DNA of 64,000 nt, from NCBI GenBank assembly GCA_009103225.1, contig RHPI01000193.1, positions 62,001-126,000 of the forward strand. Reading direction: 5' to 3'. This document shows, one piece after another, positions 1-64,000 of the stretch. The position numbers and the translations under genes were made by a program. Positions within the stretch are counted from its first letter, which is position 1; each line of letters starts with the position of its first letter. The notes under the pieces are model-generated. The model was not told where the DNA came from, made no database searches, and saw nothing but the letters and a program-made list of their open reading frames with translations. The stretch comes from Chlorokybus atmophyticus. Its lineage: Eukaryota > Plantae > Mesostigma and Chlorokybus algae.

Positions 1-3000
1 TGAACACCAACCCCGGCGAGAAGGTTCTCATCAGGCTTCACGGCTCGGACGCTGAGAACGGCACAGAGCTGGACTTCATCTTGACTGCTCTGCCCCACAA
101 GGGTCTTTTGTACGAAGCCAACAGCCGAGGCAGGACGCGTGGCGGCCCTCTCAACGCAATCAACACCAAGGTTGACAACTATGTCGTGTACGTCCCGGAT
201 GCCAATGGCCGCGACAGTGGCGACGACGTGTACGACAAGTTTGCGTATGTAGCTTCAGATGGCCTCTTGTTGTCACAAGAGGCTTACATCAGCATCCACG
301 TCAACCCTGTCGGCTTCGTCGCTAGCCCTGTTGCTGGTGATGCTGGCTATGCCCTGTCCTTTGATGGTGTTACTGACAAGGTAAGAGGGTGTGCTGGAAG
401 CAGGGTAATAATGTAACACAAGTTCTGAGCAACCCACAAGCACTGACCGACTGGTGCGTGCAGGTGGTGTTGAAGTCGTTGCGATCATATGGTGCGAACG
501 AGTCCATGACCATCGAAGCCTGGTTCAAGACCTTCGCCAACACGCTTGTTGATGACATGACGCTGGTTAGTGCGGGACCCTTGACCGTATACTGGTCGCG
601 TGTGGCCGGCCTGACCATTAGCATCAACGGCGTGGAAGCCAGCACTTACGCCGCATACAACGATGGCTCCTGGCATCACCTTTCAATCTCAGTAGGTGAC
701 AATGCGACCTCCATCATCGTCGATGGCGAGTTGAGGGCTTTCAGTCTGCTCGGCAATGTGGCAATGGCAGTTGACGAGCAAGTGGTCATTGGCATTGATG
801 CCGATGGTCTGGGCGCATTTGGTGGCCAGCTCGACGAGTTGAGCATCTGGTCGCACGCACGTAGCGTGGATGAGGTTGCACACAGTGCTCAGGGCGCTCT
901 GACGCGCGGCGCTAAGGGGCTGAAGGCATACTACAGGTTCAACGAAGCACAGGTGCGTCTTAGTGTGGTTATGCAATTTCAATAGATTACAAGGGCATGC
1001 AATGAATACATTTGTGTGGGGCTCGGGTTGTGCTTTGTAAGATGAGACTGAGTGTTTGTGTGCAACTGTGTCACAGGGTTCTGGCATCACTGATGAGGTT
1101 AGTGGCCATCTGCTGGAGGACGCTCTGGGTGGCAGCGGTGTAGCGGAGATGCAGCCTACGTGGGTTGTCTCAAGCGTTGGTGTTGGCAATGTTGCCAATG
1201 CAACGCAGGGCGTGGATATGCTGCTGAACCTGACTGGCTCGTCGGAGTCCATGGATACTTACGACCTGATCATCGTGGAGCTCCCGAGGCAAGGCGCTTT
1301 GTATGAGGTGGAGGCCAACGGCACTCGCGGAACCAACATCACGTACACGCCGTGGGCGGTGTCCACCAGGGCCGTCATCTACAACTCTGGCTCATACAGC
1401 GGCGCATTTGGGGACAACTTTGGCACATTTGTATATGTTGCAGGCGAGGCTGATGAGGTTCTGGACATCAACTTGGACACCTTCTACGATCATCAGGCGG
1501 ATCAGTGGTCACTTGGGCGTGTGTCGCCACACCAGGCATATGTTGTACATGTTGCGCATCGCCCGGTTGTTGTGATCACAATCAATGAAGACCTCGCACC
1601 TGAGCCGGTTGCTGATGAGCACGCGGTGATGCCGATTGCGGGAGAGGCGGGCGCGGCGTTGCAGTTTAACGGCGTGGCCACAGAGATGACGCTCGGGCGT
1701 GTGCACAACTACCTGAACGACAGCTTCACGTTGGGCTTGTGGTTCCGCACGACGGCGGCCCCGTCGCCAGCTGGCATGGCGCTGGTCAGCTCCGACTTCA
1801 TCTCCATCGGTTGGGACCTTGTGTGGGGTCTGCATGTGCGCGTTGGAGAGTACATCGCACCTACTCTGCAAAACTTCAATGACGCCAGCTGGCATTTCCT
1901 CGCCGCGGAGTGGAACACAACTTACCTGTCAATTTATGTGGACGCGCAACACTATGCATCCATCCCAACTTTACCGTACCTCCAAGTCAATGACTCACTG
2001 ATTGTAATTGGCGTAGACTCGGTTTGCGATGGCTTCAACGGTCAGCTCGATGAGGTTTCAATCTGGTCTGTGAGCGTTGCCGACAATGTGTCCAGGACTG
2101 CTTTTGAGGACAGAATACCTTTCACTGGCAATGAGACCGGCCTGGCGGGTTACTGGCGGTTTAACGGCCATGTGGACGCTGTGTTGTTCAGCGAAATGGC
2201 TGTCTACAACAGCAGTGAAGAGGAGTTTGTGTTCGGGGAAAGTGGAAAGGTCAACACACAGCCGGCGATTGTGGCATCAACGATAGCCAACTTCTCAAGA
2301 CCAGTTGTTACTAATGAAGACGAGCCTGTCGGCATTCATGTTGTGGCCTTGACGTTCACTGAGGATGAGCAAGCAACCCGGCTCAAAATTGTTCGTGCCC
2401 CCTACCATGGCAAGTTAACCCAACATGGACACAGGGTCAGGCAGGACGACAGTGTGAGCGCAGACGTGTTGGTCTACACGCCCGATCTGCATTACGTCGG
2501 TGTCGACAGCTTTGTTTACGCTGCGGATGATGGCGTGCAACAGTCTGACTCTCATGAGGTGAACATCACCATTATCAGAATGCAGCATCGCCCGACCGTA
2601 AGAGACATTGAGGTCGAGGCCAACATGCACAGCTGGGAGCCGGTCACCATCCATCTGCATGGCCACCATGTGCACTATGAGCCACTCGTGTACTGTGTCA
2701 CGACTCTGCCTGTCAGCGGGTTACTCTACGATCCCACCGACAACACGACGGACACGCCTCTCCAGCCTAACTCTTGCTTGGTCTCCGGCCGAGTCATTGT
2801 GTACACGCCGCTACCAGCCGTTAACGCATCAGCGGGTGATAGCTTCGGCTACACGGCCAGCACGCATGACGGGTGGCTAAGTGCAGAAGGCCGCGTGACA
2901 ATCACTCCCGAGGCTGTATTCCTCCCACCCGGCAGCACACCTCTCCCGGGTGCGGGTGGCTTTGCGCTTGCGTTCAATGGCGATTCGGTTGCCACACTTG

Positions 3001-6000
3001 GCAGCATTGGCGACCATGGTTTGGGTTTAGACAACGATGCATCCTTCGTCAACGAGATGACCCTATCAATCCAGTTCAGAACGGCTTATGCAGCAGAGGG
3101 CAGCACTCTGATTAGGTTCGGCCCGCTCGCGTTGGAATGGAGCAGCGCGCTCGGCCTGTACGCTGTTGTTGAGGAAGGTGCCAATGATGAAGTGGTGCTG
3201 CCAACATACCAGCCATGGAATGATGGCGTGTGGCACATTGCTTCGGTTACAGTGAATTCAACGCACGCGAGCTTAGCTGTCAACGGGAGCGTCTTGGCTG
3301 CGCAAAAAGTCGCCAATGTCACCTTTGTTGCTTCTGACGTGGTTGTGTTGGGATCCAACTCACCTTCAGAAGGTTACTTCAAGGGTGAAGTGGATGACGT
3401 GCGAGCGTACCTCAACAGCTTGAACGTAGCGCGCTTCTTTTTCAACGAGGATGTCGGCTCAGGACTCATTAACAATGTCACGGGCATGCTTGGCGGCGAG
3501 CTTGGCTACAATGGTCATCTCACCCCGCAACGCGTACCCTCAACCGCGCCAGTTGATCTGTCTTTCATGACCGAGAGCGCCATTATGAGGCTGTCGGGGC
3601 CATCTCACCGCGACATGGGCGACTTCTACATCATGAACCCAAGCTTTGTGCGCTTTGTTGTGTCGGACGCCACGAACCATACTCAGGTAAGTAGCTGGTT
3701 CAGGACTCATACCCGCAACCATGCACCCTCACGCACACTCTAACATGACACCTACCCAAATGCAGATGCCTGTGGTCAGCCTCACTGAGATATCAGATGA
3801 TGCCCACATGCTTGCTCCCACCGGAGGCAACGGTGGCTACGCCCTGTCCTTTGCCGGTGACGGCCTCTCGTACGTGTCGGTGGCCAACGCTGACATCGAG
3901 GCCGACTCGTTCACAGTGGAAGCTTGGATCAATAGCAGCGACGGCATTGATGTTGGTACCATTGTGGCTTCGGAAGCGTTTGCATTGCAGGTGAGTCAAT
4001 GGATGACAGCATAGAGTCTCCGGCGTCTTTTGCAAGTTGTGCAAATGCAGCAATTGCATGCCCCCAACCTGTTTGTCTTTGACAGGTGCACTATGCGCTT
4101 GGAGCCGTGTTTACGGTCAGGACTGGTGCTGGCCCTGTGAGCGTGGAGAGCTTTACCCAACTCAATGATGGCAACTGGCATTATCTGGCGGGCACCTGGG
4201 ACAGTCTTGGCACAATCAAGGTACCACACCGTGGCTAGAGCAGCTTTCACGTGCAGTCCTGCTTGCAATGATGGTGTCACAGTTAAAATTGTGCATATAG
4301 GCAAACACGTGCGTGTTAACATGACAGGTGTATGTTGATGGCGAGCAAGTGGGATCAGCAACAGTGGACTCCTATTCTGGCGTGCCCCTTATCCACTTGA
4401 TAACCATTGGCCAAGACATCGACGGCATGGACTCGTTTGCAGGTTTTATTGATGAGGTCAAGGTCTCAGATATGGCGTTCAACGCTGCGGAATGGGAGCC
4501 GGAGGCACCCTACTACTGGGATGCTGCAGGTACTATACCAAAGCAATGTGTGGTCTCAGCTACAGAGGGTGCACTGTTGCTAACTGTGTTGCGCGCATCA
4601 ACAGGCTTGTCGGCACCGCAATATGGCATGCCTGGGTTGAAGGCCCATTACAGAATGAACGAAGGCTCAGGGTCGCTTGTCAGTGATGCGAGCGGGTTCG
4701 GCCGTATGGGTGAGGTCCACTCTTCTGGAACACTTGCCTGGGTGATGGGCGCACCAATGGACAACTCTGTCACTCTTGCGGAAGACACCGAGGCAACTGT
4801 CATCTCCTTGCAAGTGTCTCCAACACTCACTGCTCGCGCTGTCATTGCGGGACTGCCAGCAAATGGAACTCTGTTTAATACCGCTGATGGGCTCGAGTTT
4901 GGAGAGGAGATTGAGTCTGTGCCTGCGTTGGTGACCAACGACAACGGTCTTGTCGTGTATGTTCCTGATGCGGACTTCAATGGCGAGGACCATGTGGCGT
5001 ACTATTCCATGGATCAGGAAGGACGCATCACGGACACCATCATTGTGGCGCTTGATGTTAGGGCCATCAACGACCCGCCTGTGGCCACGTATGTGTCAGC
5101 CAATGTCTCCATTGACAAGAACACCGATGCCTTGTTGAGGGTGTCTGGTAAAGATGTCGACGGGCCGCTCTCCCCGCCACACGTGTATGTTGTCACGCTT
5201 CCTCAGTTTGGCATGCTCTACCAAGTCGACCACGACAACATGACCGGCAACATGATCACGGAAGTGCCGAGCCTTGTGGAGGGAACATACGTGCTATACG
5301 TGCCTGATGTCAACGGCTACGGTGACCCTTACGACGCCGTCACGCTCATCTTGGTTGACTCTGAGGATGAAGTGTCCATGACGGAAGAGATCACCATACC
5401 TATCACGGTCAAGCCAACCTTCTTGGCTGCCGACCCGCACGCACCCATTGATCAGCCAGCTGTACCAGTAAACACGCCCGTCGCTGGTGAGAGCGGACAT
5501 GCTCTGCGGTTTGATGGTCAGACAGTATCCGTCACATTGGGTACCTCAGTGTTCTCCGCAAACGAGTCCAACATTGATGTCAGCAATGTCAACCTTGACT
5601 TCAATGGCACCTTCACGATGGAGCTCTGGTTCCGCACGTCAGCTGTGCCAGATGACTACACGACGCTGATATCAAAGGGTGTTGTGCCTCCTGTGTTCGG
5701 TGACCACTCATACTCGTTGCACTGGACCAAAATGTTTGGCCTTGGCTTCTACGTCACCACCGCCGATGGGTACACCACCGCTGCTGTGGACCCTGAGAAC
5801 CCGCAGTTCCTCAACGACGGCGCGTGGCATTTTGTGTCTGCGGTGTGGAGCACAACCGGTGGCTCTGCCTCAATGTATGTGGATGGCGAGTTAATCGCCA
5901 CAACATACTGCGACGAGTGCGAGCTGGGCATCACTCCTCTCATCGTCGACGAACTTGTCACGGTCGGCAGAAGCGCCAGTGATGTCACCACTCAGTACTT

Positions 6001-9000
6001 CGCTGGAACCATCGACGAGGTTGGTGATTTGAACGATGTATGCGTGTGCACGTGCACACATCTTACTCTGTGTTATGTGTATGTCGTTGATTGTTGCGCA
6101 ACTCTCATTTATCGCATTCTTCTCCCGTGCAGGTGCGCATGCTCAGGAGGCAGCGCAACCCATCAGAGATCTGGAATGACTGGTACGAGTACAGGGCGGC
6201 GAATGCATCGGACCCGCTTATGGCTGGGTACTGGCGCTTCAACGAGGCAGTGGGTGACTCTGTGAGCGACTCCAACCGCAAGCCGTTTACGTTGGGCGGC
6301 ACCGTTGCTGGCGCGCTTGAACATGCGTGGGTTCCAAGCACGCTGCCCATGCCTTCCGTCGCCCTCATCAACCCCACGCTGGAGTCTGTCATCATCATAC
6401 CACTTGTTGGCGGGGATGCCGATGACAACCAGCTGTCCTTCTCGCTCACCGAACTGCCTCAACTGGGCACGCTGTACCCTGTTTATGACGGCGTTGTGGA
6501 CTACTCCAGCTCTATCGACCGCAACGACTACCTACTGCCCACGCCCGCCGTTGCCTACGCCATAGGAAACCTCACCGAGCCCGTCAACAGCAACTACACG
6601 CAGTTTGACTACAGCGTGTCGGATGGCCGTGAGGTAAGTACACTCAGTTATAGCCTTCTTGTTGCTTGTTACAAGTTGGGCAATTGCAAGGGGATTTACC
6701 AAAATTGTGTTACGCAGACATCAGCTCCAGAGACGGTGTACATCAATGTGGTCGGCGTGAACCGCTCGCCTGTTGCACACGCGCAGTTTATTGATGTTCT
6801 TGAGAACACGCCCACCACCATCAAATTGGACTGCAGCGACCCTGATGGCAATGGCCTCACTGCTGTCATCATTGAGGTGAGTGGCAATGCAGTCTTCAGC
6901 ACGAGCTAGGTGAATGGCTTTGAACATGTTCTGACATCCATTTCTGCAGAGCGTATGGTTTGGCTTTGTGGACGGGTCGTACGACACTCCATACGAAGTG
7001 ACCCCTCAACCAGACGGGACTTTGACCATCTTGTACGAGCCATCAGAGTATTTCAACTCTCCTGAATACGATACCTTCACGTATGTCGCTGTGGATGATT
7101 TTGGTGCACAGTCAGAGCCCGCCACAGTGACCATCAACGTCATCGCCGTTAACAACCCACCTGTCCTCACTGCCAATCCCCGCCAGGTGTGTGCCAATTC
7201 ACGGCTGGTTTGCCAACAACATCATGTTAGACTTGTTGCAGCCACTCAACACGCGTACCTTGTTCTCACAGGGCATCTTCAAGAACTTAGCGGTGCTGAC
7301 GGGTATCTATGTGGACGATGTCGATGTGTTTGAGAGTCCTGATGGCTACTTGACTGTCACCATTACGGCCAAGACCGGCAAGCTTGGTTTGAGTGCAGAT
7401 GAAGCTCTGGGCGCGAGGGCCCCCAACAAGGTCATCATCAATGGGGATCTGATCTCAGCCAACCAGCAGCTGGCTCACGTTTGGTACCTTGCTGTCAATG
7501 GGCCCGGCTCCAATGACACACTTGATATCTTAGTCAGCGACAACGGCTTCACTGGCAGGCCGATGCAACACAATCCAATCACGGGTCAGATGGAGGTGTA
7601 CGTGTACGACAGCCTTATTGACAATGTGATGTTGTCCAATGATGGTAGCCACATCACAGTCACGTGGAAGTACCCCACCAACACAGCAGGCACGGTTGTT
7701 GGTGTTGCCTTCGACTGTTCTGATGTGCTGGAAGCAAGCACTGTAAATCGATTGGGCGATGAGGCACACTGCAACTTTATGAGTGACACAACTTTGGAGG
7801 TTTGGTTCGGAGGGTATGCAGAGCTAGTCCCTGGCGACGCTTTAGCGTTCATTCCCAACACCATTGCCGTATACGTGGGAGGCTCCTCTAACGCTGTGCC
7901 AAACAACCTTGACTCCGCGGACATTGCTGCGCCGATAAACCCAACAAGCGCCTCGGCCCTCATCTGGGGTCCCGACTCGCTCTCAAGCTGCGAGGACCTC
8001 TACATGGACGGTTACTCATCCTCGGGTGACGCCAACCGAGACCTGAGCTACCAATGGATAGTGGCAGGCCTGCCTTCACGCTTCCTCACGCTGTGGCTGA
8101 GACGCAACCCCGAGAGCTATGTCTGGTTGCCTTCCAGTGAGGTCCCCGGTGGAAAGAGTTACAGTCTCACCCTCGTTGTGAGCAACTGGCTGCGGTCTTA
8201 CAGCGCACCTGCGCTCAAGCAAGTGTACAAGTCACGTGACCCGATCCCCTATGTGGCCATTAGCGGCCCTCAGTACATTGAGTGGAGGTCAAACATCGGT
8301 CTCTTTGTCGATGCTTATGTGGACAACGCCGATTGCGTCGAGGACATCACGCCGACCTTAACACAAAAGTGGTCCGAAACGCACAACCACCTCGCAAACC
8401 TCCCGCAGCCGGACAACCTGCCCATGCTTTACATACCACCTGGCACCATGCAAGCCCTGGATAGCCCTTACACCTTTCGCATCACAGTGACAGAGTGCTA
8501 CACGCTGCCTGGGGAGGACCACGTGTCGTGCTACAACAACGCCGCAGACGCGACCGTGGCGTTGATCCCACGCCCACTTGTTGCTGACATCGAGGGTGGC
8601 CAGGCGCGCCTGGCATCCACCTCCTTGGTTCTCACATTAGATGCTTCGAGATCGTACGACCCTGAAGGCAGCACCATCAGCTTCTCTTGGTCGTGCGAGA
8701 CCTTAGCAGCCACTGGCGTCTCAATCAGCAGTTCATGCGGGAACACGCCACCTCCTTCAAGCGCGCTCTGGAAGATACCGGCAGGTTCCATTGCCGCGGG
8801 CAACTACTCGTTCACTGTCACGGTGTCCGATCCTGCCACGGGGCGCGCTGACTCCGCCACCACCATCGTGGAGATGACCGATGCCTCTGCCCCGTCCGTA
8901 ACCGTGCGCTCCTACAGCCTCCAGCACAAGGTCAATCCTGAGGACATCCTTTTGCTGGATGCGTCCTCGTCGTTCGCGCAGTCCGCGTCCGGCGCGATTC

Positions 9001-11066
9001 TCTTCAGCTGGAAGGTGCAATCGGCGCCGCTGCAGAGCTCATCCCAGTGCCAGCAGGGCCAGACACCCGAGTGCACGCAAGCACCGTCCTCCCTTCCGAA
9101 CCTGAGCAACCCCGCGGTTGTCCTCACGAGCAACACGCAGGCGATGCTAGAGCTCCAGCACAACGTGCTCGTCCCCGGCAGGTACCTCTTCACCGTGTAC
9201 GGCTACGACGCCAGCAACGTTGACATGCAGGGCTACGCCTCCATCGCTGTTGTGGTGAACTCCCCCCCCACCGGTGGCATGCTCTTGGCATCTCCTCGCA
9301 ACGGTACCGAGCTCGTGACCGTCTTCACACTCAAGGCCAGCAGCTTTGCTGATGCGGACACGCCTCTCCAGTACCAGTTTGGTATCATGGTGAAGGGCAA
9401 GTTTGTGGGGCTGTCGAGTAAGACTGCCACGGCCGTGTTCAACACCACGATGGCGGCCAACGTGACGGCCGCCGTCCGCGTGTTCGACGGCCTTGGAGCC
9501 AGCACGGTTGCCACCACGCAGGTGCAAGTGCGCATCGCCAGCGCGGGTACCAGCATCCAGGTTATCAGCAATGCGATCAACAACCTGATCAACAACATCG
9601 TGCCCAATGGCAACCCCGATGCCATCATCGCAGAGGCCATCAAGATAGGGCTGGTCATCAACAATCTGGGCAGCAACGGCAACACCACGCAGATCATGCT
9701 CTGGCGCGAACAGCTCGTGGACATTGTGCTCAAGGCTTCCCTCCTGCCTGGTGCTAATGCCGACAGCGTTGCGGACGCAATTCTCATCATCATCCCCTTC
9801 GGTGTTCCCATCACGGCACGCACGTACCAGCTGCTGATCGATTGGTTGACTGCAATCGTGGACAACTCCACTCTCCTCCCGGAGCTACTGGCGGGCAAGT
9901 ATATGCAGATAGTCAACATCCTCATGAACGCGGCGGCCAACGGGCTCGTGCAGCCGCTCGCTCCAGCCAACCGACGACGGCTCCTGGCACTCACGCAGAG
10001 CCAGTTTGCCGTCCTCGACGTGTTGGTTCAACGCATAGCGGCCCTCGCACTACACGACCCCTCCGTGCCAGCAGGCAGGTTGGTATTGCTGCCGTCGGGA
10101 GGCACACAGACCTTCACTGCCCTCGCCGTTCGCCACACGCCCACGCAACTCGCGGCTCCTTGGTCCATTGGCCCCTTCTCAGTACCAGCAATTGATGCCA
10201 GCGGCATCGGTACTGATGTGAACTTTGTCTTCCGCGCATTTAGTGCATCGCTGAACCCATACGACTTCACGGGAGAGCAGCCTTCGGCCGTGGTGCAAGG
10301 TCTGTTCCCGTATCTGTACACTACTCCCCGGGCGGGTAAGCCGGGCACAACCTTCCCGCTCGCGTTCGCATCAGAACAACCGTTCAACTTCACGCTGCCA
10401 CGCCTTGCACCCGCCATCCCACCCCTCGTGCCGTACTGCGAGGCCTACACGCCGGGCGAGAACAACTCCTCGTCCTTCTCGCTCGTGGGCACATACACGT
10501 ACCTCAACGGTGGTGACGCGACAGTGTACTGTTCCGCCAACGCACTCCCGCATGACTTCACCGCGTTCGACAAGGTCCCTGCCCCTCCCCCACCTTTCGC
10601 TCCAACACCTGGCTTCGGTCCCACTCCCGCACCCGCCCCAGGACCAGGTATTCCCATCCCAGGACCCGCACCCGCACCCACGCCAGGGTTTGGCCCTGGG
10701 CCGGGTCCAGGACCAAGCATGTCCCCGCCCGTGCCCGTGCCAACGGTCCCGCCCCCGCCTTTGCTCCCGCCGTCGTCACCACCCGGCCCACCATCAAAGG
10801 GCAAGAAGAGCCGCAATGTTGGGGCGATTGTGGGTGGTGTTGTGGGTGGTTTCTTCGCGCTCGTGTTGATCGTGCTGGCCCTCGTGGCAGCGGCCAAGAG
10901 GAAGCAGAAGAAGATGCGCAGGCTCATTATCAACGCCGACGAGGGCGAGATGCTCAGCAGCACCAACGGCGTGGTGGACGTGGGCGTGGCCGCGCGCATG
11001 GGACTGCCCCGCGCGCCCGTCGCTGGCGCCATGCGCACGTACGCCCAGCTTGAAAATGAGGAATAA
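1..11066 (+). CDS. Giant single-pass cell-surface protein, 5'-truncated by the window (>3380 aa): (Big_9/cadherin-like + LamG-like jellyroll) x5, Ig/PKD-like, REJ domain, GPS-like motif, Pro-rich stalk, TM helix, short cytoplasmic tail
   Basis: Exons <1-380, 464-952, 1077-3686, 3766-3990, 4086-4220, 4328-4529, 4605-6019, 6133-6633, 6718-6876, 6950-7186, 7272-11066 join in frame through GT-AG introns of 73-124 nt. Five LamG signatures recur (AG.AL.F.G / T.E.WF[KR] / NDG.WH / G.[LI]DE[VL]). Big_9-like repeats (e.g. GSDAENGTELDFILTALPHKG, DSFVYAADDG) lie between them. REJ hallmarks are LDASRSYDPE and VNSPPTGG...FTLKASSFADADTPLQYQF. TM VGAIVGGVVGGFFALVLIVLALVAAA (~10818-10895) is followed by KRKQKK. 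Stop TAA at 11064-11066. Confidence 0.85.
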
Positions 11067-12831
11067 GACCACCGTTCCCCCCTCCTCCGTGCGTGTGAAT
11101 AAAGGAGAGTCCTATTTCGTCTTGTTCTACACGTCCTCAAGCGCACGCTAGCACGCCAGCTCAACTCACCCACCTCACGCCCTCTGCGAGCGTCACGGCA
11201 TTGCGGCGCATTGCCGCAGCCGGCAGGTCAAGATGCGGTGCACAACTCTGGATGGGCGGTGGTGGCGTTGTTTGTTGTTTGCGCGGTCTGTTAGGGTTAA
11301 GATTTGCATGTGTGCAAGGGGTGGAAGGGGGAAAAGCAGGGGAGCATGCGCGTGTCGGGAGGGCCTCTCAGCCCAGTCACTCCTTGTAAAGGGCTTCAAA
11401 TGTGGGCTTGGGCAGCAACGACAACAAGTTCAACGTTCGCAACCCAGCGGGCGTCATGTCAGTTGCATGTGGATAGAGGGGGTAGTGGTAGCTGTAGTAG
11501 CTGTTGGCGCTGTCGTTGACAGCCTCAGTATCTTTATTTGTTCGTTGCTATATCGGACGCTTTCTGTCTGAAAAATTTTAGTTGCACCCCACGCCAGTCA
11601 TGCATATTGCCTGCCTGTTGGGCACTGCGTGCACATCAACCAATGCCTGGTACGCGTACAACAAATGAGGAACAACAACAAGTTACGCGTTGTCTGACAT
11701 AAGACGCAGAGTGGAATGCGAATGCATGCATTGCAACAGTAATCTTCCACTGTACTTGTGGCACCATTGAGAGGGCTAAGTGTTACAGTAGGGGCTTGTG
11801 TTGAAACAATATGCCCTTTTAGCAGTTAGCAAGGCAGCACAAGAATAGAGCTCGTGCTTTACCTGATATTCATGCACATTATGTTGTATTCCTTGTAATG
11901 TACAGCTTGTACAACTCGCATGTGCGTGCATTGCACACATCATAACAAAGGAACAGGAAGGGCTGCATGTGGGCATGCGCCTTCTGTTTGCACAGTTGGT
12001 GCAGCACACGCGGGCGCACACGCAAGTATGCATAAAACCGCCTGGTGGTTCTGTGCTGGCCATCTTGCGTTCCAAACTCCTGTTGTACAACTCGCATGGG
12101 TGTGTGCGCACACGCAAAACATGTGCGCGAGACAAACTTTATGTTGGTAGGACAGTATACTTATACCTGTACTTACAGGTTGGTTGCAGCAACCATAAAT
12201 GCTTTTGACGTATACGCGCGCACGTGCTCGCACATGTGCAGACACACGCACGCATATGCATAAGGTATAAGTCGTAGGGCAAAGAAGCAATCCAATTGCA
12301 TGCACACCTTTGCGCACACATACACATGCATGCACGCACATGTGAGCATGCGCATGCATGCGCATGGGCCAAGCACACAAGATGACATTGGCTGGTCAAT
12401 GCTGTCTCGCAGGACGCTACTCTAGCGGGGGTGGAGCCTTGCTTCTACCTAGCAACTCGCGCGTTGCTTTTCTGGGATTAGGGCCTTAGGTATACAGCGT
12501 TGAGATCTAGGCTGAAACCGCTTGAATGCCCATCTCAGCAACCGTGTATGTTACAGTCTAATGATGCAGAACTCAGACTGTCAATACGTCGTTTTGGATG
12601 CACAAAGTAGCAGCGTTGTTCACATATATTCGAAAGAGTTCTTCATCTCCAAATATAGCTATAAATATAGTTATCTCCAATTGTTGTTTTCATTCGGGGC
12701 TGCTTTTACCTAGCTACACAATCACATCACGATTATAGGGAAATGGAGGGGATCATTTCTAGGTGAGGAGCGGGCTTTTGACTGCGGCTCACCTCTGCTC
12801 TGCTACCAATGCTGCTGAGGGGGCCAGCACC

Positions 12832-13432
12832 ATGCGGTTGCGTCCTGCCTTGTTTGCTGGTTGGTTGTTCGGCTGACTAAATGACCAACTCCAGCGTGCT
12901 TACTACCCGCCCCCACCATAGGGGGTTTGTAACAATCCCAACCCTAGCTTTAATGTCTGGGCTACACACTCGCAGCGCCCACTTCACGCTGCCTACTTAC
13001 AGGTGTTGATGTTGTTGTTAAACTTGCAGTTGTTCTACCACGCGGTCCGTGCAACATTCATCACATGACAAGTAGTATGTGGGAGGTGTTCACCTTGTCG
13101 CAAACAATGCCCTCACAATTCCCCTTGAGCAATGTGCGAGTGAAAACGGATGGATGTGCGGCATAGTTTCGGTACTATAACACTAATTATGGTGGAAAGT
13201 ATTCAAGGGGAGATTGCAAACAATCGAGGAGACAACAACCAACCAACCATCCAGAACATATGTGCCGCATATGCTGAGGCACATGCTGCATGTCATATAC
13301 TTCAACTCAAACTATGCATCTGAGAGCGGAGGTGCAATCAACATAGACGGTCGGTATTGCGATAGTGTTGCAAACATCACCATCAGTAATACTTTCGAGT
13401 TCAATCGTGCTCAAAGCGGGGGTGGTGTTTGA
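12832..13432 (+). pseudogene. Degraded fragment of a Pmp/POMP-repeat (right-handed beta-helix) secreted-protein gene
   Basis: 13295-13432 reads FNSNYASESGGAINID...FEFNRAQSGGGV*, which is two FxxN/GG[AG][IV] repeats. 13082 reads GGVHLVANNALTI. ATG 12832 opens a hydrophobic MRLRPALFAGWLFG*. I found no continuous ORF or clean exon chain. Confidence 0.35.
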
Positions 13433-14025
13433 ATAAATGCGCTCCCCTTTCACCGCTCCTTGAGACAGACCAGATCGGACCAGACCAGCTGCGCTCAATA
13501 ACACCCCTGTCCACATGTAAGCACGTGCATACACAATATCACTGACGCACAGATCACACACAAGCACGCCCCGCATTGTTTGTAAAGAGTGGGTAAGGTA
13601 CATAGCCCGGTGATCGAAATGTGTTAAGTAGATGATTATGTGTGGTTGACATACGTTTGTTGGTGTGCATCGTATTCAAACGTGTACTGCACTGTTGCAT
13701 GCACGCAATAGCGTCTGCGATTGCCTGTATCTGGACAAGGCATCCTGGACATACAAGACAGATGTACAAAGCACGCAATCGTACACAAGACCAGGCTGTG
13801 CAGATATATTTACGCACTGCTGAACTCCAGACACGAAAGGTCTCCAAAAAACATACAATGTGTATGTGGTTCACATGTTACGAGATGACAACATGTCTAC
13901 ACAAAGATCATCCAATATATCAGCTTCTACCGTTTTGACTAGTTCGAGTTTCCTCTAAAAACAGCAGGCAGGCGAGCGAGCGAGCGAGCGAGCGAGCAGT
14001 CAGCAGCAGCAGCAGTGGTGTTGTT

Positions 14026-14812
14026 TCAGTAGTAGTTCCTGCCCTGGTTCATGTTCTGGTTCATGCCCTGGTTCTGCTGGTCGGGGCGCTGGACAATGAA
14101 GCCAGCGCACTGGACCTGGCGCTGGGCGTCGAAGCCAATGACACGGATGAAGGCGTTGGGGTAGCTGCGCTTGGCCTCGCCAATCTCCTGGAGCACCTGC
14201 TGGGAGTTGGTGCAGCCAAAGAGGGGCAGCTTCCACATGGTCCAGTAGCGGCCGTCATAGTAGCCTGGGCCAGAGTTGTACTCGCGTGTGACAAAACCCT
14301 CGTGGTCGAACTCGATGCAGGGGATCCAGCCCTGCTGGAGGAGGTAGTCGATCTGCCTGGCGATGCCGTCGGCAGAGAGAGGGGGGAGGTAAGACATGGT
14401 CTCGAACTTCTTGTTGTTGAGGGGGTTCCACACCTGACACAAGAGGATCACGGTGAGGAGAAAGCACTGGGCTCCGCCAATGCAAGCTGCTAGCGCAGGC
14501 ACAATGAGACACTCAACCACCACACGCATTGAGCACAGACGACTGGCACATCCCACACTACTAGTACATAGCGTTCACACCTAGCACACAACAGCACAAG
14601 CACAAGCACAGCAACCAGCAGCCGCCGCCTCCTACCTGCATCATGGAGACTGTGGCTCCATTGGAGACTGTCCTCTGGCTGAATGAGGCGGGTGCCTTGC
14701 CGAAGGTTGAGGCGGCGCTCTTCCTGAGGCCGGTGAAGCCAGCGACGGGCTTGGCCGACACCGAGGCGACAGCGGCGGGGACCACGGCGGCGGCGCTGCT
14801 GATGGCGGCCAT
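14026..14812 (-). CDS. rbcS: RuBisCO small subunit precursor (194 aa) with an 18-aa Q/N-rich C-terminal extension
   Basis: Exon 1 14812-14636 encodes an Ala/Ser-rich transit peptide ending MMQ. Phase-0 intron 14635-14434 (GTAGG...TGTCAG). Exon 2 14433-14026 has [38 protein letters not shown]. Confidence 0.98.
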
Positions 14813-14964
14813 GATGCTAAGCAGATAATGAACTGATGCCTCACGATGGCTCGAATGCACTTTATGTACTGCCTGTCCTAACCGGTTAATCTTGACTGTG
14901 GTTCGCCAACTGGCTGCTGGCCAGCCCGGCTAACCGTCTACGTAACCGTGCTTGACGGTGGAAG

Positions 14965-15079
14965 TCACTAGAGTCTAGTGATATTCTTGAAGCGTTGACA
15001 GTTATCAGCTGTCATACAGGCAACAACATGAAGCCTCGCAAAAATGTAGCAAAAAAGCGGCCCGCGCGGGCCGCTTTTT
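14965..15079. repeat. Two perfect palindromes upstream of rbcS
   Basis: TCACTAGA-G-TCTAGTGA at 14965-14981, and the 28-bp AAAAAGCGGCCCGC|GCGGGCCGCTTTTT at 15052-15079. Confidence 0.9.
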
Positions 15080-15229
15080 GAGACAGGAGCCCTACTCTCA
15101 GTCCTAGGCTGGAGCCTCCAGTTTCATGAAAAGCTGTGGCCAGTCGCTCCGCATGCATTATCCCCACGCCGCCAGCCAGCCAGGCTGGGGGCCGCCCGCG
15201 GCCCGCCGGTTACTTTCTTAAAGGACTTC

Positions 15230-15251
15230 AAGATAACGTCAGGCTTATCTT
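15230..15251 (-). promoter_or_regulatory. Putative I-box (GATAAG) in an inverted GATAA pair flanking an ACGT/TGACGT core, ~420-440 bp upstream of the rbcS ATG
   Basis: The + strand reads AAGATAA-CGTCAGGC-TTATCTT, giving GATAAG on the rbcS sense strand. I-box plus ACGT elements are established in light-regulated plant rbcS promoters. Function here is inferred. Confidence 0.45.
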
Positions 15252-15299
15252 TAACCTAATTATTTCAAGAGCAATGGGTGGCCAGCTAGGCACCTAGAG

Positions 15300-17200
15300 C
15301 CTGCCGTCGATCTGCGGTCAGTGGCATGCATACTTCATAGATCCACTTTCACTGACTACAGAAGTTGTGGATAGACCCAAGTTGAGCTATTGTCACTGAC
15401 CAATTTGGTAGCGCCCGCATCATGAAAGCACACTGCAGTCTTCCCTCGTGAAGTGCATGTCCTCGGGAAACGGCGGACATGCAAGCATCGAGTTCATGCG
15501 CACTCGTTATGTGCATAGAAATGCAATCTCGTTCCTTATGCATGAGTGATGCACGTATAGGTGCTATAGGAGTATGCTATAAGACTTTATTTCTAAAGTT
15601 ATGCAATTTAGCATTATGCATCTGGTAAATCTGCCTGACTATGCAACAAATCCATAGTGCCGAAATGAGCTCAACTTAACCATGATTGGTACCGAAAGTG
15701 GCTCACGATTGTAATTAACATAACATACTTAATAAATATATTACAATTTGTTGTATTGCATGTCACTTAATTGTAACATCATACATGTACTGCACGGATA
15801 AACTAGAGGGTATGTAGCTTGTAAAATCTATTGTTAAAGTCAATACATGTGCGATTGTGGCAAAGCTGTTGACCTTGCAAATGGATGTGTGCATTCTTTA
15901 TGCATAAGCTTGGCAAATTTTTTATTTCCCTATTGAACTCTTTAGCTTGTATACGCCTGAACTAGTTTATGTGATGTGTTATAATCACAAGTATATTACT
16001 TTAATGCGTTACAAAGTACTTACAGTTAAAATTACTGTGTAAATATATATACAAAATGTGTGATTAAAGCCTCATAACATTGAGCATTATGTATTTATTT
16101 TGATGTAGTCAAAACACATTATAGGGTTGTGTAATTGTACCATATGCGCACAAGCTCATCAACTATGTGTGCTCCCATTTTAATGTCATACCCTTTGAAA
16201 GAGAAACTGTATATTCAATGTATACATTTGGCGTATATATCAATGTATGCGTGACATGTTCAAATGCATGTTTTTACATATGTCAATGCCACTTTAGTGT
16301 GCTCCTGACTTGTTATCAGCTGCATATTCATTTTCGGGTTAGTGACTAGCTGTATTGCAAGCTTAAGAATATACTTAAATGATGGCCTTTCTAATACTAT
16401 ATATGTAAAGATAATGATCTGCTAGCTTGATCTCGTTTGCAACCCCTTGGGTCAGGGCAAAGTCAAGGTCACTTTTTGGTTATGCCGCGGCAGTTTGAAT
16501 GAAAGGCAAAATTCTTGCTTTGAGCTCACGCTTAAACCAAGAATTGACCCTACACCTTGCTTTTATGAAGCTAACGCTTGTCTAATTGACATCAAGTCGG
16601 CCACCTTTTTGCTATATTAATGTTGTTGTCGCAATTGTAACCTTCGCTTGTTACAAGCTATTCCATTGCTTTACATGCATGACTGTGCATTATCATACCT
16701 GTTTGACTATATAACATGTGCATGCTGCTTGGCAATCTTATCTCAGGGGTAGCTTAGAGCCGCATCATTTGTCTTTGTTGTTTGTTTGTACCGAGGACAG
16801 CCTTAAGCGTTTGCCGCAATCCTTGATGTGACGCCTACCACAAGCTTACCTTGCATCGCATAACACAAACACCTGAAGCTAATGCATGTGTTGAAAGACA
16901 ATGCACATGCACATGCGCATGTGTACACAAAATGCAAGTGATGTATGCTGATGTGATTAAAGTCCCCTCCATTTTATCCTTTGCATCCATTTCTTGTCAT
17001 ATTCGCTACTTATCACATCGTTGACTGCTAATGGCATATATTGTGATTTCAGTTCATCATGATATTCGGAACACGTTGTACCGATGCAAGGTGTCGCATG
17101 TCAATGATTTTAATACAAGCTGATTATGACAAGACATGCGTGATTTCCTTCACGTTTCTCAAAAAGCCTAGGTATGTGCACAACCAATGACTGCTTAGGA
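15300..17200. other. AT-rich, TG/CA-rich decayed intergenic DNA (probable ancient repeat or TE relic)
   Basis: GC drops abruptly relative to the flanking genes, TGCA/CATG words are frequent, and there is no credible ORF. Confidence 0.5.
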
Positions 17201-17242
17201 TGTTGAGAGGGTGACTAATATAATCGGGCTAGTCCTCAGACT

Positions 17243-17370
17243 TGCCCGCCCCCCCTCCCTCTCTCTCCCTCCCTCCCTCCCTCTCTCTCTCTCTCTCTCT
17301 CTGCCTCTCTCTCTCTCAACGCGCGCGCTCGCGCGCTCGCTCACGCTCTCGTTTTCTTGCTCTCACTCTT
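17243..17370 (+). repeat. CT-rich microsatellite followed by (CG)/(CGCT)-rich low-complexity sequence
   Basis: Direct reading: ccctccct(ct)n...cgcgcgcgctcgcgcgctcgctc. Confidence 0.9.
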
Positions 17371-17736
17371 GCGTGCGCACGCGAGCGCGCGTTGGCATCA
17401 CGCGCACGCCGATGGAATGATGCCAAGGAGTGGTGGCAGCTCGCATGAAACCGCTATTGTGCTTGCATCGTCAAACTATGTACTGAGACACATAAACAAC
17501 CGAAGGGCAACTGTTCTCAGGAGAAACCACGTCGCATCCTCCTCGTTGCACTGCAAAGTTGACTGCCATTGACACACTATACACAACAGCAAGCAAGCCT
17601 ACCTGCGTTTGTTTACTGTTTGCTGTTGCAGCACAACATGTGCAGCAAACGGTTCTGTGACTAGGAAGTTCATAAGTTTCAAACGGACATCATGTCACAC
17701 ATGCGGTTGTTTGCAATTCACCTCGAAGGGTTGCAA

Positions 17737-18595
17737 CTACAACCCGGTGGGCATTGCTGGTGGTTCGGCTGCATTGTCTTCATGATGTGTGGTTGCAGGC
17801 AGGGGAGGGGGGCTTGCCTCCATTGCGTTTCCTGTTTCAGCTGCAACATCTGCTTGATTGTGCTCTGCTGGACCCAAAGGCTGACTGGCGTTTGTGTCGG
17901 GTTGCGTGGAAGCTGATGGTGTGTCTTGCAAGCCACTGGCTTCAGCTTCTCCTCCTGTCTTTATGCGCTTGGTTCGCTGCTCTTCCTGCTGCTGGGCTTG
18001 CTCCTCAGCCTAAACCACAACAGCAGTGCAGTTGTAGGCACGACTGTGTGCTCAAGCACCATCACCATTTGCTACTGCAAGCATGCAGCTGCGCAAAGCT
18101 CAAGGAAGTACGCCTCATAGCCAAGTTGCATACTGAGGGGGCAATACCAAATAAAGCCCAGACTGACTGCTATGCCACGCATGCAGCTAACAAACAGCAC
18201 AACTGGCATTCTGTGACGGCCAACGAGCACCCACCCACCCACCCACCCACCCACCCTACCTGTTCTGCTGCAGCGGTTGATCTGGTAGCCACTCCCGCCC
18301 GTCGTCTGCTCGTCACCGGCACAAACGCCGGCTTCCCACCCCCAAGTGAGCTTGATCCCAGCCCCCCTCCTCCTCCTCCTCCTCCTCCTCCTCCCAGCTG
18401 TGACGGCGCCGGCACCCACACCGGCAGCAGCAGCCCCTGCGTCCTGTACGGGTTGGCGGCTGCCAGGCTGGGCGGCCTGGTCCACTTGCGCTCCCAGCGC
18501 CTGACACGGCCGACGAAGGTGGCCTCGGCGCCGGAGCGAGTGCCACGCTCGGCACGGGAAGCCCTCGCCGCCAACCTCGTCGCCGCCCCCTCCAT
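17737..18595 (-). CDS. BCL7: BCL7-family (plant BCL-domain) SWI/SNF subunit, ~202 aa
   Basis: Exon 1 18595-18260 reads MEGAATRLAARASR...ATFVGRVRRWERKW...GLLLPVWVP, matching the plant BCL7 N-terminal pattern MEG.G.RL.R.S.R...F.G.VR.W.KKW...LLL.KW.P. Phase-0 intron 18259-18010 (GTAGGG...TTTAG). Exon 2 18009-17737 encodes an acidic, disordered tail. Confidence 0.8.
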
Positions 18596-19822
18596 GCTGA
18601 ATGCTGCACGTGGGGCAAAGGAAGGACGGGGAGCAAGCCGCTCTCCTGCTCTCAAAGCCCTAAGCTCTGAGGGTCTTTTTCTGATTGTTGCTCCTCACAT
18701 GAGCATGGAATAGTATGCGAGCGTTGAGCCGTTTGGCCGGCGTTTCAATCGTTGGTGGACATGACAACAACAATGTGGAGCATTGCGTGTGTGGGAGCTA
18801 ATCTTAAGCAGAGGGGGGGCTGTTTATCTATCTCTTTTGTCTTGCTCGTTCATGCAACTCCTGGCGCCCTGTTCTTGGAAGTTGCGCACTTCACTACAAA
18901 ACCAAGAGGAGAAAATTGCTGGCGCTGACACCTTGAAGGCATAATCATCGGCTTAATTATCGGCTTAATTATCGTTGATACGTTGCATGTCTGCTTGCAC
19001 TGTCGTTTACTTTTGCTACAGGTGTGTGTCACACCGTGTGACTAACACCTGCTAGGCATTGTCTTGTGTACACGCCTTCTCTTCAAGCTACTCATATCTG
19101 TCGCAGGCCGTTGTGCACCTGACTCTATGCATGGCTGGTTGTCACTTGCATGCCACTACGAGCTATGAGTCTAGTGTAGCTATGAAGACATGTGCTAGCA
19201 GATGCTAGTGTTGGGGTTAGGGTTAGTGCCTATGCTGCAATGCAGTCACAAAAGCCAATTGTGCTAGTGACTTCTTCACATGTCAACCTCTTGTAATGCC
19301 ATGCAGCAGTGAGCTAGCACTACAGTGCGTGTTTTGTATGGTATCAAACTGCCGGTCAACTCAGCGTGCAGTGAGTATACTTGAATGGGGATTTGTTAAT
19401 TTACAACAAACACAGACAGTGACAAGCGCTGGCTCCACCATGTTGCAATGCTGTGGATAACAACTCATCACCAAGTACAATTCCTTAATGGAGGGCTGTC
19501 TGAGTCTGGCTTCATCTCCCATGCGATTAACAGCCCGAAAAGCGTTCAGACAGAAAGCATGAGCGCATTGCAGCACGCACTCAAGACAAGTGTATCGCAA
19601 ACCCTACTTGTTTTATTCAGACACCAATAATCAGCAACAATGAATAAGGTAAAACGCTATGCTACTGCCTGCTGCAGCACAGCGCCAACACCAGCTGCTA
19701 GGGGGCGCGCGCGCGCGTGCGTGCGTGTGTGCGCGCGCTCTCACAAGCTGCTGCAACCGGGTGGAGGATGGAGTGTGTGTTTGGTACTAGTAGTACAGCT
19801 GTGGTGATGGTGAGGACCCGCT

Positions 19823-22730
19823 CTAGAACTTGACCTTCATGAGGACAGGGTTGAGGAAGATAGGTAGCAAGAAATGTCCTGCGGTGAGTATGGCGAGTGG
19901 CCCGATGGCGTAGAAGGATTGGATGTTGTATGGCACACCCAATGGGAGGTAGTAAAGTGCTCCTATCATGATGGCTGTGAGGATGGTGCAGATGTACATG
20001 CCTCTGTATCCAGCAACAGTGACCTTAACCTCCTGGAAGAAGTTGCTCTTCTTGACCTCCTTGACAGTGGATGTCCACTCCATCTTCAGTTGAAAGAGGT
20101 GTCCAACAATGGCTGTGAGGAGGTGGAGACCAATGCCATTGAAGAAGAGGAGGAGCTGGAAGGTGTGTTGGAACTCCTTGAACATACCACGCAAGAGAGA
20201 GGTGTGGCTGAGTCTGTACTTCAATATGCCCAGGGCGATGGGGTTGATGATGCCGAACAGGATGATGCAGAAGAAGGCAATGTCAATGGTGTGGATGACC
20301 TCCTTGGCCCAGAGACCATTGTAGGAGAAGTTCCACATGAAGTAGTTGAACAGCACGGCGATGGGTGAGGTGGCCATGGCGAAGTAGGTGCCCAGGTAGG
20401 CCAACAAGTTGTACTTGTAGTAGAGTGGGACTTGTCTCGTCTTGAAGAAGCGACGGATGACAGGTGAGAAGGGCCCGCGCGTGATCCATTGAGAGAGTGG
20501 GTTGAAGAGCAACTCACTGCTACCGAAAGCATACTTCTGAAAGCGAGTAATCTCATCGTGGCAGGTGAGAGAGAGCCCCTCCTTGAAGTTGGGTCCTGTA
20601 TATGTCACATAGCGACCAATGTATCCCTTGCTTTGCATGCGTAGAGACATGTCAAAGTCCTCAGATACGTGGCTCTCAGACCAGAACTTGGTTGCTCCAT
20701 CCTCTCCATCAACAAAAGCCACCTCACGGATAGCGGACCAGCGTAAAAAGGCGTTGTGTCCAACAAGTGGTGCTGGGTCCCCTCCACTAGATGCAATAAC
20801 AACAGCCACCTTGTAGATAGTGTTGGTGAAGTGGGCAATGGCATCCTCCCAGTAGTCACCCACGACCTGCATGGGTGAGGTGAGGTGCTGCGTGAAGGCC
20901 ACCTCGGGTGAGAGCATCAGCTCAGATACAGAAGGCAACATGCAGTCCTCGGGGATACGTGTGTCGGAGTCAATGAGCAAAATAAACTCGCCAACGCGCA
21001 CGTCACCGCCCATCATGAAAGCGTGGTCATCCTCCTCAAGGATTTCATGAAGAGCCTTGCCCATGTATTTGACCCCACCCAACCGCTCAGTGCGCTCCAT
21101 CACTCTCAAGGATGTGGACAAACAGAAGTTCATGTTGGATGCCTTCTTGAACCTGCCTTTTCTCCCAGCTGCGGGCCGAGCAACGAAGCCAATGTTGTGC
21201 ATGCGGTAGTAGGCGATGCGTCGGTTGCGCTCCTTGCGTGGTACCAACATCAACCCATCATCATTGATGAACACATTGACTCTCCCACCTTGCTCCTCAT
21301 AACGCCTTGCCGCAGCCATGACAGACTCCAGTGTGGGTTGCAAGACCACAGCAAAGCCCTCTTTATAAACAGGCATCTGCACTGTCACCATAGGCAAAGG
21401 CGCCTCCGCACTCGCTTGATAAGGCGGCGGCGCTATCGCAGAGTAGTATTTACTGTTCTGCTCCACGTGGGCGATGGGACCAAAGGTGCATATGATGGAT
21501 AGGAACACCACATTGGCGCCGAAGCCCATGAAGAAGGCTATCCATGGGAAAGCCAAGAAGTGGAGGCAACGGAACCAGCGGCCGTCATCAAGACTGTATC
21601 GGATGTATCTGAAGCCCCATGCGACGAGGATTACTGTCACCAAAAGGGCGGAGCAGCAACAAATAACCCAGTTCATGCGACGGACAGGACGCTCAGCAGA
21701 CCAAACAGCCTTCGCTTGCTTGCGCTTGCCCTTGGCTGCCTCCTCCTCCTGAATACATACACGCGCGTGCATCAGACAATAGCATCGAAGTCTCATCAGC
21801 ACAATTCGCATACACCACATGAACAGCGGATGCATCAGACAGGCAAGCAGACAACAGACTGGCATTCGCATTTGCACGAGGTTGTAACCCAGACCAGTGC
21901 ACAGCGGATCAAAGGATGCAGCAAACAGGCATACAAGGAGACATTTCACTACAACATGACTCAATGCAGGTGACTGCGCTGACCTCTTCTGGCTCGACTG
22001 CCTCTGTCGCTCCTGCCTCTCCCTCTGCAGGCATGCCTCCCTCTGATGTTGGCGATGTGGCCCCCTTCTTGTCTCCATCGCCGGTCACGTCATAGACGTC
22101 ATACATGTCGCTGTAGAGGTCGTCGTGGTCAAAGCCGTACAGGTGCCTGGTCCTGGCCGCCATTGCAATAGGGTCCTCCTTCTCATTGTTGAAGGACTTG
22201 TTGTTCTTCTTGTAGCCGTCGTCGTCGTACCCGTCATAGCTGGCCTCCGAAGCCACGTAGCCTCCACTGCCATACTTCTTGTCCTTGGCGCCACCATACT
22301 TGTTGTAGGACTCGGTGCTGGTGGGTGCGACAGCGGCAGATCCACCTCGCCTGGCCTGGCCTGCTGCTAGCCTGGTCTGACCTCTGCTCCATCTCTCGTC
22401 ATCGCTGTCGCCGTTGTTGTTGCCGTTGATGTCGCTGATGGGCAGGCGTGTGTTGGACGGGGCGTTGTTGTTGTTGTTCCTGGCTCCTCCTGGGGCAGTG
22501 TTGGTGAGTGAGGCGACACGCAGTCTGGCGCCGCCTGGTGCGACGGCAGTGGCGGCGGCGTTGTCCTCCTCCATGATGTTGAGCCTGGCCGGGGAGGCGG
22601 CGGCGGGACCACCACCCCCACCACTCTCCTCCTCCACTCTCAGCCTGGCATTGCCGGGCCTGGCGCTGCCGCCAGCGGTGCTGCCACCTCTCCTGAGCTT
22701 GATCTCCTCATCTGCCCGGTTGGGGGCCAT
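19823..22730 (-). CDS. Membrane-bound GT2 glycosyltransferase (Glyco_trans_2_3-like, fungal-type processive glycan synthase), ~890 aa
   Basis: Exon 1 22730-21984 is a low-complexity N-terminus. Phase-0 intron 21983-21749 (GTCAGC...ATTCAG). Exon 2 21748-19823 has 2 N-terminal TMs, QMPVYKE, INDDG, FKKASNMN, IDSDTRIP, VGHNAFLRWSA, SHVSEDF, EITRFQKYAFG and about 5 C-terminal TMs. Confidence 0.92.
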
Positions 22731-22949
22731 CGCCTCGGCCACCACCACGGCCTCCGCCGCCGCCGCCGCCTTCACCCACCGTGATGCTATTGCTACCGAT
22801 GAGTGAGTGAGTGAGTGAGTGAGGCTTGCTGCTGCTGCTGCTGCTGCTGTGAGGTCGTCGTACCAAATTGGGCGCACGTGACTTGGGGTTGCCCGTAAAA
22901 GGGTTGACTCCCACAAACACGAGAGTTGACTTACGTATTAGGACAAGGC

Positions 22950-24500
22950 CTGCCTACTGTACCACTGGGCCTAGGCCTACTGTTGGTAATGTACAGTGAT
23001 ACAAGCCAATGATGTAGCCACCGACAGTGGTACACGTGAGTCGTCTGTGTGTACCTCTGTTGGTACGTGCCGGGTAATGACGGTATATTGTGTGTAACTT
23101 AGGATACTCTATAAGGCACCCAAGCATGCGAGGTTCTATTATGCATAACATGTTGTACGCGTGCATGATGCGATTAGAAAGCCTTGATACGAGTGCATAG
23201 TGGGTGCATCGAAATTGGCAGACACACAATTATTACTTGTGAATGTGTGTCTGAATGTGTAGCGTGCTCATGAAAAAGTGTTCATAACTTATCATTCAGC
23301 AAATTCAATGTGTAGGTTAAGCTGAGTTGTGTATATTGTGTAAAGACAAATCAATACATACGCGCAACCTATGGTGGCACCGCGTGTGTGATTGTGCATG
23401 ATACATTCAATAGATATATCAATGCTGATAATAATACGTATGTACTATGGTCACTTTGCGTAACAATTATATAGAGGCATGTAACAAGATTGCGCTGCCA
23501 ATGCATGCGCACTTGCTAAGAAAACCTAGGAGGTTTATTCACCAATGAGCAGGTAAGCTATATTGCCTTCCATATTACTCTACAATACATATACTTTGTG
23601 ATTATATATGTGTATACATATATAAAGTCTAATTATAACGAGGGCACTCATTGTTGATGAGCTTGTGCGCAAAAATCATGATTACTACACAATTGGTAGT
23701 TACTATCAAACAATTTCTAAAGTGATGAGGTTGTATTTATACCGAAAAAATGTCTATTGATGTAGATGGCCTTTATTGCCTACATGGAGGCTATATTTCA
23801 GCAATGCTTGGCTTTAATCTTAATTATGCTTGCTGCAGATTTCAGCATTATGATGATGTTTATGTTATAGCCGCTTGAGTGTTAATTACACAAAAGCCTC
23901 ATGCTCATGAACATAACAACACGCTATATGCTATACGCTATAGCTGCCGAGGTGAACAATTGTTGTGATATATACAAGCTTACTGCTGATGTCACATATT
24001 GCTCATCACATAACATTTTAATATATGGGCTAGATTATATGCCGCATGCGATAAGGTTGTGATGCACATGTCAAAGCTTATATTCGTACATTCAAAGGTT
24101 ATGAGGTGATATGTATGCGTACGCGCGTTATGTAATAGAGCGAGATTGTGTCATAGCATGTTAACATATTCAAAAGACGAGGGCAATTATTATTGTATAG
24201 AACAATGTGCATTATGAGATCCGGAATATCTGTTGTGGAGTCACGTTTGCAATGAAACTTTTCATTACAATGCAAGTTTGCTGCTGAACTTTTTACATAT
24301 TCAATACCAAGTGCACGAAGCAATTGCAATTGCAACCACCAATACCATCAGAGCGTTTTGCATGATAACAATCCAGATTGGAAAACAGAGATGGCATGAT
24401 TGACTCATCTTCATGTCGATGACCCCTTGAAAATCAACTATGAGCTACTGATTTCCAACAAGCTAATTCTTAATACCGGTATGTCACACAATTACCCTGG
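22950..24500. other. AT-rich decayed intergenic DNA (probable TE relic)
   Basis: Low GC with only short ORF remnants (e.g. ALIVDELVRKNHDYY near 23645). No assignable family. Confidence 0.45.
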
Positions 24501-24604
24501 CTCGCATACCGTGCACATGCACACTTGCATGAATCCGATGGGGTGTCCGGTGGTGTTTTCTCTATAGCGCGTGTTCGCGCGGTGAATTCAAACGCCCGAA
24601 ACTT

Positions 24605-24612
24605 AACCCTAA
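24605..24612 (+). promoter_or_regulatory. Telo-box-like motif (AACCCTAA) at the 5' end of the nuclease gene
   Basis: TAACCCTAAT lies ~50 bp upstream of ATG 24659 at the edge of a GC-rich island. Confidence 0.4.
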
Positions 24613-24658
24613 TCTCCTTGTTCCGTTTGCTGCCTGCCTGCTGAGGCGGACGTGGTCC

Positions 24659-26251
24659 ATGTGGTTGTCGTCGGAGGGTAGGCGCATGCTGGCGGCGACT
24701 GCAGCTCAGGCTCAGCTGGACACACTTGCTGCTAAGGTTGCCGGGGCGCACGGACCACGGCCGTCAGTAGCCAGCATCAGCGGGGGCGAGCCTGCCTGCC
24801 TGCCTGGCAGACAAGCACACAAGCAGGTAAGAGCGTCATGTTGCTGCGCTGTCTGCTGGTGGCGCTTGTTTATAGCGCTTGCGTGGCTGTGTGGATCTTA
24901 CGTCGTAGGAGGAGTCCTGTAAGCGTTTTCAGTTTTATGTTTGAATAGGCTTCTTTACTTTTGGCTGATTGCGCTTGGTTATAGCGCATGTGTGGCTCTG
25001 TGGATTCTGCGGCGTAGAAAGAACTCTCCAAGCCCTCTCAGTAGTTCTTCAGAAGGCTTGCATTGTGGACATGCCGTGACGGGAATTGTGCATAGTGCTC
25101 AGCTGCTGACTATGTCTATTGCCTAGAGCTACTGCCATGACCCTATAGCTGTGTTCGAGCGCATAGTGCAAACGTATGCAGATGCTGTCTTCGTCTCCAT
25201 GTTGGAATGCTCCTCTACATGCCGGTGCTGGATGGATGCCAAGCAGGAAGTTGCTTTGCGCCGAACAGCCTCGGGGATTAAAGAGCTGACTGCAAACCAG
25301 CTGCTAGAGGAGTTTGAGGCCTTGGCAGCGGCAGCAAAGCATGGCATTGTTACCTGGAATCTAACCAACAACGCCATTGCCCCGCCACTTCTCAGGGAAC
25401 TTTTTGAGCTTGTCCGGAACAGCAACGTTACGCTGCATGCAACCATGTTAGTGGACTTGGAGGCCAACCGCCTGGGCGCCATGACTGTACAAGACCACCA
25501 GGCTATCCTTGCCTTGTTCAAGCAATCAAACTTGCGGAGGCTTGTTGTGCGATTTGGGTTTGAGATTTTCATCCCATATCTCAAGCAAGCTTTGGACAAT
25601 GCTGGCATGACAAATCTGTACAACACACGCATCTTTATCTCTCAGCCTTGGCAGGATAGTGCCCTAACAGTCGTGCTCGAAAGACTGGACAAGCAGCTTG
25701 CCTTCTCCGAGCAGAGGGTGGCAAAGCTAGAGCTACGCAAAGATCCAACGGAGCAGTTGAGGCAGCTCAAACGGGACACGAATGACCAGCTGGTTGAAGA
25801 GTGCGTCATTGAAGCAGTTGCCGCGGCTCTTAAGAACCCGGTTACCATCTTGCCAACTCGATATGAGTATGAGGCTCGTGGTGGTGATCTGGACGGCCTC
25901 GTTTCAGGTGTGCATGACGAAAAGGAGGTGATTGTTCTCGTAGAAGCCAAACATAACATGGACACCGCGTGGAGAAAAGCACAAGACGAGTTGTTTTCTT
26001 CATGTAACTACTGGGAGTACTTGTGTGCAAACGTTGGTAATTTGGAGGAGGACGAGGAGACGGATGCCACGCAGCTACGCGTGGCAAAAAATCGTGACCG
26101 CAAGGTTATGTTTGCCTTTGGTGCCTGTAAGTTTTCAGACAGTGTTGCTAGCAAGCGGTTTGGTAGCATCAAGACAGATTGGTTTCGAGTTGTTCCGGAA
26201 CCACGCGGCAAGTTTGTTGCCAAGCATTGGCAAGGTGGTAACATAGAGTAG
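24659..26251 (+). CDS. F-box-like / LRR / coiled-coil / PD-(D/E)xK (restriction-endonuclease-fold) protein, ~430 aa
   Basis: Exon 1 24659-24826, phase-0 intron 24827-25126 (GTAAGA...GCTGAC...CCTAG), exon 2 25127-26251 fully open. Motifs in order: DPIAVFERIVQTY-x7-MLECSSTCRCW (F-box-like); WNLTNNAI, VDLEANRL, NLRRLVV (LRR-like); LERLDKQLAFSEQRVAKLEL (coiled coil); VEE...GDLDGLV...VLVEAKH (E, D, E-x-K catalytic set). Confidence 0.8.
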
Positions 26252-26981
26252 TGATGAGGGCTGGCAACAGTTAGCAACCTTGTCAACGTGTATGCAAAGA
26301 CAGCCAAGCATTAAGTAGTGTACAGTCCTCGTGCATGCGCACTAGAGAGCAACGGCACACAGCGAGTAAGTGCACAAGAGTTCGAAGCATGCCGACACAC
26401 TATACAGAGTGAAGGTACAAAAACCCTACTCAGCTGTCACACAGTACTGCTGCGCTTCACCCAATGCGGGAGCCGGTGGATGAGGAAGAGCGGGGGGTAA
26501 ATGGAGGGGAACGAAAAAGGAGTCTGTGTTTGCTGCTCGTTGCTGCTGCACATCCCCACTTCAATGTGAAATCGCTGATTGTAGCCAATTCGAGCTGGTA
26601 CCTACAATTGCTTGCATACATGGCTAACAAGTGTTCGAAGCTGTAGTGGTAATATCAGGGTAGTCATACAATTAGGCAAGCAAAACTGACTGCCAAGCAT
26701 AAACCATGCAGACCATGCCTGTGCGACAAAACTTGCAAACACTTACAGCAGGACACAGGAGCTCGCATATCATCCTATTCGCGTGATCCAAGCATGCATC
26801 TATAACACTCAGACCCTCACGTCTGTTGGAGTTTTCTCCAATTTACTCACGAATCTCAAAGCCCATACACACATGCAACCAAGTTACCAATTGCAACGGG
26901 CACCTGGCATGCACAACGTGCGCCATGATAGCGTGCGGCCAACACTCACCCAAACTAGCTAGACCTAAGCCCTCACTATCA

Positions 26982-29900
26982 CTATGGAATGCTGAAAACT
27001 TTCTTGAGGCGTACCACAAGCTGCCAATCTTCCTTGCTGAGGTCATTGCGAAAGTTTTCTTTGAGCAGGTCGATGGAGCGCCTCGACACTCTGCTAACCA
27101 GCTCGTCCTGTGCATCAAAGTGTCTACCAAACATCTTTTGCGCTTCATCAGGACTTGTGCTTTGGATCTTGACTGCGACAGCCTGCACACAACAGCAAGC
27201 AGGACAAGGACAGGTCACGGGCGCAAGAAGCATGGTTCAGCTGCACGCATGTGCAACAAAATCCCAACCTGGCCCCGCGTGGCCTTGTCCTGAGCCTTGT
27301 GGTTGTTCTCTATCGATGCAACCTTGCCGATATCAATGAACTCCCTGGAAGGTATGCACAAAGGAGTGCCTATGCGCAGCACCCCCGCCAGGACATCAAC
27401 ACCGAGCACGATGGGGTCTTTCTGTAGCGCACAAGTGTGTTGGTACCGACCATGCTGCCAGGACAGACAGGCATGCAGACCAACAACCATGCGCAATGCG
27501 GGAATTTGCCTGATTGAAGACATTGTTGGGGATAATCTTGAGCACGCACGGGAAGACGGCCTCCTCTGCAGAATCTCTGCGTGCTGCTTCCCGCACACCA
27601 GCCATGTATGCTGTGAACTGTATTGGAGCAGCCAGACGTTATTGAACAATCATGTCAGGCATAGCGTTGTTGCCACTTGCCAACCTGAAACGCACTGAGG
27701 AAAGTACCTGATCAAAGAGGTGGTAGATGATGTCAGCAGTGAATATCCGGACTCCCAACTCGTCTGCCATCTCACGAGCCTCTGGTGTGACCTGCATAAT
27801 CAATTCCGACCCATCAGCAAAGTAGGGATGTGTGCTACACGCACGACACATAATCAGATACCAGTGGCGCTACACTCCAGCAACTGACTGGCACGTCCCC
27901 TGACCTTGACATCGAAGCACAGGATAACGGCGTACTCTTTCTTGTTGCGCTCCAACATGACACTAGCGCGCATGATCTCTTTCTTATGCACAGGGCCAAT
28001 GCCAATGCCACTGACAGGAATGTTGACCTGCCAAAGTATGCCAGTCAGCCAACTGTCACATGTCACAGCTTTTGGGAGTATACGCGCAGCAGCGCACCTC
28101 TGGCGACTTGAGAAACGTGAGGAGGGCCTCAAGCGAGCCGAGTGTGCTAGCCTGCACGCAAACGCCCAAGCCGCTCTTGTCAACAGAGCTCAGGATGCTC
28201 TCAAAGTCCTGCATGGCTTCCTCCTTCACGTCATCCTCATCCTGATCGGGCCCAACCACGTACAGCTGCGTGCCCGCGACAGCATGCTCGAGACCCTGAG
28301 AGGCGATGCAGATACAGGAGGTCAACGACACACAAGCAGTAAAAGTTGTTTTGCAGGTCACACAATCACAGCATACGCACGCACGCTTTCAACAAGGAAA
28401 ACACTTACATGAGCTGCTATCTTGATGCCCATGGCGGCCTTGATCTCCTTGTGGTGCAGGTAAGAGCCCTTCACTCGCAGCTCTTTCATCGGATGGGGAG
28501 TCAGCAACGACCGGATGCTGGTCACAATTGGCCCCTGCATGCCGCACACCACGATCCTGTCGCCTTCATGTAGCACTCCGTTCACAAGAACCACATCGAT
28601 TGTCGTGCTGTTCAACGACACAGACATCCGTTAGCGTGGGTTTGCACAAATTAGCGTCAGTGGTAAGCTGGGGCTCACCCATGGCCTTCCACCATCTTGA
28701 CCTCAAGCACAGTGCACTGCAGCTCGGAGACAAATGCTAGCTTCTCGCCCATCATCTTCTCCGTCAACTTGACAAGGAGCAGCAGCAAGTCGGGTACACC
28801 TTCGCCGGTAATAGCCGATGTTGGGACCACAGAGACGAACTGCGACGCCACATGTTGTTAAGCGACCAAGCCACGTGTGCAAAGCCATGACGAGCAGCCA
28901 TCATCGGAGAACACACCTTGCGCGCATCTGGGTTCTTGTAGTACAGTGCGGCATTCAACCCCTGTTCTGCCAACGCAGTCATGCTTTCTGCCAGCCTCTG
29001 CTCAAACTCAGTTTGCACAAACGGCTTTTGACTCTTGAGCGCGTCCCTGATGGGTGCGTTGGGCTGCGGTTGCCAATCGTACATGCGATCAACCTGACAC
29101 AAGGGGTGTCAAAGTCAGTGGCATGCTGTGCTTTGAGACGCGGTGGAGAATAACAACACGCACACAATCACCTTGTTCAGCGCTACAACGAAAGGGGTTT
29201 TTCGCATCTTTAGCAAGTTGATGGACTCGATGGTCTGTGGCTCCAGACCATGCATGATATCAATGACCAGTATGGCAATGTCACATAGCGAGGAACCACG
29301 CGAGCGCAGGTTGGTGAAGGACTCGTGTCCAGGGGTGTCGATAACCAGCAAGCCAGGCACCTGCAGCGCCTCGTGGTGAACATTTGCCTTACACACAGGA
29401 CGATATGGACACACTGTGTCAAGAATGCGGGTTCAACCTTAGTGATCACGTCTTGCATCAAGGAAGCCGTGCGCTCCTTGATGGCGTCCATTGGGAAGTA
29501 CGTGGCACCAATCTGCTGAGTAATGCCTCCCGCCTCTCCTTCCTGTAACCCACAAGCATATGTCATTGTGAACAATGTGCAGGAAATGTGGCGGCTTCAG
29601 GACCAAGAAGCAAGCAATGCGAACCTGCACGTTGGTGCGCCGGATCTTGTCAAGGAGCTTGGTTTTGCCCGTGTCCACGTGCCCCAGAATGCAGCAGATG
29701 GGAGACCGCAAATCGCCTTCATCGTGGCTGGCAGGAGGCTTCGCCGCACTTCCATTGGACATTGGCTTCTTCTCCTGTTTTGCTTCACCCTCTTTGACGG
29801 ATTTGGCTGGTGAAGTGCCCCTTGCAGCTGGTTTCTCAGCAGCAGGCTTCTTCTCCAGCGTCCTTGTCCTTTCAGCCTCGGACTTGGCAGCAAGGCTGAC

Positions 29901-32900
29901 CGTCTCCTCCTCCTCTTCCTCCTATTGCAACACAAGGCCATACACTTCAGCCTGCCAAGCAGGCCGCAACGGCAGCAGTGTGTGACAACTAGCATTGATC
30001 TTGGCCATGTACCTCCTCTTCTTCAAGGGTGCCTTTCCTTTTCACAGGAGGCAAAACAATGTCCTCCGCATCCCAGCTTTTGGCATCCCACTCCTCTTCC
30101 TCTTCCTCCTCTTCTTCTGCGGGAGCCGCCAATGCAACGGTCTCCTCTTCAGCTGCAGCAGCCGCAGCCTCCTGCTCTGCTTCAAGCTGCTCAGTTTCCA
30201 AATCTGTGGTAGGCACCTGTGCACAATGCACAGTCAGAGAAGTAAACTGCATTCAGCAAAGTATTGCTACTGGACACGAAACCCACCGCAGTAGTTTCTG
30301 GCGCCTCAGCCAGAGATTCAGAGACACTCTCCTGCTGCTCCGGCTTGGCCTTCTTCTTCTTGCCATACACAACCTGCGATAGGCATGCCAAGCCTCTCAT
30401 AAGCTCCAATGGCAATCAAACCACCAAATACACCAGTCGGTCAACAACGCCAGCAACAACAACAACACTGCTTTGGCCGACTGACCTTCTCTTTCTTCGG
30501 ACGCATGGCACCGCCCTCCTCGCCCTCATCACGGGCCTCACGCTCGTCATCGAGTTTCTGCTGTGCCAGCAGCTGCTCGCGCATCATGGCAAGGCGGCGG
30601 GCCTCGGCGCGCTGCTTCTCGTTCAGGTATGTTCCTGCATTGGAACAAGCCGCAGTCAGAAAACAAGACCTCCCGCATCACGGGGCTCTCACTGATTCTT
30701 GCCCACCCTCTTTCTTCTTTTGCGCAATCTTTTCCTTCTCCCTCTGCTTTTTCAACTTCTTCGCCTCTTCTTTCAGCCTCTCCTCTTCCAAGCGCCTTGC
30801 CTCCTCCTGCAGCAAACAGAAGCCAACATCAGCACAACTACTAGGGCAGAGCAGATCGCATGCAAAGCTGACACACACTGGCTATGACATTCATATAGGT
30901 CGCACCTCCTGCTCTTTTCGTATCCTCTCCTCCTCTTCTTGCTTGCGGCGGTCTTCCTCCTCCTGCATCTTTGCCAGCCTTTCCTGCATCGCGCGAACTT
31001 TTGCCGACACTTTTTTCTGCTCAGCAGGCTTCCCCCCTTTGGCAGCAGGAGCAGCAGGCTGCTCAGCCGCCTTCTGCTCGTCAGCAGGCTGCTCTTGCTC
31101 TCCTTCACCTGCCTGCTAGACACATATACACCTTAAGGCATGGAAGGGGTGCCAAACCAACCTGGAGAATGTACCTTGCCCGCTGCTGCCTTCGCTTTCT
31201 TCTTGTCCTTCTTTTTCTTGTTCTTGCTGGCAGTCTCCTCCTCAGCTTTGGCAGCGCCTTCGGCATCATCCGCGGGTGCTGGCTCAGCGGCGACGGCCTC
31301 TGCCGGCGGTGCGCACAGCTTCGATGAAGGCACGGGGGCCTCCTTGGGGGCCTCAAGTTGTGCGAGCAGTGCATCAATGTCCTCGTCATCGTTGGCGGCT
31401 GTCGCTTGGGCCCCACCCTTCTTCCCTTTCTTCTTGACCTTCTTTGACGCTTGCTCTGCAGCAGGCTTTGGCGTTTCCAACTGCGCGACAATGGCATCGA
31501 CACCGTTGTCTTTAGGCACCTGCTCTGCTGCCTGTGCCTTGGGCTTCTTCTTCTTTTTCATTCCGGCAAACATGTCCGCGTCCACATCCTGCGTAAACCC
31601 AGCATAGAGCTAATACATAGGAGCCGCAAAGACACCACATCACCATCACAGGGCAGGGAAGTGAGCGTGCGTGCATGCATGCAACCAGTACTGCACCTCA
31701 ATCACTGGAGGTGTGCTGGGCTCGTCCTGCTCATCCTCATCATCTGCCAGGGTTGCCCAAAGCGAAGCGCGGGACGGGGCCGCCTCTTCCTCCTCCTCCT
31801 CCTCCTCCTCGTCATCCACCTCCGTGACCTGGTGCCCATGAACACAGCTGCAGTGACACAATCATCCCACATTGCAACCATTGCAGAAAATCATAACTTA
31901 AGTGGCAGTACCTTGCTCACTGTTGGTTTCCCCTTCTGTGTACCCTTCCCCTTCTTTTTGTTCTTGCTGCTTGCAACCTCTTCAACAGGCTCGTCCTGCT
32001 CCTGCCCATCCTCATCATCTGCCAGAGCTGCCCAGAGCGAAGCGCGAGACGGGGCCGCAGCCTCCTCCTCCTCCTCGTGCTCTTTATCATCAGCCACCTC
32101 CTCCTTCACCTGGTGCCATACACACAACCACCTTCAGCAGTAGTACAGCCATCACATTGCACCCTTTGCAACCTATGTAATCCAAGTGGCAGTACCTTGC
32201 TCACTACTGGTTTCCCCTTCTGTTTTCCCTTCCCCTTCTTTTGGTTCTTACTGCTAGCAGCCTCTTCTGCAGCTTGCGACTCCTGCGCGGGTTCCTCACT
32301 CTTTTCCAATGCTGGCGAAGGTGCGGGAAGCTCCTTGGGTGCCTCAAATTGTGCGAGCAGAGCGTCAATGTCCTCTTCATCACGCGCTTGGGCCCCTCCC
32401 TTCTTCCCTTTCTTTTTGACCTTCTTTGACGCTTGCTCTGCAGCAGGCTTTGGCGCTTCCAACTGCGCGAGGATGGCATCGACATCATCGTCATTGTCTG
32501 GCACCTGCTGATCCCCTGCGGTTGCCTTGCCCTTGGCCTTCTTTTTCTTCTTTATGCCCGAAAACATGTCTGCATCAACATCCTGCCAAACAAGCATGGG
32601 GAATATTGGAAAACAAGCACGTCGCAAATGCTAAGCTGCCCTACTAGTTGTGCTGTAAATGCTATTGCAGTCTACGCATGCTTCTGAACAGGTAAAACAT
32701 GAAAGCACGATATCACAACACCATAACAGAGCCTGCAATCACAACATGCATGAAATCGCACCTCAATTACAGGAGCTGTGCTGGGCGCGTCCTTCTCCTC
32801 CTCCTCCTCGTCCTGTTCCTGCTCATCTTCATCTCCGTCTCCATCTTCATTTGCCAGGAGTGCCCAAAGCGAAGCACGCGAAGGGGCCGCCTCAGCTGCC

Positions 32901-32968
32901 TCCTCGTCCTCCTCGTCATCGTCATCCAGCGGCTCCTTCTCCTCGCGTAACGGCTTTTGAGGCGCCAT
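26982..32968 (-). CDS. eIF5B: Eukaryotic translation initiation factor 5B (~1359 aa, 22 exons)
   Basis: Exons: 32968-32762, 32582-32196, 32109-31912, 31828-31697, 31588-31175, 31112-30906, 30806-30707, 30634-30486, 30373-30287, 30216-30013, 29921-29625, 29542-29438, 29360-29172, 29093-28917, 28839-28679, 28607-28409, 28295-28098, 28027-27905, 27791-27708, 27617-27510, 27421-27269, 27182-26982. Motifs: [55 protein letters not shown]...[18 protein letters not shown]. Confidence 0.97.
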
Positions 32969-33121
32969 CAAGTAGATCCTGTATCCAGCAGCAGCAACAG
33001 CCCTCTACAGCTACCGACCGCCTCCGCCGCGGACGACGACGCTGTCCTGGACAACGCCAGCCACACCGCCGCCTCCTTGTGTGTGACGCCCAACACACCT
33101 CCAGTATGTGGCTGCTTCGAA

Positions 33122-33130
33122 TTAGGGTTT
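33122..33130 (-). promoter_or_regulatory. Telo-box (AAACCCTAA on the eIF5B sense strand)
   Basis: The + strand has ATTAGGGTTT ~155 bp upstream of the eIF5B ATG. Telo-boxes are established near TSSs of plant translation-machinery genes. Confidence 0.6.
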
Positions 33131-33399
33131 AGTCGCTGCGACCTACTGGAGGTTGCTGTTACCTTCCTGACAGCTTCATCGATAAAACTACCAGTATACA
33201 TTGTCAACTTGACAATGTCCAGTGACCCCTCGAACAGTCTATTGAAGTGGTCATTGATAGCAATACCTACCAGGAACATTTTGATGTACCTACCAGGTAG
33301 GTACATTGATATTTTATTACAGGAATGCTGATAGCAGAGGAAGCTGATACAGCTTGGTGGCCACTGTCTTCATCGACAATGGTAGGCTTGAATATGTGG

Positions 33400-34950
33400 T
33401 TGCAAAATGGCGCCATTAAATTCAAAGCACAATTGTGAGCGATATTACCGATATTACCGATGTTTAAAGAGGCAAACAAACGGGTTGCAGAATGCTGCTA
33501 TTGCTTTTGCTGCCGCGACAAACTTTACTGGATTTACATGATTTGCAATTGCCTCTTACTATTGCTTTCATATCATCGAACATGATGTATATGGTGCATG
33601 TCATACGTCAACCAGCGATACTATACAGTGTGCACGAAGTTGTGAGTTGACTGGCGAAGATGACACGCATGTTTGATGTGTGTGTTTACTCTTCATGCCA
33701 AACGTTACGAGGAGATATATTACTTATTGTAATGTACGTAATAATATATTATAAATCATCATCATCTAATTATACAAGCAACAGGGCATGATACAAAGAT
33801 AACTGGAAAACCGAAAGAATCGCAAAACCTCGCATCTTGGTATACAGCATCGTATATACAATACAAATACGTTCAACGCAATGAAAGTTGCAATGAACTC
33901 TATGACCAATCACTATGCACAAGCACATTGCGTAACACGTAATAGCATGCATCAAGCTTTTAGACGCATGTGAAGTGTGATATGAATTGGCATTTGCGCG
34001 AGAGCGAATCAACATCACCCAGAGATCTATACGTCGATGTCTTGGTGAAATTGCAAGAGTTTTTATTATGAGAGGATGTTATGTTCAAAATCTCACATCG
34101 AGATGCAGAGTTATCAGCCTTTATTGATCAATAACATTAAACATAACTTATTAAAGGTTGTGTCGCGACCCGTTGAACTATGCTACACCACTTATATGGG
34201 TCAACGTCTGTGGCATAATGCAACCGTTAGATGCCCCGCCATCTCATTACTCATTTCATCATGCAAGCGAGCGGAGTAATTGCTATAATTGCCAGGCTAC
34301 AGATGTTTGATCGACAAGCATCTCAACGTGTATAGCTTTTTAATCAGCTCATTCGATTTATGTCCATTAGCATTTACAATACGGCATGTATCTAGTATCT
34401 AGGACTCCATCTGTGCAATCATACCTTTTTCATTAAAAGGTTATAGACGAGCAAAACAGGTATACAAAAAAGTAGAGCTTGTACTTTTGTAAGATACATA
34501 TTGTTTTTGAATAAAATGCCATTGGCAATGCGAGAATTTTTTGAGCTTTTGTACGATTTAGTACATATCATACTGTACAACAAATATCATGCCTTCTCAT
34601 ACCGCATGTATACGAATTTGTCATTATGTTCATGTGTAAAAGGATGTTACACAACGACGGCTACAGAACTTTGCATTGAGATTATAATGTGTGACATAGT
34701 GCATGCTGGCATTTGCACAACACTAGTCATCATAGACTCATTTTGCAACTCTTCTAGCAAATGTACATGTGTTGCACAACTCCATAAAATAACATGTTTG
34801 ACCTTGAGACATCTCATGTCTCTCGTGCAAACCACCGGGTATAAAGAACGCTTCATGCGACATGACTTCATGTGCACGGTGGATGATGCGGAAATCAACC
34901 AAAGCTGCATTGAACCGTTATCTAATCCGCATGAACGAGTACGAAAACTG
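33400..34950. other. AT-rich decayed intergenic DNA between the divergent eIF5B and atpC genes
   Basis: Low GC. The short ORFs (34076-34279, 34501-34959) carry no motif I can recognise. Confidence 0.45.
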
Positions 34951-35248
34951 GCTTCATAATTCCAAAACGGGTGGCTCTCGTTGAGCGCGACCTGACTGCA
35001 TCTTTTGACATGGATAAGGGAGGGCAAGCAGCAAAAAGACCAGTCGCCCGGACTGCACAGCTGTAATCTACGAACCACTCGTCGCGCGACGCTGTGCGTG
35101 GGGATCAGGCGGGCGGCGGCGAGGGCGTGGGCGAGGGCAAGGACAAGCAGGAGGACGGCGAGGTGGGGTTGTGGGTGTGTTGGTGACACAGAGAGAAAAG
35201 TAGGGAGGGAACCAGAAAGACATACCCCACTCAGACACATCACCAGCA

Positions 35249-36886
35249 ATGGCTGCTGCCTCAGTGAGCCGTGCGGTGCCTGTCTTTGAGGGTTTGCGAC
35301 GGGCTGCAGCTCCTTCCAGCAGCGGTCGTGGCTGCGATGCCCTCCGCCCAGCCGCCCCTTCCCCCTCCAACCCAGCGCTCTTCCCCGCCCGCAAGGTCAC
35401 GGCGATGTCCCTGAAGGACCTCCGCGACCGCATCGGCAGCGTCAAGAACACGCAGAAGATCACGGACGCCATGAAGCTGGTGGCTGCGGCCAAGGTCAGA
35501 CGCGCGCAGGAGGCGGTCGTTAAGGGACGCCCGTTCTCCGAACAGCTTGTCAAGGTGAGAGAGATTGAGTCTTTTACTTAGTCAATCACTTAGCCATTCA
35601 CGCATTCTCTCATTTTCTCGGCCGCACTCAGTTGCTCACTTATGCTCACTCACTGTCTTTAGTCAAGTTTAAGCATATATATCCTCACTCGCATTCTCAC
35701 TTGGTCACTCATACCCGCATTGTCTGTGGCTGTGTATAAGAAGCCATCGAAGCCATTGAAAGCTGTTAGTGAGAGGCTGGCGTAGGGTTTGCCACTCCCA
35801 TGTTATTGCCTCTGTCAGCTGGCTAGCCTTGGGTTTGTAGTGTTTGCAGCACACATATACACATGGACCGCAGACACACATTGTCTGCGTGTTTGCTACA
35901 CACGTATACATCAACTGTCCTTACACATTACTCCGAGAACACTTGCAAGACACATGCCGTTGGCGTTGTCTCTGCTTGGGCACATGCATTTGTATACATG
36001 TGTACGTGCGCGCACACACACATGTAACCCAACCTCACACACTTGTGCAACTCTTGCGCAGGTGTTGTACGGTGTGAATGGTCAGCTTCGCGTCGAGGAC
36101 GTCGAGTCCCCTCTAACCGTCGTTCGCCCGGTCAAGCGTGTTTGCCTCGTTATTGTTACAGGCGACCGCGGCCTTTGCGGTGGATTCAACACAGCTGTCA
36201 TCCGCAAGGGCGAGCAGCGTGCTCGCGAGCTCGTGTCGATGGGCGTGGAAGTGACACTTGTGTTGGTTGGCAAGAAGGGGATAACATACTTCTCATCACC
36301 CATGCGCAATGAGAAGTGGGACATATCTAAGGGCATTGAGGTGGGTCAAGCTCCCACCGCAAAGGAGGCGCAAGCTTTGGCGGACTCAGTCTACTCATAT
36401 TTCCTCACCGAGTACGTGGACAAGGTGGAGTTGGTGTACTCGCGGTTCATCTCACTCATCAAGTCCAACCCAGTCATCCACACGCTCTTACCTCTCTCTC
36501 CCGCCGGTGAAGTGTGTGACATCGACGGCAACTGCGTGGATGCTTCTGAAGATGAGCTTTTCCGTCTCACAACAAAGGAAGGAAAATTTGCCGTCGAGCG
36601 TGAGAAGGTTTCAACAGTGACAGAAGAACTCGATGCCAACATCATCTTCGAGCAGGAGCCAGCACAGATCCTCGATGCACTGTTGCCACTTTACCTCAAC
36701 TCCCAAGTGTTGAGAGCGTTGCAGGAGAGTCTTGCATCAGAGCTTGCTGCACGCATGAACGCGATGGGATCCGCTTCGGATAATGCTTCGGAGCTGAGTC
36801 GTATACTCAATTTGAAGTATAATAGGCAGCGCCAGGCGAAGATCACCGGAGAACTCATTGAGATTGTATCTGGGTCGAATGCTTAG
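35249..36886 (+). CDS. atpC: Chloroplast ATP synthase gamma subunit precursor (376 aa) with redox-regulatory Cys pair
   Basis: Exon 1 35249-35554 has a transit peptide and [34 protein letters not shown]. Phase-0 intron 35555-36061. Exon 2 36062-36886 has [57 protein letters not shown]. Confidence 0.98.
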
Positions 36887-38155
36887 AAATGGTGGGTTTA
36901 ATGTACGCGATACAACAGGGAGAGGATAAGGCAGGAATCAAAGGACGATATATATCTGTTTTTGTTTGTTTGATTTTTCTTTGGCTGCGCTGCATTGGGG
37001 CAGCTTGTAGCTGTTGAAGCATTCAACATACATAGTCCACCTGTAAGTGGAATATCTTTCCTCAACAGGCGCTGTGCCATAACCATCTCAGCATTTCTTG
37101 GAGTACATATGCATACTTGCAAGTCACACACGAAATGGATTGATTCAAGAAAAATGGTTGCAGCGCAAACGCTTGTAGCAGAAGCACAGGCCTGTTTTGC
37201 CAGCAAGTGGCAAATAACTTACCTGTGAGAACACATGGTGTAGTTGTGTGCGTGAGTTGTGCTTGGTTGTTTACATCCTTTGCAGGTGCAAGTCCACAAT
37301 CGATGACAACTGTCTCAGTTGATGGAACACCTTGATGTTGGACTCATCTGTGCCGCTAAGGTAGTTGTGGCACGATGCACCATGGGTTGCATGTACTCCT
37401 GCTCTAGTAGAATAGACATGGCATGCGCGGGTCGAGTGCTACATGCACACGCAAGCTCGTTCCTACAGCGACACCCTTGCAGCAAAACCAATGTGCGGTC
37501 ATTCTATCCAACCGCCAAACCAGATTGACAACAACTACATGTCACCATAACCAGACATGCACTGACTTGCAGGTGAGGCAAGGCTTCACGTGCAACATGT
37601 TTACTACATGCGCGGCTGCTATCTCCCCTGGAAGCCATGGCCGAATAGAAATGTCCGCATTTGGTGAAAAAAGTGTACCGGCGGGGGCAAAGGCAGGGGT
37701 TGGGGTATAATGACCACGGTACTTGATCATGCAGCTAGTTTTGGGCTTGGTGATGCAGCTAAGGCGCAGTTTGGCAGGGAGCAGCAGGCAACTAACCGTC
37801 GCGCTTGGCGCTGCGCAGAACCATATAGGTCTGTAGGTGCAACATGGAGTGTGAATTGAGTTCAAACCAAACACCAGCTGGAAAACTCTGTGGCTGCCAC
37901 ACATAGCCCTGCAACGCCTATGTGTGGCAACCACAGGAGAAGACAGATGTGGTAGACAGATGTGTTTGGCAGCAGGAGGAGAAAGAGGTGTCCGAAGCAG
38001 GGCGTTCCAACCAGCAGCAGCTGCTGCACACTCCACTCGCACGTGTCCACGCGCGCGCCCCGGCAAAGCTTCTCTTCTTGCGCTTTCTCGCAGCTGAAGC
38101 ACGTGGACACGCGCACGCACCGCCTACGCGACGCGTAGCATGCGTGCGTGGTCAG

Positions 38156-38740
38156 AGAAACTTCGATCGCATCTGGTGCCAATCACAGCAACAGTGAGAT
38201 CATTTGGCACAACAGCGCATAGTAAGTGAGCGACAAGGTGCGATGTGTCACGCTTTAACGTCACTTCAATCGCTCTGCCACAACGTGCAGCGTGCATCTC
38301 ATGCAGGCATATGGTGCTGCTCTGCGCGTGCGTGCGTGCGTGCGTGCGTGCGTATGCGTGTGCACGCGTGGGTGTTCGTGTGTTCCTCTGTCAGCTCGGG
38401 CGACCCGTACACTGTGGACATGCCGCGCACTCACACTCCACGACGAGTGCAGTGTGGATTCGTGCGGGCAGGAACACATCCTCCACTGGGACTTCAACAC
38501 AGACAACGTATGTGGGGGTGCTCTTTCAAGTCGTCTCCTATTCTGATCGAAGTGTTCTCTGCCACTACACAAACTTCACCACTCAGTGCGGCCCAGGCAG
38601 TGTGGTGAGCCGCATGTTGGTGATGATGTTGTTCGCGTGTGTGACAACAACAAAGACAGATGTGTGCGTGTGTCGCAGCCACTGGACAACACTGCCAGTA
38701 CAACAGCACGAGCGCGTACGAACCGTGTTGGAGCAAGACG
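38156..38740 (+). other. Chain of small putative exons of an unresolved gene, probably extending past the gap
   Basis: Exons 38156-38221, 38395-38507, 38587-38604 and 38679-38740 are bounded by GTAAGT/GTATGT/GTGAGC donors, CAG acceptors and TG-rich introns. They join into an open frame ending ...RQCATGQHCQYNSTSAYEPCWSKT. I found no start, stop or recognisable domain. Confidence 0.3.
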
Positions 38741-39397
38741 GTTTGGAGGCCTCTGTCGACACCATCATCATCATCATCATCATCATCATCCTCCACAATC
38801 ACTCACATAGCGTAAAATGACAACAACAACTGACTCATGCGCGTCCACCACGGGGCTCGACGGGCCGCGCGAAATCAGAGCGTGTGACAACATGGTTGTT
38901 TCATCCTTTGTCGAGTCAGCCAGTGCCTAGTGCCTTAAGCTGCCACATTGCCTCCGAGCTGCACCTCAGTGTGTGCTGCAGTTGCACCCACAACAACAAA
39001 AAGCGTGAAACGTCTGGCTGCGGGTGGAGTAGGCGGTGGCGAGGACCTCTGTGGGAATGTAGGCAGTAGTACCTGCGTGGAGAGAAAGTCTGTCTGTCTG
39101 TCTGTAAGAGGCAGTGCACTGTCCCTCTCCGCTCTGCTGCCGTGTGCATGTGTGTGTGCGTGTGTACGCGTATACATTTGTGTGTCAAACACTGATGCCA
39201 CTGTCTCTCCAGACCTTCACATCACAACGAACACCATCGCCAAGACGGGTGTACTACTCTCCCATGGCTGAGGTGTACACCAAACCGCATCCACTACCCC
39301 TGTGAGAATACATACACACCTTCGCCCCAGCTGGTGACTCTTGGATCAACAGCAACAACATCCCAGGCGGTGAAGTTGGGAAGAACTGCCGGGGGGG

Positions 39398-39649
39398 NNN
39401 NNNNNNNNNNNNNNNNNNNNNNNNNNNNNNNNNNNNNNNNNNNNNNNNNNNNNNNNNNNNNNNNNNNNNNNNNNNNNNNNNNNNNNNNNNNNNNNNNNNN
39501 NNNNNNNNNNNNNNNNNNNNNNNNNNNNNNNNNNNNNNNNNNNNNNNNNNNNNNNNNNNNNNNNNNNNNNNNNNNNNNNNNNNNNNNNNNNNNNNNNNNN
39601 NNNNNNNNNNNNNNNNNNNNNNNNNNNNNNNNNNNNNNNNNNNNNNNNN
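39398..39649. other. Assembly gap (N run) flanked by G runs
   Basis: Direct reading. Confidence 0.99.
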
Positions 39650-41850
39650 GGGGGCAAGCCTGCTTCACCATTGCAGGCAAGAAAGGTTTGCGCTTACATA
39701 ACGTGGTAGTAGTAATAGTTCCTCATTGTGTCTATCCATCCAGCGCGGGGTGAACAGACACACCCCTATGTACGCATCGATGGGGAGATGGGGAGCTGAA
39801 GGGTGGTGCACGCGGGGCCAGGCGGGACGGCTGACCTTCTGAAGCTGTGCACACGCGCGCGCTCGCCTGCAAGTCAGTTGCAACCTTGAATTGCCACTTT
39901 GTATACAACAACAACAACATCAACAACAACAATACCAATGCTCGCGCTTGCCACACAGTGGGCCAGACAGTACCCCGCCTCATTACTCCGATGATGCGCA
40001 GCAAGGTGACCATCCACCCAAACACATACACGTGTACGCGCACACACGCACGCACACTTACTCGACTGCACACGCGAGCGCATGCAAGGCTAGCTTCACG
40101 CGCCGTGCGTCGCGGCGAACGCGCACACCTACACCCTCACCAACCACAGAATTCTTCGACCACACTCTATGACGCACACGCTGCCGGACACGACCTGACG
40201 ACAACACGTACACGTCCTCCCTTGTTGGGTGCGTGCTCGCGCGAGTAAGACCAAAGCTGAGAGAAACCCCTAACCACGCATACCCACATGTTCGAGGCGT
40301 GCATGGGTACGCGTGTCATGCTGTTGTTGTTGTTGTTACTACTCACATATGCACTCTTGCTGTACCCACAGTAGTTGGGCCTGTCGCGGCTGCAAGCATG
40401 AAATGTTGCGTCCAAACAGCTTCACGTTAGCAGTCTGTATAGTCCAGTATGCACCAGGTGTCCGTACCATAATAGTGTGGACACCCGGCGCGAGGTGCAG
40501 ACACAGCTCCTGATCCAAGCCTGACGTACTTGATGCAACATTGCCGGCAAGAGGAAACAGTATCAAGTGTTCATACACCAGTCCTGGAGAGACAGTCAAC
40601 ACCGAGACGCAGAACGGCGTTGCAGTCTCAACAACCCTCAACATCGTGCTTACCGACACAATGTAAGAGCACACACTTACCTCTGTGATTGTTGCTATTT
40701 TTATTGTTGACCCGGTCGCGGTGGGACCCCTTTGTCGTGCAGCTTGATTGATTGAAACTTTAACCACGACAGACACTTTGACGACGAGGCCAAGAGACCC
40801 CCTGATAGCAGTGCTACTGCGAGGTCACCCTCGGTAGTGTACCTGCTATGTGCGCGGGCCACACGCAGATGATAATGTTGGCGAGGGCATCAACTTGGAC
40901 ATGTCGTACAGGTTCTTCAGATGCCTGCATGATGATACTGCTACACCGCTTACACAACAACAACATGTTATTATTGTGGTTGTTGTGTGTGAACTAGTGG
41001 GCACTGTGTTTCCATGCATATGTGTGTGTGCGTGCGCGCGTCTGTGCATGCATGCGCGTTTGTGTGCGTATACAATGGTGTCCAGCGTGTCACCTTGTCA
41101 ACGCTTGGTAAATGGTCTGTTCGTGCTTTCCCTCACAATCTCGCGACGTAACGTGACGTTGAGCGACTTCGTGTCCATCATGCGCCTTTACGCACTTGGC
41201 AACTGTGTGCGTCACTTGTTGGGTCGTGTGCACGCATGAGAACTGCTAACTCACAGTAGTTTACGTGTCCACAGAGAGAGTTTATGGAGGTCCTCCATAA
41301 ACTAGGGCCGGGGCGAGCATGCGGGAAGCACGGCTGTTCCGGTCTATTAGGCTTTTGCCAGCCTGGGAGGACGCAAGGGAGGACGCGCAAGTATCGCGCT
41401 GCTTGCTGGCTGGCTTGGTTTGGGTGTGTGCAAATGCATCCGCATGATGGCGCATGCGTGGCGCAACTCATTAAGTATAATGCACTCACGCGCGCGTGCG
41501 CCAGCTCAACTATTGTCACGATGTATTCAATGCGGCCAACAGCACAATAAGAAAACTTTGTGAGCTTTGCACTAAGCCGATGGTTTTGAGCTGAGTTGTG
41601 TCTCTTCATGCATAGTGATAAGCCTCACAAACAAGTCTTGAAAGCAAATCCGTATTGCGCCGCATTGGTGTTCTTTCGAAAGTTGTGAAGTCGTGATGCA
41701 TTGCAACGTAGTGATGTAATGTAAACATCACAACACGAGAATCTTCCCTTGTTGTAATAGGTGCGAGTATAACGTCAATGACAATGCGCATACACTCCAT
41801 TATGGTCCCCTTAAGTATTGATGGAGGGGACAGCAACCGGAGAGGCCACA

Positions 41851-41896
<46 letters not shown>

Positions 41897-42066
41897 NNNN
41901 NNNNNNNNNNNNNNNNNNNNNNNNNNNNNNNNNNNNNNNNNNNNNNNNNNNNNNNNNNNNNNNNNNNNNNNNNNNNNNNNNNNNNNNNNNNNNNNNNNNN
42001 NNNNNNNNNNNNNNNNNNNNNNNNNNNNNNNNNNNNNNNNNNNNNNNNNNNNNNNNNNNNNNNNNN
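41851..42066. other. Poly-G tract (41851-41896) followed by an assembly gap (41897-42066)
   Basis: Direct reading. Confidence 0.99.
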
Positions 42067-42099
42067 GGGCAAGGGGCGCGTGTGAAGGGTCGAGTATGC

Positions 42100-43700
42100 T
42101 TGGTTTATTGAACATGTTGAAGTTGAACATCCAATGACTGAGCCACTCAACTTCAACATGCACTTCACATGATATGTGATACGCATCGCTCAATGCGTAC
42201 ATGCATGTCAACCATAAAGTATACACGCGTAATGAGCATTAATCAATCTTCCACAAGGGTACGGAGTATCGGCGGGGATTCGTTATCAATGCAGCAGATC
42301 CTTCATTAAACCTAGCGTGTTTTTAAAGTATGGCATGCATCCATCTTGTAATTGCATTAATGTCTAGTCAGCGTGAGTAATTGATCAAGCGCACATATCG
42401 CGCCATTTTTATTTGGATCGTGGAAGTTGATATGTTCAACTTGCAATTATCAAAGCACAACTTGCATTGCAATGATCAGAATGTGGATTATAAATGCGAC
42501 ATTGAAGGTTACTTATGATGACTCGTTGTGCTCACACACAGCGAATCGTCGTGATTAATGGTATACGACATGCACTATATATATCAATTGGTTTTATGCT
42601 CAGCAGGGCTAGCTGTTATCAATTCCTAACAAGTGCTATCACAATACCAATACAACATGTTTGCGTTGCCCTTCCATCACAGCAAGCGCCTACCATTAAT
42701 TGTATAGTGTATAGTTTGCATTGACAACTTACTTATAAGGGTTGTTTTCATCATGTTGTTTGCACGCAACTTTCGACAATGATTTCGCCGTTGTATGATG
42801 CAATGTAATGACCTCGAGGTGCGCAACCTTTATCAGATTTGTCACGCGGCTTCAACTTCTAATACCACTTGATATAAATTATATGGATATTATCATTGAT
42901 ATTATGTGTAACACAAGAAAACATGATTTCTATGGCAGCTAGTTTGCACCATCATCACGTCATTATAAGTTGACAATGAGCTATTGGTGGAGGACTATTG
43001 CGCTTATGCGTGTAAATCACAACGGGATTACATTATGTAATAATTGTCATGAGAGGCGATGCAAAATACATTGGTTTTAAGCGATAGACAGAAACCTTTA
43101 GACGATCGGGCAGGGGAAAACGTTAAACGATTTACGAATATACTGAGCATGCACAATGATTATAAGTAATGCGCATATATGCATCTTTAAACTTTGTGTG
43201 ATCAATGCCCATAAGGTGGTGATATTAAATGTTTGTTACATAACATGATTTCAACGCTCCACCGTCACAACGTTGCCCGTTGTAGAGCGATTCAGTGCAT
43301 GTTATCTTTTGCAACCATAGGCATTCATTGCGTGCATTCAATGAGTCATTGCGCAATTATTAATGTGCTTATTGCAAGCAAATTGAATCAAAAGTTGCTG
43401 CAATCTTAACATTATATTGGGTACTGTACTAGTTTTATGACTTGTGCTACATGGTATCAACAATATGGATCAGTTTGGCTACCAAGTTACAAATTGCGTA
43501 GTATAGATTCATATATATGGCACGCATAAGCGTGCCATATATGACAAGAAATTGAATTCAAAGGCCAACACGTAAAAGTTAAACATTGTTGTTGAGAATT
43601 ATTGGTTTATAGTACAGCACTCTTACAATCTCATAGTCATACCAAAACTGCAGCATGACGCAGTGGGTAATTATGAATTACTGTATGTTACATCCGGGAC
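42100..43700. other. AT-rich decayed repeat or TE relic containing a 13-bp-stem hairpin at 43513-43542
   Basis: Stop-riddled frames. Hairpin ATATATGGCACGC-ATAA-GCGTGCCATATAT. Confidence 0.45.
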
Positions 43701-44838
43701 AATGATATACTTAATGTCGTAAAAACAGGCCACGCAGCCTGGACGAAGCCACGCGGCCTGGGTGGGGCGTTTATGTTCGCGCAACACCGTCCAGCAGCGG
43801 CGGGGCCAAGTTGCAGCGTCCTTGTCGTCGTTGTCCTTGTGGTCGTGCATGCCGATGCCTGCGTGGACAAGCAACCCTAACCTCTGATTCTCTCCTCTCC
43901 TCTCATTTACACTCTGTTGGTTTGGTGTTGCCATCTGTCTGCTTGCTGCTATACACGCCCACTTGCTGCTGCTTGAGGGTCTGCTGTTGTGCTGGTTGTG
44001 TTGGAGTGAGGTGTGCATACTATATATGCTAGTAGCTCTGCCCTGACGCCCACATCAGCGCATGCATCACGACTGCTTGCTTGTCTGCACCGCCACATAC
44101 TTCAAGGTTTGCCACGCGCAACCTTTGCATGTTATGTCATGAGTATGCAAGTTGGGATGCTGCTTGAATGATAACATTATAGTACATTGCGCAGCCGCAG
44201 GCTGCATGATTATAACGTGAGGAACCATATACATTTTTATGCCAAACTCATGTGTTTATTAATTGAAATATAATATTAACGCATGCATTTTAAGCCTTAT
44301 CAGAGCAATCAAAATGCTTTCTTGAGGGTGTGATTTCTACAGAACTTTATCAATGTAACATATTACTAAAGTCTGTGCAATTGATGTTCAACACAATACA
44401 ATTACCGGCCATCTTCGTGTTGATATATCAGTTCAAATCATGCGTAATATATATTACGACAAGGGCCATGATATAACATTGATCTGGTCAGTGCCAACTC
44501 AATGTGTATTCATGCAAGGGGGGATCCTTTACAATAATGGGGAAATGAGTTGAATAAATGTTACGCAGTAATACATTATGCCAGTATGACCAAAATGCGC
44601 GTATATGCACGTGAGATAACGTAAATTTGCTGTAGTAAGCTCTTTAAAAAATTGTATGCGAGGTATTGTTTGAAACAGCTTACTTCCTTATTGTAAAAGC
44701 AAAAAGTCTTGATCTCATCATAACGCATGTAATTATATGCACATGCGCATCTATGTGAGTTCAAGTTAGATTATCTGGACCCACCTCGCACCACAAGGCG
44801 TGGCGTGGACCACATGGCTTATTGAAAGAGTGGACGGA

Positions 44839-44870
44839 CCACATGGATGTCCACGTGGACATCCATGTGG
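44839..44870. repeat. Perfect 32-bp palindrome centred on CACGTG
   Basis: CCACATGGATGTCCAC|GTGGACATCCATGTGG. Confidence 0.95.
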
Positions 44871-45208
44871 GTCCAAGTTGCAAACCGTCCTGATGCATCG
44901 AGTCATTCCATGATGCATACAGGGAAAGACTGTATATAGGCATCCTGCACCCAAGCCGAGTGGGATCAGTGAAGGACACCTGTTCACAGGCAACACGGCG
45001 CGGGGCACGTCTCTTCATAATACGCAATCCTATATGCGGATGACGCGGATGACGTTACATGAGGCGTACACTCGCCATGCGTGTGCTCTCTGTCCCCGTC
45101 AATCAGCCAATTGCCGCAGAACCAGACAACGAACCGCTGCACGACGCACTTCCACCCGAGCTGACAACTGCTACACCGAACACGCCACTCATACAAGGCA
45201 TATAATGT

Positions 45209-45233
45209 CGTGATTCACGGCCCGTGAATCACG
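45209..45233. repeat. 25-bp palindrome (12-bp arms, 1-nt spacer)
   Basis: CGTGATTCACGG-C-CCGTGAATCACG. Confidence 0.95.
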
Positions 45234-46895
45234 GGCGCCATGAGTCACGCACCATTCCGTGGCAGGAACTACCGCTGACTCTGGCGGCCCATTCTATATG
45301 CACATACAGCTTTATATGACATGGTCCATCCATTACGATGACTCAAGTTAATGAGCCCAAGGCACGCCCGTTACGCGCTTACTATATCGTAAGCTACGCG
45401 TAGCCGTCGCTTCACTGATGTGCACGTGTACCGCAGCGGTCGGAGGGTAGCGCCTACGAACCGTATGCGCTGTAACACGACACAGCGTCGGTCAACTAAC
45501 GACCAGCCAACTGCTGCTCTGAACCGGCTCTGTTGGGTCCATGTACCGGTCTGCGGCATCATGTTACACGCGTTGTGGGTAGGAGCGTTAAGAGCTGCTG
45601 CCGGACAAGAGCCGGCTGGCAGTTCCGTCGTCAGGGTCTTCCCGAAGGCGACAGGCCGCAAAGTGACGCGACAGTTGCCATGATGGCAAACGGAGACGGG
45701 ATGGTAGCGGTCTGACACGGCGACAACGTATATCCAAGGACGCCGTTGCGACGGACATGGGGGAAGAGACGCGACACAGCAGAAATGGATGCTTCTTGCC
45801 AGTTGCTGCTAACATGACCGACACGTGTACCAGGGGCGCATTCGTCAACGGCCGAGAATGAATTTCGAAAGCGGGCACGTCACCGGTAAGCCTACCGTCA
45901 GCCTGCGGCAGGTCGTACTCATATAGGGATCGCAGCATCATTGTCCGATCTCCGTGCAGTGCCACCTTGCGCTTGGCTCTCAACCACCGCACGATACGGC
46001 CGTTGCACGAGACTATGCTGCGCTGTCATACCTTTGCTCCGCAGACGTCACCGTCTGTAATTAAAACGCGGTGACTGCCAACCTACCTCGAAGCTATCAA
46101 CCCTATTAATGAAGGCAGGAGACAGCGCAGCACACAGGCGGTCAAAGGGCGCGGGGAGACCGGTTCGAGGGGTGATATGATCTGGATCCGCGTCGCTCAG
46201 CGCGCCGGCGCATGACCGGGGGTCAGACCTGTGCCGTGACCCCCTCGTGATTTACAAACTAATTGAAAACCTGGGACGTACCAAATCGCCGCGTATCGCG
46301 TGGGATTGCGTGCCGTGGGGCTAAGCTACCGGTGCGGTAGCTCTGTCATTAGGTTCATGAAAGGCATAAGGTCACCCTACCACGCCCTTTTCTGCGAGCC
46401 CCGAACTGAGCGTTTTCGGCACATGATAACGACGAGTCGTTATTGACGGACAGCAGCAAAAAGGCGCTGTGTTGTGTCACAAGTTTTGCCTGTGGCGTGT
46501 GTGGCAACACTTCAAAGTTTGTGTGTGTTGTGCGCAGTGAGGCGGTTGTGTTGTGTTGTGTTGTGTTCCCCAGGGCTTACTGGGCGTGGCGGCGGTGGCT
46601 GTGTCGTGGTCGTCGTCGTTCGCGTGAATAGGGCGGTTTGAGGGAGAGCTGTTGCAGGGGTTAGCTTGCGCACCAGCAGCAGGCTAGCACAGGCCTGGCA
46701 GGCTGAGGGCGGGGAGAGGAGTGTGCTTGCTAGTCGTTGGTGTGGGTGTAGTCGTTGACGTTGAGCTGCTGCTGGGTCTAGGCGGCGGCTGAGGTGAGGT
46801 TAGGGGGATTGTGGTCGAGGTGGTGGAGGTGAGAGGCGAGGTGCAGTAGCTAGGTCAAGGGCGGAGAGTAAGGGAGTGATTGGGTGCCGTGTGTG

Positions 46896-48218
46896 ATGTG
46901 GAGTCAGCAGCAGGCGGCGGCGGCGGCAGCGGCGGCGGCGGTGGTCCAGCAGCATCAGCAGCTCCAGCAGCAGCTCAAGGCGGCGGCGGCAGCTCACCAG
47001 CAACACCAGCAGCAACAACAACAACACCAGCATCAGCAGCAAGTGCATGAGATGGACGGCAGCGCCTCCCAGCTCACCTGCAGCAAGTGCTTGACCGTGC
47101 TGGTCTACCCCAGAGGCGCCAGCAACGTCCTCTGCGTCCTCTGCAACACCATCACGCCTGTCCCCACCGCCGCCTCCGCAGCCGCAGCAGCCGCCTCGGC
47201 CTTCACGCAGCCCTCCCGCCCAGTCGCCAGCTACGCCGGCGGCAGCAATGGCGCCGACAGCCAGGCCGCCGCCGCATCCTCCGGCCTGGTCAAGCCTCTA
47301 GCAGAGAAAAAGTCCATGCGCAGCCCAGGGAGCCCACTGGACCTGGACTTGTCTCTTCCCAAGCCTGCAGCTCCCTCGAACTCAGCAGCAACGCACACAG
47401 CCTTCCAGCCGCCTCATTCTTCTGCCGCCGCCCTCGCACCCAAACGCACCCGAAGCCATGACTCCTCAGACAAGTCCGACTCGGATAAGGACTCTGACCC
47501 CAATGGCACTGGTGAGTGTGTGTATGAGTAGATGTTTGTGTTAGTGTGGAATGCAATTGTTGCATTGCATATGATCATTGGTTGCGCGTGCTTGCCTAAA
47601 GAGTAACAGCAGTAGTAGTAGTAGTCCAATGTGCACGCGTGTGGTTTACCTCAGTAACGTTTCGTTTGAAGCCCTGTTACAGTTTGTTATGCCTTGTCTG
47701 GGCCAGTTCATGCTAGTTGACTGCAGCATGCAAAACATGGAAACCAGTAGGCCAAGGCAGATTGTGTATGCAGTGGAAGTCTTGTCAGTCAAGCTTGGCA
47801 AATTCAATGCTTGTTTACTTGTATCATTATCCTTCCTGCACAATACCTGTTGCTCTTATTTTGATTGGGTGTGTCATGTGTGCAATGCTGACCTTGCCAT
47901 ATGGTGTGTTCAGCGGATGTGTCGGCATATGAAAGGATGAAACGTCGTCGACGTGAGACAGCCAAGCGTTCCCGCGCTCGCAAGGCTGCATACATGCGTG
48001 CATTGGAAATTGAAAACGCTGCTTTGCGCCAGGAGCATGCCGCCATGCGGGCCGAACTCGCTCGCCTCAAGAAGCAGTACGAGTCCAACATCAATAATAA
48101 CAGCAACAGCAACAACAACAACTCCCCTCCCACGCTAACACTCACGACACAACAACCTGCCGCGCAAGACGCCTCGCCGCCACCTCCGCAGTCGCAAACC
48201 ACAAGCACTCCAAGCTGA
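46896..48218 (+). CDS. Transcription factor: polyQ/A N-terminus + LSD1-type zinc finger + EAR motif + bZIP (306 aa)
   Basis: Exon 1 46896-47511 has QLTCSKCLTVLVYPRGASNVLCVLCNTIT (zf-LSD1, CxxC-x-L-x-YPxGAxxVxCxxC) and LDLDLSL. Phase-1 intron 47512-47913 (GTGAGT...GCTGAC...TTCAG). Exon 2 47914-48218 has RRRRETAKRSRARKAAYMRALEIENAALRQEHAAMRAELARL. Confidence 0.88.
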
Positions 48219-49716
48219 CGATGTGCGCGTGTGCGTGCGACACGGCGTGTACACTCGCTTCCCACATACACACTCTCTCCCTCCCGCGCGCAGCCATGAG
48301 TATCATATTAGTGTTAGCAGCAGCTTGGTTTCTAGTTCTTTTTCTCTCAGTTAGGAAAGGCTCAGCGTAGTTGCTCTCTTGCTCGCTTGGTTGATTTCAT
48401 CGGAGAATTGCTTGGAGGTATTAAAGTTAGGGTGTGACTTTTACTACTCGACTTGTACATTGCTCGCTTTCATAAGAAGATTTTTGGGCTTGTCACCTTG
48501 TGTCTGGGGGACTCACTTGCATGCTTGTGTGCTTGTCCGTTGCAAACCAACTGGTGTTTGAGTCATTTTCGCTGTGTCATACAGTACAACACTGCAAGAT
48601 GTTGTCATTGTGCCCGCAAGCGTGCGGGGAGTATGTGCTGTCTGCGCGCAAGGCTGAGCCAAACTCTCTGTGCCTGTCTTTGAAGTTGTGAGGTCAACAC
48701 ATGTGTTCTGAGTTAATATCAGTAGGTAGGTGCATGATCATGTTGTGTGGGTGCACCCATATTACAGGCGTCCATGCACACATGTGCACCTGCGCACACA
48801 TACCATGGCAATGCCCTCCGCCACAGATGATATGTGCACGTGCGCGCGCAATGCAAGACGGGTACGTATGCACCCACGCACGCACGCATGCCTGTGTCAT
48901 ATGCAGCACATTTATTGTACATGTGGTACATTTCGTTTGCTGGTAGGTGTTCATGCTGCATGCCTGGTAGCCCCCTGCTCTATGCTACGTAAGGTAGCGT
49001 CATAGCTGTGAGCGTGTGTACAAAAGATGAAGGCATGTGTGCACATTGCATGTGCATGTGTACAGGACACATGACGTGCTATTGGTGGTGGGGTTGGGCG
49101 CTCACGCTACCATGCAGCTGTGCGTACCAGCTTGAGTGTATCTCTGTGTGTGCATCTGAGCATACGTGCGTGTGCGTGTGGATGTGGGTGGGTGTGAGTA
49201 TGAGTGCGCATGAGTACACGGGAGTATGTAATACACGTGTGACACTTGTGCCAAGCCCAGTCATGTCGCAAACCAACTATGCGTGCAAGGCTTATTTTTT
49301 TTTCCCAAATGTTTCTCAATCAAAGAAAGAATCGTCTACATACAGCACGAAAGGGGTCTGTCTGTCTGTCTCCCTATAGGAGAGGGCAATGGTAGGCTCT
49401 ACAGCAGCAGATAAGCAAAGAATGCACTATGGTACAAATGTGTCCCCCCCCCCTCCCCAAACCTATCCAACAAAACTTGCTCCCAATAGGCTCAGCTGGC
49501 ACCCTAAAGCCACACAACTGAACCCACATTCACTAAACACAAGCGCTACCTACCACCCCTTGGCACCTCCTTCACACGTATCATCATAAGGGGAGAGGAG
49601 CTTCTTCTCGCTGCACACAATAGACACAAACACACACTGCGCTGTACTAGACTGTAATGGTGGTCTTCACTCTATCTCCATCTTTCACACTTGCTGTTGC
49701 TGTTGTTGTTGTGGAT

Positions 49717-51706
49717 CTACTGTTGGGTGGGGCAGCGATAACCGCAGAGCAGTCCAAACAAAAGTGCATCATTCTCCGTTGTGATCTGTATCTCCTGCGC
49801 GTCGATAGAGGGCGGGCCCGCCACACGCATCCAATAAGGCACGTGTTCCTCCTCACCAATGAATCCAAAGGACCACTCGAAGAAGGTTGTGCCCGCCGCA
49901 TCGGTGACCACTTGTGCGGTACGTCCGTCACCTTGCGGACCCCACTCAATGTTGTTGGCGTTTGTGCCAAGGCATGAGCCGATCTCAATCCTGAAAGCCT
50001 TCATCTGTGTGGCCACCTCGATGCGTCTGAATACGTAGGCGTATTGTGTGACGTTGTTGCCCATGTCCAACACGCTCGTCATGGTCCAGTAGTGGAGCTC
50101 GTCGTACGACGGGTTGCATTGTGGTAGTGGGTCCAACATGGGGAGAGACAACGTTGGGGGTGGGGAGAGAGCAGGTGGAGGTGGGGGTGAGGGCAACACT
50201 GCCGGGTGTACAGCGGGTCCTTTGCACTTGAGCCCACATATCAAGCCTTGAAGGAGTGCATCGTTGGCGGTGATGATAGCCATGTTGATGGGGGAAACCT
50301 CCACATCACCGAAGAAAGTGAGTGAGTATGTTTGCGTGGCCGTGTCGGGATCGAAGCCAAAGTTCCATTGGAAGTACATGACACCATTCTTGATGATAGT
50401 GTTGGCGCTGCGGCCCGAGCCTTGGGGTGACCACACCACTTGTGTTGGGTCAGATGGCACGCAGTTGCCAACCTCTACTTGGAAGTATTTCAGCTGAGTC
50501 AGGAAGCTGTCTCTGCGCACAACCCAACTGAAGGTGCTCGACCCAACATTGTCGTCGTGTGTCACGGCGGTCAGGACCCAGTAGGGTGGGAAGGAGTACA
50601 TGGGGTTGCAGTTGGGTTGGGGGGGGAGGAAGTAAGGTGGGGGTGGGGCAGCTGTGCCAGGGTTCAATGATGGTGTGGGTGCGGGCACGGGTGCGGGTGC
50701 GGGGAGAGGAGGTTGGACAGGAAGTGGGCATTGGATGCCACACATGAGGCCACGCACGGTGCTGCGCGTGTCATTGTAAGGCGTGTTGAGCTCGAATGCA
50801 ACGGGACCCACGTTGAGATGGCCAGCGTAAGTCAAGGTGTAGACAGCAGTCTGAAATAGAGGAACAGATGTCAGATGTCAGATGTCATCACATGGAGCAG
50901 AGACAAGAAGGAGCATGTGTATGTGCGTATGTGGTTGTGGGTATGTGGGTATGTGCTTACATGAGCGCCAGGAGCATAGCCAAAGTTCCACTGCAAAGAG
51001 AGAGATACAAAGAGGAGAGGGGCTGTTAGTCCCAACATCATCATCAACAACAACAGCCACAGATCAGAGTGATAGAATGTGGTTGTGTACCTGGAAGTAG
51101 ACGGATCCTCCGATGACGACCGTGTTGGCGGTGTGTCCATCTCCCTTGGGTCCCCACTCGATGAGGTTGGGGTCGTAGGTGGGCACGCAGGGGGGCAGCT
51201 GGACCTTGAAGTTGTAGTACTGGCTGTCCTCCAGAGACGCGCCGGGCATCGTGTGCATCTCCCAGATGAAGGTGGTGGAGGACTCCGTGAACTCAACAGC
51301 AACCATAGCCCAGTACTGGAGAGAGGGAAACCAGATCATCAGCACGATACTCATTCAATCAGACAGATGCACACATATACAGATACAGATACGCATACAG
51401 ATACAGATACACATACACATACACACACGCATACCCACACACATATACTCACACACATTCTCTTACCGGTGGTAGGTCGAACATGGGGTTGCAGTTGTCG
51501 AAATGCGTGACCGTGCCGGTAGCAGGTGGCGGTGGCGCGAAGAAGCTCGTGTCTTCCGGTGGTGGAGGTGGGGGTGGGGGTGGGGCTGAGTCTGTCTGCA
51601 GCATGCTTCTCATGAGGCGCCTGTCGGAGGCGGAAGCAGTGCCAGCCAATGCGAGGAGAGCTATTGCGGCCAAGAGAAGGCCGCATCGTTGCCTTTGTGG
51701 AGCCAT
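49717..51706 (-). CDS. Secreted proline-rich protein (542 aa) with three tandem copies of a ~130-aa four-cysteine beta-rich domain
   Basis: Exons 51706-51467, 51315-51091, 50990-50961 (30-nt microexon) and 50850-49717, all with phase-0 GT-AG introns. A 5'UTR intron lies at 51832-51716. Signal peptide LLLAAIALLALAGTASA. Repeat consensus CNP.[YF]...YW...W[GS]P.G.G..A...[YF]F.W.FG...GL.CG..C. Pro-rich linkers, no TM or GPI signal. Confidence 0.9.
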
Positions 51707-52089
51707 CGCTACTGTCTGTTTGTTGCAAGGAAGGAAGAGGGATATGTCAATTGCAGTGAAGGATAATCAGGCAGGTAGGCAATGCTGAGATGAGTTGACA
51801 CACACAGCATTGATCAGCACGGCATCCTGTACCTGTGTATGAGTCTGGGCTGCCGCCCAAAGACTCGTCCAGACAGGCGGTGGCGCCCTTCCTCTCTAAC
51901 TCAACTACCACAGCTCCCACAACAACTGAGGTTGAGGCAGCTAATAAAGCTAAGCAGCTAATGAGCTGCTGCTCGCCCTCTGTCTGGCCCTGCCTGCTAC
52001 TCAGCAGCAGTTGCCGCCAGTTAAGAACCCTTCCCCCCTGCCTGCTGCCTGCCTCGCTGCTAGTTGGGTGAGCTATTTCTGGAGCTATT

Positions 52090-52129
52090 TACGGGCGGAC
52101 AGACGCGCAGCTCGATAAAGATCACGTGA
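52090..52129 (-). promoter_or_regulatory. Putative TATA-like (TAAATAG) and G-box (TCACGTGA) upstream of the secreted-protein gene
   Basis: TCACGTGA at 52122-52129. CTATTTA on the + strand at ~52085-52091, upstream of the 5'UTR exon. Confidence 0.35.
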
Positions 52130-52905
52130 CCCCCCCTATGTACTGAGTGCGTCGTCTAGCGCGTGTTATGTACCTTGCGAGGATGCATTAGTGTCGAGTG
52201 GGGGATGTACTGGGTATAGGGCACTTGATGTGTTGCATCGTTCATGAGCCTGATGAAGGCTATCAGGTGTAGTGTATATAGGTGTACCTAGTCGCGGGGA
52301 AAGACGCGACCGTTATCGGTAACGCACCTGTGTCAGGTACACTGCTGTCCGCGGAGTGGGGGGATAGACAGTGTGCAGTGGCAATTTGCCACGTTGCCAC
52401 GCGGCAGTAAGCTAAGGGTTACCGCTGTGGCGGTTTCAACCAACCAGTAGAATGATCATTGGCGGGTAAGTTAGTCTGTAGTCTGCCCTCGTTATATGAA
52501 ACCTTCCTGGTAGACCCGACGGGATGCCTGGACAACATGTTGCCAAATTAGACGCTTTCATGATGCTGCAAGGTGCGAGGTGCGGATTTCGCACTGCGGA
52601 ATCAACTCTCTTACAAAGGTTTGTAATGTATTCACTTGCATGTCATCTTGTGTGCTATGTTACGGACTAGCGACAGACGAGATGTTAGCAAGTTTTGAGG
52701 AATTGAGCGTAAAAGATAGATGAATGTGTAAATGTTGTATATTTCAGGACCACAAGCACTGATCATGTCTATATCGGATTTGAAGGCAATTATCATATTT
52801 TATCAATAACATATTATTTATTTAAAGGCTCAAAAACACTTGCAACCCACAATAAACACTTGTCTATGGTTTTAAAAGGTTAACAGTGTTTGCCACAAGT
52901 CATAG

Positions 52906-54315
52906 GCTATGATTCCGCTCAACATTGACATTGTCATTTTCATGTAGCCGCTGTTTTCGAGCAACTGAGTACGGCCGAAGGCGGTATGGCAAAACGGCGC
53001 TAAGACCTAAGGTAGCTTATATGTGCAACGTCGTTTAACATTATGCACATAAATTTTATTTAGTATGAAACAAAATTTAATCTGGGACTCGCATTCAGTT
53101 ACTAGTACAACGCTATTGCCAATGCTATCCCCCTATTGCTGTCGATCATAGCGAGTTATGGTATAATGTGGGCACGCATTTGCTATACATGCGGCGACAC
53201 TCGTGCCCTGCATAGCAACGCGCCATGATGACAAAATTCTACATGTTATAAAGCAAAATATGTCTATACCCGCGTGTCACGCTCACATAAAACACCAATT
53301 TTGCCACACAGCACAGCACAGCACATTAGCCGCCAGCCCAGCCCGTAGCATGCGCGCCTACGCTCCTGCCGTCGTCAGCGCCCCATCCGCCTCTGTTATG
53401 GGCGGCCTCGCCGATACCGGCCCGCCACTTGCCGCCGCCGTCCTTCATTCCATGCCAGTTATCAAAGATAGAATGCCTCGCATGAGCATGCACCAACATG
53501 GTTAGCGCAAAATGCAATGCAAACAAGTATAAAACATGCAATAAGCCGGTGATAATGTCGTGTTTTATAGCATACTTAAGCTGCAGCTCCAGACTGTGTG
53601 CTTATTCCCCAAGGGCATATGCAAAAACATGCTTGTAAGAATGCTATAAAACACGAGACTATCATCAGTTTATTGCATTATCACATTTGTTTGCATTGCA
53701 TTTTGTGCTAACCATGTTGGTGCATGCTCATGCGGGGCATTCTATTGTTGTTGGCTGGCATATAACGAAGGACGGCGGCGGCAAGTGGCGGGCCGGTATC
53801 GGCGGGGCCGCCCATAACAGAGGCGGATGGGGCGCTGACGGCGGCGGGAGCGTAGGCGCGCATGTTACGGGCAGGGCTGGCGGCTAATGTGCTGTGCCGT
53901 GCTGTGTGGCAAAATTGGTGTTTTATGTGAGCGTGACACGCGGGTATGCACATATTTTGCTTTATAACATGTAGGATTTTGTTATCATGGCGCGTTGCTA
54001 TGTAGGGCACGAGTGTCGCCGCATGTATAGCAAATGCGTGCCCACATTATACCATAACTCGCTATGACCGACAGCAATAGCGATAGCGATAGCGTTAGCA
54101 ATAGCGTTGTAATAGGAATTGAATGCGAGTCTCAGATAAATTTTTTTTCATATTAAATTCAAAGTTATGTGCATAATGTTAAAAGACGTTGCACATATAT
54201 ATAAGCTACCTTACGCCTTAGCGCCGTTTTGCCACACCGCCTCCTGCCGTACTCATTTGCTCGAAAAAAGCGGCTACATGAAAATGACAATGTGAATGTT
54301 GAGCGGAATGATAGC
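52906..54315. repeat. ~1.4 kb foldback inverted repeat (arms ~52906-53573 and ~53641-54315, ~67-nt spacer); possible foldback/long-TIR element or hairpin-RNA locus
   Basis: Left start GCTATGATTCCGCTCAACATTGACATTGTCATTTTCATGTAGCCGC matches the reverse complement of the right end. The twin ORFs 53203-53505 (+) and 53708-54010 (-) translate to 100-aa strings identical at 87 positions. Confidence 0.95.
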
Positions 54316-56626
54316 ACCAGACTCACTCTAAATAGTCGATCACACGCTGCTCAGTGCACCAGCCTTGCGGCAGATTGAAGCTGGAAGCCATTACCGTCGG
54401 CACCGTCCATGGAAGTGTGCAAGCAATAGCTACACTGTCCTGCCATGGCTGCGACACGAAAATGCAAGTGCCGAATCTGCATTTTGCGCGGCACACGTGT
54501 TGTACAACTTTCACAAATATTTTAGCATACCTACGTTGTCACAAGCATTGTAAATACTCAGTAGCATATATTGGAATCACACTACAAGTCTCGGCAAACT
54601 TACTTCAGCAAGGCACAAACAACATCATGGTTCTGTACAAGCATGCTATCCCGGATTTGGCAAATGCCACCAGTGGTCAACCGCTAAACCGACCAATATT
54701 GTTGCGTGCAGCGTGTGTTGCTGTTTTTACCAAGCTCCATAGCAGTGGCAGGGCAACGACATTGTTGATTAAGCTCATTCACAAATGAAGGTCGGTTAGC
54801 GCATTCACATTTTTATGTTGTCATATGTAGCAGAGTGTCGTGGCTACGATTATAACACTATGCTGCATTTTACATCAAGTGAGTAAGTATTGTTAACATT
54901 TGCTCGTCTCCGCATTATGCATGCATAGCTTGCGAGGTAAGAAGCTTGATGTTACGTCGAGCATTTCCACTAGGCCATGTAAGGAAAAGGCGCTTGCGTG
55001 TTGCGGTTTTCTTGAGATGTATAATTATTCAAGCCCCAACCCAAGGGCTATCATAATTGTGACGTTTCCACACTTACTTACTTGCTGGTCGGGTTGGCAA
55101 ACATATGCACGAGCATAAGGACTTACAACACTTTATGGATGGAAGTCCTACCAGCCACCATCTCTGCAGCACCTCGCATGAGAATCAACGCACCAAAGGA
55201 AGGAGAGCACGCCCACTTTGGGAACACCTTCCCACGCCAAGTACTCACACCAAGGAAGGAGAGGATGACCGCACGCCCTCCACTCACTCCAGCACGAGGC
55301 ACGAACACACATGCACCCAAGGTGGCGCACACGCACACATACTAGCACATCCTACAAGGGATGACAGGGAGAGCCCCTTCAACAGCTAACTAGCTAGGCA
55401 CCCCACGCACAAGTGGCCCTTTCGCAAGGTTAACACGCGCAAGTAATTGATTGGACCCCACACAAGGTTGCAACTTAATTTATACCACATGTCGCTCCCC
55501 GACCAGGCACATGATGTCCAAGGCCAACAAGGCCTTGTCATAGTGCGCTGACTTGACACATGACGTTTCCCACATAGGGATCATTAAACTCCACCTCGGG
55601 AGAATTGTTTATCAAGGCCTTTTACCTCGGAAATTATCAACATAGACACAAGATACTTTTCCTAAGCTAACAAGTCCAACGCAGGACTTGTCCCATCGTA
55701 AGACATTAACCTAGGGTCATACGTAATGTTTAACACGGGACAACACATGTGCACAGCATGCCGCTTGGGCCATTAGCAGCTTACTGTTGCCTATAGCAGA
55801 CACACAATGATGGCAACCAGCGTCGTACTAACATAAGCTGCCCGAAACAGCTTACAGCTGCTTCAAGAGTAGCATACATGGCATTCTTGGTTACATCGGA
55901 GTAAACATTGACCAGCTCTATGCTAGCCCTTATCAATGCCTTGTGTAGTGTTGTGTTTAAAACTCGAAGGAAACATGAACACGACTAGAGGAACACAATT
56001 GCTGAGCACTACACAGCTCAACGATCGGAATCTCTACTTGATTCGTCTTATTTACATAAATGAGGAACAGAGAATGACTTTTGCCAGCCCTATGGGCGTG
56101 ACAATTACACTTGAAGTTTTGTTACGCATCACACATGAGAGAGATACTCAAGTAAAAGACATGGTCACACACTCACAAGCAAGGCAGCTAACTAGCTAGC
56201 TTGCATCCAAAATGTCAATATCGCATGTGAGAACCATAGTGTTTACCTTTGTTCGTATATCCACTTGATGCTACCTACAACACTACTACAGCGCTCCTAC
56301 TTATGCCCTGCTAATGAGGGCGCTTCAACACAACACCTTCAAAAATTTCAACATGCTTAGATTGATTGAAGTTGTTGGCGCTAAAGAGTGCCGCTTGGTC
56401 CGACCAATCAATCAACGCTTGGCAAAGCATTGATCAACTGTTCGTGTTCGTCACGTGCAACTTGACCTCTTCACTTTCCTTTGATGTGCTCTTGTATAGC
56501 GACAATATCATCATGCACAACTCTCAAAACATGAAAATGCTAATATCCATTTGAATGCACGTAAAATTCGTTACAACTCCTCCATATCTTTAAATGGTTC
56601 ACTGTCGATGTTTTATGCTTTATTTT

Positions 56627-57052
<426 letters not shown>

Positions 57053-57244
57053 NCGCATCGCCATTAACATTATAACTGCACGTATTGCAACAGGTGAAAT
57101 AATAAAGTTGATTTATACCGCAATTGCAACATGGCTGTACATGTCAGCAGTAAAGGAACGGATGTTAATGCGGCGCAATGTGGTTTATTTATTTGATTCT
57201 TTATTCCCTTTTTATTTAAGTGCAGCTTTAGGTCTGAATGGGAT

Positions 57245-57420
57245 GCGACGGAGTCTTTAAGGGACTGTATTAAACCTCTATCAAGTGGCCTATCAGCTGA
57301 CAGGCAAATACACGACCTGTCAGCTTGGTCGCTTGCGGCGACGAGGGTCATTTGAAAGTGAACTCACCTCTTTATGCGGTGTACGTCGCGGAGCGATGAA
57401 TTGAATCCACAATCTCGCGC
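57245..57420 (-). mobile_element. Possible relic of a pogo/Tc1-mariner (DDE_1) transposase
   Basis: The minus strand reads QVVYLP then, after a frameshift, RPLDRGLIQSLK. This resembles the DDE_1 motif V.[FY]LP.N.TS..QPLD.G.I...K. The match is short and frameshifted. Confidence 0.3.
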
Positions 57421-59077
57421 AATGCGGTTTTGCCAGAATGACTTGAGCGATCGTGTTGCTGTACTACCCCAAAGAGACACAATCCAACTTGATAACATTT
57501 GTGTGTTGATGTGATGTTGGCTGCATTAACCAAAGCGCGGAATTTGGGTTTAACTGCAGGTTGACACGAACAAGGAATGACAAATGCTTCGCCAAGCTGT
57601 TGACCATTATACGCATTACAGGTAATGGCGCAATAACGAAGTGTGCAACAATTACTTGGACAACTCATGGCATTTATAACATTAACCTGAATGCACATCG
57701 TGTCCGCATGAGTGGAGCCGTGATGGCTGTTTGAGTATCCAGCTTGATGAAGTGCATTATCCGCCAGCCAACACGCAAGCATGCGCATGCAAAGCAATGT
57801 AGTTGAGCAAGGTTGCCATAAACTTTATAACACCTTAAAAGCGCTCAAGCAGCTGCGTACTATACCCTCTCTGATGAAAATATGTCACCATACGCTGTTG
57901 GATTGTCAGAAAAAGCACACAGCTTTGAAGAGTTTTTGCGCGCCTGTGCGGGTCTAAATGGGTGTGCATGTGCATGTGGGTGGGTGTACGCGTATGTATG
58001 CGAGTGCAGGGGCATGTTATAGTGATGCGTCTTTGCTTACCCGGCTCGCAAAAGCCTGGTGCACTTTGATATACGGCTTGATGTTGTCCTTCTGAATAAG
58101 AAAGCTTTTTAGGAGGGGTTGATGCAACGCGGCGCGCCCACGTTGTTGGTCGACGCGCCGGAAGATGACTGGCTGCCTGGCGCAGCGGCATTTCTCACCA
58201 CCATTTGATCTAAATGATTAATGAACCGCTTGATGACGGTCGACCGCGATAATTGTGAAGGTCGATTGGCAGTCGACCGGCTTCATATTATTACAGACCG
58301 CCATTGGCTGCAAACACTCAACAGATAAGCCATTTTGCTTCAGTCAAGTAATGAAACCGAGGGACAAATCCCCCCTCTTTTCACCTGTGGCTCACGTGTA
58401 ATGGATACACATGAGCTTCTAAAGATTTGCATGTAGTGATTCATTATCATTATACTATAACTACTTTACTTTTACAATTGTGAAAGTTAAGAGCTATCTG
58501 CGACACATGTCATAATGATAATCCTGAACTGATAGCCCCGTCTAGCATAATTGTCACGAAATAGCAGTTGCAACCCATCTTATTCGCATAGTTGAAAAAA
58601 CAATTAAATCTTCGTATTTAGACGTGGTCTTCAACACCTCTTACCCAAATTAAACTTGCACATGCTGCATATTTTAATAGCTTTGCGTACACAGGAGTTC
58701 CAACTTGGTTGCATTACGAGGCAACAATCGAGGGCATTTTTCAACATACCGGTTTTTAATGTTATCATTATTATCTTGCAATGTTCCGGATCCTCAACTT
58801 TTGGGCCATTCATATGCCTGCGTTCATGATATCTTGTTAAAGATTGATACAACAACAGCCTGCTGAGCAATGCAGTAATTGCTTTGTGTAATATGTTAAC
58901 ATATGTATTATACAGAATATGTGGGTGGATATGGGATACTACCAGCTTGTGTTTGCATGATGCTACCAACCTGTGCGAGCGTGCTGATGCATGTGTGGTT
59001 TTGCTTGCGTGCGCTTGTGTGCATTAGAACGTGCCTCTATGTGCATGCATTATCGCTGTAACTATGTGTGTGCGTGC

Positions 59078-59081
<4 letters not shown>

Positions 59082-59121
<40 letters not shown>
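59082..59121. repeat. (AT)n microsatellite
   Basis: Direct reading. Confidence 0.97.
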
Positions 59122-59124
<3 letters not shown>

Positions 59125-60720
59125 GTGCCCCGTGTGTATGCGCAAACATGTGTGTGCACTTTTGTGCATGCATGCGTGTGTGCAAGCGCTTGAAAGAGGG
59201 CGCCAGCAAGGGGGTGGGGGTGGGGTGTGTTGCTTATGCGCTTTCACAAGCAAAGGCATGGCACCCATCTACGGGCCAAGTCGCCGCCCTGGCTTGACCT
59301 AGCCTGCGCTTGGTCGGCCAGTGCTTCAGCCTAGTTGCCGCCCTCGGCTATCCTCCGTCTGCACTGGGTTGGGCACGTCTCCGCTTGGCTACCTGGACTA
59401 CGCTGGTACACACCGCCTTAGCCTCACCGCCGCCGTCACCGCTGCCGCCGCCGCCACTGATGACGTCGGTGCTTCGGGCACGTGGAGATGGGCAATTGAC
59501 CAGTCAACATGCCGGCATCTTGCCGGCTGAAATCGCAAGCCTTCCTCACCTTCCTTGTTACACCAGCCGTGTCCGCTAGTCCCCTACCGAAGCAGTGTGC
59601 TTCCCTCGTGCTTGCCTTCGAAAATACCTTGTGACTTTTTAACAATCTTAACATTGTTTGGTGTGTTTGTATGTGCGTGCCGACGCGTGGCGCCCTAAGC
59701 AGCGCAAAAAATGCCGCCTCAGGGTGAGCCGTTGAAATGCCCTGCTGCGACGCCCTTCGCCTTTTTACAAAGGGCGAGCCGCGTAGCATTCTGTGCCAAG
59801 CAACAGCACGGCCAAATGCACGGCTGCGGCGGCGCCGGTTTTTTGGCAAGGCGCCTCCGAGACTTACCGCCCTGGTGTGGCGGTATGCGGGCGCACACGC
59901 CGCACGTCACCGCATCTGCTAGAATGTGCACTGTACCGTGCAAGCTATAGCAGCCGCTGTGCAAGCTGCTCAGAGAGGTCAGGGGTGCGGCGGCGGCGGC
60001 GGCGGCGGCGGTGAGCTGTGAGCTGATAAGTGTGGGACTATCTGTGTGGCTTTTTGAATTGTTGGCTGGGTTGTTGGCCGGCTGTTTGGCCATCGCTAAA
60101 GGGCACTGATCGCATTGCTTCGGCAGGGCAGCCAGGCGAGGAGCGCCAGGCCAAGTCTGCATCGGCGGCAAGCAGGTAAGTACGGTCGTTGTGGTGTTGT
60201 TATGATTGCCGTGCTCGGCCTCTCCTGACCGCTTTGTGTTTTTTAAAAGCGGTCAGGCCAGGCCAAGTGGAGCCAAGTTAGGAGGGTGGCCAGGCTAAGC
60301 CAAGCCATGCTAGGAGGGCGGCGGCGGTGTTGGCGGCGAGGTTTTGAGCTAGTAAATATGGTGGTGTGTTCCGTGCTTAGTGTGTTTGTGCATCGGAGTC
60401 GACTAACCGCTCTGTTTTCTTGGAGCGGCTGAGGCAGGCCTGGGGGGCGCGCAGGTTAGGCCTGAAGGCAAGCGGCCATCGGAGTCTGCAGCATTTGGCG
60501 GCAGTAGCATGTACTGTTGTTGTAGTTGATGGCAACTATCATTGTTAGAGTGGTTGTATTGAATGTATGTACTGAAGCATGTTAATGCATTTTAATATAC
60601 TTGCTTATGTGATGTTGAGGTTGTGTGTGTCATGTCTAGACGCATTGCATGTATGTTATATGCATGCATGTGGATGTGGTCGTTCATATTGGTGTTGTGG
60701 TCACAGCGGTATCAGCGACG

Positions 60721-61349
60721 ATGAACATTACCTCGGCACAATACCACCAGGTGGAGAATGTTGCGATAGGCTGAAAGCATTGCAAAGCCTATGTTTAATG
60801 GTGAGTTGATGAAGTGCTTGCATATGTCGAGGTGATTTTGTATGAACGAGTAGCAATATGTTGTTGGGTTTTGCGTGAACGCTAGTCGCATGTGCTGTGC
60901 AGAACATCAACATCCGCAAGCGCCGACAAGAGTTAGCCTTGCAAGCGGAGGCGGGGTTGTTTTCGTCGCGTGATGATAGTAATAGAGAGGGAGAGGGGGT
61001 GGCAGAGGTAGCATGCGATGCGCGCAATGTGCCTATTAAAGCGCCTGTTGATGCACGCATTATTGCATCCATAGTTGAGCGCGTGCCTTATAATGCTCCT
61101 CATCAAAACAACAAAGAGCGTTACAAAGCAATGTGCAAAGCGAAGGAAAGCGCGAAGAATATAGCCCTCGGTTGGTCGCATCGCGCACGAGCAGAGAATC
61201 ACAGCCTGCAAGTCAAGTATGATGCTTATATTCAACGAGAACGTGAGCATCATACCAAGCTCAATGACAAGGTTTTACAACTCTTGGAAACTTTAGCGCG
61301 CACGCGTTTCAAGTTGCATGCTGCTAAGTTGAGGGCGATGCAATCATAG
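60721..61349 (+). CDS. Orphan basic/coiled-coil protein (158 aa), possibly Helitron-associated
   Basis: A non-coding GC-rich first exon ends at 60175 (CAG|GTAAGT). Exon 60707-60750 contains ATG 60721 (MNITSAQYHQ|). Phase-0 intron 60751-60902. Exon 60903-61349 is open, with NLS-like RKRR and a heptad C-terminus. Confidence 0.55.
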
Positions 61350-61921
61350 ATGACTTGGTGCAACTTGAACGCCAAGTCACAACTACGGTAGTTGAAAGGA
61401 TTAAAAAACGTTATGTGCCGGTCCGGTTGATAGCACGAGGGCATGTCGACTTACGTCCCGCGTTTTTGATGCACATTGTGGGGGACTGTGGTTATGGTAG
61501 TCGCTTTAGGTGTTTCCATCTTTGAGACGATTGCGATATAACGCAGTCTATGTATAAGATTGTCATGATGGGATCATGGATATTAGTGAACGTTGTAAAT
61601 TTCGAACTTTTAAAGTGAATGGATGAAGTTTCAAATCTGATTAATATATGGTCACAATATATTGATACGGTATCAATGTATTGTATGCGATGGATTTGTG
61701 CCAGCAATGAATGAAGCAAGCACTTCCAATATAGGGAGGATGATGGTGATGAGGAGGATTAACAACGCCGTTATTTGAGAAGTGAGTATCATGACATAAT
61801 TTGTTGAATGTATTACATATTGCTAACATTTCATAATAACATGTACTTGTGGCTTATGTACACTGTACAGCAATACATTGTCATTATATACTTTCAGTTA
61901 GTGAATTGTACACCAGGAGTT

Positions 61922-63866
61922 ATGCCCGCAATGGATGCAATGGGCCCCACTCATGAGGCAGAAGAGCAACGCAGACGACAACTGAATGCAAATGTTGCAC
62001 GACCACGCGAGTACCGCGCAAAACAAAAAGGTGCTGCAATGCAATAGCAACGCAAGGCAGATGAGGAATCGCAAAAGCGACAGGAAGAGCTACGAAACAG
62101 AGAGGAAGAGCAAATGCGAATCGAGCATTCATCACAGCTGTCACATATTTATAACGCGCGACGGCGACGAAGCCTGCATGCTTAGACGCAGATAGCGTGC
62201 AGAGCACAGATGCAGTTCGGCACAGATGCAAAGCGTGATGCATGAAGCTGCGCAGCTTTAGCAACGTGCGTCGCAGTTGCAAAGTGTAATAGATGCACGA
62301 CAGCATTGGCACAATCTGATGCAGCGACAAAAACAGCGCATAGTTACCCAACAAGACAATGCACGTCGTAAAGTGCAATTGGAGCGTAGTCGCAAGCAGC
62401 ACACAGATGCCAAACGTATGGCCCGCGCACAAATTACGCCCGGTACGCTGAACGCATGGCCGCGGGACGTGCTGATGAGACGCCAGGGAAGCGGCATGAA
62501 TGTCTGTAGTCGATGGCATTTTGCACCACAGAGCAACGCGCAGACAAAACCCCGATCACGCATCAACAACGCTTAGATTTGGATGCGGTTGCTCATGCAG
62601 CCGCGCGCAAACAGTAGACCTCAAAACGAGAGCCGCAGCAACAGAAGCAGATGCAATAATCCGATGAACATCGCGCTTTGATCTAGTTGTATCACGAAAT
62701 TCAGCACGCCGTGCTGTATTTACGGAAGCAGACCTGCCGCCTGATGACCGCAGCAACTTGGGGGAGTGCATGACGTGTCCCAACTATCATGCTATCATCA
62801 AATAAGCAAAATAGGTGAAGCAGGGCGGCGGCTTCTCAAGTTGGTGTTAGAAGGGGAAATTGGACCTGCTGTCGCATTTTCCTCCTAAACCACGATTTTC
62901 AGACCTAACCCTTAATACATCACCTTTTTGTGGGTCAAGACTCTGCGGTTAAATCCTTCAAAGCGAACTCGCGGAGATTCAACAGCAATCAACCAATTGC
63001 AAGCCTATTCAACAAGGCAACTCGTAATATGCGACGTTCATCATGAAATAATTAGTGCCTATGTTATTTGCATAATTCGCATAACACACTTGTATATGTT
63101 GCTGGCATAAGAGACACGCCTGCTGGCGCGGGCAGTGTATCAGCCTTTATAGTGGAGGGGGCTTTCTACCCTCGCATGGGCCCGCTACGAGCGGATGCAG
63201 ATGCCGCAACTTGCGCAGCTGTATGTACCCAATCCAGATGATGTCGTCAACCGGCGCAGCTCACATCTTGGTTCAGCATGCTCTTGCAATGTATTGGATA
63301 AACTGCATTGTATGCTATAAAAGGAGAACAATTTCGTGTGTGAGTTTAGCAGCTGATGGACATACCTAGAAGGGGATGTCGCAAGTTACCGATTGATTAT
63401 TTGGACATACGGTGTACCTGACAAGCGGTATTGTGCGCCCACCGCCAATGAAGGGTTGGCAATGTTTATACTGGATAACCCTGATGAGCAGCAAAACCAA
63501 CACGAGCTAATTATTCGTCGATGGGTAATGAGCAGTGCATCACTGAACTATCATTGCCATAGTTGCAGTGTGCGATTTGATCTCATTATGATGCGTTTGT
63601 GATACGGGCTTTAGGGGGGGGAGCGATATAGCGTATCAGCAACCTCATTGGCGCATAAGATCCGCTGCACTTGTGCTATTCTACCCGTTCGGAGGAACGA
63701 GGTGGCATGACGACATCCCTTTGTGCTGTGGAGTTTGTTGTGAAGGCCGTCAACGGCGCACTGCACGTGAGGAGTTTACAAACAACGTTAATAAAGAAAA
63801 GCCCATGGCGCCAGCAGAGGAGCAAAGCGCAATACTGCTCGCGAGTACGCAACTTTCACAATAATG
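61922..63866 (+). mobile_element. Decayed Helitron Rep/helicase gene (N-terminal part, intron-containing; continues beyond the window)
   Basis: Ordered Helitron RepHel N-terminal motifs across stops and frameshifts: Q/R/E-rich leader (61922-62700); LGECMTCPNYHA...FSSWC*KGKLDL...PP (62758-62886); KSFKANSRRFNS (62951); FIVEGAFYPRMGPL and PQLAQLYV...NRR (63146-63260); KRYCAPTANE (63423); YPFGGTRWHDDIP (63682); TAREYATFTIM followed by a GTAAAC donor (63867). Confidence 0.8.
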
Positions 63867-63879
63867 GTAAACCACACAC

Positions 63880-63888
<9 letters not shown>

Positions 63889-63956
<68 letters not shown>
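63889..63956 (+). repeat. (TG)n microsatellite inside a probable Helitron intron
   Basis: Direct reading. It follows the donor at 63867. Confidence 0.97.
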
Positions 63957-63960
<4 letters not shown>

Positions 63961-64000
63961 CGTGTGTTTGCAATGGTATATTGTTTGGTTGTGCATATTT

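Follow-up and report, generated by a model that had tools for sequence, protein, structure and literature searches.

A short glutamine- and asparagine-rich tail with a 12-nt repeat on a Rubisco small subunit of Chlorokybus atmophyticus

The alga Chlorokybus atmophyticus encodes a Rubisco small subunit (RbcS) that continues past its conserved C-terminus into a lineage-specific, low-complexity tail of 18 residues. The gene is a genuine, transcribed nuclear rbcS with two exons and lies on the minus strand at positions 14812-14026 of the window, the whole 64,000-nt stretch of contig RHPI01000193.1 analysed here. Chlorokybus is an early-branching green alga within the streptophyte clade most distant from land plants. 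Tails on eight subunits could plausibly, in principle, serve as stickers between Rubisco complexes. We consider it probable, though far from certain, that the tail is a tolerated and nearly neutral product of replication slippage with weak or no function, and not a driver of condensation.

Gene structure, transcription and paralogs

The product of exon 2 matches the small-subunit domain over the entire profile (PF00101, profile positions 1-97 of 97, residues 10-117, E 1.7e-37, 127.7 bits at a cut-off of 27). The match stops at residue 117, which is the proline of IVQRP, and leaves the 18 tail residues outside the domain. RbcS chains in the PDB match the exon 2 product with up to 197 bits, and green-type chains are the best matches to the core. 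The top structure match is chain M of PDB entry 9pvb (197 bits), above the leaf-type chains of spinach and pea, and its aligned sequence is that of tobacco RbcS with an ...IQKP end. Exon 1 contributes an Ala/Ser-rich leader of 57 residues, after which the conserved mature N-terminus M-Q-V-W-N-P begins. Exon 2 and the full-length public entry served as queries for database searches, and the joined exons were compared for identity only. The best database match of exon 2 is the Chlorokybus protein Chlat1/9225 (Chrsp99S08505, 194 residues), with 100% identity over exon 2. The joined translation of both exons equals Chlat1/9225 exactly, hence the gene model including its tail is already public. An exact look-up of Chlat1/9225 in assemblies gave no record, and a search of the available papers found no description of Chlorokybus RbcS tails. 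Within the 64-kb window, tblastn found no second rbcS. Runs of N, which represent assembly gaps, occur in the window at 39398-39649, 41897-42066 and 57053.

Table 1. Features of the rbcS gene in the window, with the evidence for each.
Feature	Position	Strand	Evidence and remarks
rbcS exon 1	14636-14812	-	start codon, transit peptide and first two mature residues; 59 codons; open reading frame and exon joint in runs X1, X3 and X4
Single 202-nt GT..AG intron	14434-14635	-	joint 14431->14634 (cut +2) in three runs; ends GTAGGA...TGTCAG
rbcS exon 2, RuBisCO_small domain	14083-14433	-	117 codons ending IVQRP; Pfam PF00101
18-codon Q/N-rich tail ending Tyr-Tyr	14029-14082	-	translation; outside the Pfam domain; transcript contigs extend across the tail to the 3'UTR
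12-nt tandem repeat, 3.3 copies	14035-14074	-	TRF score 59; 12-nt deletion (6+6) inside the array in run X3
TGA stop codon	14026-14028	-	translation
3'UTR, at least this far	13850-14025	-	contigs of X1, X3 and X4 reach 13850, the edge of the compared stretch

Four public runs were compared with the window over 13850-14900, and because they are stored as contigs they show presence and not quantity. The joint between exons 1 and 2 occurs in X1, X3 and X4, three runs under one organism label, so these runs are RNA or contain RNA. A 332-nt contig of X1 is identical to the window over 14134-14029 and again over 13958-13850, and the 70 letters between the two matched blocks correspond in number to the repeat stretch skipped in the comparison. 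This layout indicates a transcript in which coding sequence, tail and 3'UTR follow one another without splicing. X4 is arranged likewise and carries two substitutions within 14029-14106. X3 lacks 12 bases inside the array (6 at 14057 and 6 at 14065), which amounts to one unit fewer and a tail of 14 residues. In X5, which has another organism label, one contig of low depth spans 14029-14273 and shows 15 differences from the window. Over 72-82 nt of matched 3'UTR, X3 and X4 have only 1-2 differences, which identifies these sequences as orthologues of the window gene and not paralogs. Expression and conservation of the tail were both points that the sequence-only reading had proposed to check, and neither refuted its idea. 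Contigs span the tail in X1, X3 and X4, and the tail is retained in related samples (at least three, under one organism label), one of them with the shortened array. If the samples are different (cryptic) Chlorokybus species, the tail would have persisted for 24-76 Myr (PMC8611356). An annotation or splicing artefact as the source of the tail was rejected, because the contigs are unbroken from coding sequence through tail to 3'UTR.

Most of the rbcS depth in the runs belongs to contigs that differ by 5-15% from the window gene. Several of these paralog contigs, seen as loose ends in X1 and X4, part from the window gene precisely behind the second Gln of its tail, at 14074. On the coding strand the loose ends read D-Q-Q and then G-F-G-Q-Q-Q-F-G. 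Hence at least one strongly covered paralog ends in IVQRP-D-Q-Q followed by a Gly/Phe/Gln tail. The window gene and its paralog or paralogs share the genome, the core and the D-Q-Q start, and both tails are low-complexity with aromatic residues. They differ in what follows, since the window gene has the N-Q-G-M repeat instead, and paralog contigs are far deeper. Contigs of the window gene have depths of 320-505 in X1, 187-235 in X3 and 2,843-4,424 in X4. Paralog depths reach the thousands (3,795 for one X1 contig), with summed bin depths of 1e4-1e5, although the depth of contigs reflects expression poorly. The depth of gene-specific contigs is roughly a tenth of that of paralog contigs, and on this basis the window gene is provisionally a minor isoform. 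Word searches with the last 45 and the last 60 residues of Chlat1/9225 retrieved no Chlorokybus paralogs from the protein collection. In one X3 contig with a depth of 12,296, 12 other letters link 14419 to 14634, which suggests a paralog with a different boundary region between exons 1 and 2.

The low apparent transcript level would also suit a tail that is absent from the mature protein, either through C-terminal processing or because the isoform is hardly translated. Such an absence appears highly improbable, given a reading frame that is intact and continuous in transcripts and a codon bias of the coding type in the tail itself.

The tail, its repeat and the tails of other small subunits

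The tail follows IVQRP directly, with Gln or Asn at 10 of its 18 positions, and it includes two Tyr, which form its end, and one Arg. This composition and length had been recognized from the sequence, and the translation as well as the limit of the Pfam domain agree with it. The usual predictors of prion-like domains need about 60 residues or more (PLAAC core length). The tail had also been called prion-like, a term that its Q/N-rich composition supports but that its length of 18 residues makes an overstatement.

The array detected by TRF has a period of 12 and 82% matches, and its units encode NQGM, NQNM and NQGR in the cleanest register at 14038-14073. Three imperfect 12-nt units had been proposed at 14041-14076, and the array corroborates them with a shift of one codon. 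The window contains 8 arrays with a period of at least 7 and a score of at least 59, compared to 1 in total in 20 dinucleotide-preserving shuffles. The tail repeat therefore exceeds chance. Counting all TRF arrays, the window has 29 versus 0-1 per dinucleotide shuffle. Two microsatellites directly follow the stop codon in the 3'UTR, (GCGA)6.5 at 13972-13997 and (AGC)6.7 at 13995-14015, which marks the locus as prone to slippage.

Without the 12-residue repeat, the tail reduces to D-Q-Q-N-Y-Y. Klebsormidium-type RbcS proteins have short tails such as GQAFF, GQAMF, GQSNF, GQAQF and G-Q-Y. The resemblance of the remainder to these tails suggests an old, aromatic-ended tail within which the repeat expanded. 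Most likely, replication slippage would have tripled a 12-nt unit encoding N-Q-G-M inside an older short tail with a D-Q-Q start and an aromatic end. G or C occupies the third position in all 18 tail codons and in 102 of the 117 domain codons. The GC content is 0.47 in the 3'UTR and 0.61 in the domain. The codon usage of the tail thus fits long-standing translation better than recent capture of untranslated sequence. The candidate explanation of the tail as a recently captured 3'UTR was rejected on these grounds, as 18/18 codons ending in G or C are set against a UTR GC of 47%. The 12-nt indel was likewise discarded as evidence of selection, because the slip of a whole unit is in frame by construction and is uninformative either way. 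Retention of the tail in at least three samples and the exclusive use of preferred codons would also fit a selected function.

Among the best 120 homologues, tails after the conserved Pro have 0-10 residues, except for Chlat1/9225 and four longer outliers. Phe or Tyr forms the end in 47 of the 117 homologues with a tail that could be delimited (40%). Angiosperm RbcS with a core ending in ...IQKP carry Thr/Ser-rich tails of 6-10 residues among these 120 homologues. Like the Chlorokybus tail, the angiosperm tails are short low-complexity stretches after the conserved Pro, but they occur in plants without pyrenoids and are rich in Thr and Ser instead of Gln and Asn. In Chlamydomonas RBCS1, 14 residues follow VQRP (construct sequence, bioRxiv 2020.08.16.252809). 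The tail of Chlamydomonas reinhardtii RBCS1/2 resembles the Chlorokybus tail in continuing past VQRP and in its comparable length. It differs in being charged and neither repeat-derived nor Q/N-rich, and condensation there proceeds via EPYC1 bound to helices A and B. Given the Chlamydomonas and angiosperm tails, additional C-terminal residues, including low-complexity ones, appear ordinary for RbcS even where pyrenoids are missing.

The Q/N composition of the Chlorokybus tail is without a counterpart in a word search confined to the tail region. The search with the last 45 residues of Chlat1/9225 found no protein with a similar Q/N tail, and its three candidates all lacked a tail. Extending the query to the last 60 residues, so as to include fragmentary proteins encoded on short contigs, gave no candidate. 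When metagenomes were scanned for sequences that could encode FIVQRPDQQ in any back-translation, the single match was a chance one, in antisense inside a bacterial open reading frame resembling a sensor histidine kinase. A separate environmental RbcS (JGI sample 3300034362, contig Ga0326783_016183, 318-938) combines a Klebsormidium-like core ending in ...FIVYKP with a Ser-rich C-terminal extension of 87 residues. S-W-[ED]-x-A-P occurs three times in the extension, twice with S-F-F-G after it. As a small subunit with a linker of its own, the environmental protein is a much better candidate than the one with the Chlorokybus tail.

In another reading, the tail is a docking peptide for a different protein and not a self-sticker; its terminal aromatic pair recalls the Phe and Tyr C-termini of other RbcS. 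Such a partner could be a pyrenoid scaffold, a protein with a fused RbcS domain, or an assembly or import factor. With no known partner and no motif match in the tail (the Pfam match ends at 117 and the word search gave no similar tail), we regard docking as improbable.

Predicted structure and known routes to Rubisco condensation

AlphaFold2 was run with an alignment of 30 sequences. The predicted pLDDT is about 54 in the tail compared to 88-94 in the best core blocks. One nominal helix of 12 residues is placed at 119-130 with low confidence and with two Gly inside, and no strand is predicted. The prediction contains no confident helix or coiled coil in the tail. According to the model, the tail is probably flexible, with at most a weak helical propensity. 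Small subunits of the red type are longer at the C-terminus by about 30 residues, which fold into a betaE-betaF hairpin. The Chlorokybus protein does not correspond to this type, as its tail has 18 residues and no predicted strand and its core is green-type.

The core encoded at 14083-14433 (minus strand) ranks first in Gln (10) and joint last in Lys plus Arg (11) among the 30 aligned RbcS. Both surface helices contain QQ, with ...LLQQG in helix A and NSQQVL... in helix B. Either a drift towards CAG/Gln in general or adaptation of the surface to Gln-rich tails may account for the Gln-rich core. Aligned to spinach RbcS, the matched Chlorokybus stretch is one residue shorter, and aligned to Chlamydomonas RbcS it is seven residues shorter, in accordance with the plant-length betaA-betaB loop described in the sequence-only reading.

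In Chlamydomonas, EPYC1 contacts RbcS through salt bridges at D23, E24 and R91 and through hydrophobic contacts at M87, L90 and V94 (He et al., bioRxiv 2020.08.16.252809). Alignment offsets to the PDB chains give A/D/Q/L/Q/G as the Chlorokybus equivalents of positions 23/24/87/90/91/94. L90 is the only identical contact residue, and an Asp at position 24 retains the acidic charge. The earlier claim that helices A and B lack the EPYC1-binding residues is thereby upheld, with the addition that the acidic charge is kept at 24. The contact residues are reported to be conserved within the Volvocales only (bioRxiv 2020.08.16.252809). Their absence from the Chlorokybus protein is therefore expected and says little.

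The closest precedent for an RbcS extension that acts without a linker is RbcS-STAR of the hornwort Anthoceros agrestis, whose C-terminal extension condenses Rubisco via coiled coils (Robison et al. 2026, as reviewed in PMC13655443). The review's account of RbcS-STAR supports the earlier statement that a much longer extension drives condensation in hornworts. As described there, RbcS-STAR shares with the Chlorokybus protein that it is a nuclear isoform in a pyrenoid-bearing streptophyte, with an extension past the conserved C-terminus and a valency of eight. According to the same account, RbcS-STAR has a long extension with two predicted alpha-helical coiled-coil domains, is the second most abundant isoform and was shown to condense Rubisco. 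The Chlorokybus tail, in contrast, has 18 low-complexity residues and no confident helix, belongs to an apparently minor isoform, and is at most a candidate for condensing Rubisco. The two helical domains capable of forming coiled coils that characterize RbcS-STAR are not found in the AlphaFold2 prediction of the tail. A weakly dimerising sfGFP on RbcL is reported to suffice for Rubisco condensation (cited in PMC13655443).

In Ulva, RbcS with a C-terminal YFP tag still enters the pyrenoid matrix (bioRxiv 2026.07.16.738900). By analogy, this would be consistent with an RbcS C-terminus that is exposed and tolerant of additions. Ulva RbcS2 has an annotated disordered C-terminal extension, for which the authors judge a role in assembly unlikely given an expression of about 3% of RbcS1 and a doubtful gene model (bioRxiv 2026.07.16.738900). 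Ulva RbcS2 and the Chlorokybus gene both come from green algae with pyrenoids, and both are apparently minor isoforms whose C-terminal extension is unusual. They differ in the gene model, which is firm in Chlorokybus and doubtful in Ulva RbcS2.

Possible roles of the tail and significance

Chlorokybus has two pyrenoids per chloroplast, one sheathed in starch and one naked (PMC8611356). A tail that functions as a sticker would present eight copies per holoenzyme and engage in weak homotypic Tyr-Tyr, Tyr-Arg and Gln/Asn polar-zipper contacts with tails of neighbouring Rubisco or with their Gln-rich helices. Condensation might thereby be aided without a linker, by this tail alone or together with the paralog tails. 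RbcS-STAR and the dimerising sfGFP, as presented in PMC13655443, offer precedents for such a role, and the presence of two pyrenoids points in the same direction (PMC8611356). The transcription of the tail, its persistence in related samples and the preferred codons throughout its length would also suit a sticker. The same holds for the paralog tails with Gln and aromatic residues, as read from the loose ends (G-F-G-Q-Q-Q-F-G), and for the core as the most Gln-rich of the 30 aligned, with its QQ pairs in both surface helices. These points are countered by the small size of the tail, whose 18 residues include only two Tyr and one Arg, and by a structure prediction with nothing confident in this region. 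The gene-specific contigs are shallow, and the Ulva authors dismissed the extended RbcS2 on similarly low expression (bioRxiv 2026.07.16.738900). The repeat copy number is also not fixed between samples. Finally, a tail of similar length exists in Chlamydomonas, which depends on EPYC1, and low-complexity tails exist in angiosperms that lack pyrenoids. On balance, we regard a sticker function as unlikely, though it deserves more weight than docking or absence from the mature protein.

A broader proposal extends the sticker to the whole small-subunit family of Chlorokybus, with linker-free Rubisco condensation through low-complexity RbcS tails rich in aromatic residues and Gln. Two tail chemistries, one Gly/aromatic in the major isoform, the other Gln/Asn/Met ending in Tyr-Tyr in the product of the window gene, would then tune condensates or sort Rubisco between the starch-sheathed and the naked pyrenoid. 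Self-linking would in that case have originated independently of the STAR coiled coil. We see only a slim chance that this proposal is correct.

The near-neutral slippage product remains our preferred reading of the tail. A flexible tail would project from every one of the eight small subunits, at both poles of L8S8, where C-terminal additions are tolerated. The tail could at most make weak Tyr/Arg/Gln contacts, or, in holoenzymes of mixed composition, it could dilute the major isoform's stickier Gly/aromatic tails. The presence of pyrenoids in Chlorokybus combined with the missing linker-binding residues counts against a near-neutral tail. So does the possibility, by analogy with sfGFP on RbcL as cited in PMC13655443, that weak homotypic contacts at eightfold valency can suffice for condensation.

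As reviewed in PMC13655443, the hornwort result indicates that a small-subunit extension alone condenses Rubisco, which makes such extensions attractive for pyrenoid engineering in crops. If the Chlorokybus RbcS tails are stickers, they would provide a second and chemically different route with very short tags. The tail of the window gene is the weaker candidate for such a role, and the major paralog is better suited for testing. The main value of the finding lies in the rbcS paralogs of an alga with two pyrenoid types, which carry different low-complexity tails from a common D-Q-Q start. The window gene and its paralog form a simple, testable pair of natural variants.

What the first reader, a model, noticed from the sequence alone, without database searches (positions are those of the whole stretch)
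24659..26251. F-box-like + LRR + coiled coil + restriction-endonuclease-fold nuclease in one protein
Seen: an intact gene whose 375-codon second exon carries an F-box-like motif (P..VF..I...Y-x7-MLEC...CR.W), 2-3 RNI-like LRR strands, a heptad coiled coil, and a complete PD-(D/E)xK catalytic set (E...DLDG...VEAK). Established: F-boxes recruit substrates to SCF ligases, and eukaryotic PD-(D/E)xK domains outside repair enzymes occur mainly in CR/Crinkler-type toxins and mobile elements. Inference: this could be an undescribed sensor-effector or toxin module, such as an LRR-gated nuclease controlled by SCF turnover, acting in algal innate immunity or conflict. It is the best candidate for a new system in this window.
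Basis: partly seen in the sequence, partly recalled or inferred. Interest (0 to 1): 0.85.

Follow-up and report, generated by a model that had tools for sequence, protein, structure and literature searches.

The report
Algal LRR-nuclease family, no F-box
This spliced algal gene encodes a protein predicted to join a short leucine-rich-repeat domain to a restriction-enzyme-type nuclease; it belongs to an unnamed family also found in other algae and likely acts as a gated defence or conflict enzyme, but the proposed F-box is not supported.

Summary
Half of the finding stands. The C-terminal domain is a predicted PD-(D/E)xK nuclease: it folds like FokI, PaqCI and NucS, and E189, D221, E238 and K240 are each kept in 78-81 of 84 aligned rows. 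An RI-like LRR domain of about four turns and a short helical stalk precede it. The F-box fails. Contigs from two studies splice 24826 to 25182, not to 25127. None of 130 library hits aligns to that stretch, and 0 of 137 relatives has a Pfam F-box. The real product is likely 339-350 aa. It belongs to an unnamed family with no Pfam entry (130 clusters at 50% identity). Named members come from Volvox and Tribonema, and the host is Chlorokybus-like. Scans of prokaryote, phage, plasmid and viral collections found no relative. Best reading: a minimal LRR-gated nuclease effector without an NTPase, akin to CR/Crinkler REase proteins. Activity, target and gating are untested, and horizontal transfer was not shown. 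I could not read the main CR paper, so the novelty is provisional.

The parts
24676..24826 (+). Exon 1, likely 5' leader (no ATG in frame with the main ORF)
   Evidence: Contigs of X2 and X3 begin at 24676 and 24677; joint to 25182; three-frame reading
24827..25181 (+). 355-nt GT..AG intron
   Evidence: Joint seen in one contig each of X1 and X2, two studies; ends GTAAGAGC..GTATGCAG
24686..25289 (+). Spliced upstream ORF of 82 codons, out of frame with and overlapping the main start
   Evidence: its translation and effect are untested
25142..25231 (+).
25232..26251 (+). Main coding sequence, 339 aa from ATG 25232 (350 aa if ATG 25199 is used)
   Evidence: Relatives start here; covered by contigs 25178-26305
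25253..25654 (+). Predicted RI-like LRR domain, residues 8-141: beta-hairpin cap plus four strand-helix turns of 30-33 residues
   Evidence: pLDDT above 90; top N-domain matches DRC LRR Z 8.2, RanGAP Z 7.7, NLRP14 Z 7.7, NLRP3 Z 7.6
25664..25789 (+). Helical stalk, residues 145-186; about three heptads in the first helix
   Evidence: Helices 145-167 and 172-199; distance W140 to E189 ranges from 33 to 132 residues in 57 rows
25790..26230 (+). Predicted PD-(D/E)xK (restriction-endonuclease-fold) domain, residues 187-333; E189 at 25796, D221 at 25892, E238 at 25943, K240 at 25949, E253 at 25988

Best explanation
The gene is spliced and encodes a 339-350 aa protein, predicted to be a metal-dependent PD-(D/E)xK nuclease held on a helical stalk behind a short LRR domain, and it likely acts as an intracellular conflict effector whose cutting would be gated by what the LRR binds. 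Shown: the splice, the open frame, family-wide conservation of the catalytic residues, and a start at the LRR domain. Predicted: both folds. Inferred: that the conserved exposed LRR residues (D75, N79, R80, R107, E111, P139, W140) bind one conserved partner or nucleic-acid feature, that the stalk brings two catalytic domains together as in FokI-type enzymes, and that cutting harms an invader or kills the affected cell. Out-of-frame upstream ATGs would keep its level low. No F-box or SCF step is involved.
For: Spliced contigs in two studies. E189 79/84, D221 81/84, E238 78/84, K240 79/84, Q/E253 77/85; all four of E/D/E/K in 68 of 84 rows, at mostly 20-48% identity to this protein. Model pLDDT 93.4, pTM 0.57. 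C-domain matches FokI Z 8.3 (rmsd 3.4, 134 aligned), PaqCI 7.4, NucS 7.3, XisH 7.1; N-domain matches RI-like LRRs at Z 7.4-8.2. The C-domain's language-model neighbours include NERD- and Mrr-labelled clusters at 0.88-0.90. 55 of 138 proteins carry both domains, and the same nuclease also occurs behind other LRR types and unrelated N-termini. This modularity, the variable stalk and the patchy presence match the pattern described for eukaryotic CR REase effectors (PMC5289972 section 11). The neighbouring GT2 gene has a 76% match in Chlorokybus atmophyticus, whereas this protein's best full-length matches are 42-44%, so it is not a conserved core gene.
Against: No activity, target or localisation data. 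Z-scores of 7-8 are middling and can reflect a common arrangement (note). With the shallow alignment a STAS fold scored as well as LRR (Z 7.8 vs 7.5); with the deep one it fell to 5.8. The LRR face is conserved rather than diversified, and only one copy lies in the 64-kb window, unlike expanded immune receptors. The tree does not show horizontal transfer: window plus Volvox as one clade is not rejected (p-AU 0.764). Upstream ATGs could mean that little protein is made. A conflict role rests on analogy only.
Confidence: 0.45

Rival explanations
1. A selfish or virus-borne nuclease gene that moves between protist genomes and was captured here, expressed from a borrowed promoter, with no benefit to the host.
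For: Coding part on a single exon; GC3 0.57 against 0.67 for the GT2 neighbour; no close match in the Chlorokybus atmophyticus proteome surfaced, although the neighbour has one; star-like clade mixing green algae and a stramenopile; relative L003 lies on a gene-dense contig whose neighbour resembles a giant-virus gene (recalled, untested).
Against: No relative in viral contigs in 4 scans with family queries. No convincing terminal inverted repeats or extra copies around the gene. No transposase, NTPase or RT domain among 137 relatives. Relative L001 has a spliceosomal-type intron. Green monophyly is not rejected.
Confidence: 0.25
2. A housekeeping DNA-repair or RNA-processing nuclease whose LRR domain binds its substrate or a cofactor, lost in many lineages.
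For: Both domains are conserved to a similar degree (0.40 and 0.43 mean top-residue share); fold neighbours include repair and processing enzymes such as NucS; single copy in the window.
Against: Only a few named members; 42-44% best identity; swapped N-termini and a 33-132 residue linker range.
Confidence: 0.15
3. A transcribed but barely translated copy: the upstream out-of-frame ORFs block the main frame, and the gene is a recent relic.
For: ATGs at 24686 and at the splice junction 25182 precede the in-frame ATGs at 25199 and 25232; unspliced contigs also occur.
Against: The frame is intact with all catalytic and most family residues kept, despite a 0.67 terminal branch.
Confidence: 0.1
4. 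One reading: a 430-aa F-box + LRR + nuclease controlled through SCF.
For: The acceptor at 25126 is in frame and has a branch-like CTGAC 20 nt upstream; a loose F-box-like pattern is present once in the window's six frames (the pattern was written from this sequence, so this is no test).
Against: The observed splice skips the motif; no Pfam F-box in the stretch or in 137 relatives; low-confidence single helix; 33 of 42 relatives with a near-complete LRR domain have 20 or fewer residues before it.
Confidence: 0.04

Closest known systems
CR (Crinkler-RHS-type) REase effectors (Zhang et al. 2016, known here only through the review PMC5289972)
   Same: Eukaryotic N-terminal module plus C-terminal restriction-endonuclease-fold domain, modular, present in free-living algae and other eukaryotes.
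   Different: The N-terminal module is LRR-like, not the ubiquitin-like, helical or Myb-HTH headers named in the review; no NTPase or kinase domain; no local expansion or transposon seen. Whether the nuclease falls in one of that paper's REase groups could not be checked.
PD-(D/E)xK nucleases FokI, PaqCI, NucS, XisH, UPF0102, and the Mrr and NERD families
   Same: [quoted passage not shown]
   Different: Only 7-16% identity in structural alignments; no Pfam, NCBIfam or PADLOC family match; no methylase or DNA-recognition domain.
Sensor-nuclease fusions Can1/Can2/Card1 (CARF plus PD-(D/E)xK)
   Same: A sensor domain fused to a restriction-fold nuclease; the nuclease parts align at Z 5.6-6.6.
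   Different: Prokaryotic CRISPR accessories with a CARF sensor (established knowledge); here the putative sensor is an LRR and gating is untested.
RI-like LRR proteins (RanGAP, NLRP/NOD LRRs, tropomodulin, DRC subunits)
   Same: Parallel strand-helix solenoid; DLxxNxL motif.
   Different: Only about four turns of 30-33 residues, the last two degenerate; no NACHT or NB-ARC domain, so it is not an NLR.

Membership tests
PD-(D/E)xK superfamily | [quoted passage not shown] | tested here: met
   Predicted elements H172-199, E201-207, E222-228, E231-242, H243-266, E291-300; structural matches
PD-(D/E)xK superfamily | Acidic and lysine catalytic residues on core strands 2-3 | tested here: met
   E189, D221, E238, K240 conserved in 78-81 of 84 rows each
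PD-(D/E)xK superfamily | Metal-dependent phosphodiester cleavage | not testable with these tools
   Needs an assay
F-box proteins | F-box profile match | tested here: not met
   No F-box family at E<=10 for the stretch or at E<=0.01 for 137 relatives
F-box proteins | Motif present in the mature mRNA and protein | tested here: not met
   Observed splice removes 25142-25181; a minor isoform is not excluded
F-box proteins | Three-helix fold (recalled) | tested here: inconclusive
   One helix at residues 6-26, pLDDT 42-50, with no alignment depth there
F-box proteins | SKP1 binding | not tested
RI-like LRR domain | Parallel strand-helix solenoid | tested here: met
   STAS alternative Z 5.8 against 7.4-8.2
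RI-like LRR domain | LxLxxNxL consensus and Pfam LRR profile | tested here: inconclusive
   Consensus in turns 1-2 (D75 45/51, L76 47/52, N79 47/54), degenerate in turns 3-4; no Pfam LRR hit for this protein; weak LRR_1 hit, E 0.033, in relative L001
CR/Crinkler proteins | Ubiquitin-like or alpha-helical header domain | tested here: not met
   The N-domain is predicted as an LRR-like solenoid; header types from PMC5289972 section 11
CR/Crinkler proteins | C-terminal REase toxin domain | tested here: met
   Fold level only
CR/Crinkler proteins | Sequence membership of a defined CR-REase group | not testable with these tools
   Zhang et al. 2016 and its supplements are not held
CR/Crinkler proteins | Lineage-specific expansion or transposon association | tested here: inconclusive
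   One copy in 64 kb and no convincing terminal repeats; no whole genome held
NLR receptors | NACHT or NB-ARC NTPase domain | tested here: not met
   Two-domain model leaves no room; longest library hit 456 aa; no such Pfam family in 137 relatives
NERD / Mrr_cat / DUF4263 | Pfam profile match | tested here: not met
   None; Atlas similarity 0.88-0.90 is a lead only; the DUF4263 label on P0005 is a source's name with no Pfam hit behind it

The most novel reading that the evidence does not exclude
A eukaryote-specific family of single-chain immune effectors in algae and protists, in which a four-turn LRR directly gates a restriction-fold nuclease with no NTPase switch: a minimal sensor-executor distinct from both NLRs and Crinklers, kept low by an overlapping upstream ORF.
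Probability: 0.25. Interest if true: 0.8.

Novelty: new variant of a known kind. Interest (0 to 1): 0.5.

Why it matters
Algal and protist innate immunity has few named effectors. A family of at least 130 divergent clusters with an intact restriction-fold active site behind an LRR is a small, soluble and directly testable candidate. If the LRR gates the nuclease, it would be a sensor-executor design without an NTPase in eukaryotes. If not, it is still an unannotated nuclease family, and the gene model here is corrected.

Tried and rejected
F-box and 430-aa gene model: rejected. Profile searches gave no family for this protein: Pfam, NCBIfam, PADLOC, PHROGs (one weak hit, E 0.005), PDB sequences (best E 0.39 and 0.64). 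Foldseek alone was weak (PDB best E 7e-4 BsmI, none at or below 1e-3; viral best 2e-4, unnamed). No relatives in viral contigs, prokaryotic genomes (62, 92), phages or plasmids. The contig scans need near-exact peptide patterns and the other two were single-query tblastn, so distant relatives are not excluded. The full-length Atlas search gave only a 0.77 hit. No run was on record as RNA; X1-X3 are guessed RNA, and the removed GT..AG intron is the evidence of splicing. Horizontal transfer was tested and not shown. The tree is the quick version on 104 of 128 C-domain hits. A STAS fold for the N-domain was considered and ranked lower on the better model. A homodimer prediction and a second read-laying were not available, so dimer formation, paralogues at 80-90% identity and splicing controls in neighbouring genes are untested. 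Paralogue count and dN/dS were impossible without the genome. Literature: 9 searches answered, and none of the listed titles or abstract starts describes this family; accession terms of the Volvox and Tribonema members were in no paper. Earlier findings of the scan: nothing relevant.

Full report
Setting. The window is eukaryotic. The gene lies on the + strand between a family-2 glycosyltransferase gene (- strand, 19823-22937; PF13632, E 9e-44) and an intron-rich gene on the - strand beyond about 26750 that I recognise from memory as eIF5B (no call). The glycosyltransferase's best match is a Chlorokybus atmophyticus (Chlat1) protein at 76%, with the next at 43%, so the host is likely a Chlorokybus-like streptophyte alga. 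No whole genome is held.

Gene model. The frame 25127-26251 is open for 374 codons. I laid contigs of 4 of the 7 listed runs. One contig each in X1 and X2 (two studies) joins 24826 to 25182, removing a 355-nt GT..AG intron. No contig joins to 25127. The runs are guessed, not recorded, to be RNA; the clean loss of a GT..AG intron is the evidence. Unspliced contigs also reach into the intron (X1 24878-25207, X3 24677-24869, X5 24906-25155), so intron retention, pre-mRNA or DNA is present too. On the observed splice, ATG 24659 and ATG 24686 give 91- and 82-codon ORFs that stop at 25289. The first in-frame ATGs are 25199 (350 aa) and 25232 (339 aa). Under intron retention, a TAG at 25124-25126 still closes the frame upstream.

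F-box. P6-Y17 of the claimed motif lies at 25142-25177, inside the intron. The stretch has no F-box Pfam match at E<=10. In the model of the 374-aa frame it is one helix with pLDDT 42-50 (no alignment depth there, so this is weak). Of 130 library hits, none aligns before residue 36, which is the Met at 25232. Of 42 relatives whose LRR domain is near complete, 33 have 20 or fewer residues in front of it. One relative, P0089, starts with a stretch much like the window's own at Met36. None of the 137 relatives has an F-box family at E<=0.01 (88, 49). I regard the F-box as a chance pattern.

Family. The word-indexed search gave 6 relatives at 42-47% identity, among them Volvox carteri, Volvox africanus and Tribonema minus proteins. 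The exhaustive search gave 130 clusters at 50% identity with E<=0.001, 77 at 1e-10, the longest 456 aa. That library has no names. Of 16 clusters looked up, 3 name an organism; the rest are EukProt, NCBI, Logan, ENA or JGI entries with no species shown. The family's range is therefore known only from a few points. With profiles built from alignment A2 (89 rows chosen from the hits, favouring longer ones), 55 of 138 proteins carry both domains, 71 only the C-domain (mostly fragments), 11 only the N-domain and 1 neither. Eleven C-only proteins have 100 or more residues upstream: five carry a divergent form of the same LRR (its two alignments share members), one has another LRR type by eye, and the rest have unrelated or uninformative N-termini. 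The nuclease is thus modular. Four metagenome loci were found. In L001 a clear LRR ORF and the nuclease ORF are separated by a short GT..AG stretch that would join them in frame (read by eye), which points to a eukaryotic nuclear gene. Scans of viral contigs, prokaryotic genomes (62, 92), phages and plasmids found no relative, at limited sensitivity.

Structure. With 89 rows, AlphaFold2 gives pLDDT 93.4 and pTM 0.57 for the 339-aa form, i.e. two well-formed domains with no fixed relative position. Residues 8-141 form a hairpin cap and four strand-helix turns (strands at 39-43, 71-76, 104-108, 134-136). The best matches are RI-like LRRs: a Tetrahymena DRC subunit Z 8.2, a designed LRR 7.9, RanGAP 7.7, NLRP14 7.7, NLRP3 7.6; STAS domains reach 5.8. 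In the shallow model STAS and LRR tied. Residues 187-333 match FokI (Z 8.3, rmsd 3.4, 134 aligned), PaqCI 7.4, NucS 7.3, UPF0102 7.2, XisH 7.1 and many other PD-(D/E)xK enzymes. Each Z alone is middling, but the hits for each domain agree in kind. The predicted order of elements fits the core topology given in PMC3424549 (passages seen). E189, D221, E238 and K240 are kept in 79, 81, 78 and 79 of 84 rows, and Q/E253 in 77 of 85; 68 of 84 rows have all four. The linker holds two helices; the first has about three heptads, so 'coiled coil' is modest. The W140-E189 distance runs from 33 to 132 residues across 57 rows. No Pfam, NCBIfam or PADLOC family fits. Atlas neighbours of the C-domain include NERD- and Mrr-labelled clusters at 0.88-0.90, as leads only.

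Evolution. In a careful tree of 25 near-full-length rows, the window protein sits in a starred 18-row clade (97/93) as an unresolved star together with the Volvox group and Tribonema. Forcing window plus Volvox together against Tribonema and the outgroup is not rejected (p-AU 0.764; the constrained tree was 5.9 log units better). Horizontal transfer is therefore not shown, and inheritance with many losses fits as well. No close Chlorokybus atmophyticus match surfaced (best full-length identities 42-44%), although the neighbour has one at 76%; recent gain, loss, fast change or missed annotation could each explain this. The window has one copy and no convincing terminal repeats.

Mechanism. I commit, at 0.45, to an intracellular LRR-gated nuclease effector. 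Shown: splice, open frame, conserved active-site residues, modular family. Predicted: the two folds. Inferred: cleavage activity; dimer formation through the stalk; binding of one conserved ligand by the LRR, since D75 (45/51), N79 (47/54), R80 (42/55), R107 (52/66), E111 (45/64), P139 (62/73) and W140 (58/74) are conserved rather than variable; damping by the overlapping upstream ORF; and a role in defence or conflict, by analogy with CR REase proteins. The substrate (DNA or RNA) is unknown. Rivals: a selfish or virus-borne passenger (0.25), a housekeeping nuclease (0.15), a barely translated relic (0.10), and the F-box model (0.04).

Comparison and novelty. It works like, but is not shown to be, a CR/Crinkler REase protein. 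The review PMC5289972 (passages and section 11 read) names ubiquitin-like, helical and Myb-HTH headers and NTPase- or kinase-coupled REases, not an LRR. The primary paper (Zhang et al. 2016) and its supplements are not held and may well list this family; that is the main limit on the novelty claim. I also saw passages of PMC12957317 and PMC8195603, neither describing it in those passages, and search listings only for the other papers. Nine literature searches gave no listing that describes it. Verdict: a real, apparently unannotated LRR + PD-(D/E)xK family; new variant of a known kind; interest 0.5, down from 0.85 because the F-box/SCF element fell and the function is inferred only.

Noticed in passing
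window 24855-24933 and 24964-25042 (+), inside the intron: A 79-nt direct repeat at 75% identity. In one frame both copies read as a hydrophobic stretch followed by basic residues; 7 of 12 differences fall on third positions, with 6 synonymous and 4 non-synonymous codons (P about 0.07 before allowing for frame choice). The second copy's frame runs on, across one TAG at 25124, into the main ORF. Possibly a relic of a membrane-anchor exon; not significant.
   Followed up: partly
window 19823-22937 (-): Family-2 glycosyltransferase whose best matches after the Chlorokybus protein (76%) are ulvophyte (Bryopsis, Ostreobium) and many ascomycete proteins at 41-45%: a patchy alga-fungus distribution.
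   Followed up: no
L003 164-808 (+) and 927-1640 (-): A family member with a frame-broken run of short repeats at its start sits next to a Cys/Trp-rich ORF that resembles, from memory, a conserved giant-virus gene. It had no Pfam, NCBIfam, PHROG or close viral-contig match.
   Followed up: partly
L001 589-1621, L004 2-358; P0006: Variants with ExM in place of ExK (also in the Tribonema protein), possibly inactive or re-wired. Downstream lie a 96-aa ORF with a weak Cas2 hit (E 0.034) and, on L004, an LRAT-domain gene (E 2e-13).
   Followed up: no
window 377-11063 (+): Very long open frames (900, 646 and 1311 codons) that look like one large extracellular protein.
   Followed up: no
window about 39700, 41600 and 56600-57100: Runs of N and a long dinucleotide (GA) repeat: assembly gaps and a microsatellite.
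   Followed up: no

Follow-up and report, generated by a model that had tools for sequence, protein, structure and literature searches.

A Chlorokybus gene that joins an LSD1-type zinc finger, an LxLxL motif and an arginine-type bZIP domain in one polypeptide

The DNA analysed here, termed the window, is a stretch of 64,000 nucleotides from the streptophyte alga Chlorokybus atmophyticus (contig RHPI01000193.1, positions 62,001 to 126,000). Its forward strand carries a two-exon gene whose predicted product has an LSD1-type zinc finger near the amino terminal end, a linker with the motif LDLDLSL and a C-terminal bZIP domain. A first-pass annotation had placed a single zf-LSD1 finger, this motif and the bZIP at the locus, joined in frame by one canonical intron; the coordinates and all three motifs proved correct. 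The features, in positions of the window, are as follows.

46631..46895, + strand: 5′ untranslated leader, minimum extent, with no ATG inside (RNA-type contig of run X1 on 46631-46899)
46896..47511, + strand: coding part of exon 1, amino acids 1-205 and the first base of codon 206 (sequence and script translation; X1 and X3 contigs over 47050-47510)
46896..47048, + strand: Gln/Ala/His-rich low-complexity N-terminus, amino acids 1-51, encoded by CAG/CAA/GCG repeats (translation)
47079..47153, + strand: single zf-LSD1 zinc finger, amino acids 62-86 (Pfam PF06943, TIGR01053)
47337..47357, + strand: LDLDLSL, an EAR-type LxLxL motif, amino acids 148-154, in the block SPxSPLxLxLS (regex)
47442..47498, + strand: KRTR basic patch, amino acids 183-186, then the Ser/Asp cluster SHDSSDKSDSDKDSD, amino acids 187-201 (sequence only)
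47512..47913, + strand: phase-1 intron of 402 nt with GT..AG ends (joint skipping 402 nt in X1, X2 and X3)
47914..48218, + strand: coding part of exon 2, amino acids 206-306 and the TGA stop (sequence, contigs, script translation)
47931..48086, + strand: bZIP domain, amino acids 212-263, with basic region KRRRRETAKRSRARK (Pfam bZIP_1; HMMER alignments to NFIL3, GCN4 and CREB)
47949..47951, + strand: codon of Arg218, at the site of the invariant bZIP Asn (GCN4 Asn235) (alignments to GCN4 and NFIL3)
48219..48454, + strand: 3′ untranslated region, minimum extent (contigs end at 48450 in X1 and at 48454 in X2)

The start ATG lies at 46896, downstream of an in-frame stop (TAA, 46869-71), and the transcribed leader is free of upstream ATGs. 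The exon 1 frame is open to 47511 (phase 1), where the donor GTGAGT follows; the acceptor TTCAG ends at 47913, and the frame continues in phase from 47914, the first base of exon 2, to the TGA at 48216-18. Joined by script, the exons form a spliced coding sequence of 921 nt that encodes 306 amino acids. The presumed promoter displays a GT-rich microsatellite-like stretch (GTTGT/GTGTT repeats) at 46470-46600, shortly before the first base with transcript coverage (46631).

The locus is present in three of five public runs (X1, X2 and X3, from two studies), and these three were aligned to window positions 46300-49000, with 46900-47049 and 48086-48131 skipped as repeats. The run material consists of assembled contigs, not raw reads, and the run type 'RNA' is a guess; the runs are argued to be RNA because the intron is removed and flanking DNA is absent. 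All three display one splice joint, 47511|47914, which skips 402 nt with GT..AG ends, and none of them has any coverage within the intron or beyond ∼46631-48454. One X1 contig of 1052 nt, 100% identical to the window, spans 47050-47510 and then 47913-48450. This contig covers both exons, so that a single spliced molecule carries the coding parts of finger and bZIP. The proposal that a single transcript crosses 47511/47914 is thereby confirmed, with the exact joint present in three runs and two studies. Two separate genes, the alternative that had been considered, are ruled out by the spliced contigs.

Run X3 represents a relative that is 90-95% identical to the window gene and has the same splice joint. 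Cryptic Chlorokybus species that diverged up to about 76 Ma have been described, and their transcriptomes exist (PMC8611356); runs X2 and X3, both from 2021 and under one organism label, fit these transcriptomes. All four indels in the X3 relative are multiples of three. Compared with the window gene, 35 substitutions are listed, of which 29 are synonymous; the other six lie in four changed codons, and all four of these codons fall in the linker. The sole change in the zf-LSD1 finger is synonymous, as is the only kind of change seen in the LxLxL codons and the change of the Arg218 codon from CGA to CGT. Exon 2 has 13 synonymous substitutions and no non-synonymous one. Judged from this substitution pattern, the gene for the LSD1-finger–bZIP protein is under purifying selection.

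The exon products were scanned separately against profiles. The zf-LSD1 finger, amino acids 62-86, has the sequence CSKCLTVLVYPRGASNVLCVLCNTIT and scores 33.6 bits with Pfam PF06943 (cut-off 20.2). Independent support is found in the NCBIfam profile of the LSD1 finger, TIGR01053, with 35.2 bits against a cut-off of 15.5. Within the finger, CSKCLTVLVYPRGASNVLCVLC at amino acids 62-83 displays the CxxCRxxLMYxxGASxVxCxxC-type C2C2 pattern that places it in the zf-LSD1 class. A six-frame and regex scan of the whole window detected no second finger and no second bZIP. The PDB holds no zf-LSD1 relative detectable by sequence, and the finger has only weak matches there, to generic zinc ribbons such as eS27. 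To our knowledge, zf-LSD1 has no documented DNA-binding activity. The finger type, with the consensus CxxCxxxLxYPxGAxxVxCxxC, is restricted to Viridiplantae and represents a protein-interaction module (PMC12929109, PMC9795235). Through fingers of this type LSD1 contacts catalases, metacaspase 1 and other proteins, in part redox-dependently (PMC9795235, PMC9777155), and some land-plant type-I metacaspases carry one in their N-terminal prodomain (PMC9626678).

The bZIP domain passes its profile (bZIP_1, PF00170, amino acids 212-263) marginally, with 28.5 bits against a gathering score of 27.6, or 0.9 bits over. The bZIP assignment of the first-pass annotation therefore stands, with the refinement that the basic region is non-canonical. 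In HMMER alignments to GCN4, NFIL3 and CREB, Arg218 aligns to the invariant Asn (GCN4 Asn235). The classical signature N-x7-R/K with its invariant Asn is thus not present, while the RSRARK downstream of this site is intact. The zipper has L236, L243, M250 and L257 at d positions and Asn240 at an a position, and comprises four heptads. A heptad leucine zipper follows the basic region on one helix, as indicated by these heptads and by the helix in the AF2 model of a paralogue described below.

The replacement of Asn by Arg is shared by every relative that was aligned. A phmmer search with the 61-amino-acid bZIP piece against 1.84 billion representatives yielded 73 matches at E<=1e-3. The matches of <450 amino acids with a single basic-region match (n=53), together with the window protein, formed a set of 54 sequences in which the register could be read. 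Arg is present at the invariant-Asn position in 54/54 of them, the window protein counted, and the Arg-type sequences have the common signature ER[IV]K.[KR]RRESAQRSR.RK..Y...LE.EN..L. This uniformity argues for a conserved functional variant and not a decaying domain. A decayed bZIP is also unlikely in view of the exon 2 substitutions in the X3 relative, 13 to 0 in favour of synonymous change. Two of the relatives, P0018 and P0008 (loci L001-L006), come from compact contigs that appear free of introns; SelR lies upstream in both, and Las1 downstream of P0018 only (in L001-L003).

The best phmmer match, P0001, is a protein of 233 amino acids that is 74% identical over the bZIP piece (E 4e-14). 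It is also from Chlorokybus atmophyticus (jgi/Chlat1/8674/Chrsp88S08056; EukProt EP00898_P008525) and displays the same finger–LxLxL–bZIP order as the window protein. Its zf-LSD1 finger, at amino acids 31-55, scores 35.8 bits and closely matches that of the window protein. Around the finger, 28 of 41 residues are identical, and an 18-residue identical run, TVLVYPRGASNVLCVLCNT, is shared with the region encoded at 47061-47189. Also in common are the Arg at the Asn site, the core AYERMKRRRRETAxRSRARKAAYMRALEIENA, an MW start and an ASPPPP tail. Overall, the two proteins are only ∼51% identical, with many indels, and P0001 is without most of the poly-Gln/Ala N-terminal stretch and without the Ser/Asp cluster. 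As this divergence is far above that between Chlorokybus species, P0001 represents a paralogue and not the same gene. The poly-Gln/Ala/His N-terminus of the window protein and its Asn/Ser tract after the zipper, which is encoded by AAC/AGC repeats at 48086-48131, are both missing in the paralogue and are therefore probably recent expansions.

In the AF2 model of P0001, the finger is a small beta-stranded unit with a pLDDT of about 75. The linker, amino acids 62-113, is disordered and holds the LxLxL motif, with a pLDDT below 50 in the motif segment. A single long helix follows at amino acids 120-195, with a pLDDT above 90 across the bZIP.

The linker motif reads LDLDL at amino acids 148-152 of the window protein (LDLDLSL at 148-154) and LSLEL in the paralogue, in both cases within SPxSPLxLxLS; the paralogue block SPTSPLSLELSI corresponds to SPGSPLDLDLSL of the window protein. 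This block is the only well-conserved one in a linker that has otherwise diverged between the two paralogues. In shuffled linkers, an LxLxL arises by chance in 1.4% of cases for the window protein and in 2.9% for the paralogue. A chance origin of the motif is unlikely because it is conserved in the paralogue. Functional short linear motifs commonly appear as a conserved block amid a diverged, disordered linker. The EAR pattern, LxLxL or DLNxxP in a disordered region, is present in sequence, with the disorder taken from the paralogue model. Next to the bZIP, a different linker feature is found in the window protein only: the Ser/Asp cluster SHDSSDKSDSDKDSD (47454-47498) comes directly after KRTR and before the bZIP, and is absent from the paralogue. 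KRTR and the cluster might represent a nuclear localisation element and an acidic CK2-type phospho-cluster.

A partner for the LxLxL motif is at hand in the same alga. C. atmophyticus has a TOPLESS (TPL) homologue in which the EAR-binding residues and groove are conserved (PMC6797205). An ARF of this alga binds the N-terminal domain of Arabidopsis TPL via EAR-like sites, and the binding is lost in the F74A mutant of the groove (PMC6797205). By its sequence, the LxLxL motif of the window protein is predicted to bind TPL as well. The repression motif of the first-pass annotation is thus upheld as a conserved sequence with a suitable TPL in Chlorokybus, and repression itself is treated here as a putative function.

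The distribution of the architecture was followed by several routes. Among the phmmer relatives of the bZIP piece, a zf-LSD1 finger is found in P0001 only. Word-index protein searches with exon 1 gave no match and missed even P0001, so that these blanks carry little weight; the same kind of search with P0001 returned P0001 itself only. Metagenome scans with the finger alignment and with the bZIP alignment yielded no confirmed relative, and no large cluster with both zf-LSD1 and bZIP is present in the ESM Atlas. The exhaustive search used the bZIP piece alone, and it would therefore miss fusions with a more distant bZIP. As far as searched, the combination of zf-LSD1, LxLxL and bZIP is seen in Chlorokybus alone and appears lineage-restricted within this scope.

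The paralogue bears on how such fusions come to be overlooked. Its bZIP scores 22.7 bits, below the Pfam cut-off of 27.6, and the stored annotation of P0001 consists of PF06943 only, with no descriptive name. Architecture searches by domain accession consequently miss the fusion. The searchable literature has no description of a zf-LSD1 or LSD1 plus bZIP architecture in algae, and none was found in other organisms; in the first-pass annotation, too, the architecture was not known from land plants. One paralogue is already a public gene model, so that novelty lies not in the sequence but, it appears, in recognising the architecture. Among bZIP and zf-LSD1 proteins, the fusion represents a new combination of domains.

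The reading favoured here, held with about even confidence, is that this expressed two-exon nuclear gene encodes a dimeric, sequence-specific bZIP repressor of the nucleus, with a TOPLESS-recruiting linker and with the finger as a docking module. It is supported by the splice joint, the domain scores, the synonymous bias, the layout of the paralogue, the AF2 model and the zipper heptads. DNA binding by the window protein, its TPL-dependent repression and the part played by its finger are inferences. The C-terminal Arg-type bZIP would form dimers and recognise DNA, with a half-site that probably differs from the classic ACGT/TGAC cores. The protein would act as a repressor through the LxLxL of its disordered linker, which would fit into the EAR groove of the algal TOPLESS. 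The N-terminal zf-LSD1 would be a docking site for other proteins, the role that such fingers have in LSD1 and in the type-I metacaspase prodomain, and may tie the activity or the nuclear access of the factor to LSD1- or metacaspase-type partners, possibly in a redox-dependent manner. Several points count against the repressor reading. The bZIP of the paralogue is below the Pfam cut-off and that of the window protein barely above it, and the loss of Asn could impair or redirect DNA binding. The LxLxL motif is short, and the finger could serve another role. In addition, a Gln-rich N-terminus is more typical of activators.

It is somewhat unlikely that the gene represents a lineage-specific domain shuffle without LSD1 biology, in which the zinc ribbon would be an accessory to nucleic-acid binding or oligomerisation, LxLxLx[LI] a nuclear export signal or other docking site, and the Gln-rich N-terminus an activator. 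Conservation extends to the fourth hydrophobic position of the motif, which is L or I depending on the paralogue, and this, the Gln-rich N-terminus and the resemblance of the finger to generic zinc ribbons (eS27) in its weak PDB matches are all consistent with such a shuffle. However, the paralogue does not share the poly-Gln tract, an alternating LxLxL in a disordered linker generally fits extended EAR binding better than the classic spacing of an export signal, and zf-LSD1 is not known to bind DNA. An artefact, in which faulty assembly or a read-through contig would have fused two adjacent genes or a pseudogene, is hardly credible: the guessed RNA type of the runs and their nature as assembled contigs instead of raw reads leave some room for it, but the identical canonical in-frame joint recurs in three runs and two studies, the diverged relative included, the intron interior is without any contig, the open reading frame is uninterrupted with both exons strongly biased to synonymous change, and a paralogue has the same architecture.

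A further alternative follows from the first-pass annotation, which saw in the fusion a Rosetta stone for LSD1 and bZIP10 and an ancestral or convergent switch. Here the finger would bind its own or a partner's bZIP and mask the basic region or a nuclear localisation signal until redox or stress release, and the fusion would record, or predate, the LSD1-bZIP10 module. The background given for this is accurate: Arabidopsis LSD1 binds bZIP10 and blocks its nuclear entry (review PMC9777155), and LSD1 interactions are redox-dependent and need the fingers (PMC9795235). The finger and the bZIP are also the two best-conserved blocks between the paralogues, and both paralogues and a sibling lineage have retained the fusion. 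The description of both partners in one chain is, nonetheless, valid at the level of domain families and not beyond it, as there is one finger against the three of LSD1 and the bZIP is Arg-type with four heptads. Given the Arg-type subfamily, the short four-heptad zipper and the other aligned relatives, which are fingerless, nothing shows kinship with group C and bZIP10. The term 'ancestral' is unsupported, because the fusion is seen only in Chlorokybus. We consider this alternative unlikely. A specific form of it, in which the finger binds its own or the dimer partner's bZIP and redox-gates nuclear entry or DNA binding as a cis version of the land-plant LSD1-bZIP10 switch, is a long shot. If true, it would mean that the finger-bZIP contact predates land plants, and it would identify the bZIP surface that is recognised by LSD1.

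LSD1 is a central hub in the signalling of cell death and oxidative stress in plants, with a mechanism that is poorly understood, and its one known transcription-factor link is the cytosolic retention of bZIP10. The Chlorokybus gene, from the streptophyte lineage farthest from land plants, provides a natural LSD1-finger–bZIP fusion that is expressed, duplicated and under selection. As a compact system, it lends itself to three questions: whether an LSD1-type finger can recognise a bZIP domain directly, whether bZIPs of early streptophytes already worked with EAR/TOPLESS repression, and which DNA is read by an Arg-for-Asn basic region. There is also a practical lesson, in that a sub-threshold bZIP in the paralogue hides the family from searches by domain accession.

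Among known proteins, the bZIP domain is closest to the small Arg-type bZIPs of unnamed transcriptome and metagenome assemblies (e.g. P0007-P0072). These are 45-65% identical in the domain and have short zippers and Arg for Asn, but they carry no zf-LSD1; only four have an LxLxL match, and in none is it in a conserved block. Replacement of the invariant Asn is likewise known from conserved, expanded bZIP classes of oomycetes, where Cys, Arg, Val and other residues are found in its place and a changed DNA specificity has been proposed (PMC4046829). The oomycete proteins belong to a different eukaryotic supergroup and are without zf-LSD1, and they serve here as a precedent for such a replacement. 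Group C bZIPs have the canonical Asn and extended zippers of up to nine heptads, whereas in the window protein the site is Arg218 and the zipper stops after four heptads, with an Asn/Ser-rich tail behind it; on these features it falls outside the bZIP10-like group. With Arabidopsis bZIP10 itself, a member of group C, it has the bZIP domain in common, and the nuclear entry of bZIP10 is linked to an LSD1-type finger protein (PMC9777155).

The finger leads to two further comparisons. The LSD1/LOL proteins of Arabidopsis (the LSD family) have the same zf-LSD1 finger type. They contain one to three fingers and no DNA-binding domain, whereas the window protein has one finger and a bZIP. The likeness is at the level of the finger, and with its single finger followed by a bZIP the protein is not a member of the LSD family. 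The metacaspase prodomain is the only other well-known zf-LSD1 fusion that we are aware of. Type-I metacaspases such as AtMC1 likewise have one N-terminal LSD1-type finger before an unrelated effector domain, which is a caspase-like protease there and a transcription factor in the window protein, and the finger region of the metacaspase mediates binding to LSD1 (PMC9626678, PMC9777155). With its finger in the prodomain, the metacaspase provides the closest architectural analogy to the Chlorokybus protein: an LSD1-type finger placed before an effector, with a bZIP replacing the protease.
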